Positions 1 through 64,000 of a stretch of DNA of 64,000 nt are shown here, one piece after another (the first letter of the stretch is position 1; every line of letters begins with the position of its first letter). The notes under the pieces are model-generated. The model was not told the DNA's origin. It saw only the letters and a list, made by a program, of their open reading frames with translations, and searched no databases. The translations under genes were made by a program, and so were the position numbers. The stretch is from positions 22,904-86,903 of the forward strand of contig CAAEUE010000014.1 of the NCBI GenBank assembly GCA_900759015.1, written 5' to 3'. Source of the DNA: Clostridia bacterium (GTDB lineage Bacteria; Bacillota; Clostridia; TANB77; CAG-508).

Positions 1-8
1 GAACACCA

Positions 9-1076
9 ATGGAAGATACTGAAAAAATAATAGATATAGTATTAAATTCTATAAAATTATTAGATGGAGTAAAAGGTGAAACTGCAATTTCAAAACAAGA
101 AAGTGAAATAAATAGTGAATCGGAAATAGAAAAGAATATAAAATTAGCTAAAAGTCAATATGAAAAAGGAAACATAAAAGAATGTATACACATATTAAAT
201 GAGGATATAAAAAAAGTATTAGAAAAAGATCAAAAACTTAAAGATGATGTTTTTTGGAGAGAAATGCCAATTAAACTTTATACAGCTATAATTTTAAATA
301 AGTTTTATAAAAATAAAGACATTTCGTCATATGAATTAAAGAAAATACTTTTAGATAAAAATACAGTAGTTGAAGAAATTAGAGAATACATAAATAATTT
401 TAAGGGAAAGGCCGAATATGATAAGAGCTTAGAAGGAATAGAAGATAAAAAAATGTTAGATGAGTTTATAAAAATTTTATTAGACAATATTTCTGAAAGC
501 CATATGCAAAATAATAAAAAAAAGGAGCCAAGTACACAGCAACTTATGTATGAATACACAAAAATGGCAAATTATAAATTACATGCACAACAAATAAGTT
601 GGCCATTATTAAAAGAATTTCAAGTACAAAATTTAGATAATCAACCACCTGATATTATTATGTTTGCAAGCAGAGCACCATTCTTTATACAAGTAAAGTC
701 TATGGGACCAATGTTGGAAAAAAATTTAGAACAAATGATAGCAAATGAAAATAAAGCATCAATGAATTATTTAAAACAAAGTAATTGTAAAAGAGCAGAG
801 GATAGTATATTCTATTACAAAGATTATAATAATGGTACATTTAATTTTAAAATTTATGTAGTAGATATGATAGAGGAACAATCTTTTAAGAGATTTTTAT
901 CTGCTTATTTTGTGGAACCAAAATTTAAAGATGTATATCAGGTATCTGTTTTATTTAGTTTTGCAGGAAAGCCAGAAACCTTTAAACCGTGGGTTGTTGA
1001 CTTAGAAAATGACGAACTAACAAAATATTTGAATGATATGTTAACACTTATAATGGATAATATAAAATACAAATAA
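9..1076 (+). CDS. hypothetical protein (355 aa); 5' end may lie outside the window
   Basis: Long ORF in AT-rich DNA with no recognisable motif. It ends 14 nt before lemA. Confidence 0.5.
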   Translation: MEDTEKIIDIVLNSIKLLDGVKGETAISKQESEINSESEIEKNIKLAKSQYEKGNIKECIHILNEDIKKVLEKDQKLKDDVFWREMPIKLYTAIILNKFYKNKDISSYELKKILLDKNTVVEEIREYINNFKGKAEYDKSLEGIEDKKMLDEFIKILLDNISESHMQNNKKKEPSTQQLMYEYTKMANYKLHAQQISWPLLKEFQVQNLDNQPPDIIMFASRAPFFIQVKSMGPMLEKNLEQMIANENKASMNYLKQSNCKRAEDSIFYYKDYNNGTFNFKIYVVDMIEEQSFKRFLSAYFVEPKFKDVYQVSVLFSFAGKPETFKPWVVDLENDELTKYLNDMLTLIMDNIKYK

Positions 1077-1089
1077 AAGGAGAAGTAAA

Positions 1090-1641
1090 ATGAGTAATAA
1101 TATATGGATAATTGCAATAGTTGTAGTTGTACTATTAATTTTTATAATAATGTATAATATGATGTTAAAAAGAAGAAATAAAGTAAAAACAGCTTTTTCT
1201 AGTTTGGATGTTATGTTAAAAAAGAGATATGATATAATGCCAAACTTAGTTAGTATGGTACAAAAATATATGCAACATGAAAGTGATGTATTAGTAAAAT
1301 TAACCGAATTAAGAGAAAAAGCAGAAAAAACTAATAACATTAATGAAAGTATAGAATTAAATAAACAAATAGATGGAGCAATGAAACAATTAAATGTAGA
1401 AGTAGAAGGATATCCAAACTTAAGAGCAAGTGAAAACTTCCTACATATGCAAGCAGTTTTAAACGATATTGAAGAACAAATATCAGCTGCAAGAAGAACA
1501 TACAATGCTCATGTAGAAGTATATAATACTTTTATTGGGATGATACCAATGAATATTTTTGCTGCATTATTTAGATTTAAACAATATGAGCAATTTGAAA
1601 TAAGTAATGAAGAAAGAGAAAATCAAATATGGATGAAATAA
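1090..1641 (+). CDS. lemA: LemA family membrane protein
   Basis: N-terminal TM helix followed by the conserved LemA core (KRRNKV..DVMLKKRYDIMPNLV...TELR). RBS GGAGAAG lies 7 nt upstream. Confidence 0.8.
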   Translation: MSNNIWIIAIVVVVLLIFIIMYNMMLKRRNKVKTAFSSLDVMLKKRYDIMPNLVSMVQKYMQHESDVLVKLTELREKAEKTNNINESIELNKQIDGAMKQLNVEVEGYPNLRASENFLHMQAVLNDIEEQISAARRTYNAHVEVYNTFIGMIPMNIFAALFRFKQYEQFEISNEERENQIWMK

Positions 1642-2798
1642 AAAAATTAAAAACAGAAAATGATTTTAAAGATTTTTATGAAAGTAAATATTATGAGGTT
1701 ATAGACAATTATTATGATGAAATAAAAAAAGAACACTTTAAAGAAATCTTAAAGAATATAGGAATTCTTTTTATAGCTATAGTACTATTTTTTGTACTTT
1801 CTGAAGTTTTTAGCTTACCTGAAAAAATAGGATATTATAATTTAATAACTGTAATTTACTTAGTTTTAGCTGTTTATATAACTATAACTTCGATTATAGA
1901 AGATAAGAAAAATTTAGTAAGTGAAGTACGAAAAAAAGTAATGAAAGATATGCTAGCATTTATTGTTAGCGATGATGCTAATAATGTGGTATATGATCAA
2001 AAAATGCAAGTAAGTAAGGAATCTTTTAATAAGGCAGAATTATTTAATTTAGAATTAAAAGATATACGATACAAGGGAGCAAATTATGCAAGATTCAAAT
2101 ACAATAAAAACACTATAGTTTTTTCTGATATAGATATATATTTACGTATTAGGAAAAATGAAGATAAAATGTTTCGTAAGAAGAAAAAAACAATATTTAA
2201 TGGAATTTATGTAGGGGCATCATTTAATAAGAAGAACACAAATCAATTATACTTAATACCAAACAATTTTAAAGATACTTTTTTACAGTCAAAAATAATG
2301 CATTATATAAAATTTAAAGGATATAATGTAAAATTAGAAAATTTGGAATTTAGTAAGAAATATAAAGTATTTTGTGATGATGAGGTACAAGCAAGGTACA
2401 TTTTATCTTTAAGTTTAATGGAAAAAATTAATAATTTAGATAAAGTTTTTCCTACAAAAAAATATATTGTATTTAAACAAGGAAGAAGATTTTGTATATG
2501 TATAGAAAATTCTACTATCGAAAAAGCTATGGACAATTTATTTGGATTATTTAGACATAAAAGAAATGAATATAAAAAGTTGGATAAACTTTATAAATAT
2601 CTATATGATTTAATAAATATTTATAATATTCTAGATTTGGGTAATGATTTGTATGTAAAGCATATGCAAAAAGAGAAGGCTTTACCAAATACAAATAAAG
2701 CTACAGTTACAAAGACGACTAATAATATTCAACAAAAAGTAAAAAAAGAAAAGCCTATAGAAAGAAAACTTAGTAAAGAAGAATTTTTAGATAATTAA
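1629..2798 (+). CDS. LemA-associated membrane protein (DUF3137-like), 389 aa
   Basis: Its start overlaps the lemA stop (ATGGATGAAATAA coupling). Two central TM helices. This architecture is typically found next to lemA. Confidence 0.5.
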   Translation: MDEIKKLKTENDFKDFYESKYYEVIDNYYDEIKKEHFKEILKNIGILFIAIVLFFVLSEVFSLPEKIGYYNLITVIYLVLAVYITITSIIEDKKNLVSEVRKKVMKDMLAFIVSDDANNVVYDQKMQVSKESFNKAELFNLELKDIRYKGANYARFKYNKNTIVFSDIDIYLRIRKNEDKMFRKKKKTIFNGIYVGASFNKKNTNQLYLIPNNFKDTFLQSKIMHYIKFKGYNVKLENLEFSKKYKVFCDDEVQARYILSLSLMEKINNLDKVFPTKKYIVFKQGRRFCICIENSTIEKAMDNLFGLFRHKRNEYKKLDKLYKYLYDLINIYNILDLGNDLYVKHMQKEKALPNTNKATVTKTTNNIQQKVKKEKPIERKLSKEEFLDN

Positions 2799-2832
2799 GC
2801 TGTGATATAAATCTATGTGATGATTAAGATTC

Positions 2833-2871
2833 AAAAAACAAGAAGTTTTTTATAAACTTCTTGTTTTTTTG
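2833..2871. terminator. bidirectional rho-independent terminator between the lemA operon and serS
   Basis: aacaagaagtt/aacttcttgtt stem with T-run on + and A-run upstream. Confidence 0.7.
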
Positions 2872-2899
2872 AATGCTATTAAGAATGTAAATTAAAATA

Positions 2900-2952
2900 G
2901 GGATTTAAGGAACGTCCCCAAATCCCTCCTAGAAACATGCCAAAATCCCTAT
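2900..2952. repeat. GGGACG-loop palindromic intergenic repeat (one full copy plus a half copy)
   Basis: gggatttaaggaacgtccccaaatccc, then ccaaaatccctattttt. Same family as at 4885, 14450, 21196, 26307, 33862 and 45079. Confidence 0.7.
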
Positions 2953-2956
2953 TTTT

Positions 2957-4240
2957 CTATTTTACTGTAATTTTTTCTAATCCACCCATATATGGTCTTA
3001 ATACTTCTGGAATAATTACACTTCCATCTGGTTGATAGTTATTTTCCATAATAGAAATTAGCATACGTGGTGGAGCAACAACAGTGTTGTTTAATGTATG
3101 TGCAAAATAGTTTCCTTTTTCGCCTTTTATTCTAATACCTAATCTACGAGCTTGTGCATCTGTTAAGTTAGAACAACTTCCAACTTCAAAATATTTCTTT
3201 TGTCTTGGGCTCCAAGCTTCTACATCACAAGATTTAGCTTTTAAGTCTGCTAAATCACCACTACAACATTCAAGTGTTCTTACAGGTATGTTCATACTTC
3301 TAAAGAATTCTACTGTGTATGACCACATTTTATTATACCAATCCCAAGAATCTTCTGGTTCACATACAACAATCATTTCTTGTTTTTCAAATTGGTGAAT
3401 TCTATATACACCACGTTCTTCTAGTCCATGTGCACCTTTTTCTTTTCTAAAACAAGGAGAATAAGATGTCATTGTATATGGCATATCTTCTTTTTTTAGA
3501 ATTTGACCTTTAAATTTTCCAATCATAGAATGTTCACTTGTACCAATTAAGTATAAATCTTCTCCTTCGATTTTATACATCATTGCATCCATTTCTTCAA
3601 AACTCATAACACCTGTTACTACATCACTTCTAATCATATAAGGTGGTATACAATAAGTAAAACCTTTATTAATCATGAAGTCTCTTGCATATGTTAAAAC
3701 AGCAGAATGTAATCTTGCAACATCTCCCATTAAGTAATAGAAACCTTGACCTGCAACACGTCTTGCGCTGTCTAAGTCTAATCCGCCTAAAGCTTCTAAA
3801 ATTTCACCATGGAATGGAATTTCATAATCTGGAACTACAGGTTCTCCAAATCTTTCAATTTCTACATTTTCGCTATCATCTTTTCCTATTGGAACAGACT
3901 CATGCATGATATTTGGAATTTTCATCATCCTTGTCTTAATTTCTTCTGCATATTTATTTTCTAGTGCTTCATTTTCTTCTAGTTTGCTGTTAATTTCTTG
4001 AACTTCAGCTTTTATTTTTTCTGCTTCATCTTTTTGTCCATTTCTCATTAAATTACCAATTTCAGCACTTAGTGTTTTTCTTTTATTTCTTAATTCGTCA
4101 CCAGCAAGTGTAGCTTCTCTAGATTTTTTGTCTAAATCTATAACTTCATCAACTAAAACTAGTTTTTCATCTTGAAATTTTTTCTTTATATTTTCCTTTA
4201 CAATGTCAGGATTTTCTCTTAAAAATTTAATATCTATCAT
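2957..4240 (-). CDS. serS: seryl-tRNA synthetase
   Basis: 427 aa. N-terminal coiled-coil arm and class II core motifs (FRKEKGAHG...GLxRVHQFEK-like). Standard SerRS length. Confidence 0.95.
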   Translation of the reverse strand: MIDIKFLRENPDIVKENIKKKFQDEKLVLVDEVIDLDKKSREATLAGDELRNKRKTLSAEIGNLMRNGQKDEAEKIKAEVQEINSKLEENEALENKYAEEIKTRMMKIPNIMHESVPIGKDDSENVEIERFGEPVVPDYEIPFHGEILEALGGLDLDSARRVAGQGFYYLMGDVARLHSAVLTYARDFMINKGFTYCIPPYMIRSDVVTGVMSFEEMDAMMYKIEGEDLYLIGTSEHSMIGKFKGQILKKEDMPYTMTSYSPCFRKEKGAHGLEERGVYRIHQFEKQEMIVVCEPEDSWDWYNKMWSYTVEFFRSMNIPVRTLECCSGDLADLKAKSCDVEAWSPRQKKYFEVGSCSNLTDAQARRLGIRIKGEKGNYFAHTLNNTVVAPPRMLISIMENNYQPDGSVIIPEVLRPYMGGLEKITVK

Positions 4241-4278
4241 ATTAATTCCCCCTAAATATTATTTTTATAATTAAAAAT

Positions 4279-4506
4279 TTAATTTTGAACTATTTCGAAT
4301 CTATGTTTTTGTCCTGTGATATTATCTGGTCTTTCTGGAATTTCTGCTAAAAAATCTTTTTCTGGTCTTACCCAAATCTTTCCATCTTCTTTATGATTAT
4401 ATACAACCATTCTTTCTTGAGTTTCCGAATCTAAAGCTACATTTAATACTTGATGATAAGTTCCTTTGAAATGTCTGTAAGTTTTTCCAATTTCTACATG
4501 GCTCAT
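4279..4506 (-). CDS. small DUF1653-like protein (75 aa), first gene of the serS operon
   Basis: MSHVEIGKTYRHFKGTYHQVLNVA...WVRPEKDF pattern. RBS GGAGG lies 8 nt upstream of the ATG at 4506. The ORF-track start further upstream lacks an RBS. Confidence 0.6.
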   Translation of the reverse strand: MSHVEIGKTYRHFKGTYHQVLNVALDSETQERMVVYNHKEDGKIWVRPEKDFLAEIPERPDNITGQKHRFEIVQN

Positions 4507-4574
4507 AAAAATACCTCCATTATATAAAATATATTCTAACAAATTGGACTAAAACAAGTACAATTTAATTTAGA

Positions 4575-4800
4575 CAAACAAAAATCGTCCTTATATAAAA
4601 ATATAAGGACGAATATAATCCGCGGTGCCACCTTAAGTTATTATAAAAATAATACACTCAATTAGTAGGGTAACCGCCTAACTTACGGTTTAGTTTTCAC
4701 TAAAAACATCTAAGAGTAGATTCGCATATAAATTTTATTTACTTACACCACCCGTAAACTCTCTTAAAAAATTAAATATGTTACTATTCTCTTATCAAAC
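4575..4800 (-). promoter_or_regulatory. T-box leader (probable Ser specifier) controlling the DUF1653-serS operon
   Basis: On the minus strand there is an AGAGAG stem I motif, a candidate specifier AAUCUAC (UCU=Ser), the T-box core AACUUAAGGUGGCACCGCGG (plus strand 4621-4640) and then a terminator hairpin CGUCCUUAUAU/AUAUAAGGACG with a U-run (4578-4612). Confidence 0.75.
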
Positions 4801-4884
4801 GTTTATATTAATATGTAACACATTTTAACATAATATGTATGAATATTCAATAAAAATTGTAAAAAATTATTATATGAATTTGAT

Positions 4885-4912
4885 GGGGATTTAGGGACGT
4901 TGTTTAAATCCC
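4885..4912. repeat. GGGACG-loop palindromic repeat
   Basis: ggggatttagggacgttgtttaaatccc, immediately upstream of the promoter of the 4986 ORF. Confidence 0.7.
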
Positions 4913-4921
4913 TATTGGATA

Positions 4922-4957
4922 CTTGGAAAATTATGTTAAGTATGGTATAATAAAATG
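4922..4957 (+). promoter_or_regulatory. sigma-A-like promoter of the GC-rich islet
   Basis: TTGGAA, 17-nt spacer, TGgTATAAT (extended -10). Confidence 0.5.
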
Positions 4958-4985
4958 CAGAAAAATTGAAGGAGGACTTTAAACA

Positions 4986-5336
4986 ATGAGAGAGTCAAGG
5001 AAAAATAGCGAGAAGCTATTCTTACTGAAGGTATGCTTACCTACAGTGTATGAGGAAATAGGAGATGATGGAGTCCAAGCAATAGAACAGGGCTGGGCTA
5101 AAGAACAGGATTATAGATTTATAAATGATCTTGTTCAAAAGTATGTAGCAAAAGCTACAAAAGAAGTAATTTCGTATGAGGGCAGTATGAAGGAGAAGAT
5201 AGCATTAATCAAAACCTTTAACTACTTCTTATATGCGTATATTGAGAGAAAAAGCCCAAAAACGCTGGAAGAACTTGAGGAGTTTGTTAAAGAATACTAT
5301 AGCAATGTTGGAAAAGCAGTCAAATTAGGAGGTTAA
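4986..5336 (+). CDS. hypothetical protein, 116 aa, on a higher-GC islet
   Basis: RBS GAAGGAGG. GC is visibly higher than in flanking DNA. No recognisable motif. Confidence 0.55.
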   Translation: MRESRKNSEKLFLLKVCLPTVYEEIGDDGVQAIEQGWAKEQDYRFINDLVQKYVAKATKEVISYEGSMKEKIALIKTFNYFLYAYIERKSPKTLEELEEFVKEYYSNVGKAVKLGG

Positions 5337-5340
5337 GGTT

Positions 5341-5916
5341 ATGTTCAACAAAATCGACAAGATGTCACGCAAAGATTTGGAGGAAGCAATACGTGAGTAT
5401 AAGGATTTCTCCAAGTATAGTCGGAAAGATCTGGAGAAGGAATTAAGAGTTCTTCTTCCAGATATTAATTTGAACGAATTTTCTGACCAGGAGTTGGAAG
5501 ATTTGCTAAGAAGCAATTATACATTCGAGGACTATAGCACCGAAGAGCTTCGGGAAGAAGCAAGGAGACATGAACGCTTCGAAGAGTGGACCAGAGAGGA
5601 GCTCGAAGAAGATTATGAACAGTTAGAGCAGCCACAATCAAAGGTTGAACGATATAAGACTATAAGATGGATTCTTATAGCAGTGCTCTGTGCTTTTTTA
5701 GGATACTACTATGGAAGCATGAATACAAAGCTTGAATATCTCGAACAGAGGACCGAGCAACTGCAGCAGGAGCTTACTGTGATGGAACAGGAAAATAATC
5801 TGTTAGAAGACAGAGTTGATACTCTGTCAGATATTATAGATTTGATAATAATCTATGTAACGTCTGACGAGCTTCCGGGAGCAGAAAATCCGGGTACATC
5901 AGCACAAATCATCTAA
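5341..5916 (+). CDS. hypothetical acidic coiled-coil protein with one TM helix, 191 aa, on the higher-GC islet
   Basis: RBS GGAGG 6 nt upstream. Glu/Arg-rich N-terminal half, a TM segment IRWILIAVLCAFLGYYYG and a C-terminal leucine-heptad region. Confidence 0.55.
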   Translation: MFNKIDKMSRKDLEEAIREYKDFSKYSRKDLEKELRVLLPDINLNEFSDQELEDLLRSNYTFEDYSTEELREEARRHERFEEWTREELEEDYEQLEQPQSKVERYKTIRWILIAVLCAFLGYYYGSMNTKLEYLEQRTEQLQQELTVMEQENNLLEDRVDTLSDIIDLIIIYVTSDELPGAENPGTSAQII

Positions 5917-5940
5917 AGAACCAAAACTTCACATCTTTTT

Positions 5941-5960
5941 CCCCTGGCGAAAGCCAGGGG
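5941..5960 (+). terminator. GC-rich GNRA-tetraloop hairpin (CCCCTGGC-GAAA-GCCAGGGG) ending the islet
   Basis: Perfect 8-bp G/C stem with a GAAA loop, atypical for this AT-rich genome. A weak T-tract follows. Confidence 0.5.
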
Positions 5961-5995
5961 CATTTCCATTTTAGAGAATAAAATTTAAGAAAAAA

Positions 5996-6035
5996 CGAAA
6001 TTTTGTTTGACAAACAAAAAATCATATGATAGTAT
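5996..6035 (+). promoter_or_regulatory. lexA promoter with an overlapping degenerate Cheo/LexA box
   Basis: CGAAATTTTGTTTG (12/14 to CGAACnnnnGTTCG) overlaps TTGACA (6007-6012). A 17-nt spacer then TAGTAT (6030-6035). Confidence 0.5.
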
Positions 6036-6064
6036 GTAAAAAAATAAAGTGGAGGCGTGAACAA

Positions 6065-6706
6065 GTGAAAAAAGATAAAAGTGATTTAAATAAAAGAGAG
6101 GTAGCAATCTTAAACTTTATATCAAAACAAATAAAAGCAAACCAATATCCACCATCAGTAAGAGAAATTTGTAAAGCTGTAGGACTAAATTCAACAGCAA
6201 CAGTACATGGATATTTAGAGAAATTAGAGCAAAAAGGTTATATAAGAAAAGAATCTCAAAAAGGAAGAGCATTAAGAGTTGTTAATGAAGATGATGTTAT
6301 AAGAAAACCAAAAGATTTATATTCTGGTAAAGAATTAGTAGATGTACCAGTTGTAGGAAAAATAACTGCAGGTGCACCAATTTTAGCAGTAGAAAATATA
6401 ACAGATACTTTCCCAATTCCTTTAGACTTCGTAGGAAATTCAGAAAGCTTTATGCTAACTGTTAGAGGAGAAAGTATGATAGAAGCAGGTATTTTAGATG
6501 GTGACTATATATTAGTAAAACAACAAAATACTGCAGAAAATGGTGAAATTGTTGTAGCTTTAATAGATGACGAAGCAACAGTAAAAACATTCTATAAAGA
6601 AAAAGATTATATAAGATTACAACCAGAGAATCATACAATGGCTCCAATAATTGTTCCAGATTGTAAAATACTTGGTAAAGTAGCCGGCGTATTTAGAAAA
6701 ATGTAG
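6065..6706 (+). CDS. lexA: LexA repressor
   Basis: Winged-helix N-terminus, S24 peptidase C-terminus with Ala-Gly cleavage site (GKITAGAP), Ser (RGESM) and Lys ([12 protein letters not shown]). GTG start sits 9 nt after GGAGG. The ORF-track ATG at 6026 precedes the promoter -10. Confidence 0.9.
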
Positions 6707-6755
6707 TATAAAATAAAACAACTTAAGACATAATATATTTTAGGTGAATATATTA

Positions 6756-6920
6756 TGAAAAAAGAAAAAGAGATTAACGAAATAGAAGTTGGGGAAGATG
6801 TAAGTAGAAATGGTGAATTCATACCAACAAAATTTGCGTGGATAAGCTTAGGCTTTCAAAAAGAGAATGCAAAGCGCTTACAAAATATAACCAAAAAAGA
6901 TGATAAACATAGTAAGTAAA
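6756..6920 (+). CDS. small basic protein (54 aa) downstream of lexA
   Basis: RBS AGGTGA 7 nt upstream. MKKEKEINEIEVGEDVSRNGEFIPTKFAWISLGFQKENAKRLQNITKKDDKHSK. Not in the ORF track (under 60 aa). Confidence 0.35.
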
Positions 6921-7060
6921 TATAATAGGAATTAAATGTGGTTTTATTAGTAGAAAGGAATTTAAATTTCATTTCTGCAATTTAATAAATCCACATTTTT
7001 TACTTGAAAGACAACCTAAAAAATGATAAAATGAAAACGTTAGAAAAGGAGGAAGTAAGT

Positions 7061-7402
7061 ATGGATAGTAAAAGCAAAGAAATCTATTCTGAACTTAGTG
7101 CTTTTTTGGATAGTATAGATGAAGAAAGAAGAAACAAAATACCAGAAGACTTAAGGGAATTAATTAATAGTAAAAAAGACGATAATTATACACCTAAATA
7201 TCCAAAAGGAACTCCTTTAGAAAAATTAAAAATGAAAAAAGAAACAAAGGATATGGTTAATTTACTAAACTTTAATTATTGGTGTGAAAACGAACAACAA
7301 CGAAAAGAATTAATGGAACGAATAGCAAATGGCAAGAAAAATGAAGGGGCAAAAGTAAATGCATTCGATAAAATAAAAAATATATTTAAAAAGAAAAGCT
7401 AA
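7061..7402 (+). CDS. hypothetical protein (113 aa)
   Basis: RBS AAAGGAGG 8 nt before the ATG at 7061. The ORF-track start at 7004 lacks an RBS. Confidence 0.5.
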   Translation: MDSKSKEIYSELSAFLDSIDEERRNKIPEDLRELINSKKDDNYTPKYPKGTPLEKLKMKKETKDMVNLLNFNYWCENEQQRKELMERIANGKKNEGAKVNAFDKIKNIFKKKS

Positions 7403-7420
7403 AAGCTTTTCTTTTTTGTA

Positions 7421-9121
7421 TTAAATAATATTAAATTGGCTCTTATACATATTATAATATGCTCCTTTTTTATTAATTAATTCATCATGAGTTCCAACTT
7501 CTACAATATTACCATTTTCTATAAAAACAATAAAATCGCAGTTCTTTATTGTAGATAATCTGTGTGCAATAATTATTGATGTAGAATTTTCTGTTAATTT
7601 TAAAATAGCTTTTTTTATCATATCCTCAGTTAGTAAATCAATATTACTTGTAGCTTCATCCAAAATTAAGATGGGCGGTTTTATTAGCATAATTCTGGCA
7701 ATGTTTAATAACTGTACTTCTCCTTCAGAAAGCATATCAGAATTTGATATATACGTATCATAGCCATCAGGTAATTTTTCTATAAAAGAATCAGCAAAAG
7801 CTAATTTAGCTGCTTGTTTAATTTCTTCTATACTTGCACTAGGTTTTCCATATGCAATATTTTCACTTATAGTACCTTGAAAAATCTTAGTATCTTGAAG
7901 AACCATACCGATATTTTTTCTTAAATTATCAATATTAATCTCTTTTATATTTGTATTATCAATTAATATTTCACCACTAGATATTTCATAAAATCTATTT
8001 AATAAATTAATTATTGTAGTTTTACCAGAACCTGTTTTGCCAACTATAGCAATACTTTTTCCATTAGGAATATATAAATTAAAATCCTGTATAAAAGGTT
8101 TATCAGTATACGAAAAATATACATTTTTAAATTCTATAGAATAATTAGGTTTTTCTGGCAGTTTAATACTATTACTAGAAGGTAGATTTTCTATACTAGG
8201 AGTAGTTATAAATTTTAAAATCCTTTTGTAAGAAGCAATAGCAGTTTGGATTTCACTAAACACAGCTGTTATCTCGTTAAATGGTCTAGTAAACAAATTT
8301 GTATATATTAAAAAAGTAGAGATATTACCAATTGTTAAATTTCCATTTTTACAAAATATAATTCCAAGCATAGCAATTATTATATAAGAAAGGTTTGAAA
8401 CAAACCTAGTACTTGGATTTGTAAGTGAAGAATAAAACTGCGTTTTATACCCATAGTTATATAATTCAGAATTTTTTTCTTTAAAATTTTTGCTAGATAT
8501 TTCATTATAATTAAAATTATCGAAAGTCTTTTTACCACTTATTAATTCATCAGTATATGCATTTAACTTTGCTAATAAATTGGCTCGTTTAACAAACATA
8601 TTATTTGTATGTGAAACAATATATTTAGATATAGCAAACATTAGTAAAGATAAGGCTATAAGTAAAACTGTTAAAGGTATATTTAAATTTATCATTATAT
8701 AAGTAGCTAATATAATTGTAAATATTCCACTTATAATTTTAGAAACACTTTGTATGGTTCCATTAGAAATATTCTCTATATCTGTAGAAAACATGTTTAT
8801 AATTTCGCCTTTTTCAAAGTTTTCTAAAATAGATAGAGGTAAATTATTTATTTTATTAAAAAGAAGAGTCCTAATATTTCGAGAAAGTTTTGTTGCATAA
8901 CTAGTTAAAAAATAATTTAATAAAAAATTACTAATAAATAGAAAAATAAATATTAGAGCAAGACTAATAAAATAATTTATTAAAGTTGTATTTGTCCCTA
9001 GTTTATCTATTAAATTACCTATTATAACAGGATAAGTAATACTTAAGCCTGCAGAAAGGATAGAAAATATAATTATTAATAAAATATAAAATTTAGAAAA
9101 CTTAAATTTAAATAATTTCAT
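7421..9121 (-). CDS. ABC transporter, fused permease/ATP-binding subunit (exporter type)
   Basis: Six TM helices N-terminally. Walker A GKTGSGKTT, ABC signature LSEGEVQLL and Walker B ILILDEATS. Confidence 0.85.
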   Translation of the reverse strand: MKLFKFKFSKFYILLIIIFSILSAGLSITYPVIIGNLIDKLGTNTTLINYFISLALIFIFLFISNFLLNYFLTSYATKLSRNIRTLLFNKINNLPLSILENFEKGEIINMFSTDIENISNGTIQSVSKIISGIFTIILATYIMINLNIPLTVLLIALSLLMFAISKYIVSHTNNMFVKRANLLAKLNAYTDELISGKKTFDNFNYNEISSKNFKEKNSELYNYGYKTQFYSSLTNPSTRFVSNLSYIIIAMLGIIFCKNGNLTIGNISTFLIYTNLFTRPFNEITAVFSEIQTAIASYKRILKFITTPSIENLPSSNSIKLPEKPNYSIEFKNVYFSYTDKPFIQDFNLYIPNGKSIAIVGKTGSGKTTIINLLNRFYEISSGEILIDNTNIKEINIDNLRKNIGMVLQDTKIFQGTISENIAYGKPSASIEEIKQAAKLAFADSFIEKLPDGYDTYISNSDMLSEGEVQLLNIARIMLIKPPILILDEATSNIDLLTEDMIKKAILKLTENSTSIIIAHRLSTIKNCDFIVFIENGNIVEVGTHDELINKKGAYYNMYKSQFNII

Positions 9122-9124
9122 AAA

Positions 9125-10843
9125 TTATGCTCCTTTGCTTACGCTGTTTTGAAGTTCATATATTTTTTTATATAATTTAGAATTGTTTAATAACTCGGTA
9201 TGTGTACCAATATTTTCAATTTTTCCATTATTAAAAACTAAAATTCTAGAACAGTTTTTGATTGTAGATGTTTTTTGTGAGGCTATAAATGTTGTAATAT
9301 TATGTTCTTTAGAATACTTAAAAATATTTTGTAATACTTGTGATTCTGTATATAAATCTAATGCACTTGTAACATCATCAAAAATTAATACTTTAGGATT
9401 ACCAATAAAGCCTCTTGCAATATTTATACGTTGCTTTTGACCACCGGATAAATTAGATGCATTATTTTGTAAAACAAAGTTTAAGGTGTTTTCTTTTTGA
9501 TTAACAAATTCACTTGCATTAGAAAGCTCCAGACTTTTTTGTATTTCTTCTTTAGAAGTAACTCTACCTAAAGCAATGTTTTCAAAAATTGTAGCTGTAA
9601 TAAAATCTGGCTTTTGACCAATATATGTTATGTTAGATTTTAAAAAGTTTGAATCATATTTTCTTATATCTTCACCATATAATTTTAAGCTACCAGAAGA
9701 AATATTTAAAGAATTATTTAGTAGTCTTAAAAAAGTACTTTTCCCTGAACCTGTAAGACCGATAATACCAATAGTTTCGCCAGGTTTTATTTTTAATGAT
9801 ATATCTCTTAAATTGTTAGTAGTAAAATATGAAAAATTTACATTAGATATATCAAAAATATAGTTGTTAGGTTTAAATTCTTTAATGTTACCAGTTTGTT
9901 TATTCTCTTTTAGGTTAAATAATTCTATTATACGTTTTGAAGAAGCGAAAGCTTTTGTGTAAATTGCAACTAAGTTTGAAAGTACAACAACAGCTAATAG
10001 CATCTCAGAAATGTAATTTATTATTGCAATAATTTCACCTTTAGATAAATTTTCAAATCCAAACTCGACATTGCTTATATTCAAAACTATTAGTGTAGTA
10101 AAGTTTAAAATAAATATAGAAACAGGATTTAGTAAAAAAGATAAAATAGTTGCAAGTTTATTATAGATATATGTTAGATTATTTACTTTATCAAATTTTG
10201 TTTTTTCTGTATTTTGTGTTACAAAACTACGAATTAATTTAATATTAGTTAAGTTTTCTTTTATTCTTAAGGTTAGCTTGTCTAACTGTAAATTAGCTTT
10301 TTGATAAATTTTACTCGCAGATTTTGCAATTATCAAAATTACTAGAAATAGTATAATACTTGCTACAAGAACATTTATTGCAATTTGTATGTTTATTAAT
10401 GAAATCATAATAATTGAGCCAATAAAAATAAATGGAACTCTTATTACTAATCTTATAAACATAGCAATTCCTGTTTCTAAATTAGTAACATCATTAATAA
10501 TTCGATTTACTATGGCAGAACTACCAATGCTATTTAATTTATTAGAAGGAACTTTTTGAATATGAGCAAATAATTTTTCGCGTAAAGTTTTGCTATATCC
10601 TTGCGAAGTAATTGCAGCTATGTATTGCGCACTACAAGCGAAAATAAGTCCTAATAATACAAGTATAATTAATCCAATAGAGTAATATATAAGCTCTGTA
10701 GAAGAAAATCTATTATAATTATCAATAAAAAAGGCAATAATGATTGGCAATAGTACTTCTATTATTGCTTCTAATAATTTTAATATTGGTCCAACTATTA
10801 AATTTACTTTATATTTTTTTAAATATTTTAATAATGTCTTCAT
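9125..10843 (-). CDS. ABC transporter, fused permease/ATP-binding subunit; partner of the previous gene (heterodimeric exporter)
   Basis: TM domain followed by Walker A GLTGSGKST, signature LSGGQKQR and Walker B LIFDDVTSALD. Only 3 nt from the downstream gene. Confidence 0.85.
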   Translation of the reverse strand: MKTLLKYLKKYKVNLIVGPILKLLEAIIEVLLPIIIAFFIDNYNRFSSTELIYYSIGLIILVLLGLIFACSAQYIAAITSQGYSKTLREKLFAHIQKVPSNKLNSIGSSAIVNRIINDVTNLETGIAMFIRLVIRVPFIFIGSIIMISLINIQIAINVLVASIILFLVILIIAKSASKIYQKANLQLDKLTLRIKENLTNIKLIRSFVTQNTEKTKFDKVNNLTYIYNKLATILSFLLNPVSIFILNFTTLIVLNISNVEFGFENLSKGEIIAIINYISEMLLAVVVLSNLVAIYTKAFASSKRIIELFNLKENKQTGNIKEFKPNNYIFDISNVNFSYFTTNNLRDISLKIKPGETIGIIGLTGSGKSTFLRLLNNSLNISSGSLKLYGEDIRKYDSNFLKSNITYIGQKPDFITATIFENIALGRVTSKEEIQKSLELSNASEFVNQKENTLNFVLQNNASNLSGGQKQRINIARGFIGNPKVLIFDDVTSALDLYTESQVLQNIFKYSKEHNITTFIASQKTSTIKNCSRILVFNNGKIENIGTHTELLNNSKLYKKIYELQNSVSKGA

Positions 10844-10994
10844 AAACTAAATCCTTTCGTAACTTGTAAAGTCAAAATTATTATATCATTAAAACAATAA
10901 AAATATGTAGTTATTTCATATAAAAAAATACATATATAAGTGGACATTTTGTAGTATATAATATAAAATGTACTATAGATTTAGGAGGAAAAAG

Positions 10995-11747
10995 ATGAAA
11001 GCTTTAGTTACAGGTGCATCATCAGGAATAGGTGAAGAAATAGCTAAAGAATTAAGTAAAAAAGGATATGATATAATTCTTGTAGCTAGAAACGAAGAAA
11101 AATTAAAAGAAGTTGCCTCAAAGATAAAAACCAATACCAGAATAATAACTATGGATTTATCTAATAAAGAAAATTGTGAAAAGCTATATGAAGAAACAAA
11201 AAATGAAGACATAGATATCTTAATAAATAATGCAGGTTTTGGTGTTCACGGAAAATTTTGTGATACAGATTTAGATAAAGAAGTGCAAATGATAGAAACA
11301 AATATAACTGCAGTTCATATTTTAATGAAATTATTTTTAAAAGATATGATAAAGAAAAATAGTGGATATATTTTGAATGTTGCTTCTATGGCAGCTTTTG
11401 GACCAGGTCCATTAATGAGTGCATATTATGCTTCAAAAGCATATGTTTATAGATTATCACAAGGAGTAAAAACAGAACTTAAAAAGAATAATTCAAAGGT
11501 TAAAATTTCGGTATTATGTCCAGGACCTGTAAGGACAAATTTTAATAAAGTAGCGGGAGTAGATTTTGCAGCACCATCATTAAGTAGTGAATATGTTGCA
11601 AAATATGCAGTAAAGAAAATGCTAAAAAATAAATTTACAATAGTTCCTGGTACTTTTATGAAAATAACTAGATTTTTCGAGAAAATAACTCCACATAATT
11701 TAGTAAGCAATGTTTCATATTTTGTAAATTACCGTAAAGATAAATGA
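10995..11747 (+). CDS. short-chain dehydrogenase/reductase (SDR)
   Basis: TGASSGIG Rossmann motif, NNAG and the YxxxK catalytic pair (YYASKAY). RBS AGGAGG before the ATG at 10995. Confidence 0.85.
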   Translation: MKALVTGASSGIGEEIAKELSKKGYDIILVARNEEKLKEVASKIKTNTRIITMDLSNKENCEKLYEETKNEDIDILINNAGFGVHGKFCDTDLDKEVQMIETNITAVHILMKLFLKDMIKKNSGYILNVASMAAFGPGPLMSAYYASKAYVYRLSQGVKTELKKNNSKVKISVLCPGPVRTNFNKVAGVDFAAPSLSSEYVAKYAVKKMLKNKFTIVPGTFMKITRFFEKITPHNLVSNVSYFVNYRKDK

Positions 11748-11773
11748 ACTTTAGGGACGGGGTTAAAAGTTCA
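11747..11773. repeat. GGGACG-loop palindromic repeat (GAACTTT/AAAGTTC stem variant)
   Basis: gaactttagggacggggttaaaagttc. Near-identical copies at 33925 and 57750. Confidence 0.7.
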
Positions 11774-11822
11774 AAAATAGCGATTTTATTTGCAATACTA
11801 AGTAAAATAAAGGAGAAAAATT

Positions 11823-12377
11823 ATGAAATTAATGTTTGCATCAGATATACATGGAAATGCATATTTTTGTAATAAACTTAAAGAGGCATATAATAAAGAA
11901 CAACCAGAAAAACTAATTTTATTAGGAGATTTACTATATAATAAATCGCTTCTATCATTTGGAAGAAATAACGAAAGACAGAAAACAGCTGGAATTCTGA
12001 ATGACTTAATGGATTATATAATTGCAGTAAGAGGAAACTGTGATACAGATTTAGACCAAGCATTATTATATTTTCCAATAATGAGTGATTATAAAAAATT
12101 AAATGTTGATGGATATGAAATTTTCATAACACATGGCCATTTATATAATAAATATCATTTACCACCTTCAGATAAAAAGGTGATTTTAATACATGGACAT
12201 ACACATGTACCATGTATAGAAAATACAAAAGAATATATGTACCTAAATCCAGGTTCTATATCTGATCCAAGAGAAGGAAATCCTAATACTTATATGATAT
12301 ACGAAAATAAAGAATTTATAATTAAAGATTTAGAAGGGCACGAGTTTAAAAGCATAAATTTAGATGAATGCTATTAA
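11823..12377 (+). CDS. metallophosphoesterase (YfcE/MJ0936-like)
   Basis: SDIHGN, GDLL, GNCD and HGH motifs of calcineurin-like phosphoesterases. Confidence 0.8.
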   Translation: MKLMFASDIHGNAYFCNKLKEAYNKEQPEKLILLGDLLYNKSLLSFGRNNERQKTAGILNDLMDYIIAVRGNCDTDLDQALLYFPIMSDYKKLNVDGYEIFITHGHLYNKYHLPPSDKKVILIHGHTHVPCIENTKEYMYLNPGSISDPREGNPNTYMIYENKEFIIKDLEGHEFKSINLDECY

Positions 12378-12888
12378 TTATGATAAGATAAAATATCATA
12401 TAGTATATGGAAAAGTAAAAAATTTATATATTCATATAAAAAATGGTGAAGTAATAGTAAAAGCACCTAGGTTTATTACTAAAAAATACATAGATGAGAT
12501 TGTAGAACAAAAAAGAAATTGGATATTAAAAAAGCTAGAAGAAAGTAAAAATGAAACCAAAGAAAGAGAATATACTAAAAAAGATATAGATAATTTAAAA
12601 ACTAAATTAGAATATATTTTTCCGGAATTAATAAAACAAACAAATTTAGTTCCAAACAAGATAAGAATTAGAAACATAAAATACGCTTGGGGAAGTTGCT
12701 CAAGTAATAAGAATATAACAATAAATTTGAAGCTGGTTGATAAATCAGAAGAGGAAATAAAATATGTCGTATTACATGAATTATGTCATTTAAAATATAT
12801 GAATCATTCAGATAAATTTTGGAACTTAGTAGAAAAATATATGCCTAATTATAAAGAGATTAGAAAACAATTAAAAAACAATAGATAA
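12364..12888 (+). CDS. YgjP-like metal-dependent hydrolase (DUF45 / M48-related)
   Basis: HELCHLKYMNHSDKFW zinc-binding motif. Overlaps the upstream gene by 14 nt. Confidence 0.75.
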   Translation: MNAINYDKIKYHIVYGKVKNLYIHIKNGEVIVKAPRFITKKYIDEIVEQKRNWILKKLEESKNETKEREYTKKDIDNLKTKLEYIFPELIKQTNLVPNKIRIRNIKYAWGSCSSNKNITINLKLVDKSEEEIKYVVLHELCHLKYMNHSDKFWNLVEKYMPNYKEIRKQLKNNR

Positions 12889-12904
12889 GACAGGAGATAC
12901 AAAA

Positions 12905-14404
12905 ATGATAAGTTCAAAAGATGGAATAATAGGTTTTGCAATAGGGGATGCAATGGGAGTTCCAGTAGAATTTACCAACAGGGAAAAACTAATGAGAAAT
13001 CCTATAACTTCAATGGAAGGCTTTATGAGCCATAATGTTCCAAAGGGGACTTGGTCAGATGATACATCTATGACAATCGCCACAATGGATTCAATAATTA
13101 ACTCTAATGGAGATATTATAGCAAATGATATGGCAAATAGATTTTTAGAGTGGATGGAAAAGGGAGAATATACACCTGGTGGAAAAATTGTTGATATAGA
13201 TAGGACAACTTTAAGGGCACTAGGTAAATATAAAACAACAAGAAGAAGTGCTGTAAATTGTGGATGTACAAGTAATACAGATAATGGTAATGGTTCATTA
13301 ATGAGAATGTTACCAATAGTGTATTATTCATATTTAAATTGGCTAGAGCAAGATAAAATTTTAAAATTAGTTGCTGGTATATCATCAATTACACATGCAA
13401 ATGAGCTAGTAATTATGGGTTGTTATATGTATGTTAATTATGCCATTGAATTATTAAATACTAATAACAGAAAGGCAGCATATTCTAAAATTCAAAATTT
13501 AGATTATTCGATGTTTTCTATGCCAACAATAAGAGCGTATACTAGAATTTTAGATCATGAAATTTACCATTATGGTATAGACGAAATAAAGTCATCAAGT
13601 TATATAGTAGATACTTTAGAAGCTATTTTATGGGTACTTATAAATACAGATACATATAATCAAGCAATAATTGGAGCTATCAATTTGGGTAGTGATACAG
13701 ATACAATTGCAGCATGTACAGGAGGTTTAGCTGGAATTATTTATGGTATAAAAAGTATTAATTCAGATTGGAAAATTGATTTGCGTAAATATGCTGAGCT
13801 TATAGAACTTTGTGAAAAGTTTGATGAAATATTATATAAATTAAATGGAAAAGAAATTAATAGTAACTCTATAAATAAAAATGATGTATTAAGAAGAATA
13901 GAAATTGTAAATGAAGATATAACTGTAGTTCCAGCAGATGCGTTAGTTTGTGCCAATACATCTGGTAATTTAGGTAGAGGTGGAGAAGGCACTATATTTT
14001 CTAGAGCTGGTATAGAGTTAGAAAACAAATGTAAAGAATTTGATGAATTAAGTAGAGGACAAGCTAAAGTAACAAGAGCATATAAAATAGATACAAAGTA
14101 TATTATTCATACAGTAGTACCAAAGTGGTATGATGAGAGTGAAACAAATCAGAATGAGATACTTGAAGAATGCTATAAAAATATTTTTAAAATTTCAGCA
14201 GATTATGATATTAAAAGTATAGCAATTCCTACTTTAGGAATTGGTGCTTGTAGTGCGCCAGTAGATGTTGCAGTTAAAATTGCAATTGATGGTATAATAA
14301 ATAACTTCTTTAGAAATCCTGATATAGATAAAATTTACATAGTTTGCAATGATTCTAGAATACAAAGAACATATATAGAATATTTAAACAGTTTATTAGA
14401 TTAA
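12905..14404 (+). CDS. fusion protein: ADP-ribosylglycohydrolase domain (N-terminal) with macro domain (C-terminal)
   Basis: N-terminus IGFAIGDAMGVPVEF...GTWSDDTSM...GSDTDTIAACTGGLAG matches the ARH/DraG family. The C-terminus VVPADALVCANTSGNLGRGGEGTIFSRAG...IAIPTLGIGACSAP is macro-domain-like. Confidence 0.8.
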   Translation: MISSKDGIIGFAIGDAMGVPVEFTNREKLMRNPITSMEGFMSHNVPKGTWSDDTSMTIATMDSIINSNGDIIANDMANRFLEWMEKGEYTPGGKIVDIDRTTLRALGKYKTTRRSAVNCGCTSNTDNGNGSLMRMLPIVYYSYLNWLEQDKILKLVAGISSITHANELVIMGCYMYVNYAIELLNTNNRKAAYSKIQNLDYSMFSMPTIRAYTRILDHEIYHYGIDEIKSSSYIVDTLEAILWVLINTDTYNQAIIGAINLGSDTDTIAACTGGLAGIIYGIKSINSDWKIDLRKYAELIELCEKFDEILYKLNGKEINSNSINKNDVLRRIEIVNEDITVVPADALVCANTSGNLGRGGEGTIFSRAGIELENKCKEFDELSRGQAKVTRAYKIDTKYIIHTVVPKWYDESETNQNEILEECYKNIFKISADYDIKSIAIPTLGIGACSAPVDVAVKIAIDGIINNFFRNPDIDKIYIVCNDSRIQRTYIEYLNSLLD

Positions 14405-14446
14405 AAAACTTGGTAGTAGATGTTTTTTCTACTGCCAAGTTTTTTG
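14403..14446 (+). terminator. rho-independent terminator
   Basis: acttggtagtaga / tctactgccaagt stem then TTTTTT. Confidence 0.75.
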
Positions 14447-14449
14447 TGC

Positions 14450-14570
14450 ATCGGGAACAAGGGACGTTGCTAAAATCCCTATTTCTATAAAATAGGGATT
14501 TTAGCGGTTTATATGAAAACAAAAAAAGCAAATAGGGAAAAAAGGAACGTCCCAAAATCCCTACAAAAAT
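14450..14570. repeat. cluster of three GGGACG-loop palindromic repeats
   Basis: gggaacaagggacgttgctaaaatccc, tagggattttagc and agggaaaaaaggaacgtcccaaaatccc, in a convergent intergenic region. Confidence 0.7.
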
Positions 14571-14571
14571 C

Positions 14572-15777
14572 CTAATATTTTACAATATCATTATATGTTT
14601 CTATTGCATAACTATCTGTCATACCAGAAATATATGTAATAATAGCTGTTTGATAGTCTTTAATATTATTCATATCATATAAAATTTTATTTTTTAAATG
14701 AGTTCTATCAGTTTCTATATTCCAATAACAAGAAATCCATTTTATAAAAGTATCTATTACTTTAGTATAAAAAGGTTTAATACTGTTTAATTTTTCTAAA
14801 GTATTCATACCATCATAACATTCATTTAAAGTATTAAATATTTCGTTTAATACAAGACTAAAATATCTTTCTGAAGGTTTCATACATTTGTGCTTATAGA
14901 TATATTTGTAATTAAATTGTTTTAATCTTTTTATTTTTTCAAATGTAGTTTCAGAAAATTTTAAACCTTCTTCTATAGAGGAATTTATACATAAATCAGC
15001 GATTAAATCACCTATAATGTTAGTATTGTTTAGATTTGCAGATTTAGGAAGAGCTAACAAATTATATAATTCGTCTAAATTACTATTTAATATTCCCATA
15101 GATATTGCATCTTCTATATCTCTACCCAAATATGAAATTTTATCAGAAATTTTTACAACACAGGCTTCCCAAGTATATGGAGCATATTGGTTAAGATTTA
15201 TATAATCTTTTTCTAAATTGATAAATTCACTTCTAGGTTTTAAAGAAATTTCATCAATTTCACCACAGTGAGATATAATACCATCTCTTACTGCATATGT
15301 TAAGTTTAGATTTTTTTCTTCATTATTAACATTTGTTAGTAATTCTATATTATCAACAAAATTTAAACCATTTCTTTCATGCCAAAAAGATTCTAAACCA
15401 TTTTCCATACAGATTTTATTTAAAATTTGTTCACCTTTATGTCCAAAAGGGCTATGACCAATATCGTGTGATATAGAAATAGCTCTTGTTAAAGTGGTAT
15501 TTAAACCTAATGCTTTTGCAATGGTATAACTTGTTGCATCAACATTATTTACATGTTCAATACGAGTACAAATATGATCATTTTTTGGTAAAAAGAATAC
15601 CTGTGTTTTATGCTTTAATCTTCTATAAGCATTACAATATATAATTCTGTCATAATCTCTCTCGAAATCAGAGCGTACATCATTTTCTTTTTTATATAAT
15701 TCATCTTCTCGTGAAATTAAATTACTCCAATTTGGATTAGATGGAGTAGCAGAAACACTACTAAATTTAAAATCCAT
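14572..15777 (-). CDS. dGTP triphosphohydrolase-like HD-domain protein
   Basis: Dgt-family N-terminus (RDYDRIIYCNAYRRLKHKTQVF), HD motif HDIGHSPFGH and conserved C-terminal helices. Confidence 0.8.
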   Translation of the reverse strand: MDFKFSSVSATPSNPNWSNLISREDELYKKENDVRSDFERDYDRIIYCNAYRRLKHKTQVFFLPKNDHICTRIEHVNNVDATSYTIAKALGLNTTLTRAISISHDIGHSPFGHKGEQILNKICMENGLESFWHERNGLNFVDNIELLTNVNNEEKNLNLTYAVRDGIISHCGEIDEISLKPRSEFINLEKDYINLNQYAPYTWEACVVKISDKISYLGRDIEDAISMGILNSNLDELYNLLALPKSANLNNTNIIGDLIADLCINSSIEEGLKFSETTFEKIKRLKQFNYKYIYKHKCMKPSERYFSLVLNEIFNTLNECYDGMNTLEKLNSIKPFYTKVIDTFIKWISCYWNIETDRTHLKNKILYDMNNIKDYQTAIITYISGMTDSYAIETYNDIVKY

Positions 15778-15907
15778 TTAAATACCTCCTATAATTTATA
15801 TGATAATAGTTTATCAAATATCAAAAGAAAAGTATATGAAAAATATCAAGTTATATGTTAAAATATAGATAACTTAATATTAGTACATAAGAAAAGGGGG
15901 ATATGTT

Positions 15908-16270
15908 GTGAATAAAAAGAATATTAGAAAAAAAATAATTATAACACTTATTGGATTTATTGCTGTTGTTATATTGGTAACAATGTATATAAATACTTTT
16001 GGAATACCTTATCCAAAAGTAATAAAACAAGTAGTAGCAAATCAATTATTTGGAGATAATTCGTGTCAATGTCCTCCAGCTATTATAGCCGGTCAAGCTT
16101 TAACAGAGTGGAGATGTATTATATGTAAGAGAGCAGACATACATCCTAACACAGCTGTTCCAGTTTTGTGTAAGAATTGTGCTAATGCGACTAATAGATG
16201 TGAACAATGTGGGGGTATTAAAGATTTAGATGTCCAAAATGGAAAAGAATATATTAAAGGAGATATATGA
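15908..16270 (+). CDS. small Cys-rich membrane-anchored protein (120 aa)
   Basis: GTG start after AAGGGGGA. N-terminal TM helix. Eight Cys in CxC/CxxC arrangements, so a likely Zn-ribbon ectodomain. Confidence 0.5.
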   Translation: MNKKNIRKKIIITLIGFIAVVILVTMYINTFGIPYPKVIKQVVANQLFGDNSCQCPPAIIAGQALTEWRCIICKRADIHPNTAVPVLCKNCANATNRCEQCGGIKDLDVQNGKEYIKGDI

Positions 16271-16281
16271 TACACTATGTA

Positions 16282-16330
16282 GTGAGTGTGCTAATGCAAC
16301 TAATAGATGTGATATATGTAGGGGATAAAA
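16282..16330 (+). repeat. partial tandem duplication of the 3' coding end of the 15908 gene
   Basis: CSECANATNRCDICRG* is encoded just after the stop and is near-identical to the CKNCANATNRCEQCGG block at the gene's C-terminus. At DNA level tgtgctaatgc[ga]actaatagatgtga is repeated. Confidence 0.6.
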
Positions 16331-16459
16331 ATGTTTGATGATAAAACAAGATATGATTATGAACATCATATTTGTGATATTGTATTTAGTTATTATGATT
16401 AAAAAGTATGTGTTTTTTACGCATACTTTTGTTATTATTAAAAAAATTTAAAAAAGTAC

Positions 16460-16523
16460 TTGATTTTTTAAAAAAAGAGAGTATAATATAATTTGTAAAG
16501 GTCAAAGAAAGTCAAAGTCAAAG
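16460..16523 (+). promoter_or_regulatory. ctsR promoter with a perfect CtsR operator
   Basis: TTGATT, 16-nt spacer, TATAAT (16482-16487). The operator is GGTCAAAgaaAGTCAAA (16500-16516), i.e. the A/GGTCAAAnanA/GGTCAAA consensus. An extra GGTCAAA heptad lies at 16561. Confidence 0.75.
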
Positions 16524-16585
16524 TTAAAAACAAAAATATAACTTTGGTTTTAATATTAGAGGTCAAAGCAAAAGGAAGTGAAAAA

Positions 16586-17035
16586 ATGAGAATATCAGAT
16601 TTAATAGAAGATTTTATAAAAGATATGTTAAAAACAGAAGATGAATTAGAAATACAAAGAAATGAACTTGCGGAACATTTTAATTGTGTGCCTTCACAAA
16701 TAAATTACGTAATATCCACACGATTTAAACCATCACAAGGTTATTATGTAGAAAGTAGAAGAGGAGGTGGCGGTCACATAACAATTAAAAAGATACATGT
16801 AACACAAAGTAATTATCTAATGCATATAATAACAAGCATTGGAGATACATTAACATCAAAAGAAGTAGATATTTTCATAAGTAACTTATTATCAGACGAA
16901 ATTGTGACTAAAAAAGAAGCTAAACTTTTAAAAGTAGCGACAAGTGATAATGTACTTAATGTACCTATCGATATAAAAGATAATTTACGAGCAAGAATAT
17001 TTAAGAACATGTTAATAAATTTAGTAGAAGATTAA
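16586..17035 (+). CDS. ctsR: transcriptional repressor CtsR
   Basis: MRISDLIEDFIKDML...ESRRGGGGHI glycine loop. RBS GGAAGTG before the ATG at 16586. Confidence 0.9.
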   Translation: MRISDLIEDFIKDMLKTEDELEIQRNELAEHFNCVPSQINYVISTRFKPSQGYYVESRRGGGGHITIKKIHVTQSNYLMHIITSIGDTLTSKEVDIFISNLLSDEIVTKKEAKLLKVATSDNVLNVPIDIKDNLRARIFKNMLINLVED

Positions 17036-17097
17036 TTGGCAGACGTAATTAGTCACCAACTAAAATTAGAGATTTTAAATTTAAGGAGGTTTTTATT

Positions 17098-17670
17098 ATG
17101 AAATGTCAAAATTGTGGTAGAAAAGAAGCAAATGTAAAATATACACAAATTATTAATGGTGTAAAAAAAGAAATGAATTTATGCGAGGATTGTGCAAGAG
17201 AATTAGGAATAGGAAGAGAACTTAATTTTAATATGTCTATGAATTTGCCAAGCTTTTTAGGAGGATTCTTTGATGAATACAATATGGATTCTTTTATTCC
17301 AACAATCGGAGCTTTAAGAGAAGAAGGATGCAATACTTGTGGTACAACATATAATGAATTTGCAAATACAGGATTATTTGGTTGCATGGATTGCTATGAT
17401 ATATTTGCTGATAGATTAGATCCAATATTAAGAAATATACAAGGCTCTAACAGACATGTTGGCAGAAAAGCAAAAAGTTTGGATAAATCTATCGTAAAAA
17501 ATATGGAAGCTAAAAAGAAAGAGTTAGAAAAGGATAAAGAATCAAAGAAAGAAAATAAGAAGACTAAAGAATCATTAGAAGAAGAATTAAAACAAGCTAT
17601 TAAAGAAGAAAGATATGAAGATGCAGCCAAAATAAGAGATGAAATTAAAAAAATGAATGGTGATAAATAA
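17098..17670 (+). CDS. mcsA: McsA (zinc-finger activator of McsB) with UVR motif
   Basis: CxxC x4 N-terminal zinc fingers and a C-terminal UVR-like LKQAIKEERYEDAAKIRDEI. Confidence 0.85.
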   Translation: MKCQNCGRKEANVKYTQIINGVKKEMNLCEDCARELGIGRELNFNMSMNLPSFLGGFFDEYNMDSFIPTIGALREEGCNTCGTTYNEFANTGLFGCMDCYDIFADRLDPILRNIQGSNRHVGRKAKSLDKSIVKNMEAKKKELEKDKESKKENKKTKESLEEELKQAIKEERYEDAAKIRDEIKKMNGDK

Positions 17671-17705
17671 TAAAATCAGTAATTAATTCTTTAGGAGGGA
17701 AAAAT

Positions 17706-18722
17706 ATGCTAAATTGGTATTTACAAAGTGGAAAAGATTCAGATGTAATAATAAGTTCTAGAATAAGATTAGCAAGAAATATATCAAATTATCCATTTGA
17801 AACAAAATGTAATGGAGCAAAAAAAGAAGAAATAACTAAATTAATAGAAGAAGCAGTAGCTGGTAACAAATATGGAATTAAGCTTTTAAGGTTAAAAGAC
17901 ATGGATGATGTTACCATTAATAGTTTGATAGAAAAAAGGTTAATAAGTCCAGACTTTGTAAAAGGCAAAGATGCTGCAAAAGCTATACTAATAAATGATG
18001 ATGAAAATGTATGTGCAATGATACATACAGATGATCACATTAGTTTACAAGTATTTGGAGCAGGTCTAGAGTTAGACAATTTATTAAATCTAATTATTGA
18101 GTTAGATGAATATTTAGATGAAAAGTTAAAATTTGCATTTAACGAAAAATATGGATTTTTAACAGCATGCCCATTAGAGGCAGGAACAGCGATGAAGGCA
18201 TCTGTAATGGTACATTTACCAGCATTGCAAATTACAGGTAATATGGGAAAAGTTTTAGAAATAATAAATAATTTTGGTATGAATGTAACAGGAATTCATG
18301 GGGAAGGTAGCAAATCCGAAGGCGCATTATATCAAATATCTAATAAACAAACTCTAGGAATTTCTGAAAAAGAAATTATAAAGAAATTAAAATTAATAAC
18401 AGATAAAATAATAGAGCAAGAGAGAATTGCAAGAAAATACTTAGGAAAAAATAGGTTAAATTTAGAAGACAGATTATATAGAGATTATGGTATTTTAACA
18501 AACTGCAGAAAAATTTCAGAAAGTGAATGTAAGGATTTATTATCAACATTAAAATTAGGAACAGATTTAGGAATTGTTAATGAACTAACAGACTTAAAAA
18601 TAAATAAATTATTATTATATACACAAGACGCAAACTTACAAAAATATTTAGGAACAAAATTAGAGGGAATAGATTTAGATGCTAAAAGAGCAGAAATTAT
18701 TAAAACAATTATAAAAGAGTAA
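17706..18722 (+). CDS. mcsB: protein-arginine kinase McsB
   Basis: Phosphagen-kinase fold motifs (SSRIRLARN, CPLEAGTAM). Position between mcsA and clpC. Confidence 0.9.
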   Translation: MLNWYLQSGKDSDVIISSRIRLARNISNYPFETKCNGAKKEEITKLIEEAVAGNKYGIKLLRLKDMDDVTINSLIEKRLISPDFVKGKDAAKAILINDDENVCAMIHTDDHISLQVFGAGLELDNLLNLIIELDEYLDEKLKFAFNEKYGFLTACPLEAGTAMKASVMVHLPALQITGNMGKVLEIINNFGMNVTGIHGEGSKSEGALYQISNKQTLGISEKEIIKKLKLITDKIIEQERIARKYLGKNRLNLEDRLYRDYGILTNCRKISESECKDLLSTLKLGTDLGIVNELTDLKINKLLLYTQDANLQKYLGTKLEGIDLDAKRAEIIKTIIKE

Positions 18723-18736
18723 GGAGGTAGATATTT

Positions 18737-21190
18737 ATGACATATAAATTTACAAATAGTGCTCAAAATGTTTTAGAGATTGCAAAAGAAATTGCAATAG
18801 AATTAGGACATAATTATATAGGAACAGAACATATATTGTATGGTTTAACAGAAGAGGAAAATGGTGTTGCAAGTAAAGTTTTAGAAAACCAAAATATAAA
18901 TTCTGAAAACGTATTAGAAGAAATAGAAAATTTAATAGGTAGAGATGAAGGAAGAACTATAACAAGTTTAGGTTTTACGCCAAGAACTAAAAGAGTGTTA
19001 GAAAATGCATTTTTAGAGGCAAGAAAACTAGACTCAGATTATATAGGAACAGAACATATTTTAATAGGAATAATGAGAGAAGCAGATAGTATTGCTGTGA
19101 GAATCTTATTAGATTTAGGAATTAATCCACAAAAATTATATAATGAAATAGTAAAAGTATTAGAAGAAGATGAAGATATAAACAGCAGTGATGGTTCTCA
19201 AAGTAGAAAAACAGGAAGTTTTAATTCTACACCAACATTAAATCAATATGGAACAGATCTAACTAAAAGTGCAAGTCTAGGAAAATTAGATCCTGTAATT
19301 GGAAGAAAGAATGAAATAGAAAGAGTTATCCAAATTCTTTCTAGAAGAACAAAAAATAATCCTTGTTTAATTGGTGAACCAGGTGTTGGTAAAACAGCTG
19401 TAGTAGAAGGATTAGCAGAAAAAATTGTTCAAGGCGATGTTCCAGAAATTTTAAAGGATAAAAGAGTTGTAACAATCGATTTGTCTAGTATGATTGCTGG
19501 TGCAAAATATAGAGGAGACTTCGAAGAAAGAATAAAGAAAGCTTTAAATGAAGTAAAAAAAGCCGGAGATGTAATTCTATTTATAGATGAGATTCATACA
19601 ATAGTAGGTGCAGGTTCAGCAGAAGGTGCTATAGATGCGGCAAATATTCTAAAACCTTTATTAGCAAGAGGTGAAATTCAATTAATTGGTGCTACAACTT
19701 TAAATGAATATAGAAAATATATAGAAAAAGACAGTGCTTTGGAAAGAAGATTTAGTCCTGTAACTGTTAATGAACCAACTCATGAAGAAACTGTAGAAAT
19801 CTTAAAGGGTATAAGAGATAAATACGAAGCTCATCATAATATAAAAATTACAGATGAAGCTATAAATGCAGCAGTAGAATTATCTAGCAGATATATTAAT
19901 GATAGATTTTTACCAGATAAAGCAATAGACTTAATAGATGAAGCTTCTTCAAAAATTAGATTATCTTCTTTAGAAGAGCCAGATAGTCTAAAAGAGATGG
20001 AAGAAAAAATAGAAAAGATGAATCAAGAAAAAGAAGCTGCTGTAAAAGTACAAAAATTTGAGAAGGCTGCTAAAATAAGAGATGAAGTAAATAAATTAAA
20101 AGAAGAGTTAGAAACAGAGAAAAATAAATGGAAAAGTAAAAAGACAAAAGCAATTCCAAAATTAACAGAAGAGGATATTGCTAAGACAATTGCAAGTTGG
20201 ACAGGAATTCCAGCAGCTAAAATAACTCAAGATGAAAATAAGAAATTAAAGAATTTAGATAAAGAATTGCATAAAAGAGTAATTGGTCAAAACGAAGCAG
20301 TAGAGGCAGTTGCAAAAGCGATAAGAAGAAGCAGAGTAGGACTTAAAAATCCTAATAGACCAATAGGTTCATTCTTATTCTTAGGACCAACAGGTGTTGG
20401 TAAAACAGAATTATCTAAAGCATTGGCAGAAAGCTTATTTGGTACAGAAGATGCCATGATAAGAATTGATATGTCAGAATTTATGGAACCACATTCTGTT
20501 GCTAAATTAATTGGTGCACCTCCAGGATATGTTGGCTTTGATGATGGTGGTCAATTAACAGAAAAAATAAGAAGAAAACCATATTCTGTAATATTGTTTG
20601 ATGAAATAGAAAAAGCACATCCAGATGTTATGAATATGTTATTACAAATTCTAGAAGATGGTAGATTAACAGACAGCCAAGGTAGAACAGTTAACTTTAA
20701 GAATACAGTAATAATTATGACATCAAATATTGGTGCAAGATTAATTACAGAGAAAAAATCTCTAGGATTTACAAATTCATCAGAAGAGGATGAAAATAAG
20801 GAATATGAAGAAATCAAGAAAAACGTAATGGCAGAATTAAAGAAACAATTAAGACCAGAATTTATAAATCGTATTGATGATATTATAGTATTCCATAAAT
20901 TAAATGATGATGAAATTAACAGTATTATAGACTTATTATTAAAGAATGTAGAACAAAGATTAGTAGAACAAGGTTTAAATATTAAAATTGATAAAACTGT
21001 TAAAGAGTTAATTGCAAAGAAAGGTGTAGATAAAGAATTCGGTGCTAGACCACTTCGTAGAGCAATACAAAATATTGTAGAAGACAAATTAGCAGAAGAA
21101 ATATTAGATGGAAATATTAAACCTGGGCTAGAGGCAAAATTAGTAGCAAAAGACGATAAAGTAGAGTTAAAAGTAAAAGCTACAAAATAA
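18737..21190 (+). CDS. clpC: ATP-dependent Clp protease ATP-binding subunit ClpC
   Basis: Two Clp N-repeats, AAA+ module 1 (GEPGVGKT), UVR linker, AAA+ module 2 (GPTGVGKT) and the ClpP-interaction region. Confidence 0.95.
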
Positions 21191-21195
21191 TAAAA

Positions 21196-21318
21196 TAGGG
21201 ATTTTAGGGCGTCCTGAGAAAAAAGAAATTTCGGGATTTGGGAACGTTCCTCAAATCCCTTTTTTGGGGCGCATCAAAAAAATATGAGGACGTTCTTCAA
21301 ATCCAGATTTTTTGAATG
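21196..21318. repeat. cluster of GGGACG-loop palindromic repeats (3-4 units)
   Basis: tagggattttagggcgtcctg, cgggatttgggaacgttcctcaaatccc, ggggcgcatc...gaggacgttcttcaaatcc. Confidence 0.7.
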
Positions 21319-21377
21319 TATAAAGTGGAATTAAATTAATACATTAGGTATACATAAGTTTGCAAAGAAAAATAAAA

Positions 21378-21410
21378 TATGCTAAAATTTATCTGTAGCA
21401 AAGTTGAAGT
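21378..21410 (+). promoter_or_regulatory. promoter of the 21456 gene (TTGCAA-17-TAAAAT with TGC extension)
   Basis: ttgcaaagaaaaataaaatatgctaaaat. Near-identical architecture upstream of the 22822 gene. Confidence 0.45.
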
Positions 21411-21455
21411 TAGTGTAAGACTCATCAAATGTAATGAGCATCAGAAAGGAACAGT

Positions 21456-21971
21456 ATGGAGAAAAAAGGAGAATTAAAAAATTGCAAAATATTCAACAAG
21501 AAAGGACGGGTTTTAGGTAGGCTACAAACTGAAGAAATAATGCCTATTATAGTTGTAGGCAAGAATGAGTCGGAAGATATAATTTATAGGGAAGGATTAT
21601 ATTTTCCAAAAACTAGAATCTTTCAAACACGATTTTCAGATGAAGACGAGTTCTTAAAAGAAGAGTATACAATCTCATCATTAGCTAAAATTGAACCATT
21701 AAATTTTGGTATTACGAGTCTGAAAAAATTTACTTTTTATTCTGCAGTTGGTGAAGAAATTGAAGAAGCATTTGTTGATTGGGCAAGACTAGTTTACTAT
21801 GTAATGAAGCATCCAGAAGAAAAAGAAAAGATTATTAGAATAGCTGGAGTATTATTAGAACCATGTTCACCAATTTTTAAAATCCATGTGAAGCTGGAAA
21901 ATGTAAAAGACAAAGGTTTTATATATCGAGAGCATGAATTTTATGAATTATCATCAAAGTATGATGAGTAA
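21456..21971 (+). CDS. hypothetical protein, 171 aa; N-terminal LKNCKIF..GR motif shared with the 22822 gene; higher-GC islet
   Basis: ORF with elevated GC and its own promoter. Paralogous N-terminal ~50 aa block. Confidence 0.55.
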   Translation: MEKKGELKNCKIFNKKGRVLGRLQTEEIMPIIVVGKNESEDIIYREGLYFPKTRIFQTRFSDEDEFLKEEYTISSLAKIEPLNFGITSLKKFTFYSAVGEEIEEAFVDWARLVYYVMKHPEEKEKIIRIAGVLLEPCSPIFKIHVKLENVKDKGFIYREHEFYELSSKYDE

Positions 21972-22009
21972 TAGTAACGTAAAAACCAATTTTAAATTGT
22001 GGAGGTATT

Positions 22010-22597
22010 ATGAGGCTATTTATTAATAAAGGAATATGCAAGCGGAAATGGAATGGTAATGTAAGTGTTCGTCAAAAAGATGGAATAGTTACATTACGTA
22101 TTCCAGATTATAACAAAGAGACCAACAGAGAACCATATGTGGAATTTGTAATTCCAAATGTAAAAAGAAAAATGCTAAAAACAAATCGATGGATTTATAA
22201 TTTGGTCTTGAAAGAAATTACAGAAAACCGTATAGTTTTTGAGGAGGAATATGATCCATGTACTGGTGAGATTTATGCCATTGTAAGGTCAACAGAAGCT
22301 GTACCGGATGATGTTTTTATTCCAAAAGCCAAAAAGAATAAGGTAAAGGTAATAAGGCGACTTCGATTTGTAGATGGAGAATGTGACCTTGGTGACTTTT
22401 TGTCCAATGTTTATTTTATAAGAATAAAATTGGACAGAAAAGAGAAGTTACCATTATACTTAACTTATGAGGATTCAAAGAACCTTCGGAAAGCAATAGT
22501 ATTTGCAAGAAATGCAGAAGGAATGTGGAATGCCAATATAGAGCTAAAAAAAGTCAGCAATACAGAAGGCAAATATATATCGCTTTCTAAAATTTAA
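22010..22597 (+). CDS. hypothetical basic protein, 195 aa, higher-GC islet
   Basis: RBS GGAGG 7 nt upstream. No recognisable motif. Confidence 0.55.
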   Translation: MRLFINKGICKRKWNGNVSVRQKDGIVTLRIPDYNKETNREPYVEFVIPNVKRKMLKTNRWIYNLVLKEITENRIVFEEEYDPCTGEIYAIVRSTEAVPDDVFIPKAKKNKVKVIRRLRFVDGECDLGDFLSNVYFIRIKLDRKEKLPLYLTYEDSKNLRKAIVFARNAEGMWNANIELKKVSNTEGKYISLSKI

Positions 22598-22739
22598 TAT
22601 TGTTTCAAAAAGAGTAGGAGGACATTTTTATTATGATGTTCTTCTATTCTTTTTAGTTGAAATAAAGCATAAAATATATTTAATTAATATGATATTACAA
22701 TTCATGAATTATTCAATATTTGAAATTAAAGTAAATATG

Positions 22740-22770
22740 TGCTAAAATTGTACTGCAAAAAATGTACAAA
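22740..22770 (+). promoter_or_regulatory. promoter of the 22822 gene (TTGAAA-17-TAAAAT with TGTGC extension)
   Basis: ttgaaattaaagtaaatatgtgctaaaat. Confidence 0.45.
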
Positions 22771-22821
22771 GAAGATGTAAACTTGCTAAATGTAGCGAGG
22801 AACTAAGAAAGGAGAAACAAC

Positions 22822-23271
22822 ATGAGAAAACTTAAAAATTGTAAGATTTTTGATCTGTATGGACGGAGGATGCAAGAGGAGGAAAATCCACATTTTGTAG
22901 TAGTTGTTGCAGATGTGGAAGATGACAAGACAATATGTGAGTATGGAATTCTGAATAAGGACAAGTTTGAGCAATCTGATGAGGTAGTATATGACATTGA
23001 ATCTTTTGCAGAAATGCCGGCGACGGATTCAACCATAAAAGAAAGGGGTTGTATTTTTTGTGCAGCAATGCCAAAGAGTTCAAAAACTACTATTCCGACA
23101 TGGCCTATGTTTGTGAAATATAAATCAGATAGCACAAATGTAGATGACGAAGAGGTTTCAATTGTCTGCGTATCCGAAGAGAGGGTTCAAGTGTTGAAAA
23201 CAAAACTTTCGGAGACCAACGATGCTGGCTTTAAAGTTGGAGACAGTTTCTACAGAGTTGGTGTAATGTAA
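22822..23271 (+). CDS. hypothetical protein, 149 aa, paralogous N-terminus (MRKLKNCKIFDLYGRR), higher-GC islet
   Basis: RBS AAAGGAG. N-terminal block aligns with the 21456 product. Confidence 0.55.
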   Translation: MRKLKNCKIFDLYGRRMQEEENPHFVVVVADVEDDKTICEYGILNKDKFEQSDEVVYDIESFAEMPATDSTIKERGCIFCAAMPKSSKTTIPTWPMFVKYKSDSTNVDDEEVSIVCVSEERVQVLKTKLSETNDAGFKVGDSFYRVGVM

Positions 23272-23310
23272 GCAAAATTTAAAATCTGAGATTTTTTTGC
23301 AGTAATAAAA

Positions 23311-23352
23311 AAACAGCCCGCGCTTTTATCACAAAGCACGAGCTGTTTTTTA
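23311..23352. terminator. bidirectional terminator (islet / dapB)
   Basis: cagcccgcgc...gcacgagctg stem with T-run. Unusually GC-rich. Confidence 0.6.
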
Positions 23353-24102
23353 TTTATTATTAATTAAATCATTCATATTATACATTCCATTATCTTTATT
23401 AACTATGTATTTAGCAGCCATAACAGCACCATTTGCAAAAACAGTTCTAGAATAACATTTATGTGTTATTTCTAAAGTCTCATGTTCACCAAAGAATTGT
23501 ACTGTATGTTCACCTACGATATTTCCACCTCTAATAGAAGAAAATCCGATTTCTAATTTATTTCTTTTTTCATGTTTATTGTGTCTGTCAAATTCATAAA
23601 CCATCTTGTTATCTTTAGCTTCATTAATGCTATCTGCTAAGAATAAAGCTGTTCCACTTGGGCTATCTATTTTTCTATTATGATGAGTTTCTATAATTTC
23701 TATATCAGTATCTGGCAATTCTTTAGCTAAAGATGCTACAATTTTTGCCATTAAATTTATATCATATGACATATTAGCAGATTTAAAAACAGGAATATCT
23801 TTTGAATAATTTTCTATTTCATTTAATTGTTCTTCTGTAAATCCAGTTGTTGCAATAACTATAGGAACATGATTTTCCTTAGCATATTTTAGGATATTTA
23901 AAGTAGCAACTGGAACAGAAAAATCAATTATAACATCTGGCTTTTCTTCTATGTCTGAAGTATTTGTATAAACTGGATATGTATAAATTCCAGTATTTTC
24001 TTTATCAACACCACCAAGAAGTAAAATATCTTTATCATTATCTATTACATTTGCAACTTCTTGTCCCATTTTACCATTTATTCCATTTATTAATACTTTC
24101 AT
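23350..24102 (-). CDS. dapB: 4-hydroxy-tetrahydrodipicolinate reductase
   Basis: N-terminal Rossmann GxxGxMG and the EIIETHHNRKIDSPSGTA motif. Confidence 0.9.
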   Translation of the reverse strand: MKVLINGINGKMGQEVANVIDNDKDILLLGGVDKENTGIYTYPVYTNTSDIEEKPDVIIDFSVPVATLNILKYAKENHVPIVIATTGFTEEQLNEIENYSKDIPVFKSANMSYDINLMAKIVASLAKELPDTDIEIIETHHNRKIDSPSGTALFLADSINEAKDNKMVYEFDRHNKHEKRNKLEIGFSSIRGGNIVGEHTVQFFGEHETLEITHKCYSRTVFANGAVMAAKYIVNKDNGMYNMNDLINNK

Positions 24103-24145
24103 TTAATTTGATCCTTTCTATATCGCCAAAGGTAAATAAAACTAA

Positions 24146-24688
24146 TTAAAATCTTACAAACAAAATTGTTAAAAAGATATAAGCATATCTATAAACCATT
24201 TTTAGCTTGTATTTCTTATTTAAATATTTAAAAAATTCAACTGTAGCACAATATTTGTCTACAAATGTAACTATGTAACTTTCTTTATATTTAGGCAATT
24301 TTATAGTTAAAGGCCACATATGTTTTACTATTACATCTTTTTCTAAATCATTTAAAGTGAAATTTTTTAAAGAATTTTCTAAAGCGATTTTAGGATGAGA
24401 AAAAGCATGTAGTTCTTTAAATGAATTAACCTTTCTATGTTCATGCCAATCATATAAAAAGAAATCATGAAGCATAGCAGCACGAGCTGCTGAAAAATAA
24501 TCTAATTTAAATTTTTTACATATTAAATAAGTATAATATGCAACATGCAAGCAGTGGTTATAACATGACGTGCTAGAATGTTGCATATAATTGTTCATTT
24601 CTTTTACCTTTTCATTTAAGCGAATATCATTTATTATATTTTTAAATTCTAAATAATTTTCTTCATTTTTTAATTTTTTAAAAAACAT
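24146..24688 (-). CDS. HD-domain phosphohydrolase-like protein (180 aa)
   Basis: H...HCLHVAY...AMLHDF pattern. Lies between dapA and dapB. Confidence 0.55.
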   Translation of the reverse strand: MFFKKLKNEENYLEFKNIINDIRLNEKVKEMNNYMQHSSTSCYNHCLHVAYYTYLICKKFKLDYFSAARAAMLHDFFLYDWHEHRKVNSFKELHAFSHPKIALENSLKNFTLNDLEKDVIVKHMWPLTIKLPKYKESYIVTFVDKYCATVEFFKYLNKKYKLKMVYRYAYIFLTILFVRF

Positions 24689-24780
24689 TTATTCACATCC
24701 CATATTATTTTTTTTACTTCTATATATATTATATCATGTGAGATATATTATGTGAATAAAGTTAATTAAATCTTAACAAT

Positions 24781-25665
24781 TTAAATTAATCCAAAATTTT
24801 TTAAAGAAGTTCTTAATTTTTCTTGATTTTTTTCAGATAATCTAACTAGTGGAAGTCTAGGAACTCCGAAATTGTATCCCATCATATTTAAAGCTTCTTT
24901 TACAGGGATAGGATTAACTTCACAGAATAAGCTGCCTACCAAATCTATTGCATCTAATTGCATTTGTGTGGCTTCTGTAATATTTCCATCAAAGAAATTT
25001 TGAACCATCTCATGTGTGTATTTTGGTGCAACATTTGAAAGAACAGATATAACACCAAGTCCGCCTAAAGATAGAATTGGAACGATTTGGTCATCATTTC
25101 CAGAATAAATATGTAAATTATCTTTACATAGTGCTGCAATTTTAGCAACTTGTGAGATATTACCACTAGCTTCTTTTACAGCTACAATATTTGGTATTTT
25201 AGAAAGTTCTAAACAAGTTTCTGGAGTGATGTTTACACCAGTTCTACTAGATACACTGTATACAATTATAGGTAAAGATGTAGAATTAGCTATTGCTTTG
25301 TAATGTTCTACTAAACCTGCCTGTGTTGTTTTATTATAATATGGTGTTACAACTAACAAAGCATCTGCACCAACAGATTCTGCGTATTTTGACATTTCTA
25401 TTGCAGAAGCAGTATTATTAGAACCTGTTCCAGCAATTACAGGAATTCTACCATTAACTTTATCTATAGCATATTTAATGGTATCTTTTTTTTCTTTTTC
25501 TGTCATTGTAGAAGATTCGCCAGTAGTACCACATACTATAATACTATCAACACCTTCTGAAATTTGGAATTCTATTAATTTTCCAAACTCTTCAAAATTT
25601 ACGCCATCATTTGTAAATGGTGTGGAGATGGCAGTACCACAACCTTTAAAAATAATTTTTTTCAT
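24781..25665 (-). CDS. dapA: 4-hydroxy-tetrahydrodipicolinate synthase
   Basis: TPF...GTTGES...Schiff-base Lys region and a TIM-barrel DapA signature. Confidence 0.9.
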   Translation of the reverse strand: MKKIIFKGCGTAISTPFTNDGVNFEEFGKLIEFQISEGVDSIIVCGTTGESSTMTEKEKKDTIKYAIDKVNGRIPVIAGTGSNNTASAIEMSKYAESVGADALLVVTPYYNKTTQAGLVEHYKAIANSTSLPIIVYSVSSRTGVNITPETCLELSKIPNIVAVKEASGNISQVAKIAALCKDNLHIYSGNDDQIVPILSLGGLGVISVLSNVAPKYTHEMVQNFFDGNITEATQMQLDAIDLVGSLFCEVNPIPVKEALNMMGYNFGVPRLPLVRLSEKNQEKLRTSLKNFGLI

Positions 25666-25817
25666 AATAACATCTCCTATAGAGATTTTTTAGCATATAT
25701 AATTATATGTAGCTATTTTCTATGTTATTATATGATATAATTTATAAAAAATAAATAATTTCTGGAAAATATCTAAAAAATACTATATAATTATTACTAG
25801 ATAAAAGGAGGAGAATA

Positions 25818-26261
25818 ATGACTGCATCTCAAGAAGATTATTTAAAATCAATATATATATTAATATTACATAAAAATGAAGCAAGAGTTACAGATATTGC
25901 TGACTACTTACAAGTTAGTAAAGCAAGTGTAAATAGAGCGTTAAAATCTTTAAAAGAGCTAGGACTTGTGGATTATGAAACATATGGAGAGATAAAATTA
26001 ACAGAAAAGGGAAAAGAAGAAGCTACTAACATTATTAAAAAACATAATGTTTTAAAAGCGTTTTTAATTCAAATTTTAAATGTTAATAACGAAACAGCAG
26101 AAGAAGAAGCAAAAAAAATGAAACATGCTATTTCTGAAGATACTGTAAATAAATTTTCTGATTATATTAAAAGCATTATAAAAGTTGATGAATTAAAATG
26201 TAACTATAGTCCAGAAAATGAAAGATGTCAAAATTGTATAAAATTAAAAAAGAAAAAATAA
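25818..26261 (+). CDS. DtxR/MntR-family metal-dependent transcriptional regulator
   Basis: SQEDYLKSIYIL...VTDIADYLQVSKASVNRALKSL winged helix plus a metal-binding helix. Confidence 0.8.
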   Translation: MTASQEDYLKSIYILILHKNEARVTDIADYLQVSKASVNRALKSLKELGLVDYETYGEIKLTEKGKEEATNIIKKHNVLKAFLIQILNVNNETAEEEAKKMKHAISEDTVNKFSDYIKSIIKVDELKCNYSPENERCQNCIKLKKKK

Positions 26262-26306
26262 TCGCAAATGTGTTTTGCGATTATTTTTAGCACTAAAAAA
26301 TTTAGA

Positions 26307-26408
26307 AGGGAAAAAAGGACCGTCCCCGAATCCCTGGAAACCTCCCAAATCCCTGGAAACCTCCCAAATCCCTGGAAACGTCCCCAAACCCTTGGAACGT
26401 CCCAAAAA
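26307..26408. repeat. GGGACG-family repeat followed by 4 tandem ~19-bp units (aatccctggaaacctccca)
   Basis: agggaaaaaaggaccgtccccgaatccc then four contiguous units of 19, 19, 20 and 19 bp. There are no spacers, so this is not a CRISPR. Confidence 0.75.
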
Positions 26409-27401
26409 CTATTTTTCTATCATTTTTTCTACTATTTGTATTGCATTTGATGCTGCACCTTTTCGTATATTATCAGCGACTACCCAAAGATTTACACCAT
26501 TTTCTACACTAAAATCTCTTCTAATTCTTCCTACAAAAACTTCATCATGCCCATTTGCATTTGTAGCTAGAGGATAAAGCTCTGAAGAAATATCATCTTG
26601 AACGATTATTCCTTCAAAATTTTTAAGTGTTTCTACTAATTCAGAAAGTTCAAATGGCTTTTCAAATTCAACATTTATAGATTCACTATGTGAATTTTCT
26701 ACTGGAACCCTAACTGTAGTTGCAGTTATTCTTAAATCGGGTTTCTTTAAAATTTTTCTTGTTTCATTTATCATTTTCATTTCTTCTTTGGTATAACCAT
26801 TTTCTGTGAATACATCTATATGTGGCAAACAATTATTATAAATTGGGTATGGGAATTTTTCTAATTTATTAATTCCTTTTCTACCATTTTCTAAATCATT
26901 TAAGCCTTTTTGACCTGCTCCAGAAACAGCTTGGTATGTAGAATATACAATTCTTTTTATTGTATATTTATCATCTAAAGCTTTTAATGGTAAAACCGCT
27001 TGTATAGTAGAGCAATTTGGATTTGCAATTATTCCATGATTATTTTTAATTTCTTCTGGATTAACCTCTGGTACAACTAATGGTACGTCTTTATCCATTC
27101 TAAATGCACTACTATTGTCTACTACAATACAACCTTTTGAGGCTGCAATTGGAGCATATTTTTTAGATGTCTCGCCACCAGCAGAAAATATTGCAAAGTC
27201 AAATCCCTCATCAAAAGAGTGTTCAGTTAATTCTTTTACAACATATTCTTTATTCATAAATGTAACTTTTTTGCCAGCAGATTTATTTGAGGCAAATAAA
27301 ACATATTCACTAATTGGTAGATTTTTTTCTTCTAATACTTTTAGTGCAGTTCTACCTACTACACCTGTAGCACCTACAATTGCTAATTTGTAATTTTTCA
27401 T
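26409..27401 (-). CDS. asd: aspartate-semialdehyde dehydrogenase
   Basis: MKNYKLAIVGATGVVG NAD fold, active-site Cys (NPNCSTI) and His. RBS GAGGTG before the ATG at 27401. Confidence 0.9.
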   Translation of the reverse strand: MKNYKLAIVGATGVVGRTALKVLEEKNLPISEYVLFASNKSAGKKVTFMNKEYVVKELTEHSFDEGFDFAIFSAGGETSKKYAPIAASKGCIVVDNSSAFRMDKDVPLVVPEVNPEEIKNNHGIIANPNCSTIQAVLPLKALDDKYTIKRIVYSTYQAVSGAGQKGLNDLENGRKGINKLEKFPYPIYNNCLPHIDVFTENGYTKEEMKMINETRKILKKPDLRITATTVRVPVENSHSESINVEFEKPFELSELVETLKNFEGIIVQDDISSELYPLATNANGHDEVFVGRIRRDFSVENGVNLWVVADNIRKGAASNAIQIVEKMIEK

Positions 27402-27553
27402 ATTAAGCACCTCGGCTTTAAATAGTAACAAGAATTATATTTATAATTTCTTATAGTACATATTATATTCTAAACAATAAAAAAATGCTAGTTAAAACTA
27501 ACAAATATATGATAGAATATTGTCGAAATACAAAAGACATAGGAGGGGATTAA

Positions 27554-29518
27554 ATGAAAAAGAAATTAGCAGTAATAATAGCTATATTGTTAGTAATGGC
27601 TATTGTTATTGGAATTACAGTATCAAATCTAAGATTTAGAGGAGATTTAACAGAAATTAGTTCGGAAAAACAATTACAAAAAATAGTCGATGGATATAGT
27701 TCATCAGGAGGATCAAGCGTGGCTGCAGCATTTATATGTCCATTAATTGCTTTACCTAGTCGTAGTTTCTCTGGTGGAATTATAGAAGATACAAGTTCGA
27801 CACGATCTTCTAGAGGAGGTATTGTTCCAAATGAAATAACAAGTAGTGCAAATGACACAAAATCTTTTGATTCCATACTTCCAAGTACAAATACAGGAAC
27901 AACTACTTCAGACTATTCAACAACAAATATACAAGTAGAAAATGTGGATGAGGCAGATATTGTAAAAACAGATGGTGAATATGTATATTCAATTTCAGAC
28001 GATACAGTATATATAACATATGCAAAAAATCCAACTGAGATGAATGTGGTAGCAAAGATAGAAGAACCATTAAGTAATATATATCCAGAAGATTTAATAT
28101 TACAAAATAATAAATTAGTAGTTATTTCTGGAAATAATACGAAAACAATTGTTAAGGTTTATGATTTAGCAGATATAGAAAATCCAGACCAAATAAAAGA
28201 ATTTGAAATAAATAAGGAATATTATACATCAAGGTATATAAATGGTAATTTATATGTAATTTCATCTGGAAGAGTATTAAGCGAAGGAAATTTAGAATAT
28301 GTAGAAGATGGTGCTACTGTAAATCCAGATAAACCAAATGCATATAAAATAAATGACTTATATACAAGGATGCAAACAGTTATAGCATCATATAATTTAA
28401 ATACACCAGAAAATAAAATTAAAGTTCAATCATATTTAATGGATGTAGAGAATGCATATATATCAGAAAAAAATATGTATTTAATTGATAATGGATATAG
28501 TGGAAGCAGAGATGTAGAATTTAGCGATATATTTGGACTAAAAGGACTTTTAGGAATTGGAGATGCAATAGAAGAGAGTGACAGCACTTATGGTTCAAAC
28601 ATATATAAATTTAATTTTAAAGAAGATGGAAGTGTGGAATATCAAACTAAAACTCAAGTAGAAGGAACAACAATAGACCAATTTTCTTTAGATGAAAAAG
28701 ATGATAATTTAAGAATTGCATTATATACAACAAAAGGATCAAGAGTTGTAGTCCTAGACAATAATTTAAAACAATTAGGAGAAACTGCATATCTTGCTAA
28801 AGGAGAAAAAATGTATTCAGCAAGATTTGTAGGGGATAGAGCATATCTTGTAACATATAAAAATGTAGATCCATTATATTCTATAGATTTAAGTAACCCA
28901 GCAAATCCAAAAGCTTTAGGAGCTTTAAAGATTCCAGGATATAGTACATATTTACAGCCATATGATGAAAATCATATTATTGGTTTTGGTTTCCAAACAG
29001 AAGAAAATGTTAGAAGAAATTCTTTAGGAAGAGTTACTTCAACTTCTTCAAAAGTTACTGGAATGAAAATGGCATTATTTGATGTTACTGATATAAGTAA
29101 TCCAAAAATGATATCAGAGGAAGTAATAGGGGATTCTAGAACAAATTCTACTGTTTTAGAAAATCATAAAGCGCTATTATTAGATAAAGAAAGAAATCTA
29201 TTAGCAATTCCTATAAAAAATTATACGACAGATTTAAGTATTACAGAAGATGATGATATATCTTCTGCTACAAAGTCATACACAAGTTACTTAAAGAGTA
29301 GAACATATAACAAAGTTGGATATGCAGTATATAGTTTAGATATAGCAAATGGATTTAATTTAAGAGGAATAATAACACATGATGTTAATTCTAATGCCTA
29401 CACTTCAGATATTAGAGGCTTATACATAGATGATACATTATATACTGTTTCAAATAAGGAAATTAAAGCAAATAATATAGATACATTAGCAGAAATTAAA
29501 GAAGTTTTATTTGATTAA
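27554..29518 (+). CDS. secreted/anchored beta-propeller-domain protein (654 aa)
   Basis: Signal-anchor N-terminus and a Ser/Thr-rich linker. Repeated beta-strand-rich YxxGxxYV-type blades in the C-terminal two thirds resemble Clostridial beta-propeller proteins. Confidence 0.6.
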   Translation: MKKKLAVIIAILLVMAIVIGITVSNLRFRGDLTEISSEKQLQKIVDGYSSSGGSSVAAAFICPLIALPSRSFSGGIIEDTSSTRSSRGGIVPNEITSSANDTKSFDSILPSTNTGTTTSDYSTTNIQVENVDEADIVKTDGEYVYSISDDTVYITYAKNPTEMNVVAKIEEPLSNIYPEDLILQNNKLVVISGNNTKTIVKVYDLADIENPDQIKEFEINKEYYTSRYINGNLYVISSGRVLSEGNLEYVEDGATVNPDKPNAYKINDLYTRMQTVIASYNLNTPENKIKVQSYLMDVENAYISEKNMYLIDNGYSGSRDVEFSDIFGLKGLLGIGDAIEESDSTYGSNIYKFNFKEDGSVEYQTKTQVEGTTIDQFSLDEKDDNLRIALYTTKGSRVVVLDNNLKQLGETAYLAKGEKMYSARFVGDRAYLVTYKNVDPLYSIDLSNPANPKALGALKIPGYSTYLQPYDENHIIGFGFQTEENVRRNSLGRVTSTSSKVTGMKMALFDVTDISNPKMISEEVIGDSRTNSTVLENHKALLLDKERNLLAIPIKNYTTDLSITEDDDISSATKSYTSYLKSRTYNKVGYAVYSLDIANGFNLRGIITHDVNSNAYTSDIRGLYIDDTLYTVSNKEIKANNIDTLAEIKEVLFD

Positions 29519-29529
29519 GGGGGATAAAT

Positions 29530-29793
29530 ATGGGAAAAATTTATAAAAAAGAAGTTAGCAATTATTCAGGAATGCCAGCAGCATCATTGACATTAGGAAT
29601 TATATCAATACTTACAATTATATTTTGGTATATGTCGTTAATTACAGGAATTTTGGCAATAGTTTTTGGTGTTAAATCTATACATAGAATTAATAGTAAA
29701 TTAGGAAAAGCAGGAATGGTATTAGGAATTATAGGTGTTTCTCTCTGTTGTTTTATATACTTATGGTTTATATTTGCTATTTTAATGCAATAA
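29530..29793 (+). CDS. small DUF4190-like membrane protein
   Basis: Two TM helices flanking a KSIHRINSKLGKAGMVLGIIG region. RBS AGGGGGA. Confidence 0.55.
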   Translation: MGKIYKKEVSNYSGMPAASLTLGIISILTIIFWYMSLITGILAIVFGVKSIHRINSKLGKAGMVLGIIGVSLCCFIYLWFIFAILMQ

Positions 29794-29815
29794 ATGATGA
29801 ATAAAGGAGTAAAAA

Positions 29816-30316
29816 ATGAATGTATATGATATTCAAGATTTACAAAATGTAGAGACTTTATCAGCATATGTAGATCTACAAGCGATTTTTCAGCTAATAA
29901 TACTTATATTAATAGTAATTATTTCCATATGTACTATAATGTATATTCAGAAAAATATAAAATTAAACAAAAATACAAATAAAGTTATAAGATATGGAAC
30001 AAAAAAATTTTTTGTTTTGGGAATAATTAATTTAATAGTTCTTTGTTTCTTAAAATATGTTGATCGACCTTCTTCTTATATAGGATTGGACATAGAAAAA
30101 GCTTCAATACAATACAATATTTTTATAATAATTCTATTTATTATATATATACTTTTATTAACGCCTCAAGTATACACAATTATACAATTAAGAAAAAATA
30201 TAAAAAAAGAAGGTACAAATAAAATTGAAAAAATAAATGGTAAAAGCACAATTTTATTGGTAATAGGAACAATAATAGTATATGCTGGTTCAATTTTTAT
30301 GATTATTTTAAGATAA
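29816..30316 (+). CDS. hypothetical polytopic membrane protein (166 aa)
   Basis: Four predicted TM helices. AT-rich but a long open frame. Confidence 0.45.
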   Translation: MNVYDIQDLQNVETLSAYVDLQAIFQLIILILIVIISICTIMYIQKNIKLNKNTNKVIRYGTKKFFVLGIINLIVLCFLKYVDRPSSYIGLDIEKASIQYNIFIIILFIIYILLLTPQVYTIIQLRKNIKKEGTNKIEKINGKSTILLVIGTIIVYAGSIFMIILR

Positions 30317-30355
30317 GGATATGAAATTTGCATAGAAATTAATATAGCAAAATAC

Positions 30356-30383
30356 TTGCAAAATAAAAATATCATGATATAAT
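30356..30383 (+). promoter_or_regulatory. ileS promoter
   Basis: TTGCAA, 16-nt spacer, TATAAT. Confidence 0.55.
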
Positions 30384-30424
30384 AGATGCACATAAAAAAA
30401 GACAAAATAAGGACAACACAGTTA

Positions 30425-30640
30425 TAAATTAGTCTTTAAGAGAGCTAGATGTATGCTGAAATTCTAGTAAGATAAAATATAATTGTTATCACCTTATATG
30501 TTGCGAAACTGAACTAATAGTAAGTTTTGACGTATATTCTGCGTTAAAGAAATTAGAGAGAATAACGTAAGTTATTAAATTAGGTGGTACCGCGGAATTA
30601 TGCCCTTTTCGTCCTAAACAGGATGAAAAGGGCTTTTTGA
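30425..30640 (+). promoter_or_regulatory. T-box leader (Ile specifier candidate AUU/AUC) of ileS
   Basis: AAGAGAG stem I, a GAAAUUCUAG loop and the T-box core AAAUUAGGUGGUACCGCGG (30577-30595). The terminator is GCCCUUUUCGUCC...GGAUGAAAAGGGC then UUUUU (30602-30638). Confidence 0.8.
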
Positions 30641-30707
30641 TTGTTGATTTTACAATACTTTAGTAAAGTGAAATCCCTAATAAAAAATAAAAGAAGGAGG
30701 AATTACA

Positions 30708-33700
30708 GTGTACAAAAAAGTAGAACTTAAAGACGGTTTTGTAGGCATGGAAAATGATGTAGCAAAACTATGGAAAGAAAAAGACATTGTTAAGAAAAAC
30801 TTTGCAATGAACGAAGGAAAAAGATACTTCACATTTTATGATGGACCTCCAACAGCAAATGGAAGACCACATGTTGGACATATCGAAACAAGGGTAATGA
30901 AAGACATTATACCAAGATACAAAGTAATGAAAGGTTACAAAGTATTAAGAAAAGCTGGTTGGGATACACATGGACTTCCAGTTGAACTAGAAATAGAAAA
31001 AGAATTAGGAATTTCAGGAAAACAACAAATAGAAGAATATGGTGTAGAAAAATTCGTAAAGAAATGTAAAGAAAGTGTTTTCACATATGTTCATCTATGG
31101 GAAGAAATGACAAACAAAGTAGGATTCTGGGTAGATATGGAAAAACCATATGTAACATATCATAATGAATATATAGAATCTGTATGGTGGGCACTTAAAG
31201 AAATGTGGAAAAAGGGATTACTATATGAAGGTCATAAAGTAATGCCATATTGCCCAAGATGTGGAACAGCACTTTCATCACATGAAGTTGCTCAAGGGTA
31301 TAAAGATGTAAAAGATTTAACTTGTATAGCTAAATTTAAAGTAAAAGGTGAAGAAAATAAATATATTTTAGCTTGGACAACAACACCTTGGACATTACCA
31401 TCAAACTTAGCATTATGTGTTAATAAAGCATACACATATGCAGATGTAAAAGTAAATGTTGGAACTGAGGAAGAACCAAAATATGAAGTATATGTTTTAG
31501 CTAAAGATTTGGTAGAAACAGTATTAAAAGACAAAGAATATGAAGTCTTAAAAGAATATAAAGGAACAGAATTATTAGGAACAAAATATGAACAACTAAT
31601 GCCATTTGCAAAAGTAGATGGAAAAGCATTCGAAGTAATCCATGGGGACTATGTAACATTAACAGATGGTACAGGAATAGTACACATTGCACCAGCATAT
31701 GGTGAAGATGATAGTTTAGTTGCAAAACAAAATGGAATAACTTTTGTAAATTTAGTAGATAAAGAAGGAAAATTTGTTCCAGAAGTAGAACCTTGGGCAG
31801 GCAAATTCGTAAGAGATTGTAATGAAGGTATCTGTAAATGGTTAGAAGAAGAAAATAAATTGTTCAGTAAAGAAAAACATCTACACTCTTATCCACATTG
31901 CTGGAGATGTGACACACCACTTTTATATTATCCAAAAGAAAGTTGGTTTGTTGCAATGAGCAAACTAAGAGACAATTTATTAAAAAATAATGACACAATA
32001 AATTGGATGCCAGAAACAATTAAAACAGGAAGATTTGGAAAATTCTTAGAGAATGTTATAGATTGGGGAATCTCAAGAGATAGATATTGGGGAACTCCAC
32101 TTCCAATTTGGACTTGTGAATGTGGTCACCAAGAATGTATTGGAAGTATAGCAGAATTAAAAGAAAAAGGAATAAATGTACCAGACGATATAGAACTTCA
32201 TAAACCATATATTGATGATGTACATCTAAAATGTCCACATTGTGGTAAAGAAATGACAAGAGCAAAAGAAGTTATAGATTGTTGGTTCGATTCTGGTTCA
32301 ATGCCTTTTGCACAATGGCATTATCCATTCGAAAACAAAGAAATATTCGAAGCAAACTTCCCAGCTCAGTTTATTTCAGAAGCTATAGACCAAACAAGAG
32401 GATGGTTCTATACACTACTTGCAGTTTCTACATGTTTATTTGATAGATCATCATATGAAAACTGTATAGTATTAGGACATGTTCTAGATGACAAAGGACA
32501 AAAAATGTCTAAATCTAAAAAGAATGGTGTAGATCCATTTGAATTACTAGATACAGTTGGAGCAGATGCTACTAGATGGCATTTCTATACATGTAGCGCA
32601 CCATGGATTCCAACAAGATTATCTGTAAAAAGTGTACAAGAAACACAAAGAAAATTCTTAAGTACATTATGGAATGTATATTCATTCTATGTTCTATATG
32701 CAGAAATAGATGGGTTTAATCCATTAAACTACAAAGATTTTAAAGTAACAAATGTAATGGATAAATGGATACTTTCTAAAATGTATACATTAATAAAAGA
32801 AGTAGATGCAAAATTAGATAAATATGACATAACAGGAGCTGCTTTATTAATAGAAGACTTTACAGATGAACTTTCTAATTGGTATGTTCGTAGAAACAGA
32901 GAAAGATTCTGGGCAAGTGGAATGGAAGATGACAAAGTTGGAGCATATGTAACTTTATATACAGTATTAGTTAATTTAGTAAAAGTTGCAGCACCTTTTG
33001 TACCATTTATAACAGACGAAATTTACCAAAATTTAGTTGTTAATTTAAATAAAGAAGCACCAGAAAGTGTACATCTATGCTTATGGCCAGAAGTAAATGA
33101 AGCTGAAATAGATAAAGATTTAGAAAAAGAAATGGATTTAGCATACAAGATTGTTAAATTAGGTAGAAGTGCAAGAAATGCAGCTAATATCAAAAATAGA
33201 CAACCACTTTCAGAAATGCTAATTTCTGTAGGAACACTTCCAGAATATTATGGAGACATCGTAAAAGATGAACTAAATGTAAAAGAAGTAGTTCTAGGTG
33301 CAGATATGTCTAAATACGTTGACTTCGAAATAAAACCAAATCTACCAGTTTTAGGAAAAGAATATGGAAAATTAATACCAAAAATTAGAGAAGCAATCTC
33401 TAAACTAAATCAAATGGATTTAGCAAATAAAGTAAAAAACGGTGGAGTAGAATATATCGAAGTAGAAGACGAACAAATACCATTAGACGAATCTAATTTA
33501 TTAGTAACAATGCAAGGTAAAGAAGGATATGCCTTTGCAGGTGAAGGTGAACTTGGAGTTGTATTAGAAACAACAATAACACTAGAACTAAAAGAAGAAG
33601 GATATTTAAGAGAAATTTTATCTAAAGTACAAAACATGAGAAAAGATAGAGACTTCGAAGTATTAGATAGAATAAATTTATACTTTGCCAATAATGATAC

Positions 33701-33848
33701 ATTAAAAGAAGTTATAGAAAAATATAAAGAACAAATAATGAAAGACACTTTAGCAGACAATATCTTCTACAATGAAAAAAGAGACAACTATGTAGAAACA
33801 AAAATAAACGATGAAAAAATAGATATAGATGTTGAAGTAGTAAAATAA
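30708..33848 (+). CDS. ileS: isoleucyl-tRNA synthetase (long form, 1046 aa)
   Basis: HVGH (HIGH) motif, KMSKS, CP1 editing domain and a C-terminal Zn-binding cluster. Confidence 0.95.
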
Positions 33849-33861
33849 AAATAAAAAAGAA

Positions 33862-33947
33862 ATTTGGGGACGGTCCTCGCAGGGATTTGGGGACGTTCCT
33901 TAAATCCCTTTTTTGGACTTTAGGGACGGAGCTTAAAGTTCACTGGG
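33862..33947. repeat. cluster of GGGACG-loop palindromic repeats (3 units including a GAACTTT-stem variant)
   Basis: tttggggacggtcctcgcaggg, gggatttggggacgttccttaaatccc and gactttagggacggagcttaaagttcac. Confidence 0.7.
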
Positions 33948-34114
33948 TAGACATAAATAAAAAAGTAAGAGAAAAGTCTTAAAAACTTTATTAAAAAATC
34001 ATAATAGAAATATATAAAGAAGTAGAAAATTAAGAAGATACTTAAAATTTCTACTTCTTTATTAAGTTTGTTGAAACTAAAAATATAATAAAAAAATTTT
34101 TAGTAGTTAAAAAA

Positions 34115-34573
34115 TTATCGATTAAGTAAATAAACTCCGAAATTTAAATATGTTGCAAATAATGTCCATAATAAGTATGGAACCTGTAACCATGCAGCAG
34201 TTTTATGCTTTTCATAAAATCTAGCTATCATAATAATAATTAAAATTGCAAGAATTATAATCCAGATAAAAGCAAATAATCTCCATTTTAATAAGAAGAA
34301 AGCAATAGGCCAAAGAGCATTAAAAAACAATTGTAAATAGTATATAGAATTTATTTTTGAATCTACCAATGAATTACTTGCTAATATTCCGTATGAAATC
34401 CCCATTAAGATATAAAGAATTGTCCATACAATAGGAAAAGTCATACTAGGTGGTGATAAAAAAGGTTTTTCTAAAGAATTATAATCAATACTACCAGAAA
34501 TAAGGAAACCAACAATACCACCAACAAGAACCGGAATAAGAATAGCCTTAAAATAAATTTTAAATTTTGACAT
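34115..34573 (-). CDS. tspO: TspO/MBR (tryptophan-rich sensory protein) family membrane protein
   Basis: Five TM helices with PPxxxFPIVWTILYILMG and Trp-rich segments. Confidence 0.75.
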   Translation of the reverse strand: MSKFKIYFKAILIPVLVGGIVGFLISGSIDYNSLEKPFLSPPSMTFPIVWTILYILMGISYGILASNSLVDSKINSIYYLQLFFNALWPIAFFLLKWRLFAFIWIIILAILIIIMIARFYEKHKTAAWLQVPYLLWTLFATYLNFGVYLLNR

Positions 34574-34647
34574 TTCTCAAAACCTCCATATTAATAGTTT
34601 ATTAAAAAGTAGGTAAAATATACTAAAATGTCAAAATAATAATTAAA

Positions 34648-35271
34648 TTAATATAATTGACTTAAATTTAGTAGGGAATCTTTATTAAATTCAAGTTTTA
34701 TAACACTAGGGGAATCAATATTTAAAACTTTATTTTGATAAACCAATTCGAAGTTTTCATTTAGAGAACACCAATTCATTAATAAAAATTTGATTGCAGC
34801 ACCATGACTTACAATTGCTATTCTAGAACCTTCATTTGAATTTAATAGGGTATTAATAAAACTTGTCATTCGATTATTAACTTCAAATCTATTCTCGCCA
34901 TCTTCGTTTTTAAGTTTTTCATCTAACAACTGTTCTGTAGTAAAAGGGTGAGTAAATTTATCTTTAAGTTTAGATAGAGAATCCAAATTCCCTAATTTTC
35001 TTTCGTTTAAATCCATACTAATTTGTATTTCTAAATTATTACGTTCAGCTATGTATTTAGCAGTAGCTAACGCACGTACATAATCACTACACCATACTGA
35101 GTCCAGATTGGATAGTTCTGCTATATTACTCAGTTCTTCTGCCTTTTTTTCGCCTGAAACTGATAAAATTATTTTCTCATTAGCAATTTGATTATTTTCA
35201 GAGCTATTTAATAAACTTTTAATCTTTAGTTGTTCAGAATGTCTAATTAAAAAGATTGTTGTTTTACTCAT
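34648..35271 (-). CDS. histidine phosphatase family protein (phosphoglycerate-mutase-like)
   Basis: TIFLIRHSEQ N-terminal RH motif and an SHGAAIK C-terminal His. RBS GGTGAT before the ATG at 35271. Confidence 0.7.
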   Translation of the reverse strand: MSKTTIFLIRHSEQLKIKSLLNSSENNQIANEKIILSVSGEKKAEELSNIAELSNLDSVWCSDYVRALATAKYIAERNNLEIQISMDLNERKLGNLDSLSKLKDKFTHPFTTEQLLDEKLKNEDGENRFEVNNRMTSFINTLLNSNEGSRIAIVSHGAAIKFLLMNWCSLNENFELVYQNKVLNIDSPSVIKLEFNKDSLLNLSQLY

Positions 35272-35320
35272 ATTAATCACCAAAAATATTGTATCAAAAA
35301 TAGATATAAAAATCATATAA

Positions 35321-35600
35321 ATTTATTGTAAAAAAATGCTATTTTTATATAATATTCTTAGTTTGTAATAGAAGGAATAAAAAATAGCAAATTCAAAATT
35401 AATACAAAAGACACAGTAAAACAACGATTACGGATTATTTAAGATATACTATTCCGTATACAAATTTATATAGATTATGTGGAACTGCAGATAGCACGCC
35501 TACAGGCAAGAAAAAAGCAGAAACAATGTATAGGGATTTAGTAGAGTATTAAAAAAATGGGTAATCAAAATATAAATTTATATGGAAAATTGTCATAATA
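35321..35600 (+). pseudogene. decayed duplicate of the promoter and 5' ~230 bp of the 36222 P-loop kinase gene
   Basis: Aligns base-for-base with 36160-36455 (about 85% identity by eye). The ATG is ATA here, there is a ~15-nt deletion and an early TAA. Confidence 0.65.
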
Positions 35601-35668
35601 CGTAGTATAATTATAAAAGATTGTAAAATGCAATTAGCCACGTTTTATAGCTATAAGAGGAAAAAAGA

Positions 35669-36031
35669 ATGAGAAAAACGGAAGTAACCAATCTAATGTT
35701 ACTCTCTTTAGACCTAAAGAGAGTAGATGAGTTTAAAGTTGCAGAAGAGGCAGAAAACTTGAAGAATGCGATAACTATTCAAGGAATAGAAAACACAATA
35801 GTTTACTTCTGCAGAAATTCCGAAGTGTCAGAATGCCTTGTTTCTGAACTTACAATGCTTGAAGTCTGTAGCATAATTATTCTATCTATAATGGGATATG
35901 ATTATGCTGGGTTATTAAAAATATTTGATATGCCAATTGACTTTAAGAAAGAATTGTCTAAACAGGGAAAGACTCAAATTCAAAGATGTAAAACTGTGAA
36001 ACAGTTCATTGAAGAATATATTAAAAAGTAA
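35669..36031 (+). CDS. hypothetical protein (120 aa) lying between the duplicated segments
   Basis: RBS AGAGGAAAAAAG. A terminator hairpin ccagctttattgctgg plus T-run follows (36064-36090). Confidence 0.5.
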   Translation: MRKTEVTNLMLLSLDLKRVDEFKVAEEAENLKNAITIQGIENTIVYFCRNSEVSECLVSELTMLEVCSIIILSIMGYDYAGLLKIFDMPIDFKKELSKQGKTQIQRCKTVKQFIEEYIKK

Positions 36032-36221
36032 AGTAACTGTTAACCACGTGGCCGAAAAATATACCAGCTTTATTGCTGGTTTTTTTCGTTATATTCAACC
36101 AAAATTAGACTATTAAAAATTTATAAATATTGATTAATAAGTCTATAAAATTTATTAAATTTATTGTAAAAAAAATAACGTTTTTATATAATAAACGAAG
36201 ATAAATAAGGAGGAATAAAAA

Positions 36222-36797
36222 ATGGCAAATTCAAAATTAATAGTAGTAGAAGGGCCACAAGGTGCAGGAAAAACAACAATTACAGATTATTTAAGATATA
36301 CAATTCCATATACAAATTTGTATAGATTATGTGGGACTGCAGATAGTTCGCCAGCAGGCAAGAAAAAAGCAGAAACAATGTATAGGGATTTAGTGGAATA
36401 TTTAAAAAAATTAGGAAATCAAAGTATAAATTTAGTATTTGATAGAACATTTTTTACAGAAGAAAATTATTGTAGATTAAAATATAAAGAGTACTCATTT
36501 ACAGATGTTTATGAAGAATTACTAGCTGATTTTGCTAAATTAGACTTTGAAATTTACTATGTTACACTATATTTAGAAGATGAAAGTTTATATGCTCAAA
36601 GACTAAAAAGGGAGAATAAAGCAGTGCCCAAATACGCTAAATTTGAAGCAGAGAAAAGCATAAACCAACAAAAAGTATATTTAGAAATGTCTGATGAAAT
36701 AGAAAAGAAATATCCTAATATACACTGTTTAAAAATAGAAAATAGTAAGGATTTAGAATTAACCAAGAAAGAATTAAAAGAAAAAATAGGCTTTTAA
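36222..36797 (+). CDS. P-loop NTPase / nucleoside(-monophosphate) kinase-like protein (191 aa)
   Basis: Walker A GPQGAGKTT at residues 11-19 and an aspartate in FDRTF. Size and layout resemble dNK/dNMP kinase-like proteins. Confidence 0.65.
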   Translation: MANSKLIVVEGPQGAGKTTITDYLRYTIPYTNLYRLCGTADSSPAGKKKAETMYRDLVEYLKKLGNQSINLVFDRTFFTEENYCRLKYKEYSFTDVYEELLADFAKLDFEIYYVTLYLEDESLYAQRLKRENKAVPKYAKFEAEKSINQQKVYLEMSDEIEKKYPNIHCLKIENSKDLELTKKELKEKIGF

Positions 36798-36905
36798 ACC
36801 TTGAGTATACATAAAAAATATAGTATAATAAATTTGGAATTTTGTTGAATTTTCTATTATACAGAAAACTCAATTTACAATATATATAGATAGGAGATTT
36901 TTAAA

Positions 36906-37928
36906 GTGAACGTTTCAGATTTTTATTATGACTTACCAGAAGAATTAATAGCACAAACACCTATAGAAAAAAGAGATGAATCTAGATTAATGGTTTTAAA
37001 TAGAGCAAGCCAAACTATAGAACATAAAACATTTAAAGACATAATAGAATACTTAGAGCCAGGAGATTGTTTAGTAAGAAATAATACAAAAGTTATACCA
37101 GCAAGATTATATGGTAAAAAAGCAACAGGAGCAAAAATAGAATTTCTTCTATTAAATAGAATAGAAGGAGATATATGGGAATGTATTGTAAGACCAGGAC
37201 ATAAATTAAAACCTGGTACAGAAGTAGAATTTGGAGATGGAATATTAAAGGCAAAAGTACTAGAGGTAATGGAAGGTGGAACAAGAAAAGTAGAATTTAA
37301 ATATGAAGGAATATTTAACGAAATTCTAGATAAAATTGGTTTAATGCCACTTCCACCATATATTCATGAATCTTTAAAAGATAATGATAGATATCAAACT
37401 GTTTATGCCAAATATGAAGGTTCAGCAGCAGCACCAACAGCAGGGCTACATTTTACTCCAGAACTTTTTGAAAAAATAAAGGCAAAAGGAATTGATGTTG
37501 CAAATGTAACATTACATGTAGGAATTGGAACTTTTAGACCAGTAAAAGTAGAAAATGTAGAAGAACACCACATGCATTCAGAACATTTTTATATAAAACA
37601 AGAAGACGCAGATAAAATAAATAATGCTAAGAAAAATGGAAAAAGAGTTATAGCCGTAGGAACTACTTCTTGTAGAGTATTAGAAACAATAGCAGATGAA
37701 AATGGAATGGTAAAACCTACAGAAGGCGATACACAAATATTTATTTATCCTGGTTATAAATATAAATGTTTAGATGGTTTAGTAACAAATTTCCATTTAC
37801 CAGAATCAACACTAATAATGCTTGTATCTGCATTAGCAGGTAGAGATTATATTATGAAAGCATATAATGAAGCTGTAAAAGAAAGATATAGATTTTTCAG
37901 TTTTGGAGATGCAATGCTTATTTTGTAA
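36906..37928 (+). CDS. queA: S-adenosylmethionine:tRNA ribosyltransferase-isomerase
   Basis: [15 protein letters not shown]-terminus and the conserved QueA core. GTG start. Confidence 0.95.
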
Positions 37929-37942
37929 GATAGGAGAAAATT

Positions 37943-38704
37943 ATGGTTATACATACAAAAAAGCAAGTTAAAACAAAAACTATTCATAAAAGAATGAATT
38001 TGCCACAAAGTTTGCGAGATAAAATAGATATATTTTGGAATGAACAAATAAAAGAAAATCCAAACTTATTTAATGGGGAAGTTTGGAATGTAACAAAAAT
38101 GGAAGAAAATAAAGAGGATATACTTCTAACAATAGAAAAAACAGATTATGCACATTACTTATATGATGAAAGGCATGGTATAGAAGAAAAATATGCTTGC
38201 CACAATCTTGCAGGAGGAACATATATTGTTACTAAAGATGGATATGCTGTTGTAGGTGAACTAGATAACACAACTTCTTATCCTAGGATGATGCAAGTTT
38301 CTGGTGGAGGTATAGACGAAAAATTTGATATAGTAAATGGTGAATTTGATTTAATAAAAACAGCAAAAAGAGAATTAAAAGAAGAATTAAATTTAGATTT
38401 AGACAATAAAGAACAAATAGAAAATTACAATTTCGAATATATAGAAAAGCCAGAAGGAAAAAGGCATTCATACTGTGTAATATTAAAAGCATATTCAATG
38501 TATACAAAAAATCAATTAGAAGAGCATTTTGATAAGTATTATCAATTTTTAGAAGAAACAGAAGGAGAAAAGGAATTTAAAAAATTACATTTTTTAAAAC
38601 TAGGTAGAGCAGTAGAAGAATTGGACAAGCTAGATAATCCAAAAAGATTATATGTAAGACAACTTCTAGAAATAGAAGATAAAGGGGTGTTGAATAATGA
38701 ATAA
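37943..38704 (+). CDS. NUDIX hydrolase
   Basis: Nudix box GGGIDEK...AKRELKEELNL. Confidence 0.75.
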   Translation: MVIHTKKQVKTKTIHKRMNLPQSLRDKIDIFWNEQIKENPNLFNGEVWNVTKMEENKEDILLTIEKTDYAHYLYDERHGIEEKYACHNLAGGTYIVTKDGYAVVGELDNTTSYPRMMQVSGGGIDEKFDIVNGEFDLIKTAKRELKEELNLDLDNKEQIENYNFEYIEKPEGKRHSYCVILKAYSMYTKNQLEEHFDKYYQFLEETEGEKEFKKLHFLKLGRAVEELDKLDNPKRLYVRQLLEIEDKGVLNNE

Positions 38705-39149
38705 AAAAGAATTTGAAAAATATTTAGACAGCCTAGAGCTAGATAAAAAAGAATACTGTATAATAAGTGGCGGAAGTTTATTAATGCATAATTTAAAAGA
38801 AGAAACAGATGATGTAGATTTATATGTAACACAAAATTCGTTTGATAAGTTAAGTAAAAGATTTAATGTACATATAAGTGGAAAGCCATTTCCAAACCAT
38901 TATACTGTAAACGAAAAAACTGAGGCTGTTCTAGTTAAAGATTTACAAAACGAAAAAATATATAATATCGATGGATATCCTTGTCGTTCTATAATAGATG
39001 ATTATAATTGGTATAGGCAAAATGGTAGACCAAAGGATTTAGCTAGTGCAGATAAGATAGATACAATGTTTGAAAATATAGCCAAAGAGTTTAATTGTAA
39101 AAAAGAAGAGGTCACTGAAAGCGAAATTTGTAAATATGTAAATAAGTAG
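38697..39149 (+). CDS. hypothetical protein (150 aa), possible nucleotidyltransferase-fold
   Basis: GGSLLMHNL...DDVDLYV resembles a minimal NTase GS...D.D motif. Overlaps the upstream gene by 8 nt. Confidence 0.4.
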   Translation: MNKKEFEKYLDSLELDKKEYCIISGGSLLMHNLKEETDDVDLYVTQNSFDKLSKRFNVHISGKPFPNHYTVNEKTEAVLVKDLQNEKIYNIDGYPCRSIIDDYNWYRQNGRPKDLASADKIDTMFENIAKEFNCKKEEVTESEICKYVNK

Positions 39150-39157
39150 GTGATTAT

Positions 39158-40766
<1,609 letters not shown>

Positions 40767-40783
40767 TTGATAGGGGGAAAGTT

Positions 40784-42235
40784 ATGGACTTATTTGATAA
40801 TGAAGAATTATTTAAAGAAGAAAAAAAGAAAGTAAAGAAAAAAGGTATAATAATTATTTCATGTATAGTTGTAGTAATTATATTAATAATAGGAATAGTT
40901 ATGGCAATGATGTATTTTCAAAGTTTAAAATGGGGAATTACAGCCAATGGAGTAAATGTACCATTAAAGGATACTACAATTATAACAGATGAGCAAACAG
41001 GTAAAATATTTGTATCTATTGCAGATGTTGCACCATATATAACAGGATATACATATCTACATGGAGAATATGGAGAAAACACAGAAGATAACAATTCAGG
41101 AGTAGTTCAATGTGCAGACGAAGCAGTAGAATTTCATGCAAATGAAAATAAAATTAGTAAAATCTTATTAAAAGAAGATACAAATGATAATGAATATGGT
41201 TATATGTATTTATCAGAAAAAATTAAATATGCTAATAGTCAATTATATGCATATGTAGAAGACTTAAATCCAATACTTAATGCTAAAGTTACATATAATG
41301 CAGAAACAAATAAAATAACATTATTTGGAACAGAATTTTTATATGAACAATATCAAACTGGAATAGCAAGTTTAGGATATAATTCTTTAGATAATAATTT
41401 TGTAAACAAAAAAGCCTTAGCTTCAGATATGATAGTTGCTAAAAACGAAAATGGACTAGTTGGAATAATAACACCAGAAGGAAAAGAAATTGCAGGACCT
41501 CGTTATACTAACGTACAATGGTTAGAAACTACAGAAGAATTTTTAGTAGAAAATAACGACAAATATGGTATTATAAGTGAGTTAGGTCAAAGTAAAATTT
41601 CAATGAATTATGATTCTATAAAATTATTAGACAAAGATAGTGGTTTATATATTGTAAAAAGCAATGATAAATATGGAGTTATTAATAAGAGTGAAAGACA
41701 AATACTATATGCTGAATTTGATGAAATTGGAGTAGATAAAAATCAATATCCAAGTTTAAGAGATGAGAATCAATATCTATTTTTCGATTCAATAATACCT
41801 GTAGAAAGAGATGAAAAGTGGGGATTATATAACATAAATGGTGAGGTCATATTACCAGTAGAATATGATAGTATTGGTTGTGTTGTATCTTCACAACAAA
41901 CAAAATCATCAAACAACGCAATATTACTTGATGACTATGAAGGAATCATCGTTGGAAAAAGAAAAAGTGAAAATGACAATAATAAAAAATATGCAGTGTA
42001 TAATCCATTAGGAGAACAATTAGTAGGATTTTTATTAGATAATATATTCTATAGAACAGAAAATGGAGAAGATATTTATTATTTGGAAATGGATGGTCAA
42101 CAAGGAAATCTAGATGAAGTATTTAAAGCAAATGGTATAAAAAAGGTAAATACTGGTGTTGATGATTCAAACTTAACAAATAATATGAATATTAATAATG
42201 GAACATCAGATGCAAATGCAATAGTAAGAAATTAA
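40784..42235 (+). CDS. membrane-anchored WG/KWG-repeat protein (483 aa)
   Basis: N-terminal TM helix. Multiple KYGVINK / KWGLYNINGEVILPVEYDSIG type WG repeats. Confidence 0.55.
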   Translation: MDLFDNEELFKEEKKKVKKKGIIIISCIVVVIILIIGIVMAMMYFQSLKWGITANGVNVPLKDTTIITDEQTGKIFVSIADVAPYITGYTYLHGEYGENTEDNNSGVVQCADEAVEFHANENKISKILLKEDTNDNEYGYMYLSEKIKYANSQLYAYVEDLNPILNAKVTYNAETNKITLFGTEFLYEQYQTGIASLGYNSLDNNFVNKKALASDMIVAKNENGLVGIITPEGKEIAGPRYTNVQWLETTEEFLVENNDKYGIISELGQSKISMNYDSIKLLDKDSGLYIVKSNDKYGVINKSERQILYAEFDEIGVDKNQYPSLRDENQYLFFDSIIPVERDEKWGLYNINGEVILPVEYDSIGCVVSSQQTKSSNNAILLDDYEGIIVGKRKSENDNNKKYAVYNPLGEQLVGFLLDNIFYRTENGEDIYYLEMDGQQGNLDEVFKANGIKKVNTGVDDSNLTNNMNINNGTSDANAIVRN

Positions 42236-42285
42236 TGAATAATTATTAGCCTTCCTAAATAGAATTTATTAGGGAGGCTAAAATT

Positions 42286-42675
42286 ATGGAAGAGGGAATA
42301 ATAAGAAAAAATGGTGTTGCTATATTAAAAGGAGAAATTATAGCTTTTATAATAAATATTTTGGGTTTAATAATATTATCATTATTAATGACATACTCTA
42401 ATATATCAGATACAAAAATACCAACATTAGTAATAGCAGTAAATACTATTGCAATTTTAATAGGAAGTTCAATTTCGACTATTAAACTAGAAAAAAAGGG
42501 AATAGTAAATGGATTAATTATTGGATGCTTATATATCGCAATTTATTTATTAATTTCATTAATATTTGCTGGAAGTGTTAATTTTTCCGTTAAAACTATT
42601 TTAATAATTATATTAGGAATTATTGCAGGAGGAATAGGTGGAATAATAGGAGTTAATTTAAATAGAAAAAAATAA
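42286..42675 (+). CDS. small 4-TM membrane protein (TIGR04086/YrzE-like)
   Basis: Gly-rich TM helices (IAGGIGGIIGVNL). Confidence 0.45.
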   Translation: MEEGIIRKNGVAILKGEIIAFIINILGLIILSLLMTYSNISDTKIPTLVIAVNTIAILIGSSISTIKLEKKGIVNGLIIGCLYIAIYLLISLIFAGSVNFSVKTILIIILGIIAGGIGGIIGVNLNRKK

Positions 42676-42796
42676 TATATGCAATTTGAAATTTATAAAA
42701 TTCAACTATTTAGGAAAAAATAGTTGAATTTTTTTATGTTTTAATATAGAATTTAACAAGACTATATTCAATGTTTTTAACTAAGGAGGAGAAAAA

Positions 42797-44365
42797 GTGA
42801 ACAAAGAGGAAAAACTAAAAAAAGAGCAAAAAGCTAGGGAAACGAACAAATTAAGAGGATTAAGAATAACATTAATAGTATTTATTATAATTTTGTTATC
42901 TTTAATATCTTTTGTAGGCATATATGTAAAAGATAAAAATGAAATGTCAGATATTATTCCAGACTTCATATTAGGTTCAGATATAGAAGGAAATAGAATA
43001 ATTCAATTAAGTGTTGAAAAAGATGATACAATAACATTAACAGATTCAACGGGAAATAAAATTGCATCAGGAACACAAGAAGAACTTTCAAGCCAAGGCT
43101 ATACAGAAGATGTTATTACACAAAATAATTATACAAAAACAACAGAGGAAACAAATAAAGAAGAAGTATTAACAACAGAAAATTATGAAAAATCAAAACA
43201 AATATTAATAAATAGATTAAAAACATCTGGAGTTACAGATTATAAAGTAAGACAAGATAAAGACAATGGAAATATAGTTGTAGAATTAAAAGAAAACACT
43301 TCAACAGATGATATAATATCAACATTATCAGAAGTTGGAAAATTTGAATTAAAAGATTCAGAAACAGAAGAAATTTTATTAAATAATGATGATGTAAAAG
43401 ATGCTAAAGTTTTATACAATAACACACAATCAGGTGTTAATGTGTATTTGGAAATAGTTTTTAATAAAAAAGGAAAAGAAAAATTACAGGAAATATCAAA
43501 AACATATAACAGCAATGCAGAAGCAGATGATACAACAAATACTGTAGCGAATAATACTGTTACTAATGAAATTACAGAAGCAGATCTAAATACTGCAGAA
43601 ACAGTAAATGAAGCTACAAATACAACAACTAACGAAACAACAGATAAAGAATCAACATCAAAGAAAATAGATATGGTTATTGATGGAACTAAAATTTCAC
43701 AAGGTCAACAATTTTCAGAAGAAAATGCTACAGGAACATTAGACTTATTAATTGGAAGTGGAAGTGCTTTATCTACAGATGATGAAAATAATAATTTAGA
43801 TAAATATATAACACAAGCACAATCAATGGCTTCATTAATTAAAAATGGTGTAATGCCAATTACATATTCATTAGAAAGCAATAAATATATAGAATCTCCA
43901 ATAACAATTGATTTATTAAAAAATGTAATCATAGTATTAGGAGCTATAACAGTAGTATTATTTATCTTCTTAATAATTAAATTTAGAGTAAATGGAATAC
44001 TTGCAACAATTTCTAATATTGGATTTATTGCAGTTATATTATTAATTTTAAGATTAACAAATGTAGAAGTAGGAATTGGTGGAATTATAGGTTTAGCATT
44101 AATACAATTATTGAATTTTATATTACTTTATATGTTGTTAAAAGCTGTAAAAGGTAAAAAAGATAATGATAAAGTTATGAAAAATGTAATAGTAAAATTC
44201 TGTATGATGTCTGTACCAGCATATATAATTGCTATCGTATTTGCATTTAATTCATTTATTCCAATATATAGTTTTGGAATGGTTGTTTTCTGGGGAATTA
44301 CAGCATCAGTTATATATAATTTACTTGTAACTAAAAATTTAATTATAAAAGCAGAAGAAAAATAA
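42797..44365 (+). CDS. SecD-like membrane protein (divergent; periplasmic domain plus C-terminal TM bundle)
   Basis: GTG start after AAGGAGGAG. N-terminal TM helix and a large extracytoplasmic domain with an INRLKTSGVTDYKVRQ...IVVEL pattern like the SecD P1 head. Four C-terminal TMs. Confidence 0.4.
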   Translation: MNKEEKLKKEQKARETNKLRGLRITLIVFIIILLSLISFVGIYVKDKNEMSDIIPDFILGSDIEGNRIIQLSVEKDDTITLTDSTGNKIASGTQEELSSQGYTEDVITQNNYTKTTEETNKEEVLTTENYEKSKQILINRLKTSGVTDYKVRQDKDNGNIVVELKENTSTDDIISTLSEVGKFELKDSETEEILLNNDDVKDAKVLYNNTQSGVNVYLEIVFNKKGKEKLQEISKTYNSNAEADDTTNTVANNTVTNEITEADLNTAETVNEATNTTTNETTDKESTSKKIDMVIDGTKISQGQQFSEENATGTLDLLIGSGSALSTDDENNNLDKYITQAQSMASLIKNGVMPITYSLESNKYIESPITIDLLKNVIIVLGAITVVLFIFLIIKFRVNGILATISNIGFIAVILLILRLTNVEVGIGGIIGLALIQLLNFILLYMLLKAVKGKKDNDKVMKNVIVKFCMMSVPAYIIAIVFAFNSFIPIYSFGMVVFWGITASVIYNLLVTKNLIIKAEEK

Positions 44366-44382
44366 TATGAGAGGGTGAAAAG

Positions 44383-45069
44383 ATGGAACGCAAAAAAACT
44401 AGTATGAAATTTAAGATACTATATATTTTAATAGCAATTATAATAATTGCAGGTATAGTTGTTGGATGTACAGCAAAGTTTAAATTTAGTTTAGCATATG
44501 ATGATTCTAATAGAATCGAAGTTTATATTGGTAAAGATTATACAAAATCTGATGTAGAATCTATTGCTAAAGAAGTATTTGGAACAAATGATGTCTTAAT
44601 ACAGAAAATAGAATTTTTTAATGATTCAGTTGCTATTACAGTAAGAGAAAGTAATGACGAACAACTAAATAATTTAGTAACAAAAATGAATGAAAAATAT
44701 GAGACATCCTTAACAAAAGATGATTTAACTGTAGTAGAAATCCCTCATTATAGAGGAAGAGACTTGATGGCAAATTATGTATGGCCTATAGCAATTTCAG
44801 CGATACTAATTATTTTATATGAACTAATAAGATTTAGAAAAATAGGAGTATTAAAAGTTGTAGTAAAATTAATAATTTGGCCAATAGTAATAGAAGCATT
44901 ATATTTAAGTGTTTTAGCAATAGCAAGAATACCTATTAGTTATTACACATTACCATTAGGAATTATATTAGCAGTATTAACATTAACAGTTATCACATAT
45001 AAAAATGAAAAGAGATTGGTAGAATATAATAGAAAGAAAAATAAGGGTATTGAAGAAGAAAAAAATTAA
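44383..45069 (+). CDS. SecF-like membrane protein (short)
   Basis: N-terminal TM helix, a small periplasmic domain, then RFRK...TM helices reminiscent of SecF. Confidence 0.4.
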   Translation: MERKKTSMKFKILYILIAIIIIAGIVVGCTAKFKFSLAYDDSNRIEVYIGKDYTKSDVESIAKEVFGTNDVLIQKIEFFNDSVAITVRESNDEQLNNLVTKMNEKYETSLTKDDLTVVEIPHYRGRDLMANYVWPIAISAILIILYELIRFRKIGVLKVVVKLIIWPIVIEALYLSVLAIARIPISYYTLPLGIILAVLTLTVITYKNEKRLVEYNRKKNKGIEEEKN

Positions 45070-45078
45070 AAAATATAA

Positions 45079-45110
45079 CCGGGATTTTGGGGACGTTCCT
45101 TAAATCCCGA
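45079..45110. repeat. GGGACG-loop palindromic repeat
   Basis: ccgggattttggggacgttccttaaatcccg. Confidence 0.75.
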
Positions 45111-45124
45111 TTTTTATTATATCG

Positions 45125-45165
45125 GAAAAATCGACAGATTTTTCCTGAGTAACAAGATTAAGTTA
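45125..45165. repeat. second repeat type: GAAAAATCGA-N-ATTTTTC palindrome plus ACAAGATTAAG
   Basis: gaaaaatcgacagatttttcctgagtaacaagattaagtta. A close copy lies at 63164-63203. Confidence 0.6.
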
Positions 45166-45233
45166 CTTTATTCAGTGCGCTTGCGAAGCAATCTGCACAT
45201 TTGGCGAAGACACTTTTCTTATTAGATATAAGT

Positions 45234-45276
45234 TGCAAAAAGATACAGGATAAAATATGTTATCCTGTATCTTTTT
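45234..45276. terminator. bidirectional terminator downstream of tyrS
   Basis: gatacaggata...atcctgtatc stem flanked by A-run and T-run. Confidence 0.75.
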
Positions 45277-45277
45277 A

Positions 45278-46489
45278 CTATTTTTGTAATTTGTAATAAG
45301 ATTTCTTTCCTTTTTTTAGAATTGCAAATCCTTCTTTAAAATCTGCATCTGAAAGTACATAGTTTGTATCAGCTATTTTTGTATCATTTAAAGATATACC
45401 ACCTTGTGTAATTAATTGACGTGCTTGACCTTTTGATGGTGCAAATCCAACTTGAATTATTGCATCTAATATAGAAATATTTTCTGCAACTGTAGCAGTT
45501 GGCATATTATCTAAACTACCTTGTCCTTCGAACAATGCATTAGATGCTTCTTCAGCTTTTTTAGCTTCTTCTTCACCATGAATTAATTTGGTTATTTCAT
45601 ATGCAGCTACTTTTTTAGCTTCATTTATTTTTTCATCTTTTAAATTAGAAAGTTCTTCAACTTTTTCCATAGGTAAGAAAGTAAGTAAACTTAAAACAGT
45701 TTTTACATCGGCATCATCAATGTTTCTCCAATATTGATAAAAATCATATGGTGATGTTTTAGTAGCATCTAACCATAATGCACCTTTTTCTGTTTTTCCC
45801 ATTTTTTTACCTTCTTTTGTTGTAAGAAGTTTAAATGTAAGACCATATGAATCAGAATGACCAATTCTTCTTATTAAGTCAACACCACCTAGAATGTTTG
45901 ACCATTGGTCGTTTCCACCCATTTGTAATTTACACCCATATTTATCATGTAAATATAAAAAGTCATATGATTGCATTAACATATAGCTAAGTTCGAAGAA
46001 GGTTAAACCTCTTTCCATTCTTTGTTTATAACATTCTGCAGCAAGCATTTTATTAACAGAAAATAATGAACCGATTTCTCTTGCAAAGTTAATAAATTTT
46101 AAATCTAGTAACCAATCTGCATTGTTTACTATTATTGCAGCATTTTCACCTTCGAAAGATAAAAATTTAGCAATTTGCTTTTTAAAACATTCAACATTAT
46201 GATCTATTTCTTCTCTAGACATCATTCTTCTCATATCTGTTTTACCAGAAGGGTCACCTATTGTAGCTGTACCACCACCAATTAAAATAATTGGTCTATG
46301 TCCTGCTTTTTGCATATGTGATGCAACCATTAAAGAAATAAAATGTCCTACATGTAAACTATCTGCAGTTGGATCAAATCCTATATAAAATGATATTGAT
46401 TCATTATCTAATAAATTTTTAATTTCTTCTGGATGTGTTAATTGTTCTGTATAACCTCTTTGTGTTAATTCCTCAAAAATATTAGACAT
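45278..46489 (-). CDS. tyrS: tyrosyl-tRNA synthetase
   Basis: HVGH (HIGH) motif, KMGKT (KMSKS variant) and a C-terminal S4 domain. Confidence 0.95.
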
Positions 46490-46501
46490 AAAACGTCCTC
46501 C

Positions 46502-46771
46502 TTATAAATTAATATCTATATTATTTTTTTCTTTTTTTACAGCTTTAATAAAGTCTTTATTATTCATAAATCTATTTATATTTGATTCAGCAATTCCAGT
46601 ACCTTTACTTATATCTGCAACTGAAGCATCTTCTATTTGATTAGTTAAAAAAGTTTTTAATTTTGACATTTCAAAATTATCTTTTGGTGCGCAATTTGGG
46701 CAAATATCATCTACTGATGAAAAAAAGCATCCACAACGTAAACATTTCTTAAAATTCATAATTAAGTTCAT
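46502..46771 (-). CDS. small zinc-ribbon plus HTH protein (YvyF/TIGR03826-like), co-transcribed with tyrS
   Basis: CLRCG...CPNC ribbon followed by an HTH-like ISKGTGIAESNINRF. A 12-nt gap to tyrS. Confidence 0.5.
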   Translation of the reverse strand: MNLIMNFKKCLRCGCFFSSVDDICPNCAPKDNFEMSKLKTFLTNQIEDASVADISKGTGIAESNINRFMNNKDFIKAVKKEKNNIDINL

Positions 46772-46887
46772 TCCTTTCTAGTTTGATTATAAATTAAATA
46801 AATTTTCTAGCAGTATTCTATCATAAAATACTACAAAAAAAAACTAAATATTACAAAAAAACATATATAAATTTATTAAAAAAAGTG

Positions 46888-46929
46888 TTGACAATTATTT
46901 GTTGTTATGCCATAATGATAATGGTTATC
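46888..46929 (+). promoter_or_regulatory. promoter of the Fur-family gene with an overlapping Fur/PerR box
   Basis: TTGACA, 17-nt spacer, TGcCATAAT. CATAATGATAATGGTTATC matches 16/19 of the classical GATAATGATAATCATTATC box and overlaps the -10. Confidence 0.6.
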
Positions 46930-46944
46930 ACTTAAGGAGATGTT

Positions 46945-47349
46945 ATGGAAAGATATAGTAAGCAAAGAGAGTTAATATTAAACGTTTTAAAAGAAAGAAA
47001 CGACCATCCAACTGCAGAAATGCTATATAATGATATAATAAAAATTATGCCAACTATAGGAATTGCAACAGTATATAGAAATTTAGCAGCATTATATGAA
47101 AGTGGTCAGATATTAAAAATAGAAACTAAACAAGGGGAATCGGATAGGTTTGATGGAAATCTTATGCCTCATCTTCATTTTCAATGTTTAGAATGCAACG
47201 AAATACAAGATATCTTTTTAGACGAATGTGATAATGAAAAACTTAATGAAAAACTTAAAGAATTTGCGAATATTATCAATGCAGAAGTAACAAGTTCCAA
47301 AATTCTTTTAAAAGGAAAATGTGAAAAATGCATAAATAAGGAAAGATAA
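46945..47349 (+). CDS. perR: Fur-family transcriptional regulator, likely PerR
   Basis: Fur fold with HLHFQCLECNE and C-terminal CEKC Zn sites. Adjacent to a rubrerythrin and autoregulatory box. Confidence 0.8.
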   Translation: MERYSKQRELILNVLKERNDHPTAEMLYNDIIKIMPTIGIATVYRNLAALYESGQILKIETKQGESDRFDGNLMPHLHFQCLECNEIQDIFLDECDNEKLNEKLKEFANIINAEVTSSKILLKGKCEKCINKER

Positions 47350-47458
47350 AAATCCATATATGCAAATCTCACAGGTTTAGGTAACCTAACGTGGTTGTTT
47401 CAGAAAAATCTAACGATTTTTCTCACAAATAAAATTTTATATTATAGGAGGAATAAAA

Positions 47459-48010
47459 ATGAAAGCTTATGTATGTAAAGTATGTGGATATGTACACATT
47501 GGAGACGAAGCTCCAGAAAAATGCCCACAATGTGGAGCTAGCAAAGACAAATTTGAATTAAAAGATATGAGTGGAGATAAAGACTATGCAGATGAGCACA
47601 AAATCGGTGTGGCTCAAGGTTTAGACGAAGAAGTTGTTAAAGGATTAAAAGATAACTTTATGGGAGAATGTACAGAAGTAGGTATGTACATTGCTATGAG
47701 TCGTCAAGCTGATAGAGATGGATACCCAGAAATAGCAGAAGCATTTAAAAGATATGCTTTAGAAGAAGCTGAACATGCTGCTAAATTTGCAGAATTATTA
47801 GGAGAAGTTGTTTATGCAGATACTAAGAAAAATTTAGAATTAAGAGCAGCTGCAGAACAAGGTGCTTGCATGGGTAAAAAAGAATTAGCTACAAGAGCTA
47901 AAGAATTAGGATATGATGCTATACATGATACAGTTCATGAAATGGCTAAAGATGAAGCTCGTCATGGAAGAGGATTTGACGGATTATTAAAAAGATATTT
48001 TTCAAAATAA
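47459..48010 (+). CDS. rbr: reverse rubrerythrin (N-terminal rubredoxin domain, C-terminal ferritin-like diiron domain)
   Basis: CKVCGY...CPQCG rubredoxin motifs at the N-terminus followed by ExxH diiron helices ([16 protein letters not shown]). Confidence 0.85.
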
Positions 48011-48036
48011 TATTTGTTAATAATTAGTATGATAAA

Positions 48037-48085
48037 ACGAATATAGGATGTTAGTATTACACATCTTATATTCGCTTTTTATTAT
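48037..48085 (+). terminator. rho-independent terminator of rbr
   Basis: cgaatataggatg...catcttatattcg stem with T-run. Confidence 0.75.
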
Positions 48086-48246
48086 ATAGGAAAATTGAAG
48101 ATTTTCGCGTATATAACAAGCTTAAGTTACCTATATTTGTGAGATTGGACATCATCTGCACGTATAGGGATACGGTTTTTCTTATTTACAAATAAAAAGT
48201 AGTTATGGTATAATTAAATGGACTTAAAATTTAAGAAGGTGTGTTT

Positions 48247-48621
48247 ATGGCAGTATTATTATTTATAATATATATGCTAGTACTAATAATCTTTGGTTTG
48301 GTCGTATTTGCTGTTATGCAAATAAAGATGGCAGGTTTAACTGTAAAAGATTTCTGGTCATTTATAGAGGCAAACCAAGAATTAGATAAATTAGACAAAA
48401 TTGCAAAAAAATATGAAAAAATGACTACTCCTCAACAAATAATGTTCTTAAAAGAAGCTGAAAAGATATTTAGTGCTTTTGATAAAGTACCGGCCTCTAT
48501 CTGGGAAGAAGAAACAAATAAATATCAAAATGTTTTAGAAGCATATAAAGATATAAAAGTTATGAGATGGATAGAGAATGATAAGAGTAATGTAAAAGAA
48601 GAAGTTACAGATACAAAATAA
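48247..48621 (+). CDS. hypothetical small membrane protein
   Basis: RBS AAGAAGGTG. N-terminal TM helix. Confidence 0.5.
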   Translation: MAVLLFIIYMLVLIIFGLVVFAVMQIKMAGLTVKDFWSFIEANQELDKLDKIAKKYEKMTTPQQIMFLKEAEKIFSAFDKVPASIWEEETNKYQNVLEAYKDIKVMRWIENDKSNVKEEVTDTK

Positions 48622-48705
48622 AAAATTAAAAAAAAATGAAAAATTGTATTGACAAATTATATATAAAGGTATTATAATAAGCATTGTCAGTTGCAAGACA
48701 TTCAT

Positions 48706-48794
48706 GCAGATGTGGCGGAACTGGCAGACGCACAGGACTTAAAATCCTGCGAGGGTTAAACCTCGTGCCGGTTCGATTCCGGCCATCTGCACCA
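48706..48794 (+). tRNA. tRNA-Leu (anticodon UAA), type II with long variable arm, CCA encoded
   Basis: Acceptor gcagatg/catctgc, anticodon stem cagga/tcctg with loop cuUAAaa, variable hairpin cgagggttaaacctcg and T-arm ccggttcgattccgg. 89 nt. Confidence 0.9.
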
Positions 48795-48845
48795 AAAAAG
48801 TAATACCAAGAAGTTAAACACTTCTTTTGGTATTACTTTTTTTTT
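48795..48845 (+). terminator. terminator after tRNA-Leu
   Basis: aagtaataccaagaagtt...aacttcttggtattactt then a T9 run. Confidence 0.75.
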
Positions 48846-48876
48846 ATAATTAATATATAAAGGAGAGTGACTTCTT

Positions 48877-49149
48877 ATGATGTATCCATATGTCAAATAT
48901 TCCGATGGTACCGAAGTTACATTTTCAAGTATATATATCGATAATGACAAAGAATGTATTGATGTACATTTCGAAAGACCTACAAAAAATGGCTTTGATT
49001 CTGTTAGAATAAAATTGCCTACTTATGAAGTAACAGTTTGGGAAGGTAAATATAATGCAGAAGAAATAGAATTTTTTAAGCAAGTTGCAAAGAATAATTC
49101 GGATTTGTTTTATAAGTATGCAAAAGAGGGAGGTTTTAAATTTGCCTAG
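48877..49149 (+). CDS. hypothetical protein (90 aa)
   Basis: RBS AAGGAGAG. No motif recognised. Confidence 0.45.
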   Translation: MMYPYVKYSDGTEVTFSSIYIDNDKECIDVHFERPTKNGFDSVRIKLPTYEVTVWEGKYNAEEIEFFKQVAKNNSDLFYKYAKEGGFKFA

Positions 49150-49408
49150 TATTTTTGAAGTCTTCGGATAAAAAATATATTTTGGGTCAAATGAAAATAA
49201 TGAACCTATTCATGTTCATATTTCAAAAGGAAGTCCAACTCAAAATTCTACTAAAGTTTGGTTAACCCAAACAGGTGGATGCATATTAGCTAATAATAAA
49301 AGTAAAATTCCAGATAGTGATTTAAATAAATTATTAAGTATAATTTCTAGACATTACTTTTTAATTATTTCAAAGTGGAAAGAATTTTATAAAATTAATG
49401 ATATATAA
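49142..49408 (+). pseudogene. DUF4160-family gene with an in-frame TAA at codon 10
   Basis: TTG-start MPSIFEVFG*KIYFGSNENNEPIHVHISKG... matches the DUF4160 N-terminal pattern (..YFYSNE.NEPPHIHV..). There is no ATG downstream of the stop in frame. Confidence 0.55.
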
Positions 49409-49648
49409 GGATATTAAATTTTATTGCTAAAATGATTATAAACCTACCATTAAAAGGTAGTTTTTTTTGTGTGTCAAAATCAGGAGGAAAAGACAGACTC
49501 GCTTATTGGATAGTCTTAAAAGTGAAGTTCACTAAACAATAGAGAAAATATTGAAAAAGTAGATAATTAAAAATATATATGATAATATTTTAGTATAGAA
49601 TATTAATAAAAAGAAATTGATCAAACGATGATTGATAATGGAGAAAGT

Positions 49649-51532
49649 ATGGATTTTTTGATTGAAGAAGTAGTAAAAGAACTAAAAAAAATAAATAATG
49701 TAAAATTAACACAAAAAGACAAGAATAAAATTTATAAAAATTTTCCTATTCCAAAAGAACATAAAATTTTATGGGCAGATACTATTGGAAAAAGTATGAA
49801 ATATGGAATGGTCATTACTGATATAGGGCTATTTTTAAGAACAAATCCTACTATTATTAAGAAAAATAATAAAGAAGTAAAAAAAGAAGAAAAGGTAGCC
49901 AATAACTACTATTATTTTAAATGGGAATATTTTAATATAGAAGATTTTAAATTAAAAAGAAACTCTGAAAATGAATATGATGTTATATTTAATAGAAGAA
50001 GAATCCTAGAGATAAATGGTAAATCTAATTTTTTTATATGCTATGAAGATATTTATAATAAATCAATAAAAGAAGCAACAATGTCAGCAGAAAATATTTT
50101 TGCAGATTTAGAAGCGGTTATCCCTGAAAATTTTGCAAGAGTCAATAGCAAGCATGGTCATGGAGAGATGGCAGAAGAAGCACTAACCATATTAGATAAA
50201 TTAAAAGGGAATGAAGCAGAAGTAGTAGGCAGAACAAATCAAAAGAATGGTGCAGATCGTATTGTAAATGGTTTAGAGATTCAAACTAAATATTATAGTT
50301 CTGGAAAAGGATGTATAAATGCGTGTTTTGACAAGACAACAGGACAATTTAGGTATCAAAAATTAAATGGTAAGCCAATGCTAATAGAAGTACCAAAAGA
50401 TAAGTATATAGAGGCTGTTAATGAATTTAGAAAAAAGATTCTAGAGAACAAGGTACCAGGAGTAACAAATCCAGATGATGCCTCAAAATATGTTAAAAAA
50501 GGACAATTAACATATAAACAGGCTCTTAATCTTTGTAAACCAGGAACTATAGAATCCTTAAAATATGATGTTACAACTGGAGCAATAAATTGTTCTTTTG
50601 CTCTAGGAATAAGTTTTTTAACAACTTTCATTTTTGCATATTCAAAAAATAATAATAAAATAGAAGCAATGCAATATGCAATTGCTTCTGGAGTTCAAGT
50701 ATTTGGGTTATCATTTTTTGCACATATACTTACACAACAAGTTGCTAGGACAGAATTAACAAAACAACTTATACCATTAAGTAATTATATTGCACAAAAA
50801 ATGGGATATAAAGCAGTGCAAACTATTGTAAATTCAATTCGTACAATGGCTGGAAAAACAGCAATTTCTGGCTCAGCTGCTATGAAACAATTATCAAAGA
50901 TATTTAGAAATAATGTAGTTTCTTCTATCATTACTTTGGCAGTATTTTCTGTCCCTGATACATATAACTTATTAAAAAAGAGGTTATCAGCTGCACAATA
51001 TACAAAAAATATGCTTTCGTTAGTTGGAACGATTGCAACCGCTGGTTCTGGCACTGTAGCAGCATCTGTTGCTGCCACCAAAATAGGTGCAGTAACAGGA
51101 ACTACAATTGCTCCTGGAATAGGAACTGCTATTGGTATTGCAGGTGGACTTGCTGGAGGAGTAGCTGGTGGTGTAGCTATTAAAGCATTAGGAGATTATA
51201 TTAAGGAAGATGATACAGTAATTTTGTCGAGACTATTTAATGCTGTTGTAGAAAATCTAATATATGAATATATGTTATCAGAAAGTGAAATTAATGAACT
51301 AATAAAAGAATTAAACAATATAACAGCAAAAGAATTCAAAGAATTATTTACTGTAGTTATGGCTATAAGAAAACAAGAAAAAATTATTGAAGATTATTTA
51401 AGACCTTATTTTGAAAAGATAATACGAAAGAGAGCAGTTTTACCAGAACCAAAGCCAGAAGATATTATTGGATTTTTTGAAAAGTTCGAGAATGATAACA
51501 ACCTAAATAATGAAGAAAAGACCCCTAATTGA
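49649..51532 (+). CDS. large uncharacterised protein (627 aa): PH-like N-terminal domain, central globular domain, glycine-zipper multi-TM region, C-terminal helical tail
   Basis: RBS GGAGAAAG before the ATG at 49649. N-terminus KILWADTIGKSMKYGMVITDIGLFLR resembles bacterial PH domains. Residues ~330-530 carry 4-5 TM helices with GxxxG repeats (GIAGGLAGGVAGGVA). Confidence 0.6.
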   Translation: MDFLIEEVVKELKKINNVKLTQKDKNKIYKNFPIPKEHKILWADTIGKSMKYGMVITDIGLFLRTNPTIIKKNNKEVKKEEKVANNYYYFKWEYFNIEDFKLKRNSENEYDVIFNRRRILEINGKSNFFICYEDIYNKSIKEATMSAENIFADLEAVIPENFARVNSKHGHGEMAEEALTILDKLKGNEAEVVGRTNQKNGADRIVNGLEIQTKYYSSGKGCINACFDKTTGQFRYQKLNGKPMLIEVPKDKYIEAVNEFRKKILENKVPGVTNPDDASKYVKKGQLTYKQALNLCKPGTIESLKYDVTTGAINCSFALGISFLTTFIFAYSKNNNKIEAMQYAIASGVQVFGLSFFAHILTQQVARTELTKQLIPLSNYIAQKMGYKAVQTIVNSIRTMAGKTAISGSAAMKQLSKIFRNNVVSSIITLAVFSVPDTYNLLKKRLSAAQYTKNMLSLVGTIATAGSGTVAASVAATKIGAVTGTTIAPGIGTAIGIAGGLAGGVAGGVAIKALGDYIKEDDTVILSRLFNAVVENLIYEYMLSESEINELIKELNNITAKEFKELFTVVMAIRKQEKIIEDYLRPYFEKIIRKRAVLPEPKPEDIIGFFEKFENDNNLNNEEKTPN

Positions 51533-51557
51533 ATCAAATTTCAATTAGGGGTTTAAC

Positions 51558-52007
51558 TTACATTCCTAATTCTTTTAGTATTTGCTTATTCTGTTTTGTA
51601 GCAGGCCAAGAAATTGTAAAAAATAATATAAAAAATATAACAACTAAAACCAAACCAATAATTGTGCTATAACGCATTATAGCTAAAGACTCAAAAAGCG
51701 CTATTACAATAGCATAAATTTTTCTATAATTTTTTACAAGAATTTGTTTTTGTTCATCTGAAGCTTTTTCTTTAACTTTTTTAGCTAATAGAATATCTGG
51801 TTTAGCCAAACTGATTATTAAAATTATTATTAAAAATAAATCTAACACAATATTTCCTCCTTTATTAATTTTATTTAATATATCATAAGAAAATACCATA
51901 GACAATATTAATACAAAATAAGTAAGATTATTTGCTACTTTTTTGCTTTTTCTTAATAAATATGCTATAATAAAGTTTGAGAAACTCGTAGACTTTTTAC
52001 ATTGCAC
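51558..52007 (-). CDS. hypothetical 4-TM membrane protein (start uncertain)
   Basis: Hydrophobic helices. Convergent with the large protein. Confidence 0.4.
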   Translation of the reverse strand: MQCKKSTSFSNFIIAYLLRKSKKVANNLTYFVLILSMVFSYDILNKINKGGNIVLDLFLIIILIISLAKPDILLAKKVKEKASDEQKQILVKNYRKIYAIVIALFESLAIMRYSTIIGLVLVVIFFILFFTISWPATKQNKQILKELGM

Positions 52008-52040
52008 ATTAAGTGCAAATGATTAGCAGGAGGAAGAAAT

Positions 52041-52406
52041 ATGAGAGAAGTATTAGCAGAAGCAAATGTAGTAGAAACAATGCGGAAAGTGATTGTTGAA
52101 TGCATTCGGGACAACGAATGTGAGAACACGCAAATTTGGCTTAATGATGAAGTAGTAAAGAAACTTCAGGATGCCCAGATTTATGGAACGATTAATTATC
52201 CTTATGAAGGATATACTATGTTGGCTTTTGAACTCAGGACGGGAGAAAAAATGGAAATAACATACAACAGGGAAAAAAGTATTGCTCTAAAAAATTGGCA
52301 TAATGCATGGAGTAACCTGAATGTTATTAAATACGTATATTTTCCGGATTCCAAAGAATATTTCTTCTTTGGAGCTACAGAGGAGAAGATTTTAGTAATT
52401 AAATAA
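52041..52406 (+). CDS. hypothetical protein (121 aa) with locally elevated GC
   Basis: RBS AGGAGGAAG. GC clearly above flanks. Followed by a non-canonical hairpin catggctttcctac...gtaggggagccatg (52410-52455). Confidence 0.5.
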   Translation: MREVLAEANVVETMRKVIVECIRDNECENTQIWLNDEVVKKLQDAQIYGTINYPYEGYTMLAFELRTGEKMEITYNREKSIALKNWHNAWSNLNVIKYVYFPDSKEYFFFGATEEKILVIK

Positions 52407-52477
52407 TTAATCTCATGTTTCGTACATGGCTTTCCTACATAAAAGTAGGGGAGCCATGTGTTAGTTTGCATAAAAGA

Positions 52478-54010
52478 TTAAGGCAAATCTATCTTTAAAT
52501 GTTCGTTTTTCAAATCTTTTAATTTATTATTTATACGATTAGCAATATTATCATTATAATTACTATGGTTTTCTATCAAATTAATATAATAATTTAATTT
52601 TTTTAAATAATTTTCTGAATTATTATTTGTTAAATATAAATCATAATAAATATAAATCAATTCCTCTAAAGATTCAATAAGCTCATCAGAAGATTCTTCA
52701 AGCAAAGAAATAGCTTTGGTTAAATCTTTATGAATTCCAATTTCTAAACAACCATCTTTATAAAAATATTTTGCTAAATTATATTTAGACCAATTACACA
52801 AAGTAAATTTTGGTGATTCGCTAGACAAAGTGTAGTAATCAAAAGCTTTTTGTAAATTTATATTTCCTATTTTTCCTAGTCTGTAAAATTCACCAACTCT
52901 ATTTTGACCCCAACTATCACCTAAATTAGCAGATTTCATATAATAATCAAAAGCAAGTTTTAAGTCATTTTGAGCCTCGTAGATTTTGCCAAGATTATTA
53001 AACGCATATACATGTCCCATATCTGCCGCAATTTTAAACATTTCAATTGCTTTTTCTTCGTTCTTAGAAATATGGGGAATAGTACCACAAAGTAGTATAT
53101 TACCAATACTTGTGTAAGCATTAGCACAATTTAGTTTCCTAGCTTTGTTAAAATATTTTAAAGCTAAATACATATCATGTTTAGATTTAGTGCCAATATG
53201 CCCTTCATAATATAAATAACCAATAGCCCAATTAGCTGTTGGATGATTAGCCTTTGCAGCGACTTGATAGTAATCATAAGCTTTTTCATATCTAGCTTTT
53301 CCAGTTATAATTCCATAACATTCCATAGAAGCCATCTCAAAACATGCGAAAGGATTACCATGCCTTGCTAATTCATAAATGCCTCTAATAGACCAAATAC
53401 CAGAAGTTAATTGGATATTAATAAAATCTTCAATATCATTTACAGAAATATTTGTATCATATATTTTCTTTTCAATTATATTATTTAAATTTTCGTCAAT
53501 ATAAATAGGTTGTTTTTTATCTAAAACAGTATAAAATAAGACTTCTGCGATAAAATTATATAAATCGTTATTAGTTAAATTTGAGTATAAACGATTAGAA
53601 AGATTAGTTGTAATATCCGAGTCATTTTTACTAATAGAATATAGTCGCGTACAAATATGACGCATTTTTTCATTTGTATTAAAAATATTAATTGTAATTT
53701 TTGCTGGAACATTAATATCTATTAATTTTAATATTTCCGAAAAAATAGGGAGTAAGGCGTTAGGATTTTGTATATATTTACTTTTTAAATTTTTAATATA
53801 ATTTTTATAAGTAGAATTAATAGCCCTAAAACCTGTACAATAATTATTAACAGTACTATCTGCAATTGAATCTGTATTAAAAATTATAGAGAATAAATCT
53901 GCTTGCCAAAAGCTTGCAGAATTATTACTTTCTTCTTTTAAAATTCTAAAAAAATTACCAAAAGATAAATAATTATCATTTATATTTAAACGAATAAAAT
54001 TCTTTTTCAT
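52478..54010 (-). CDS. Sel1/TPR-like repeat protein (510 aa) with a ~200-aa unknown N-terminal domain
   Basis: At least six Sel1-like repeats (AxxxLGxxYxxG.. A..WY.KAA patterns) in the C-terminal 300 aa. Confidence 0.65.
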   Translation of the reverse strand: MKKNFIRLNINDNYLSFGNFFRILKEESNNSASFWQADLFSIIFNTDSIADSTVNNYCTGFRAINSTYKNYIKNLKSKYIQNPNALLPIFSEILKLIDINVPAKITINIFNTNEKMRHICTRLYSISKNDSDITTNLSNRLYSNLTNNDLYNFIAEVLFYTVLDKKQPIYIDENLNNIIEKKIYDTNISVNDIEDFINIQLTSGIWSIRGIYELARHGNPFACFEMASMECYGIITGKARYEKAYDYYQVAAKANHPTANWAIGYLYYEGHIGTKSKHDMYLALKYFNKARKLNCANAYTSIGNILLCGTIPHISKNEEKAIEMFKIAADMGHVYAFNNLGKIYEAQNDLKLAFDYYMKSANLGDSWGQNRVGEFYRLGKIGNINLQKAFDYYTLSSESPKFTLCNWSKYNLAKYFYKDGCLEIGIHKDLTKAISLLEESSDELIESLEELIYIYYDLYLTNNNSENYLKKLNYYINLIENHSNYNDNIANRINNKLKDLKNEHLKIDLP

Positions 54011-54064
54011 ATATAACCTCCAATAAATATATAAACATTATATTTACATAATATATAAAAGTCA

Positions 54065-54110
54065 ATATAAAAATGTGAAATAAACGTGAAACAAAATAAA
54101 AAACGTGAAA
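54065..54110 (+). promoter_or_regulatory. three direct repeats of ACGTGAAA/TGTGAAA upstream of the hydrolase gene
   Basis: aaaaaTGTGAAAtaaACGTGAAAcaaaataaaaaACGTGAAAaag with 10-11 and 17 nt spacing. Candidate regulator binding site. Confidence 0.3.
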
Positions 54111-54177
54111 AAGTATGAGTTGATATTAGCATACAATAAAATATAGAATAGTAAAAAATAATAAGGAGCTGATTAAT

Positions 54178-54939
54178 ATAAATATTTTAGGATTAAATAT
54201 TAATTACATAGAGCAAGGTGAAGGGGACAACGTCTTAATTTTACCTGGTTGGGGAACAAATTATAATGTATATAAAAATTTAATAGACAATATTTCTAAA
54301 TATGCAAAAGTATATTATTTTGATATGCCAGGTTTTGGAAAATCAGAAGAGCCAAAAGAAGCATGGAATACAGATAATTTTATAGAATTAGTAAAAGAAT
54401 TTATTAAAATAAATAAAATAGATAATATAACATTAATAGGACATTCAAATGGTGGAAGAATTGCAATAAAAATGTTAAGTGAAGGAAATTTAGAATTTAA
54501 AGTACGAAGGTTAATTTTAATAGGAAGTGCAGGAATAGTTCATAAAAAAACAGCAAAACAAAAGGCAAAAATGTCTATAGTAAAATTGGGTAAAAAAGTA
54601 TTAAATACGGGAATTGCAAAAAAAATTGCACCAAATGCGCTAGAAAATTTAAAGAAAAAAATGGGATCAGTGGATTATCGTAATGCAACACCTGTTATGA
54701 GAAATACATTAGTAAAATTAGTAAATGAAGATTTAAAAGATAGACTACCAAAAGTAAATGTTCCAACATTACTATTATGGGGAGAAAATGACACAGAAAC
54801 ACCATTTGATGATGCTAAAATCATGGAAAAAGAAATACCAAATGCAGGGTTAGTACCTTTTAAGGGGTGTTCTCATTATGTGTTTTTAGAAAGACCTGTA
54901 CAAATAAATAATATAATTAAAAATTTTATGGGAAAATAA
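54178..54939 (+). CDS. alpha/beta hydrolase whose expected start codon reads ATA
   Basis: Open frame encodes (M)NILGLNINYIEQGEGDNVLILPGWG...GHSNGG (nucleophile elbow)...catalytic H near the C-terminus. AAGGAG lies 9 nt upstream of ATA at 54178. The first ATG (54325) would delete the oxyanion-hole HG motif. Confidence 0.6.
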   Translation: MNILGLNINYIEQGEGDNVLILPGWGTNYNVYKNLIDNISKYAKVYYFDMPGFGKSEEPKEAWNTDNFIELVKEFIKINKIDNITLIGHSNGGRIAIKMLSEGNLEFKVRRLILIGSAGIVHKKTAKQKAKMSIVKLGKKVLNTGIAKKIAPNALENLKKKMGSVDYRNATPVMRNTLVKLVNEDLKDRLPKVNVPTLLLWGENDTETPFDDAKIMEKEIPNAGLVPFKGCSHYVFLERPVQINNIIKNFMGK

Positions 54940-54954
54940 ATTTGGAGGATATTT

Positions 54955-56499
54955 ATGAAGATAATAATTATAATAGAACTTATTATAAATTATATATTAT
55001 TGCTAATATTTAACACACATATGTTACAACTAAATTCATATTTCTTCTTAAAACATTTTAAATGGATGAGAAAAAATATAAAGAAATTATTATTACAACT
55101 AATTTTAGTAATACCAACAATATTAATATATCTTAATAATACCATATTAAATATAGCTATAATAATTATTTTAGGAATTTCAATAATATATAATATTCCA
55201 AAAAGAAATTCAAAAATATCATTAAAATATACTGGTAGAGTAAAAAGATTAATATTTACAGATATGCTAATATCACTATTAATTTTATTTGTTGGAAGAA
55301 TACAAAATTATATAATAACTAAATTAATAATTATAAATGTATTTGCAAATATGCTAATAATATTATCAAATTTAGTAAATCACCCTATAGAAATGTTAGG
55401 AAGAAAGAGATACATAAACGATGCAAAAAGAATATTAAACGAAATGCCAAATTTACTAGTTATAGGAATAACAGGAAGTTATGGAAAAACTAGTATGAAA
55501 AATTTTTTGTATAGTTTATTATCAGAAAAATATGATGTTTTAAAAACTCCAAAAAACTATAATACAACAATGGGAGTTGTAAAAACTATAAGAGAGGAAT
55601 TAAAGCCAACTCATCAAATATTTTTGTGTGAGATGGGAGCAACAAATGTTGGTGATATTAAAGAAATATGTGATATTGTAAATCCAAAATTAGGAGTAAT
55701 TACATCTATAGGACCACAACACTTAGAAAGTTTTAAAAGCATAGAAAATATAATAAAAACTAAATTTGAATTGGCAGACAGTGTAAAACAAAATAATGGA
55801 ACCATATTTTTAAATTATGATAATGAATATATAAAAAATAAAGAATTAGATATGAACAAGATAACATATGGAGTAAATGATAAATCACTAGATTATAATT
55901 CATATGATTTAGAATCTTCTAATAAAGGATTAAGATTTAAAATTCTAGATAAAGAAACTAATGAGGAAAAAGAATTAAAAACAAAATTAATAGGAAGGCA
56001 TAACATTGTAAACATTACGGGAGCAATAGCTGTGGCAGATTATTTAAAAGTTCCGATGAAAAAAATTGTGGTAAAAGTAAGAGAAATACAAAATGTAAAA
56101 CATAGGTTAGAATTATTGCCAAAAGGTAATATTGCAATAATAGATGATTCGTATAATGCAAACCCTATAAGTTCGAAATCAGCGGTTGATACATTAGGAG
56201 AATTTAAAGGAATAAAGATAATAGTTACTCCAGGTCTTATAGAACTTGGTAAAGAACAAGAAAAATATAACTATGAATTTGGAAAATACATGGCGGATGT
56301 TTGTGATTATATTTTCTTAGTTGGAACAGATAATTACGAAGCCATACTTAAAGGAATAAAAGAAAAAAATTATGATGAACAAAAAGTATTTAAGGTGAAT
56401 TTGCCACAAGAAGCTGTTAGTCAAATTATAAGTTGGAATTTAAAAGAAGAAGTAATAGTCTTATTGGAAAATGATTTACCAGATAATTATAATTTATAA
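54955..56499 (+). CDS. murF: UDP-MurNAc-tripeptide--D-Ala-D-Ala ligase (MurF)-like enzyme with a ~150-aa polytopic membrane N-terminal extension
   Basis: P-loop GITGSYGKTS, central Mur ligase motifs and C-terminal IDDSYNANP...TPGLIELG. The N-terminal 150 aa are 4 hydrophobic helices in place of the usual soluble MurF N-domain. RBS GGAGG. Confidence 0.7.
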   Translation: MKIIIIIELIINYILLLIFNTHMLQLNSYFFLKHFKWMRKNIKKLLLQLILVIPTILIYLNNTILNIAIIIILGISIIYNIPKRNSKISLKYTGRVKRLIFTDMLISLLILFVGRIQNYIITKLIIINVFANMLIILSNLVNHPIEMLGRKRYINDAKRILNEMPNLLVIGITGSYGKTSMKNFLYSLLSEKYDVLKTPKNYNTTMGVVKTIREELKPTHQIFLCEMGATNVGDIKEICDIVNPKLGVITSIGPQHLESFKSIENIIKTKFELADSVKQNNGTIFLNYDNEYIKNKELDMNKITYGVNDKSLDYNSYDLESSNKGLRFKILDKETNEEKELKTKLIGRHNIVNITGAIAVADYLKVPMKKIVVKVREIQNVKHRLELLPKGNIAIIDDSYNANPISSKSAVDTLGEFKGIKIIVTPGLIELGKEQEKYNYEFGKYMADVCDYIFLVGTDNYEAILKGIKEKNYDEQKVFKVNLPQEAVSQIISWNLKEEVIVLLENDLPDNYNL

Positions 56500-56556
56500 A
56501 TATCTTAAGCTAAACGAAATATTCATAAAGAGTTTAAAGGAAGGTAGGTAATTTTT

Positions 56557-57747
56557 ATGAAAATTAAATTAGGTGTTTTCTTTGGTGGAAAGAGTGTTGA
56601 ACATGAAGTGTCTATAATAACTGCACTTCAAGCAATAGAAAATATGAATAAGGAAAAATATGATATTGTACCAATATATATTGCAAAAGATAATAAAATG
56701 TATTGTGGAGACTTTGTTGATGATATAAAACAATACACAAATATAGAGAATTTAAAAAGAATAAGTACACAAGTAACTCTTTCATTAAAGGATAATAAAA
56801 CAGTTTTATTAAGAACAAATAAGAAATTTTACGAAAATGAAGTTTATGACTATATAGATGTTGCATTCCCTATTGTTCATGGTACAAATGTAGAAGATGG
56901 TACACTTCAAGGATATTTAAAAATGTTTAATTTACCATATGTTGGATGCGATGTTACATCATCTGCAGTTGGAATGGATAAATATGTTTCTAAAACAATT
57001 TTAAAAGAAAACAATATTCCTGTTTTAGACTGCAAATGTTATTATAAAAATGAAGAAGTAGAAGATATAGTAAAAAGTGTTGAAGCTAATATAGAATATC
57101 CTGTAATTGTTAAACCAATCAATTTAGGATCAAGTATTGGAATAGTTGTTGCAAAAAATAGAGAAGAATTAGAAGAGGCAATAGAAGATGCATTTACATA
57201 TGCGAGAAAGATTTTAATAGAAAAAGCTATAAAGAATTTAAAAGAAGTAAATTGCTCTGTTCTAGGTGATTACGAAGAATGTAATGCCTCAGAATGTGAA
57301 GAATTAGATAAAACATCAGATATTTTATCATATGAAGATAAATATATATCAGGAGGTAAAAAAACAGGCGGAGCTAAACAATCTATGAATGCAGGAGTAT
57401 TAAAATTACCAGCAGATATAAGTAAAGAATTAAAAGAAAGAATTCAAACTTTAGCAAAAGAAACATTTAAAATATTAGGTTGCACAGGAGTAATACGTAT
57501 AGACTTTTTAATTGATGAAGATACAGATAATGTATATGTAAACGAGGTAAATACTATTCCTGGTTGTTTATCTTTCCATCTATGGAGAGCAGTAGGAATG
57601 GAATATCCAGAGTTATTAGATAAAGAAATCGAATTAGCATTAAAAAGAAATCGTGAAGAAAATAATATGGTATTTTCTTTTGACACAAATGTATTAGAAG
57701 GATATGCAAATGGCGGACTTAAAGGTGGAAAAGGAAAATTGGCCTAA
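56557..57747 (+). CDS. ddl: D-alanine--D-alanine ligase (long form, 396 aa)
   Basis: KIKLGVFFGGKSVEHEVS N-terminus and an ATP-grasp core with a C-terminal extension. Confidence 0.9.
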   Translation: MKIKLGVFFGGKSVEHEVSIITALQAIENMNKEKYDIVPIYIAKDNKMYCGDFVDDIKQYTNIENLKRISTQVTLSLKDNKTVLLRTNKKFYENEVYDYIDVAFPIVHGTNVEDGTLQGYLKMFNLPYVGCDVTSSAVGMDKYVSKTILKENNIPVLDCKCYYKNEEVEDIVKSVEANIEYPVIVKPINLGSSIGIVVAKNREELEEAIEDAFTYARKILIEKAIKNLKEVNCSVLGDYEECNASECEELDKTSDILSYEDKYISGGKKTGGAKQSMNAGVLKLPADISKELKERIQTLAKETFKILGCTGVIRIDFLIDEDTDNVYVNEVNTIPGCLSFHLWRAVGMEYPELLDKEIELALKRNREENNMVFSFDTNVLEGYANGGLKGGKGKLA

Positions 57748-57749
57748 AT

Positions 57750-57776
57750 GAACTTTTAGGACGGAGCTTAAAGTTC
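57750..57776. repeat. GGGACG-loop palindromic repeat (GAACTTT stem variant)
   Basis: gaacttttaggacggagcttaaagttc. Confidence 0.7.
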
Positions 57777-57799
57777 AAAAGTTGCGAGAAAATTAGAAA

Positions 57800-57842
57800 A
57801 ATAAAGCCCCCTGTTACCAGAAAGGTAATGGGGGCTTCATTG
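57800..57842 (-). terminator. GC-rich terminator for the 57891 gene
   Basis: aagcccccat...gggggctt stem with a T-run on the minus strand. Confidence 0.6.
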
Positions 57843-57890
57843 GTTTTGCTAAATTAGCACTCGCCATCGGTGGTGGCTTAACATAAGAGT

Positions 57891-58661
57891 TTAAAATACA
57901 AAATAGACGATACTGTTTTTTTGGTCATAAGTAAGTGAAGTCACTTTAGTACAAGCAGTTTGATTTGCAAGATAATCCATATATTGATAGCTTGTAGCTA
58001 TATTAGACAAATATGAAGGATCTGCTAAAAATGCTTCATGGTCTTTGCTTATCTGAGCTAAGACCTTTAAAGCTTCTTCATCTGTAAACTTTTTTGTGAA
58101 ACATTTACAGATATTTTTAGGAAGCCCAGTAGAAGACATAAATAACTTTAATTTCCTTGTATATTCTGCTTTAGCAGTGGCAATATTTACCATAATATAC
58201 TTTCGGTTTTTCTTGTTATTTCCTTCAATACGAAGTTCCCACGTATCATCGATTTCATAGACCACGAGATGAGAACCATAATATTTTAAGTTAACGGTTT
58301 TATACTCCGTTCCAATTTGACTTACTACAAATTCTGTTGTTTCAACATCGTGAACAATTCGTTCTCTTAGAATTGCCATTTCTTTTGCAGCTTTTTCTTT
58401 AGATATAACCTGCGTTACATCTTCTGTTTTTTGATCCTTTAAATGTAAGCAGTGTCTGTGAAAAGCAATTAACGAACTTGAAGGAGATACTTCCTTTTCT
58501 TTTCTTATCTTGTCGCTTTTGGTAACAATGTAGATATCTTCTGGGTTAAGAATATTTACAAGATAATAGTAAACTTTGCCATTATCTTCTATTATATAAA
58601 TATCACCAGAAATTGAGCCTACATATTCTGACCGTCCTTTACCTAAAAATACTTTCTCCAT
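57891..58661 (-). CDS. hypothetical protein (256 aa), moderately elevated GC
   Basis: Long ORF with no motif recognised. Flanked by the repeat and the GC-rich terminator. Confidence 0.5.
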   Translation of the reverse strand: MEKVFLGKGRSEYVGSISGDIYIIEDNGKVYYYLVNILNPEDIYIVTKSDKIRKEKEVSPSSSLIAFHRHCLHLKDQKTEDVTQVISKEKAAKEMAILRERIVHDVETTEFVVSQIGTEYKTVNLKYYGSHLVVYEIDDTWELRIEGNNKKNRKYIMVNIATAKAEYTRKLKLFMSSTGLPKNICKCFTKKFTDEEALKVLAQISKDHEAFLADPSYLSNIATSYQYMDYLANQTACTKVTSLTYDQKNSIVYFVF

Positions 58662-58766
58662 AAAACCCCTTTCTAATCAATTGATTACCATAAATTAAAC
58701 AGTTGCTAAATTGCTTTATAGGTTGTATTATAATATGAATATATAATTTTAGTAAAGAGGTAGGAA

Positions 58767-59657
58767 ATGATTTTAAATGTAAGTGGAAGAACTGATATAG
58801 TAGCTTTTTACACAGAATGGTTTATGAACAGGTATAAAGAAGGTTTTTTTGACGTAAGAAATCCTTTTTATAACCAGCAAGTTAGTAGAATATATATGGA
58901 AGATGTCGATGCTATCTTATTTTGTACAAAAAATCCAATGCCAATAATTCCATATTTAAAAGAAATAGAAAAGCCAATATTATTTCATGTTACTTTAACT
59001 CCATATAAAAGTGATATTGAACCAGGTGTTCCAGATAAAAGAAAAATAGTAGAAGCAATAAAGGAAATTTCGAAGATAGTAGGAATAGATAATATATACG
59101 TAAGATATGATCCAATATTTATAAGTGATAAATACACTATAGAATATCATATAAAAGCCTTTAATCACTTATGCGAGTTATTAAATGGATGTATAAAGCA
59201 TTTTATTGTATCATTTATTGATGATTATAAAAATGTTAGAAATAATTATAAATTTTTAAGATTAAAAGATTTTAAAGAAAGTGATTATGAAGCAATAGGA
59301 AAGAACTTTAGTAAGAGTGCCAAAGAAAACGGAATGACTGTACAAACTTGTTTTGAAGAGAGAAATTTGGTGGAATATGGTTTTATACAAGCAGATTGTC
59401 TAGGAAAAGAGTTGGCAGAAAGACTAACTGGAAAAACTAAATTCAAAAAATGGAAAGCACGTAGTGGTGGAAAGTGTAATTGCGTAGAAATGGCAGATAT
59501 AGGCGCATATAATACGTGTAAGCATTTTTGCAAATATTGCTATGCAAATTATGATGAAAAAATTGTAGCACAAAATAATAAATTACATGATGTAAATTCA
59601 TCTTTATTAATAGGCAAACTAGCAGAGGACGATATAATTAAAAGAAGAAAAAATTAA
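58767..59657 (+). CDS. DUF1848-family protein (C-terminal Cys cluster)
   Basis: NVSGRTDIVAFYTEWF...VDAILFCTKNP...YDPIF pattern plus C-terminal CNC...C...CKYC. Confidence 0.55.
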   Translation: MILNVSGRTDIVAFYTEWFMNRYKEGFFDVRNPFYNQQVSRIYMEDVDAILFCTKNPMPIIPYLKEIEKPILFHVTLTPYKSDIEPGVPDKRKIVEAIKEISKIVGIDNIYVRYDPIFISDKYTIEYHIKAFNHLCELLNGCIKHFIVSFIDDYKNVRNNYKFLRLKDFKESDYEAIGKNFSKSAKENGMTVQTCFEERNLVEYGFIQADCLGKELAERLTGKTKFKKWKARSGGKCNCVEMADIGAYNTCKHFCKYCYANYDEKIVAQNNKLHDVNSSLLIGKLAEDDIIKRRKN

Positions 59658-59712
59658 AAAATATGTAACAAAAATAAAGTTTTTAACACTAATAAAATGA
59701 AAGGGGGAAATT

Positions 59713-60210
59713 ATGCAGGATATAGAAGAGATTTATAATAATTATGCTCAAATAGTATATAAATACATATTCTGCTTAACCAAAAATAAAGAATTAAGTG
59801 AAGATATAGTACAAGAAACTTTCTTAGTAGCTGTTAAAAACATAAATAAATTTAGAGGAGAAAGTAAGATTTCTACATGGCTGTGTCAAATTGCAAAATT
59901 TATTTTGTATAAAGACATAAGAAAAAAAGAAAAGCAAAAAAATATATCTTTAGAAGATGTAGAAAATGAACTTATAACAGAAAATTCACTGGAAGAAAAT
60001 ATATTTTTACAAGAGGATAAGCTAGATTTATTAAAGAAAATTCAAAAGCTAAATGATGAAACAAAAAGCGTAATGTATTTAAAATTATTAGGTGGGCTAA
60101 AAAATGAAGAAATAGCAGAAGTAATGAATAAAACACCAAACTGGGTAAGAGTTACATATTTTAGAGGAAAGCAAAAAATAAAGGAGGATAAAGATGAAAA
60201 ACGAATGTGA
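59713..60210 (+). CDS. ECF (sigma-70 family) RNA polymerase sigma factor
   Basis: Region 2 (IVQETFLVAVKNINKF) and region 4 HTH (EEIAEVMNKTPNWVRVTYFRGKQKI). Confidence 0.85.
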   Translation: MQDIEEIYNNYAQIVYKYIFCLTKNKELSEDIVQETFLVAVKNINKFRGESKISTWLCQIAKFILYKDIRKKEKQKNISLEDVENELITENSLEENIFLQEDKLDLLKKIQKLNDETKSVMYLKLLGGLKNEEIAEVMNKTPNWVRVTYFRGKQKIKEDKDEKRM

Positions 60211-60859
60211 TATCGTTCAAGATTTACTATTTAGTTATAAAGATGGATGTTTAAAACAAGGTTCAAAAGAATTTGTAGAAAAACATTTAAAAAAATGTGA
60301 GAATTGTGCAAAAGTATATTCAGAAATGAATAATGAAGAAGAGCAATCTGATATTCCAAAAGATGAAATTGATTATTTAAAAAAGATAAAAAAGAAGATG
60401 AAAAAGAAAACAAAAATTATTATAGCGATTTCTGTTATATTAATTATTTTTATTATTTTGAATATTGCTGTATTCATTAATTATGATAAATATATAAGTG
60501 AAATGACAATATTTTTAGAAGATTCAATAACAGATGAAGAGCGAGCAGAGATAGAAAATGTAATAAAAGAAACAGATAAAAATGCTGAAATTACATATAA
60601 ATCAAAAGAAGATGCATTAAATAATATGAAGCAACAGTTTGCAGATAGACAAGATTTATTAACAGGATATGAAGGAGAGAATAATATATTTCCAGCATAT
60701 TATGAAGTAAATTCAAATAAAAAAGCGATTGAAGAGATAGAAGCAAAATTAATTAATAATGAAAAAATTAAAAATATAAGTAGTAGTAAAGGTGTAAATC
60801 CATATGAATTATTTTTTATGCAATATGTATATGTTCCATTAACAGGAAAAAATAAATAA
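60194..60859 (+). CDS. anti-sigma factor (zf-HC2 type) with TM helix and extracytoplasmic domain
   Basis: Overlaps the sigma gene by 17 nt. HLKKCENC zinc motif, one TM and an ~120-aa external domain. Confidence 0.7.
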   Translation: MKNECDIVQDLLFSYKDGCLKQGSKEFVEKHLKKCENCAKVYSEMNNEEEQSDIPKDEIDYLKKIKKKMKKKTKIIIAISVILIIFIILNIAVFINYDKYISEMTIFLEDSITDEERAEIENVIKETDKNAEITYKSKEDALNNMKQQFADRQDLLTGYEGENNIFPAYYEVNSNKKAIEEIEAKLINNEKIKNISSSKGVNPYELFFMQYVYVPLTGKNK

Positions 60860-60862
60860 AGT

Positions 60863-60915
60863 AACGCCCCTCTACACAGAAAGAAATTTATTTCTTGTGT
60901 AGAGGGGCGTTTTAT
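60863..60915. terminator. long GC-rich perfect hairpin, bidirectional terminator and left border of the GC-rich islet
   Basis: aacgcccctctacacagaaag...ctttctgtgtagaggggcgtt, a 20-bp stem. Confidence 0.75.
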
Positions 60916-60921
60916 GAGACC

Positions 60922-61887
60922 TTAAGCAACGTAGAAGTTGTTAAATGGATCTCGTATGGTTTCCTGCAGACCGATTAGGTCCAGAGTTTCCCCATTTTTG
61001 GAGAAGTATGAGTCTAGTTTGACCTTTTCTGGATCAAAGACAACCTTTATAGCAGTTTGCCTTTTTTCTTCGGCTTCCCGCTCTTCTGGGGTGAGTTCTT
61101 TGCTGGTGTCTGCTCCATATCTTTCATCTTTGTGTGAAAGATGTGTTGCAACATATTCTGCGTGGAAGTGGCTAGCAAATGTCCTTAATTGGACTTCGAT
61201 TGTTAAGCCACTCTTTGTTACAAACACCATATGAAGAGCTTGATAGCCCTTCTTTTTAGGAGCAACAAAATAGTCTTTGACATATTTTGCATATTCCGGG
61301 TAAATGAGCCCCTTTTGGGGAACATATACCTTTGGGAAAAGTTCCTGATTAAAGCCAAGGCCATTTTGTGGAGATGGCTTTATCAACTGGTAACCCTTCC
61401 GTATGACGAAGAAGGCGATTACATTGTTAGCTACTTCGTAGAGTTGACTAATTGACTTTTCATCATCATATCGGCTTGTTCCTATTACTATCCTGAAGCC
61501 CAACTCGTCGTTGATAGAGTATGGATCAAGACCATCATAGATGAATGTTCGTACTTTCTCTAAAAATGCGACATAGTTTTTTAGTCGGCCAGAAATGGAA
61601 CAAGGAATCTTTAGACTTGCTAAAAATTTTTTTAATTCAATAATCTCCTGTTCCAATTCCGCTAAGGAACTGTAATTATAATAGCGGTTCAAGTAGTTTT
61701 CGAGCTTCGTGTGATACATGTCCAAATAATTTGGTATGAATTCATTCCCACGAAGCTTGTCTGCTTCGCTCATTACTTCATCTAGATACAGGCGTTGAAC
61801 CTGTATTAGTGAACCAACTCCCCGATAGAGGATTGGGGAAACATCTGGAAACCAGATGTTTTGCACGGTTTGTACTTTGTCGGACAT
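60922..61887 (-). CDS. RelA/SpoT-domain nucleotidyltransferase (small alarmone synthetase / toxSAS-like), 321 aa, on a ~40% GC islet
   Basis: Synthetase motifs SGRLKN (G[RK]xK), ELGFRIV (DxxGxRI), GYQALH...EVQLRT and HAEY. RBS AGGAGG 8 nt before the ATG at 61887. The ORF-track start at 62142 has no RBS. Confidence 0.8.
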   Translation of the reverse strand: MSDKVQTVQNIWFPDVSPILYRGVGSLIQVQRLYLDEVMSEADKLRGNEFIPNYLDMYHTKLENYLNRYYNYSSLAELEQEIIELKKFLASLKIPCSISGRLKNYVAFLEKVRTFIYDGLDPYSINDELGFRIVIGTSRYDDEKSISQLYEVANNVIAFFVIRKGYQLIKPSPQNGLGFNQELFPKVYVPQKGLIYPEYAKYVKDYFVAPKKKGYQALHMVFVTKSGLTIEVQLRTFASHFHAEYVATHLSHKDERYGADTSKELTPEEREAEEKRQTAIKVVFDPEKVKLDSYFSKNGETLDLIGLQETIRDPFNNFYVA

Positions 61888-62095
61888 AAATTGTCCTCCT
61901 TTCTTTAATTCAATAGTTTTTGGTCTATATATTATATCACATTTACATAAAAAAGTAAAAAATAAAAATTTAGCAATATTAAGTAATAACGAAAATATAC
62001 AAATATAATGTATATATTGTTCTAGACTATTATGTAAATTTGTGGTAAAATAGTTAAGATAACATGTAAACCAAGCTATAAAGAGAGGTAAGAGT

Positions 62096-62371
62096 ATGAA
62101 ACAAAAAGAAACAACAAATTGGGAACAAGTTAAAGAAAGCAACGCTAAAAAATTTGCCGAAGATTGGGCAAATGAGATGGAGCGGATGCTAAATGAGGAT
62201 GCGACGTTGACAATAGAAGATGTGGCGTTTGAAGCGTTTGAAAGCTGTCTTCAGAAGAATTCCATTACTGGACAGGAAGAGTATGAAGCAGCGGGCCTCT
62301 TGGGGCAATACTGGTATAAAGGCAATGCCTTGTATCAGTTATGGATTGATGGCGGGATAATTCCCGATTAA
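62096..62371 (+). CDS. hypothetical acidic protein (91 aa), divergent from the RelA/SpoT gene
   Basis: RBS AGAGAGG. About 40% GC. Confidence 0.5.
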   Translation: MKQKETTNWEQVKESNAKKFAEDWANEMERMLNEDATLTIEDVAFEAFESCLQKNSITGQEEYEAAGLLGQYWYKGNALYQLWIDGGIIPD

Positions 62372-62477
62372 GGCATTAAAAATGGGGGATATTTTCTTTT
62401 TGGAGGAGATATCCCCTCTATTTTTATATAAAATATGTTATAATATATAAGATTTTTGTTGAACAAGGAGGTAGCAT

Positions 62478-63140
62478 ATGAAAGTAATTAACATCAGAAA
62501 AAACGATTCATCAAGAGGGGCTCTTATACGGTTAGAGGGACTTCAAGGCGAAATCTGCGTAACATATTCAGACGGTGAATTAGAACTTTTACCACCACTA
62601 GATATGGATTTGCTAGAATTTGCAAAATTGATACAGCATTCTTTTGAGGGTAAAATTGATATTCTTCCGAAAGCAGAAGAATACTTTGAAGCAAAAATTT
62701 CATCTATATCATTCGTTTTTAAGGGCATAGGCATTACTGTAAATGCTGAAAATTCTAACTGGTATAATACGATTAAAGCGTATACAATTGGAAAGGAAAA
62801 AGCCCAATATCCAGACTCATTTATAGTTAAGCTGGATGAAGCAACAGAAATGTTTTATAAAAGCAAAGATGCACGTGAAGTATGGATGAATACTATAGGA
62901 TGTAAAAATTATGAGACCATATTAAATGTTGCTCGTAGATGGGCGAAATTGATGCAATTCTATATGAAAGAGGAGCATCGGAAACTGGAAGACATTGTAG
63001 AAGAGTCATATAAACAGGCAGTGCTCAATGAAGATTCTGAAACTACAAGATTACTTGCTACAGATGCATTAGTTTTGTGCTGGAAGTATGGTACTGAACT
63101 AAAAGAATATCTTTCGACTAAGAAAGATAGAACGGCCTAA
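62478..63140 (+). CDS. hypothetical protein (220 aa), about 40% GC
   Basis: RBS AAGGAGG 6 nt upstream. No recognisable motif. Confidence 0.55.
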   Translation: MKVINIRKNDSSRGALIRLEGLQGEICVTYSDGELELLPPLDMDLLEFAKLIQHSFEGKIDILPKAEEYFEAKISSISFVFKGIGITVNAENSNWYNTIKAYTIGKEKAQYPDSFIVKLDEATEMFYKSKDAREVWMNTIGCKNYETILNVARRWAKLMQFYMKEEHRKLEDIVEESYKQAVLNEDSETTRLLATDALVLCWKYGTELKEYLSTKKDRTA

Positions 63141-63157
63141 TGGCCGTTTTTTTATTG
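63133..63157 (+). terminator. terminator overlapping the stop of the 62478 gene
   Basis: acggcctaatggccgt then T7. Confidence 0.7.
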
Positions 63158-63163
63158 CGGTAG

Positions 63164-63203
63164 AAAAATCGAAAATTTTTCTGGAACAACAAGATTAAGC
63201 TAA
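63164..63203. repeat. copy of the GAAAAATCGA...ACAAGATTAAG element (right border of the islet)
   Basis: gaaaaatcgaaaatttttctggaacaacaagattaagcta, compared with 45125-45165. Confidence 0.6.
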
Positions 63204-63277
63204 TATATTCGTAAAAATTGTAAAGCTACTTTTATTATAAGAATAAAACGCTGATATATAAACGATTAAAATGATAT

Positions 63278-63318
63278 ACCCCTATATTGACTGAATACCT
63301 ATATAGGGTATATTATAT
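63278..63318 (+). promoter_or_regulatory. candidate CsoR operator (GC-rich pseudo-palindromes ATACCCCTATA / ATACCTATATAGGGTAT)
   Basis: CsoR operators are ATACCC...GGGTAT-type palindromes. It lies 17 nt upstream of the csoR RBS. Confidence 0.5.
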
Positions 63319-63334
63319 ATCAAGAGGTGATTAA

Positions 63335-63634
63335 ATGAATAAAGAATGTTGCAATAACAAAAAGACAGTAAGAAGCGAAGACGAAAAGAAAATAATAAAT
63401 AATAGATTAAATAGAATAGAGGGGCAAGTCAAAGGCATAAAAAATATGGTAGCAGAAGACAGATATTGTAATGATATACTAATTCAGCTATCTGCAATAG
63501 AAAGTTCAATAAAAAGTTTATCTATGCATATATTAGAAAATCACTTATATTCATGTATTACAGACAGTATAGAAAAAAAGGATACAGAAGTAATAGATGA
63601 ACTTATGAGTTTATTTAAAAGATTTAATAAATAG
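63335..63634 (+). CDS. csoR: copper-sensing repressor CsoR (CsoR/RcnR family)
   Basis: RLNRIEGQVKGIKNMVAEDRYCNDILIQLSAI...H..C signature (C-H-C Cu site). Confidence 0.85.
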   Translation: MNKECCNNKKTVRSEDEKKIINNRLNRIEGQVKGIKNMVAEDRYCNDILIQLSAIESSIKSLSMHILENHLYSCITDSIEKKDTEVIDELMSLFKRFNK

Positions 63635-63691
63635 TACATTAATAAAAAATGTATATTTATAAATTATAGAAAGATATAAGGAGGAATAAAA

Positions 63692-63895
63692 ATGAATGAA
63701 ATTATTTTAAATGTAGAAGGTATGATGTGTGGAGGATGCGAAAAGAGAATAGAAAATGCATTAGGAGATGTTAAAGCTATAAAAAATGTAAAAGCAAATC
63801 ATGAAGATGGAACAGTAAAAATAGAAAGTAAAAAAGAAATAGATATGGATGTAGTTAAAGAAAAAATAGAAAATTTAGGATTTAAAGTAAAATAG
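63692..63895 (+). CDS. copZ: copper chaperone CopZ (heavy-metal-associated domain)
   Basis: MMCGGCEKRIE (MxCxxC) in a 67-aa ferredoxin-like fold. Confidence 0.85.
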   Translation: MNEIILNVEGMMCGGCEKRIENALGDVKAIKNVKANHEDGTVKIESKKEIDMDVVKEKIENLGFKVK

Positions 63896-64000
63896 GAAAT
63901 AGGGACAAAGAAATATAGAATAGGGAGAAGCAAAATAGAAAAATGGGAAAATAGAGAAAAAGGGAAATAGGGAAATAGGGACGGTGTTAAAATCCCGAAT
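63896..64000. repeat. degenerate AATAGGGA tandem repeats ending in a GGGACG-family unit (tagggacggtgttaaaatccc); truncated by the window end
   Basis: gaaataggga...gaataggga...gggaaatagggaaataggga cggtgttaaaatccc. Confidence 0.6.

Follow-up and report, generated by a model that had tools for sequence, protein, structure and literature searches.

In the analysed window (a 64,000-nucleotide stretch of a Clostridia bacterium contig), the region 3' of tRNA-Leu(UAA) is almost certainly a recombination and integration hotspot of this human-gut Clostridium, with a short slot filled by different cargo in different strains. The window allele of this slot carries an intact gene for a 627-aa protein, whose membership in the YeeR family is equally well assured. 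Tentatively, and with somewhat less than an even chance for the full reading including its mechanism, this protein may be viewed as a nuclease-like factor, tethered to the membrane, that acts in conflict or exclusion. All features that the original prediction described between positions 48706 and 54010 are present (Table 1).

Table 1. Features of the tRNA-Leu(UAA) locus (positions in the window)
Feature	Position	Strand	Remarks
tRNA-Leu promoter	48649-48678	+	Consensus sigma-70, TTGACA-18-TATAAT, 12/12 match
tRNA-Leu(UAA)	48706-48794	+	Rfam 59 bits; sole tRNA within the window
tRNA-Leu terminator hairpin	48794-48842	+	16-nt perfect arms
Strain-variable cargo slot	48800-51543		Presence/absence polymorphism; comparison of 32 conspecific loci
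90-aa protein gene	48877-49149	+	Overlaps DUF4160 start; occurs only together with this allele
DUF4160 pseudogene	49142-49408	+	In-frame TAA at codon 10
Terminator-like hairpin with T-run	49444-49460	+	Divides DUF4160 module from YeeR module
YeeR-family protein gene	49649-51532	+	627 aa, intact, stand-alone
N-terminal domain, residues 1-150	49649-50098	+	Predicted: two helices, 7-stranded PH-like sandwich, long helix; pLDDT about 85
YeeR_C domain, residues 160-295	50126-50533	+	Predicted alpha-beta-beta-beta-alpha-beta core
Membrane module, residues about 310-515	50576-51193	+	About five moderately hydrophobic helices; glycine zipper GIGTAIGIAGGLAGGVAGGVA at end
C-terminal tail, residues 516-627	51194-51529	+	Charged, helical
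13-bp-stem hairpin	51521-51552		Overlaps YeeR stop codon; right junction of slot
Small membrane protein, 96 aa	51558-51848	-	Divergent flank
121-aa lineage-restricted orphan	52041-52406	+	Divergent flank; two allele classes among strains
Sel1-repeat protein, 510 aa	52478-54010	-	Sel1 E 2.6e-19

Comparison of the regions downstream of tRNA-Leu among strains delimited the slot, which measures 2.7 kb in the window allele and contains the 90-aa gene, the DUF4160 pseudogene and the 627-aa gene. Presence/absence variation is confined to this interval, and the flanks are conserved in at least 20 strains, on the left up to 48800 and on the right from 51543 on. The predicted role of the tRNA 3' flank as an integration site is borne out by integrase-bearing elements at this position in 13 of the 32 loci; several integrase types and one prophage occupy the same site in other strains. 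Two of these 13 loci carry direct repeats of the 3' part of the tRNA, of 67 bp in L018 (identical to window positions 48734-48800) and of 62 bp in L035, so that the 3' 59-67 nt of the tRNA are the attachment site of integrative elements in other strains. Integrase-less cargo alleles number at least six. Alternative slot contents include a 312-aa gene (10 loci), a set of 387-, 185- and 312-aa genes (3 loci) and a DUF2806 gene (2 loci), and one locus has been nearly emptied by deletion; the window's configuration was found again in eight other contigs. The small cargo genes of the alternative alleles matched no known defence family and gave no PADLOC match. The terminator hairpin of tRNA-Leu is common to some alleles only and thus already lies inside the variable zone.

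A slot at the tRNA 3' end, att duplications of 62-67 bp in other strains and many alleles are traits shared with tRNA-linked islands carrying exchangeable cargo. The window allele differs from typical islands of this kind: the predicted lack of an integrase between 48706 and 54010 was confirmed, no att repeat for this allele was found anywhere up to 54400, and the composition of the slot is host-like, with a GC content of 0.278 compared with 0.276 for the whole window. Most likely, the cargo came in, or stayed behind, via homologous exchange between conserved flanks, the left one being the tRNA and the right one the hairpin together with the 96-aa and 121-aa genes. Site-specific integration would be a less likely route for this particular cargo. 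The hairpin at the right junction is also the place where an extra 603-aa gene is inserted in locus L001.

The cargo consists of two independent modules. One comprises the 90-aa gene and the recently inactivated DUF4160 gene; the other is the self-contained YeeR-family gene, which has its own upstream region and its own terminator. Homology with L001 begins at 49505. The predicted killing of the DUF4160 gene at codon 10 was confirmed: with the stop masked, the frame matches PF13711 at 46.6 bits (E 4e-12; cut-off 23 bits). The TAA is also carried by L027 and L028, while the frame is open in the sister strain L005, where codon 10 is TAT (Tyr); the nonsense mutation is therefore recent.

The original prediction had extended an accessory island to 54010, but the presence/absence variation stops at 51543, and accessory status within the species holds for the 627-aa gene and not for the Sel1-repeat gene. 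The latter, whose assignment was upheld, is conserved backbone outside the variable element. It is thus very unlikely that the whole interval 48795-54010, with the Sel1 gene and the genes for the 96-aa and 121-aa proteins, represents a single old island, degraded and stripped of its integrase and attR. Such an origin would be consistent with the foreign composition of the lineage-restricted 121-aa gene (GC 0.339, higher as predicted; GC3 0.31 vs 0.11-0.14 in its neighbours), with the identity of 71-89% between strains over 51543-52441, an interval far more divergent than the backbone, and with a match of the Sel1 repeats to the phage protein family phrog_8741 (E 1.5e-26). However, every conspecific locus without a large insertion encodes the Sel1 protein, with an amino-acid identity of 95-98%; its gene adjoins the hydrolase gene in the sister lineage L059 as well (82% identity) and has a GC3 of 0.137, equal to that of host genes; the missing att repeat also argues against a single island. 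Of the gene set following tRNA-Leu, the part within the slot varies among relatives and Sel1 is conserved.

The flank gene next to the slot, predicted as a 149-aa protein with four transmembrane helices, encodes 96 aa when read from the GTG at 51848, which follows an AAGGAGG ribosome-binding site; 149 aa is the length of the maximal ORF. Gene callers give 96 aa in L001, L012 and L027, and the protein contains two to three hydrophobic segments. Its proposed partnership with the large gene was rejected, since it occurs with other cargo and no homologue lies beside other YeeR-like genes.

The maximal ORF of the large gene (49628-51532) would encode 634 aa. Translation most likely starts at ATG 49649, with GGAG located 7 nt upstream, and the homologues and gene calls likewise give 627 aa. 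The domain combination, regarded earlier as not assignable, is that of the YeeR family: homologues with 91-95% identity carry PF27347 (YeeR_C), and hhalign against residues 370-508 of Escherichia coli YeeR gave a probability of 99.8%, an E-value of 5e-28 and 42% identity. The family is thus already catalogued and is also present in E. coli prophage islands, where the homologous YeeR_C occurs in b2001 of the cryptic prophage CP4-44 and in intact UPEC and EAEC island copies. The K-12 copy is truncated directly after YeeR_C (PMC6480617), whereas in the intact copies homology runs on into the first membrane helices; the tblastn match to E. coli spans query residues 132-455, membrane helices included. 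Both proteins belong to integrative elements at tRNA-linked islands. They differ in their N-termini, which in E. coli comprise about 370-410 residues unrelated to the 150-aa PH-like domain of the window protein, and in gene organization, since in E. coli the adhesin gene agn43, yeeR and irmA form one co-transcribed operon (PMC4807369; PMC6480617), while the window gene stands alone.

The absence of a signal peptide and the position of the first hydrophobic helix, from about residue 310, suggest that the bulk of the protein is cytoplasmic. The N-terminal domain, previously described as PH-like, was modelled as a helix-capped, seven-stranded sandwich like those of bacterial PH-like (bPH) domains. 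Its top BFVD match is a "Bacterial PH domain protein" (E 5e-3, probability 0.91), and the PDB matches are PH and FERM-F3 domains, all at E>=0.1; Pfam bPH families gave no match at E<=0.1. The fold matches thus lend the PH-like description weak support. The protein contains the motif GIAGGLAGGVAGGVA. The membrane module begins about 15 residues past YeeR_C; it is poorly modelled (pLDDT <50), and two segments only pass a strict hydropathy threshold. The tail proved charged as described, with 16 K+R and 24 D+E in residues 515-627.

YeeR_C was matched at E<=1e-3 by 830 representative clusters. The length of the region N-terminal to it varies (modes at about 20-60, 150-220 and 380-450 aa), as does the type of N-terminal domain, while YeeR_C and the glycine-zipper membrane module are conserved, with mostly 280-360 aa following YeeR_C. 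Residues G201, D203, Q212, K214, Y236, E247 and P249 are invariant across 148 representatives, and E176 has a conservation of 0.99. In the AF2 model of this domain (pLDDT 82), helix 1 carries E176, strand 2 opens with D203 and strand 3 contains QxK. The predicted core, with its acidic residue on helix 1, an Asp opening strand 2 and (E/Q)xK on strand 3, resembles that of minimal PD-(D/E)xK nucleases, such as the Mrr catalytic domain (PF04471, a D...QxK variant), archaeal Hjc and the homing endonuclease I-Ssp6803I, which are also the best named fold matches. In the suggested fold search on this middle domain, I-Ssp6803I and Hjc were matched in the PDB with probabilities of 0.57-0.72, and PD(D/E)XK, VRR-NUC and Holliday-junction-resolvase proteins in BFVD with probabilities up to 0.99, all at Foldseek E-values of at least 0.1 in the PDB and, for nuclease-type matches, at least 0.05 in BFVD. 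In a local hhalign alignment to Mrr_cat (E 0.22) the motifs are in register, D203 aligning with the Mrr D and QxK with its QAK. No nuclease family was detected when 72 family members were scanned against Pfam, PDB profile searches were empty, and no nuclease match by sequence, profile or structure reached statistical significance. YeeR_C probably adopts a PD-(D/E)xK-like fold, with E176, D203, Q212-x-K214, Y236 and E247-V-P249 as a candidate active site of this type. Differences from the minimal nucleases are an extra beta-hairpin insertion, the invariant E247-V-P249 and the fusion to a membrane module, which those enzymes lack.

YeeR_C could accordingly be imagined as a D...QxK phosphodiesterase of the Mrr/Hjc-like type bound to the cytoplasmic face of the membrane, with the PH-like domain as a cytoplasmic sensor or targeting module. 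The protein would then be a single-gene conflict factor serving the mobile elements that carry it, and nucleic acid entering at the membrane, by phage injection or conjugation, would be attacked or excluded. A defence or exclusion role as such appears doubtful to a slightly greater degree; PADLOC gave no match for the 627-aa protein. Membrane superinfection-exclusion proteins (T4 Imm and Sp, lactococcal Sie2009, Streptococcus thermophilus Ltp) are likewise single genes on mobile elements, and the phage copy of the YeeR-like gene occupies a "moron" position. These proteins, which are not known to have an enzyme-like cytoplasmic domain, show no sequence or fold relationship to the YeeR family. 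No defence phenotype of E. coli yeeR is reported in PMC4807369 and PMC6480617.

Another possibility, in line with the original prediction, is a pore-forming abortive-infection effector. Here the PH-like domain, or YeeR_C as a ligand-binding domain without nuclease activity, would sense infection and trigger the helices to oligomerise into a pore depolarising the cell. The GxxxG runs are conserved throughout the family, weak matches to glycine-zipper membrane families (DUF6861, C19orf12, DUF1269, Gly-zipper_Omp) recur, PGAP labels one homologue "glycine zipper family protein", the genes occur singly on mobile elements, and variable N-terminal domains are expected of sensors. Nevertheless, this explanation is unlikely: the strictest invariance falls on the polar E/D/QxK/E set of YeeR_C, a set that looks more like a catalytic site than one that only binds a ligand, and the missing PADLOC match also speaks against it. 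Pore formation is, moreover, compatible with a nuclease role.

Other gene contexts raise the question of whether the protein serves the life cycle of the mobile element itself, for example by processing DNA or anchoring it at the membrane while an element is conjugatively transferred or becomes established, or by entry exclusion of related elements only. One homologue (L002) is flanked by NikA-like and MobC relaxosome accessory genes and adjoins an integrase, others adjoin PcfJ and Rep3 (L021) or the ICE-typical DUF4314 and a methyltransferase (L024), and one is carried by a conjugative Lactococcus plasmid, behind a WYL regulator. Such a role is quite unlikely, however, since the window copy and that of L029, located between clpX and htrA in a context devoid of mobile-element genes, stand alone without transfer genes, one copy belongs to a temperate tailed phage, between the endolysin of the lysis module and the recombinase, and the placement of the gene with respect to transfer genes varies. 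Further homologues adjoin an OLD nuclease and an integrase, lie beside serine recombinases or inside a KAP/WYL/AbiH/MobL island; no conserved partner gene was found across the contexts inspected. The E. coli operon could suggest an envelope accessory that modulates adhesin display or surface properties with no nucleic-acid role, given its OxyR/Dam phase variation and H-NS/Hha repression (PMC4807369; PMC6480617). This is highly improbable: YeeR and Ag43 are dispensable for IrmA release (PMC4807369), roughly 10 Firmicute contexts contain no autotransporter or adhesin neighbours, and the predicted cytoplasmic location of most of the protein also argues against it. Speaking against a defence role, homologues are rare among sequenced phages and plasmids, with one in 50,697 phage records and ten in 72,556 plasmid records.

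The 627-aa protein encoded 3' of tRNA-Leu(UAA) is a member of the YeeR family. Searches against NCBIfam, PADLOC, PHROGs and a copy of Pfam without the PF27347 model gave no meaningful match, the PHROG tape-measure hits being compositional and originating from the glycine-rich helices, and no match was found among PDB sequences and profiles. A large protein database contains more than 780 homologues with 40–95% identity, which carry the precomputed assignment PF27347 (YeeR_C), including those at 91–95%. A profile of 38 homologues aligned by hhalign to residues 370–508 of Escherichia coli K-12 YeeR with a probability of 99.8% (E 5e-28); this stretch corresponds to residues about 160–270 of the 627-aa protein. 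The K-12 protein is truncated, ending directly after YeeR_C (PMC6480617). In intact E. coli copies the tblastn match covers query residues 132–455, including the first membrane helices. The domain combination, regarded in the original prediction as unassignable, is thus that of a new member of an already catalogued family with no ascribed function; in the literature we found no reported function for YeeR, PF27347 or DUF6861.

The YeeR_C domain alone was scanned against 1.84 billion representatives, and 830 clusters matched at E ≤ 1e-3 (about 830 at 50% identity). In the best 148 of these 830, the stretch ahead of YeeR_C is distributed around modes of about 20–60, 150–220 and 380–450 aa, and that following it comprises 280–360 aa in most. 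The variable N-terminal and steady C-terminal lengths indicate that the conserved core consists of YeeR_C and the membrane module, while the N-terminus is exchangeable. The transmembrane and zipper columns of this module are conserved in the family, and a module of about 300 aa follows YeeR_C in the 627-aa protein as well. Among the aligned family representatives, Pfam detected Sel1 repeats (E 3.3e-22) in one and an FGE-sulfatase domain (E 1.1e-15) in another, each N-terminal and in place of the PH-like domain, and N-terminal zinc ribbons in several.

Since the full-length AF2 model (pLDDT 61) was poor in the membrane part, residues 1–305 were re-folded, giving a pLDDT of 82. In the predicted fold of residues 1–150, two helices are followed by a sandwich of seven strands and a long helix. 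The proposed PH-like nature of this domain is plausible at the fold level only, with matches to a protein listed in BFVD as "Bacterial PH domain protein" (E 5e-3, probability 0.91) and to the PH domain of ASAP1 in the PDB (E 0.11); no Pfam bPH family matched at E ≤ 0.1. Residues 170–265 are modelled as an alpha-beta-beta-beta-alpha-beta-alpha unit, and the YeeR_C domain model (pLDDT 82) places helices at 170–185 and 219–224 and strands at 190–192, 204–206, 209–213 and 245–248. No signal peptide or hydrophobic segment is seen ahead of residue about 310, and the N-domain and YeeR_C should therefore be cytoplasmic. The expected glycine-zipper membrane helices and charged C-terminal tail were both recovered: by hydropathy, residues 310–515 comprise about five moderately hydrophobic helices, the last of them carrying the zipper, followed by a charged helical tail.

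Seven positions of YeeR_C, G201, D203, Q212, K214, Y236, E247, and P249, are invariant in the 148 representatives and all are present in the window protein; the same set shows a conservation of ≥0.97 at E176, D183, G194, and D251. In the AF2 model the first helix carries E176, strand 2 opens with D203 and strand 3 contains Q212-x-K214. This predicted arrangement is that of the PD-(D/E)xK nucleases, with the motif in its D...QxK form known from Mrr. With E ≥ 0.05 throughout, the fold matches of the YeeR_C part were I-Ssp6803I and Hjc in the PDB (probability 0.57–0.72) and, in BFVD, PD(D/E)XK, VRR-NUC and Holliday-junction-resolvase proteins (probability up to 0.99). Comparison by hhalign of the 148-sequence YeeR_C alignment with the single E. 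coli Mrr and McrC sequences gave wrong-region alignments only; against a 121-sequence Mrr_cat alignment the match was not significant (E 0.22), with D203 and QxK falling on the Asp and QAK of Mrr. No nuclease family was detected when 72 diverse members of the YeeR family were scanned with Pfam. Given the weak E-values of the fold matches and the non-significant profile tests, we regard a nuclease-like fold of YeeR_C as moderately probable.

Members of the YeeR family occur in pathogenicity islands of E. coli, in gut Clostridia, in phages and on lactococcal plasmids, and the association of the family with mobile elements is evident from the gene neighborhoods. These include an integrase with NikA-like and MobC proteins; an integrase with OLD nuclease and NUDIX proteins; PcfJ and Rep3; a DNA methyltransferase and DUF4314; serine recombinases and a Y-family polymerase; and KAP NTPase, WYL, AbiH and MobL proteins. 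One copy fills the gap between the endolysin and recombinase genes of a temperate Oscillospirales phage, another follows a WYL regulator on a conjugative Lactococcus plasmid, and a third, between clpX and htrA, is in a purely chromosomal setting. Genes for WYL-domain regulators immediately precede YeeR-like genes in two settings unrelated to each other, a Clostridia island and the Lactococcus plasmid. No conserved partner gene was found beside YeeR-family genes in the contexts examined. Homologues are scarce in sequenced phages (one record) and plasmids (10 records, several of which are mislabelled chromosomes).

The tRNA-Leu(UAA) gene, the sole tRNA of the window according to ARAGORN and confirmed by Rfam, is preceded by a perfect TTGACA-18-TATAAT promoter and followed by a perfect 16-nt hairpin. 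Thirty-two conspecific loci were collected from exact matches to the rubrerythrin whose gene lies 0.7 kb upstream and from metagenome contigs scanned with the 124-aa protein adjoining the tRNA, and were mapped onto the window by tblastn and blastn. The conserved left flank ends 6 nt past the tRNA gene, and the right flank picks up within a hairpin (13-bp stem) that overlaps the YeeR-like gene at its stop codon. The slot between these points varies in presence between strains and has at least eight alternative alleles. It is occupied by a 312-aa gene (10 loci), by 387-, 185-, and 312-aa genes together (three loci), by a DUF2806 gene (two loci) or by integrase-bearing elements (13 loci); these include a prophage whose integrase has 453 aa, an island of 8 kb whose integrase has 432 aa, and no fewer than three further integrase types. 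The window arrangement is found in L027 and also in L028 and L005, and exact look-up of the 90-aa protein identified it on eight contigs. The remaining allele, near-empty, occurs in L054, and the remnant that it retains suggests a deletion in the common 312-aa allele, not a slot that was never filled. The L001 locus carries a 91%-identical YeeR-like copy behind other upstream genes, with homology to the window starting at 49505 and stopping at the hairpin, so the YeeR-like gene and its upstream region behave as a module separate from the 90-aa/DUF4160 pair. The coordinates of the main features are collected in the table.

Features of the window and of the compared loci (L numbers, positions in the respective locus)
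Locus	Positions	Strand	Feature	Remarks
Window	48706–48794		tRNA-Leu(UAA)	
Window	48800–51543		strain-variable slot	90-aa gene, DUF4160 pseudogene, 627-aa gene
Window	49142–49408		DUF4160 frame	in-frame TAA at codon 10
Window	49649–51532	+	YeeR-like gene	627 aa
Window	51543–52441		divergent flank	96-aa and 121-aa genes
Window	52041–52406		121-aa gene	
Window	54169–54939		alpha/beta hydrolase gene	256 aa, upstream of murF
Window	57779–58692		presence/absence segment, about 900 bp	downstream of ddl, 4 kb from the tRNA slot
Window	57891–58661	-	ORF in this segment	256 aa
L001	5412–7223		603-aa protein gene	inserted at the very hairpin junction that follows the YeeR-like gene
L018	11440–19320		8-kb integrase island at tRNA-Leu	encodes a HEPN_Cthe2314 protein and an LRP1-like beta-propeller protein
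L035	10458–19251		island at the same site	partial tRNA-Leu (positions 1–40), second full tRNA-Leu (97%), integrase, distal 62-bp att repeat
L054	3032–3126		near-empty slot allele	first ~7 codons of the 312-aa gene, fused directly to the gene's terminator
L032	5239–6156		WYL regulator gene	Clostridia island, directly upstream of a YeeR-like gene
L034	4964–5848		WYL regulator gene	Lactococcus conjugative plasmid, directly upstream of a YeeR-like gene

Perfect repeats of the 3' part of the tRNA, 67 bp in L018 and 62 bp in L035, are located at the distal ends of the respective islands, so tRNA-Leu does serve as a site of attachment. The element in L035 appears to bring its own tRNA copy. The L018 island gave only faint matches to the CARF-HEPN models of PADLOC, and the 603-aa protein of L001 has a nucleotidyltransferase-like N-terminus (Aminoglyc_resit, E 5e-5). 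Integrase-mediated insertion and integrase-less swapping of cargo are found at one and the same tRNA-Leu gene. As a natural tRNA hotspot the site is a clean case, and its host is an abundant gut Clostridium. Neither the island as such nor the Sel1 gene is out of the ordinary; the hotspot, well documented as it is, is of a common kind.

The original prediction placed an accessory segment at 48706–54010. This applies to the slot, is arguable for 51543–52441, and does not apply to the Sel1 gene, which is 95–98% identical between strains and in the sister lineage L059 still adjoins the hydrolase gene, with 82% identity. All strains have the interval that holds the 96-aa and 121-aa genes, L001 without the latter gene, and divergence there is unusually high: nucleotide identity to L012 is 71–89%, as against 94–100% from the Sel1 gene on.

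Every ORF listed earlier for this region is present. The DUF4160 gene is indeed interrupted: with the stop masked, the frame scores 46.6 bits against PF13711 (gathering cut-off 23), but the TAA makes it a pseudogene. Codon 10 is TAT in L005, where the frame is intact, and TAA in the window, L027 and L028, so the inactivation is recent; L005 is a metagenome-assembled genome of an uncultured human-gut Clostridium sp. matching the window at 98.3% over 48781–57779. The most likely start of the YeeR-like gene is the ATG preceded by GGAG, in agreement with the 627 aa of homologues and gene calls. The "149-aa" ORF exists and is better read as a 96-aa gene starting at the GTG at 51848 after AAGGAGG, as gene callers do in other assemblies. 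Its presumed partnership with the large protein was not borne out, as it also accompanies other cargo; the 96-aa gene beside the YeeR homologue of the clpX–htrA setting (L029) is unrelated to it (16% identity), and the idea that the gene is a conserved partner was rejected. The composition of the 121-aa ORF stands out, as predicted, with a GC3 of 0.31 against 0.11–0.14 in its neighbors. This ORF keeps an open frame, its substitutions fall preferentially on third codon positions, and it is a lineage-restricted orphan (15 clusters) without a Pfam domain, with two allele classes in conspecific strains at 69–74% and 93–100% amino-acid identity to the window. A structured RNA in this region was rejected because of this codon-position bias and because Rfam reports the tRNA alone. 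The 510-aa protein contains Sel1 repeats, as expected (PF08238, 69.4 bits, cut-off 30.7; at least three repeats at residues about 240–445), and its N-terminal 230 aa received no Pfam domain assignment.

The cassette was probably exchanged by homologous recombination through its flanks. A larger degraded island, of which the slot would be a part, is an unlikely alternative. No recombinase or integrase was found in 48795–54010, and a 25-mer of the tRNA 3' end with up to three mismatches matched in the window the tRNA itself only. A repeat search around the slot gave AT-rich chance repeats only, the repeats of L018 and L035 serving as positive controls, and an att-like repeat at the window allele was rejected. 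The slot is host-like in composition, with a G+C content of 0.278 vs 0.276 for the window (~27.6%) and a GC3 of 0.139 for the YeeR-like gene vs 0.11–0.14 for host genes, atypical base composition being confined to the 121-aa flank gene.

As for the protein itself, YeeR_C, as modelled, may be an active phosphodiesterase held at the membrane, and the protein would act where mobile elements and incoming nucleic acid are in conflict. Candidate swappable sensors would be the PH-like, Zn-ribbon, Sel1, FGE-sulfatase and 400-aa E. coli types of N-terminus. Taken to its full extent, this reading would make the YeeR family an unrecognised single-gene immunity or exclusion class, in which a glycine-zipper-tethered PD-(D/E)xK nuclease at the cytoplasmic face is aimed at entering nucleic acid by swappable N-terminal sensors; we put this forward tentatively and consider it rather unlikely as a whole. 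Less probably, the protein could be a pore-forming abortive-infection effector: its zipper helices are conserved in the family, but the most strictly invariant residues are the polar ones of YeeR_C, which look catalytic. In PADLOC-DB v2 no match at E ≤ 0.1 was found for the YeeR-like, 90-aa, 96/149-aa and Sel1 proteins, nor for the alternative cargo genes of the slot. A role in the mobile element's own transfer would suit the neighboring mobilization-type genes and sits less easily with the chromosomal clpX–htrA copy. An envelope function tied to adhesins could be proposed from E. coli, where yeeR, still "uncharacterized," is located in islands and co-transcribed with agn43 and irmA (PMC4807369), but is unlikely: none of the roughly 10 Firmicute contexts has an autotransporter or adhesin gene beside the YeeR-like gene. 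The putative membrane-held nuclease gives the family a concrete, falsifiable hypothesis, namely an invariant D...QxK plus E on a nuclease-like core, located at the membrane and combined with variable N-terminal modules. It is easily tested, as E. coli K-12 has a copy of the gene and uropathogenic strains have intact ones. If true, it would provide a function for yeeR, a long-standing "y-gene" transcribed with antigen 43, and would add a membrane-tethered nuclease to the conflict systems borne by mobile elements. The re-analysis thus assigned the protein to a family, corrected the island limits, removed the supposed partner gene and yielded a catalytic hypothesis for YeeR that is specific and testable.

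Truncation of the N-terminus of the alpha/beta hydrolase by the island was considered and rejected: the frame is open upstream and the full gene has a non-ATG start, the 204-aa version beginning at ATG only looking truncated. The segment downstream of ddl represents a second presence/absence polymorphism, being missing in L005 and L012 and carried by L011, L016, L019 and L020.

Follow-up and report, generated by a model that had tools for sequence, protein, structure and literature searches.

The window analysed here, a stretch of 64,000 nucleotides from an uncultured low-GC gut Clostridium, includes a GC-rich, strain-variable patch in which the gene for a RelA/SpoT-domain enzyme is transcribed divergently from two genes for small proteins. 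The question raised by this locus is whether it is a horizontally acquired conflict system of the toxSAS type, a possibility put forward in the initial annotation, or a resident part of the chromosome. The reading that we prefer, at a probability of about 55%, is that the enzyme is a small alarmone synthetase (SAS) fixed in its clade and not one half of a mobile toxSAS toxin-antitoxin pair, and that the neighboring genes, which belong to the Tad4 family, are the variable element. The features of the locus, in which the partners are named p91 and p220 after their lengths, are the following.

60863-60911, unstranded, terminator hairpin (intrinsic, bidirectional) that separates the anti-sigma gene (plus) from the SAS gene (minus)
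60922-61887, minus strand, SAS gene, 321 aa, GC 40.0%, GC3 0.40
61888-62095, unstranded, divergent promoter region between the SAS and p91 genes
61959-61931, minus strand, predicted SAS promoter, TTTACT-17-TG-n-TATAAT
62023-62051, plus strand, predicted p91 promoter, TAGACT-17-TG-n-TAAAAT
62096-62371, plus strand, p91 gene, 91 aa, GC 41.7%, GC3 0.42
62384-62417, plus strand, p91 intrinsic terminator, conserved in relatives
62425-63245, plus strand, strain-specific cassette of ~820 bp, defined by alignment breakpoints
62478-63140, plus strand, p220 gene, 220 aa, GC 34.5%, GC3 0.27
63129-63150, plus strand, p220 intrinsic terminator with a GGCC stem

The three ORFs have the coordinates and lengths first assigned to them, and the GC anomaly was confirmed: the GC contents listed above compare with 27.6% for the whole window, and the GC3 of the flanking genes is 0.10-0.20. 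All three genes are preceded by good Shine-Dalgarno sequences.

The Pfam model RelA_SpoT (PF04607) matched the SAS at 48.3 bits (cut-off 27) but only over residues 201-255, and TIGR00691 matched it partially. The nucleotide pyrophosphokinase motif set recognized in the initial annotation is present as SGRLKN (R101, K103), NDELGFRI (D127, R132), GYQALH (Y215, Q216, H219), EVQLRT (E231, Q233, R235) and HAEY; neither the close family nor 32-38%-identical relatives deviate at R101, K103, D127, R132, Y215, Q216, H219, E231 or Q233, and R235 is invariant in the former and nearly so among the latter. The AlphaFold model of the protein has a core of pLDDT 80-95 and N- and C-terminal parts of low confidence. 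Foldseek placed the Rel N-terminal domain, RelP and RelQ as best matches, with a probability of 1.0, and profile comparison with the PDB returned Rel, RelA, RelP and RelQ only. CapRel and FaRel2 were absent among the PDB matches listed by either profile or fold, and no HD, TGS or ACT domain and no further Pfam or NCBIfam domain was found in the 321 amino acids. The protein is a true single-domain RelA/SpoT synthetase of the SAS class. Since its acceptor-site motif, VKDYFVAPKKKGYQALH...EVQLRT, is Rel-like and aligns with FKDYIAMPKPNMYQSLH...EVQIRT of Bacillus subtilis Rel, the enzyme would most likely use ATP as pyrophosphate donor and the 3'-OH of a guanine nucleotide as acceptor, yielding a (pp)pGpp-type alarmone; the product could alternatively be (pp)pApp or modified tRNA.

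The latter products are central to one rival explanation, in which the SAS is a growth-arresting toxin that acts through (pp)pApp synthesis or tRNA pyrophosphorylation, is triggered by phage infection, and is restrained by the Tad4-like proteins acting in trans, by its own C-terminal tail acting in cis in the manner of CapRel, or by both. We consider such a toxSAS-type system unlikely. A strongly basic tRNA-binding surface has been described for toxSAS enzymes (PMC11559606), and the overall charge of the SAS (pI 6.1, net charge -3), which is not basic, does not suggest a surface of that kind; its core is basic and p91 very acidic (pI 4.3), a combination that would suit a toxin and its neutralizing partner. 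Weak matches to PADLOC PDC-S33 and phrog_4773, both RelA/SpoT models, would also agree with a toxin but span only the ~50-residue catalytic motif. By sequence and fold the enzyme is closest to Rel, RelP and RelQ, and no closer link to the solved toxSAS structures could be detected. In Tas1/Tis1 a RelA/SpoT-fold enzyme, a type VI secretion system effector that makes (p)ppApp, is likewise paired with an inhibitor, its immunity protein, but the fold match of Tas1 to the SAS is marginal (E 3.8e-3), and there is neither a secretion domain nor a secretion-system context.

RelQ and RelP (SAS2 being RelP and SAS1 RelQ) are small alarmone synthetases of Firmicutes, and the SAS resembles them and the Rel synthetase domain in its single RelA/SpoT domain, its catalytic motifs and its fold, and the first two also in chromosomal location and vertical inheritance. 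In contrast to RelQ and RelP, it is ~100 residues longer, has raised GC3 and hypervariable alleles in the clade, and carries the additional N- and C-terminal sequence that, together with the deviant composition of the patch, had correctly been pointed out before. At the N terminus there are conserved helices that contain an FPD motif, an insert of ~40 aa separates DxxGxR from GYQxLH, and the C-terminal tail of ~45 residues (FDPEKV...DLIGL...DPFNNF) is conserved. Residues 276-321 have pLDDT <50 and no domain match, and a zinc-finger-like pattern was not found in the tail. A tail so highly conserved yet predicted to be unstructured would be compatible with control of a toxin in cis. However, helices, insert and tail are common to a broad clostridial SAS subfamily of ~280-320 aa (179 clusters of 280-320-aa proteins at E<1e-10, from low-GC metagenome contigs), whose members traced to named genomes are all from Clostridia. 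Distant members with the same extensions are found in other contexts devoid of Tad4-like genes, two of them housekeeping-type (U32 peptidase, Methyltransf_3, BipA).

Judged by this distribution, the extensions are hallmarks of the subfamily and not recently fused sensor modules; the sensor or antitoxin function once suggested for them was not supported, and no CapRel-like fold was detected by fold or profile search. CapRel-SJ46 is a fused toxin-antitoxin and phage sensor, and shares with the SAS a RelA/SpoT synthetase followed by a possibly regulatory C-terminal extension, but the SAS tail is short, is modeled with low confidence, and includes no folded sensor domain. A 'cloRel' subgroup of SASs, restricted to Firmicutes, has been named but not characterized (Atkinson et al. 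2011, PMC3153485). That restriction is compatible with a subfamily from Clostridia, and the proteins described here possibly correspond to cloRel, with which they can be likened by description only.

All 11 genomes that represent species have the SAS gene at the same site, as do dozens of contigs from metagenomes, with identity falling as low as 56-70%, and all relatives that have it there are uncultured 'Clostridium sp. CAG:354'-like gut MAGs. Its neighbors at the site include copZ-copA, the Tad4-like genes fill a slot between the SAS gene and csoR, and csoR-copZ-copA is conserved beside the SAS and Tad4-like genes to an equal degree. The locus had originally been interpreted as a horizontally acquired islet. 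In a further rival explanation it is a recent acquisition from a higher-GC donor whose composition has not yet drifted to that of the host, and a GC and GC3 far above the backbone with sharp boundaries would be expected of such an islet. This explanation is very improbable: every relative has these genes in this position, with GC3 likewise raised, the borders of the patch showed neither an integrase nor a tRNA or att site, and only the p220 cassette and a more distant gene, orf256, vary between strains in the way of recent gains or losses. Comparison with relatives, proposed at the outset as a way to recognize a housekeeping enzyme, revealed syntenic orthologues with the same extensions, as such an enzyme would have, but not the normal GC expected along with them. 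GC3 is raised in the SAS subfamily in every lineage examined, including distant members elsewhere in the chromosome, and therefore recent transfer is no explanation for it; at the same site it is also raised in species with flank dS of 0.5-0.9 and SAS dN of 0.23-0.5. Recent acquisition of the SAS and p91 genes is thus contradicted by the fixed site and by the raised GC3 in relatives. The subfamily-wide GC3 excess, in genomes of 25-28% GC, stays outside the reading that we prefer. The excess and the presence of old mosaic alleles in a near-clonal backbone could be due to expression-level selection, for example on rare codons, or to balancing selection.

Systems of the toxSAS group (FaRel, FaRel2/ATfaRel2, PhRel, PhRel2, CapRel) are encoded with their antitoxin in conserved same-strand operons of two or three genes that often overlap (PMC7229694). 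The arrangement found here is different: the SAS gene is divergent from its partners, and a separate promoter and a separate terminator are predicted for each of the three genes, which confirms the view that this is not a classic same-operon toxin-antitoxin pair. The SAS and anti-sigma genes converge on a terminator hairpin with a dG of -33.5 kcal/mol (z = -9.4), the stem of which is preserved through compensatory changes in lineages L018, L014 and L010. The hairpin was described before as 20 perfect base pairs; it exists, and its stem consists of 16 perfect base pairs (60863-60878 and 60896-60911) followed by four more past a one-base bulge.

A trans antitoxin had been proposed among the partners. 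In at least five species (lineages L010, L023, L025, L026 and L027) the SAS gene has no partner at all, and these partnerless genes have intact catalytic residues and are under purifying selection. Since the SAS survives intact without a partner in five lineages, it cannot be an obligate toxin. The locus shares with toxSAS a stand-alone synthetase beside small, possibly neutralizing proteins, and the ATP block exerted by ATfaRel2 is akin to an active-site plug, but it is a fixed locus whose SAS also occurs on its own and whose genes form no operon, and neither mobility genes nor relatives of a phage or plasmid kind were found.

Both partners, taken at first for proteins without known relatives, are members of the Pfam family Tad4 (PF25186). 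The single-domain p91 matches this model with E 4e-14 (53.2 bits, cut-off 25) and also matches phrog_9822; p220 matches PF25186 over residues 146-212 (31.4 bits, same cut-off), and the model was matched by 16 of 16 aligned partner proteins, with a best E of 2.6e-18. p220 has two domains, a beta-rich N-terminal one (~1-110) and a helical Tad4-family one (~130-219). The beta-rich half has no detectable relatives of known function, and the model of p220 (pLDDT 73) had no significant fold match in the PDB or BFVD. In the alignment of the two proteins W136, W155, A156, L198 and W202 are invariant, which identifies p91 and the C-terminal half of p220 as paralogues, both of the Tad4 family. Tad4-like proteins occur in two forms, a short one of ~90 aa and a long one of ~220 aa with the extra N-terminal beta domain.

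Phage Tad4 is an inhibitor of type I Thoeris that plugs the active site of ThsB with a flexible loop (Yirmiya et al. 2025, cited in PMC13402655). p91 and the C-terminal half of p220 resemble it in being small and helical and in exceeding the curated PF25186 cut-off. They differ from it in that the locus is chromosomal and syntenic, not phage-encoded and not within a recognizable mobile element, in their position beside a SAS gene and not in an anti-defense cluster, and in the additional domain of the long form. A tblastn search of 50,697 phage records gave no match to the Tad4-like proteins, and IMG/VR contained no relative. We know of no report of Tad4-family proteins as toxSAS antitoxins.

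The number of Tad4-like genes varies from zero to two per locus, short and long forms interchange, and within the partnered lineages all relatives have at least one. The ~820-bp cassette with p220 is an insertion. Within it are the p220 gene with its Shine-Dalgarno sequence, an extended -10 promoter of its own, TGTTATAAT, the terminator and a short repeat element; the cassette is missing from L001, L007, L018, L020, L022 and L028, and an identical copy was found in L041-L052 and L067. The other gene that is present or absent between strains lies upstream in the window:

57891-58661, minus strand, orf256, 256 aa, family without known match, GC3 0.23

The alignment of strains places the corresponding indel at 57780-58690. 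No Pfam, PHROG, PADLOC or NCBIfam match was obtained for orf256, nor a credible match in the PDB, where the best hits (E 0.005) were nanobody chains that we judged spurious. In L053 and L057 the SAS gene is followed directly downstream, on its own strand, by a 251-aa gene to whose product orf256 is 43-45% identical; orf256 may once have belonged to the SAS/Tad4-like cluster as its third gene.

Comparison of strains defined a mosaic hypervariable tract from ~60300 to 63250. Flanking genes are near-identical (dS 0.02-0.25), whereas the dS of the SAS gene ranges from 1.4 to saturated with a dN of ~0.08, a dN/dS of about 0.05. The divergent promoter region is among the most diverged segments (59-81% identity between strains), and between-strain identity of p91 is 41-86% as compared to 97-100% in the flanks. 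Conflict loci typically show old, hypervariable alleles and an unusual base composition, and the neighbors come from a family of enzyme-plugging inhibitors, observations that a toxSAS-type system would accommodate.

They could also have another origin. The Tad4-like genes may be unrelated to the SAS in function, being hypervariable inhibitors of TIR- or NADase-type enzymes, either of a Thoeris-like system of the host or of incoming toxins, which happen to reside in a slot prone to recombination, next to an SAS gene that evolves fast and whose divergence results from hitch-hiking with them. This is a possibility to be taken seriously, if not the one we would choose. The only characterized member of the family binds the TIR domain of ThsB, and the variable copy number, the gain and loss of genes and the separate promoters and terminators are all as expected of independent genes, as are a long Tad4-like gene 5 kb away from the SAS gene in L028 and the viability of the SAS alone. 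Strains differ most in p91 and the intergenic region (identity 51-77%) and less in the SAS gene (62-90%), with divergence fading into the anti-sigma gene, and in the partnerless clade, where the SAS gene is not hypervariable, its dS is only one to three times the flank value. Alleles of the SAS and its partner are moreover discordant, with no sign of a co-evolving interface (94% identity for the SAS and 64% for p91 in L018, 87% and 85% in L001). On the other hand, no TIR or NADase gene was found within the annotated ~44-64 kb of the window, the GC3 excess is common to all three genes of the cluster, and Tad4-like genes, long and short, adjoin the SAS gene in four deep lineages despite differences in the genes on its other side. 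The association between the SAS and Tad4-like genes corresponds to approximately one syntenic lineage and must therefore be counted as a single evolutionary observation.

The reading of a clade-fixed SAS with variable Tad4-family neighbors starts from what was observed: the domains identified, the synteny, genes gained and lost, the base composition and the way divergence is distributed. Its fixed part would be a stand-alone clostridial SAS inherited vertically at the site, which, being also tolerated alone, would be a conditional signaling enzyme and not an addictive toxin. Its variable part would be the slot between the SAS gene and csoR with its independently transcribed Tad4-family genes, which are gained, lost and swapped between strains by recombination, an exchange that renders the tract from SAS to csoR a mosaic of old alleles. 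Because phage Tad4 plugs the ThsB active site, the Tad4-like proteins may be, by analogy, stoichiometric inhibitors of a nucleotide- or NAD-using enzyme. As their target we tentatively favor the divergently encoded SAS, on which they might act as a non-obligate brake that sets the threshold of alarmone synthesis; the FaRel2 antitoxin, which blocks ATP binding, is a precedent for occlusion of the active site (PMC11559606). Rather unlikely, in our opinion, is a more far-reaching version in which the SAS and the Tad4-fold proteins would form an undescribed enzyme-inhibitor conflict module, with a plugged nucleotide pocket and orf256 as third component, diversifying under phage pressure, and phage Tad4 would represent a single branch within an older family of cellular plug inhibitors that has switched targets between unrelated nucleotide- or NAD-using enzymes.

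If the core of the preferred reading is correct, the locus represents an uncharacterized clade-wide SAS subfamily with conserved extra elements in abundant uncultured gut Clostridia, and it should not be mistaken for another mobile toxSAS. Homologues of a phage anti-defense protein constitute a hypervariable gene slot in bacterial chromosomes, and these cellular relatives of Tad4 pose a testable question on the origin of phage anti-defense proteins and on their cellular targets.

The short repeat element at the 3' end of the p220 cassette has a second copy in the window.

63163-63199, plus strand, short repeat element, GAAAAATCGA-N3-TTTTTC...AACAAGATTAAG
45125-45165, plus strand, second, imperfect copy, directly after a GGGACG-type terminator hairpin

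This copy, flanked by the gene for a 228-aa membrane protein and the 3' end of tyrS, had been noticed before as the only other copy of the element at the right border of the patch. The two are similar but not identical, with ~45 of 55 positions matching and an indel. Comparison with Rfam gave no match at the gathering score and two sub-threshold matches at chance level, and a scan of metagenomes for the repeat recovered only the p220-cassette locus itself. Two occurrences of the core GAAAAATCGA-N3/4-TTTTTC were counted where 0.00 were expected, and in L054 the p220 homologue is followed by a degenerate version of the element. The GGGACG repeat, correctly recorded beside the second copy, is part of a dispersed hairpin element present 13 times in the window, where 1.3 copies would be expected.

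The window has a G+C content of 27.6%, and the gene order at the locus is ddl, orf256 (minus strand), a DUF1848 gene, an ECF sigma factor, an anti-sigma factor with zf-HC2 and FtsX_ECD domains, a hairpin, and the minus-strand gene of a 321-amino acid single-domain RelA/SpoT-type synthetase, named here SAS. It continues with a 208-bp divergent promoter region, p91, a terminator, p220, a terminator with a short repeat, csoR and copZ. The GC3 of the neighboring genes is 0.10-0.20, and the three genes of the islet are:

60922-61887, minus strand, SAS gene, GC 40.0%, GC3 0.40
62096-62371, plus strand, p91 gene, GC 41.7%, GC3 0.42
62478-63140, plus strand, p220 gene, GC 34.5%, GC3 0.27

Each of the three has a separate extended -10 promoter, Shine-Dalgarno sequence and terminator. 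The hairpin between the anti-sigma and SAS genes, which is a bidirectional terminator, consists of 16 perfect base pairs followed by 4 beyond a one-base bulge (dG -33.5 kcal/mol, z -9.4), and its stem is retained in relatives through compensatory changes. An HMM search of all ORFs found no further copies of SAS or of the p91/p220 type in the window.

SAS passed the Pfam RelA_SpoT cut-off over residues 201-255. Residues R101, K103, D127, R132, Y215/Q216/H219 and E231/Q233 are invariant in the close family and in relatives with 32-38% identity; R235 does not vary in the close family and is almost invariant in distant relatives. The AlphaFold model averages a pLDDT of 66: its core reaches 80-95, and both termini are disordered. 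In Foldseek it matched RelP, RelQ and the N-terminal domain of Rel with a probability of 1.0. When the PDB was searched by sequence and by profile, the only matches were to Rel, RelA, RelP and RelQ, with none to CapRel or FaRel2; Tas1 was marginal. The acceptor-site stretch VKDYFVAPKKKGYQALH...EVQLRT closely resembles that of long Rel. The whole protein is slightly acidic (pI 6.1); for the tRNA-modifying toxSAS, strongly basic RNA-binding grooves have been described (PMC11559606). The initial annotation had proposed a toxSAS-like toxin with a possible antitoxin partner. This reading was not borne out: the same-strand operon that defines the architecture is absent, and a further conflict is that SAS is retained by itself in some lineages, its catalytic residues intact and under purifying selection (dN/dS ~0.05). 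Assignment to PADLOC PDC-S33 and to phrog_4773 was rejected because the matches are limited to a catalytic motif of about 50 residues.

Close homologues of SAS form only 35 clusters at 90% identity, all of about 320 amino acids, and the family is found in 11 of 185,579 species-representative genomes, all of them uncultured 'Clostridium sp.' or Clostridia gut MAGs, e.g. CAG:354 and UMGS1570. In every contig examined the gene occupies the same site beside (csoR)-copZ-copA. A search of 1.84 billion representative proteins with the SAS profile returned 179 clusters at E<1e-10, and almost all of these proteins are 280-320 amino acids long. The aligned members of this subfamily have in common an N-terminal FPD motif and helices, an insert of about 40 amino acids, the catalytic motifs and a C-terminal tail with the pattern FD..KV...D.iGL...DPFN. 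As these features are common to distant members, the extensions are a hallmark of the subfamily and not the recently fused sensor or antitoxin modules that had been suggested. Three distant members could be placed in genomic context: P0060 and P0220 are in a U32 peptidase/Methyltransf_3/BipA neighborhood without a gene of the p91/p220 type, and P0052 adjoins genes for RF-2, ParE and JetA/JetD. A distant clostridial relative (L063, 4001-6144) carries two tandem SAS paralogues of 298 and 361 amino acids, with a TPR/U32-peptidase block on one side and a Methyltransf_3-BipA block on the other. Loci L029-L040 were rejected as an outgroup, since they encode an ordinary long Rel of about 745 amino acids matched through the catalytic motif only. 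A Firmicutes group of small synthetases was named 'cloRel' by Atkinson et al. 2011 and left uncharacterized (PMC3153485).

The GC3 of SAS is raised in every relative (0.22-0.43 vs 0.09-0.15 for ddl) and also in distant subfamily members located in other chromosomal contexts (0.21-0.32 vs 0.10-0.18). Horizontal acquisition had been proposed on the basis of the high G+C content; the composition is indeed deviant, but an excess that occurs in every relative, distant members included, does not mark a recent arrival. Synteny of orthologues with the same extensions, put forward earlier as the mark of a housekeeping enzyme if accompanied by normal G+C content, was found, and the normal composition was not. 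Selection for rare G/C-ending codons that limit expression and repeated import of alleles are candidate causes of the GC3 excess. The subfamily value is about twice that of the neighbors in every lineage examined, in genomes of 25-31% GC. Loci with this excess are:

L060, 5001-5885
L063, 4001-4897 and 5059-6144
L062, 4001-4924
L010, 6001-6960

The partner proteins belong to the Tad4 family. Above the curated cut-off of Pfam PF25186 ('Type I Thoeris inhibitor Tad4'), p91 matched with an E value of 4e-14 and p220 with 2.5e-7 over residues 146-212; all 16 partner proteins collected from relatives also matched (best E 2.6e-18), and both p91 and p220 matched phrog_9822. The C-terminal half of p220 aligns with p91. 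In the p220 model (pLDDT 73) a beta-rich domain at the N terminus is followed by a helical one at the C terminus, and no significant neighbor was found in PDB or BFVD (best, antizyme, E 0.34); PDB sequence and profile searches with p91 and the Tad4-like profile found nothing. Papers that cite Yirmiya et al. 2025 describe Tad4 as a protein of phages that binds the ThsB TIR domain and occludes its active site by means of a flexible loop. A phage or mobile-element origin was rejected: in 50,697 phage records tblastn found no match to p91 and only partial matches to SAS (25-44% identity), no relatives of p91 or p220 were found in phage records or IMG/VR, and the IMG/VR scan found none of the SAS family.

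The number and size of the Tad4-like genes vary among relatives (L numbers denote their loci).

Tad4-like genes beside SAS
None: L010, L023, L025, L026, L027
One, ~88-100 amino acids: L001, L007, L014, L018-L022, L028
One, 220 amino acids: L054
One, 217 amino acids: L057
Two, 91 and 220 amino acids: the window, L041-L052
Two, 216 and 224 amino acids: L053

L028 has in addition a long form of 197 amino acids 5 kb from SAS. The exact p220 protein occurs in 50 collection blocks of metagenome sequence. When L001 and five further strains are taken as reference, the window has a clean insertion of about 820 bp at positions ~62425-63245, which follows the p91 terminator, precedes the csoR promoter, and contains p220, signals of its own and the short repeat. 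A further variable gene is found on the other side of the islet:

57891-58661, minus strand, orf256, 256 amino acids, no detectable family, GC3 0.23

Its presence differs among near-identical strains through an indel at 57780-58690, and a PDB search gave only nanobody chains (best E 0.005), judged spurious. The protein is 43-45% identical to that of a 251-amino acid gene directly downstream of SAS in L053 and L057, on which basis the ancestral cluster may have had three genes, with orf256 as the third member. In the same two loci GC3 is also raised in the Tad4-like and 251-amino acid genes. The clade without partners carries a gene for an EsaA-like (type VII secretion) membrane protein about 5.5 kb from SAS (L010, 12525-12960, and equivalents); these organisms may therefore have a type VII secretion system, which bears on the reading of the Tad4-like genes as immunity genes.

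Strains were compared whose flanking proteins are 97-100% identical to those of the window (flank dS 0.02-0.25). Relative to the window, SAS is 83-94% identical (dN 0.04-0.11). Of the six diverged strain backgrounds, four (L001-type, L007, L020, L022) have an SAS dS of 1.4 up to saturation, and L018/L019 and L028 have one of 0.34-0.46; p91 is 50-86% identical (dN up to 0.36). A 100-bp sliding comparison showed a mosaic in which blocks of 99% identity adjoin blocks of 71%. The divergence starts at ~60300, within the extracellular half of the anti-sigma gene, extends to the csoR promoter at ~63250, and is greatest over p91 and the intergenic region. From strain to strain, the degree of similarity in SAS does not match that in p91. 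In the partnerless clade the ratio of SAS dS to flank dS is only 1-3, so the extreme divergence accompanies the Tad4-like genes. The anti-sigma factor (zf-HC2 plus FtsX extracellular domain; 60194-60859, plus strand) is 80-88% identical between strains vs 98-100% for its cognate ECF sigma factor, and differs mostly in the 3' extracellular half that adjoins the hypervariable tract.

We favor the interpretation that the locus would combine a conserved, clade-specific alarmone synthetase with a hypervariable slot for genes of putative inhibitors of the Tad4 fold. That these inhibitors act on SAS is a tentative proposal; that they act on another enzyme, e.g. a TIR protein or NADase, is an equally tentative one. 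The adjacency of SAS and Tad4-like genes is effectively one inherited arrangement.

The short repeat at the islet border was present in two imperfect copies only in this genome:

63163-63199, copy at the 3' end of the p220 cassette
45125-45165, second copy

The element belongs to the cassette 3' end and accompanies no other p220 allele, except in degenerate form in L054; it showed no Rfam family match above chance. Its interpretation as the end of a dispersed mobile element was rejected because a scan across metagenomes recovered no site other than this one. The idea that the 45-kb copy is left over from a time when it lay next to the SAS cluster, linked through TraX as in L053 and L057, was rejected too, since the 228-amino acid gene there is not TraX. 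Five ORFs upstream of the region lack a Pfam match at E<=0.001:

49628-51532, plus strand, 634 amino acids
51558-52007, minus strand, 149 amino acids
52041-52406, plus strand, 121 amino acids
48241-48621, plus strand, 126 amino acids
44383-45069, plus strand, 228 amino acids

GGGACG occurs 13 times in the window vs 1.3 expected, a number reached in 0 of 100 shuffles. Beside the second border-repeat copy it is a portion of a dispersed REP-like palindromic hairpin element (consensus ~AGGGATTTnGGGGACGTTCCTTAAATCCCT), which is mostly intergenic or in terminators and at times tandem. Copies are located at 2913, 4894, 11754, 14461, 14548, 26321-26403, 33867-33928, 45090 and 63978, with a degenerate one near 21241; one precedes the 45-kb border-repeat copy and another is found just after copZ. 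At the Rfam gathering threshold no known RNA family was found in or adjoining the islet, and the window includes two T-box leaders and one tRNA gene at 4602-4807 (minus strand), 30396-30619 (plus strand) and 48706-48791 (plus strand).
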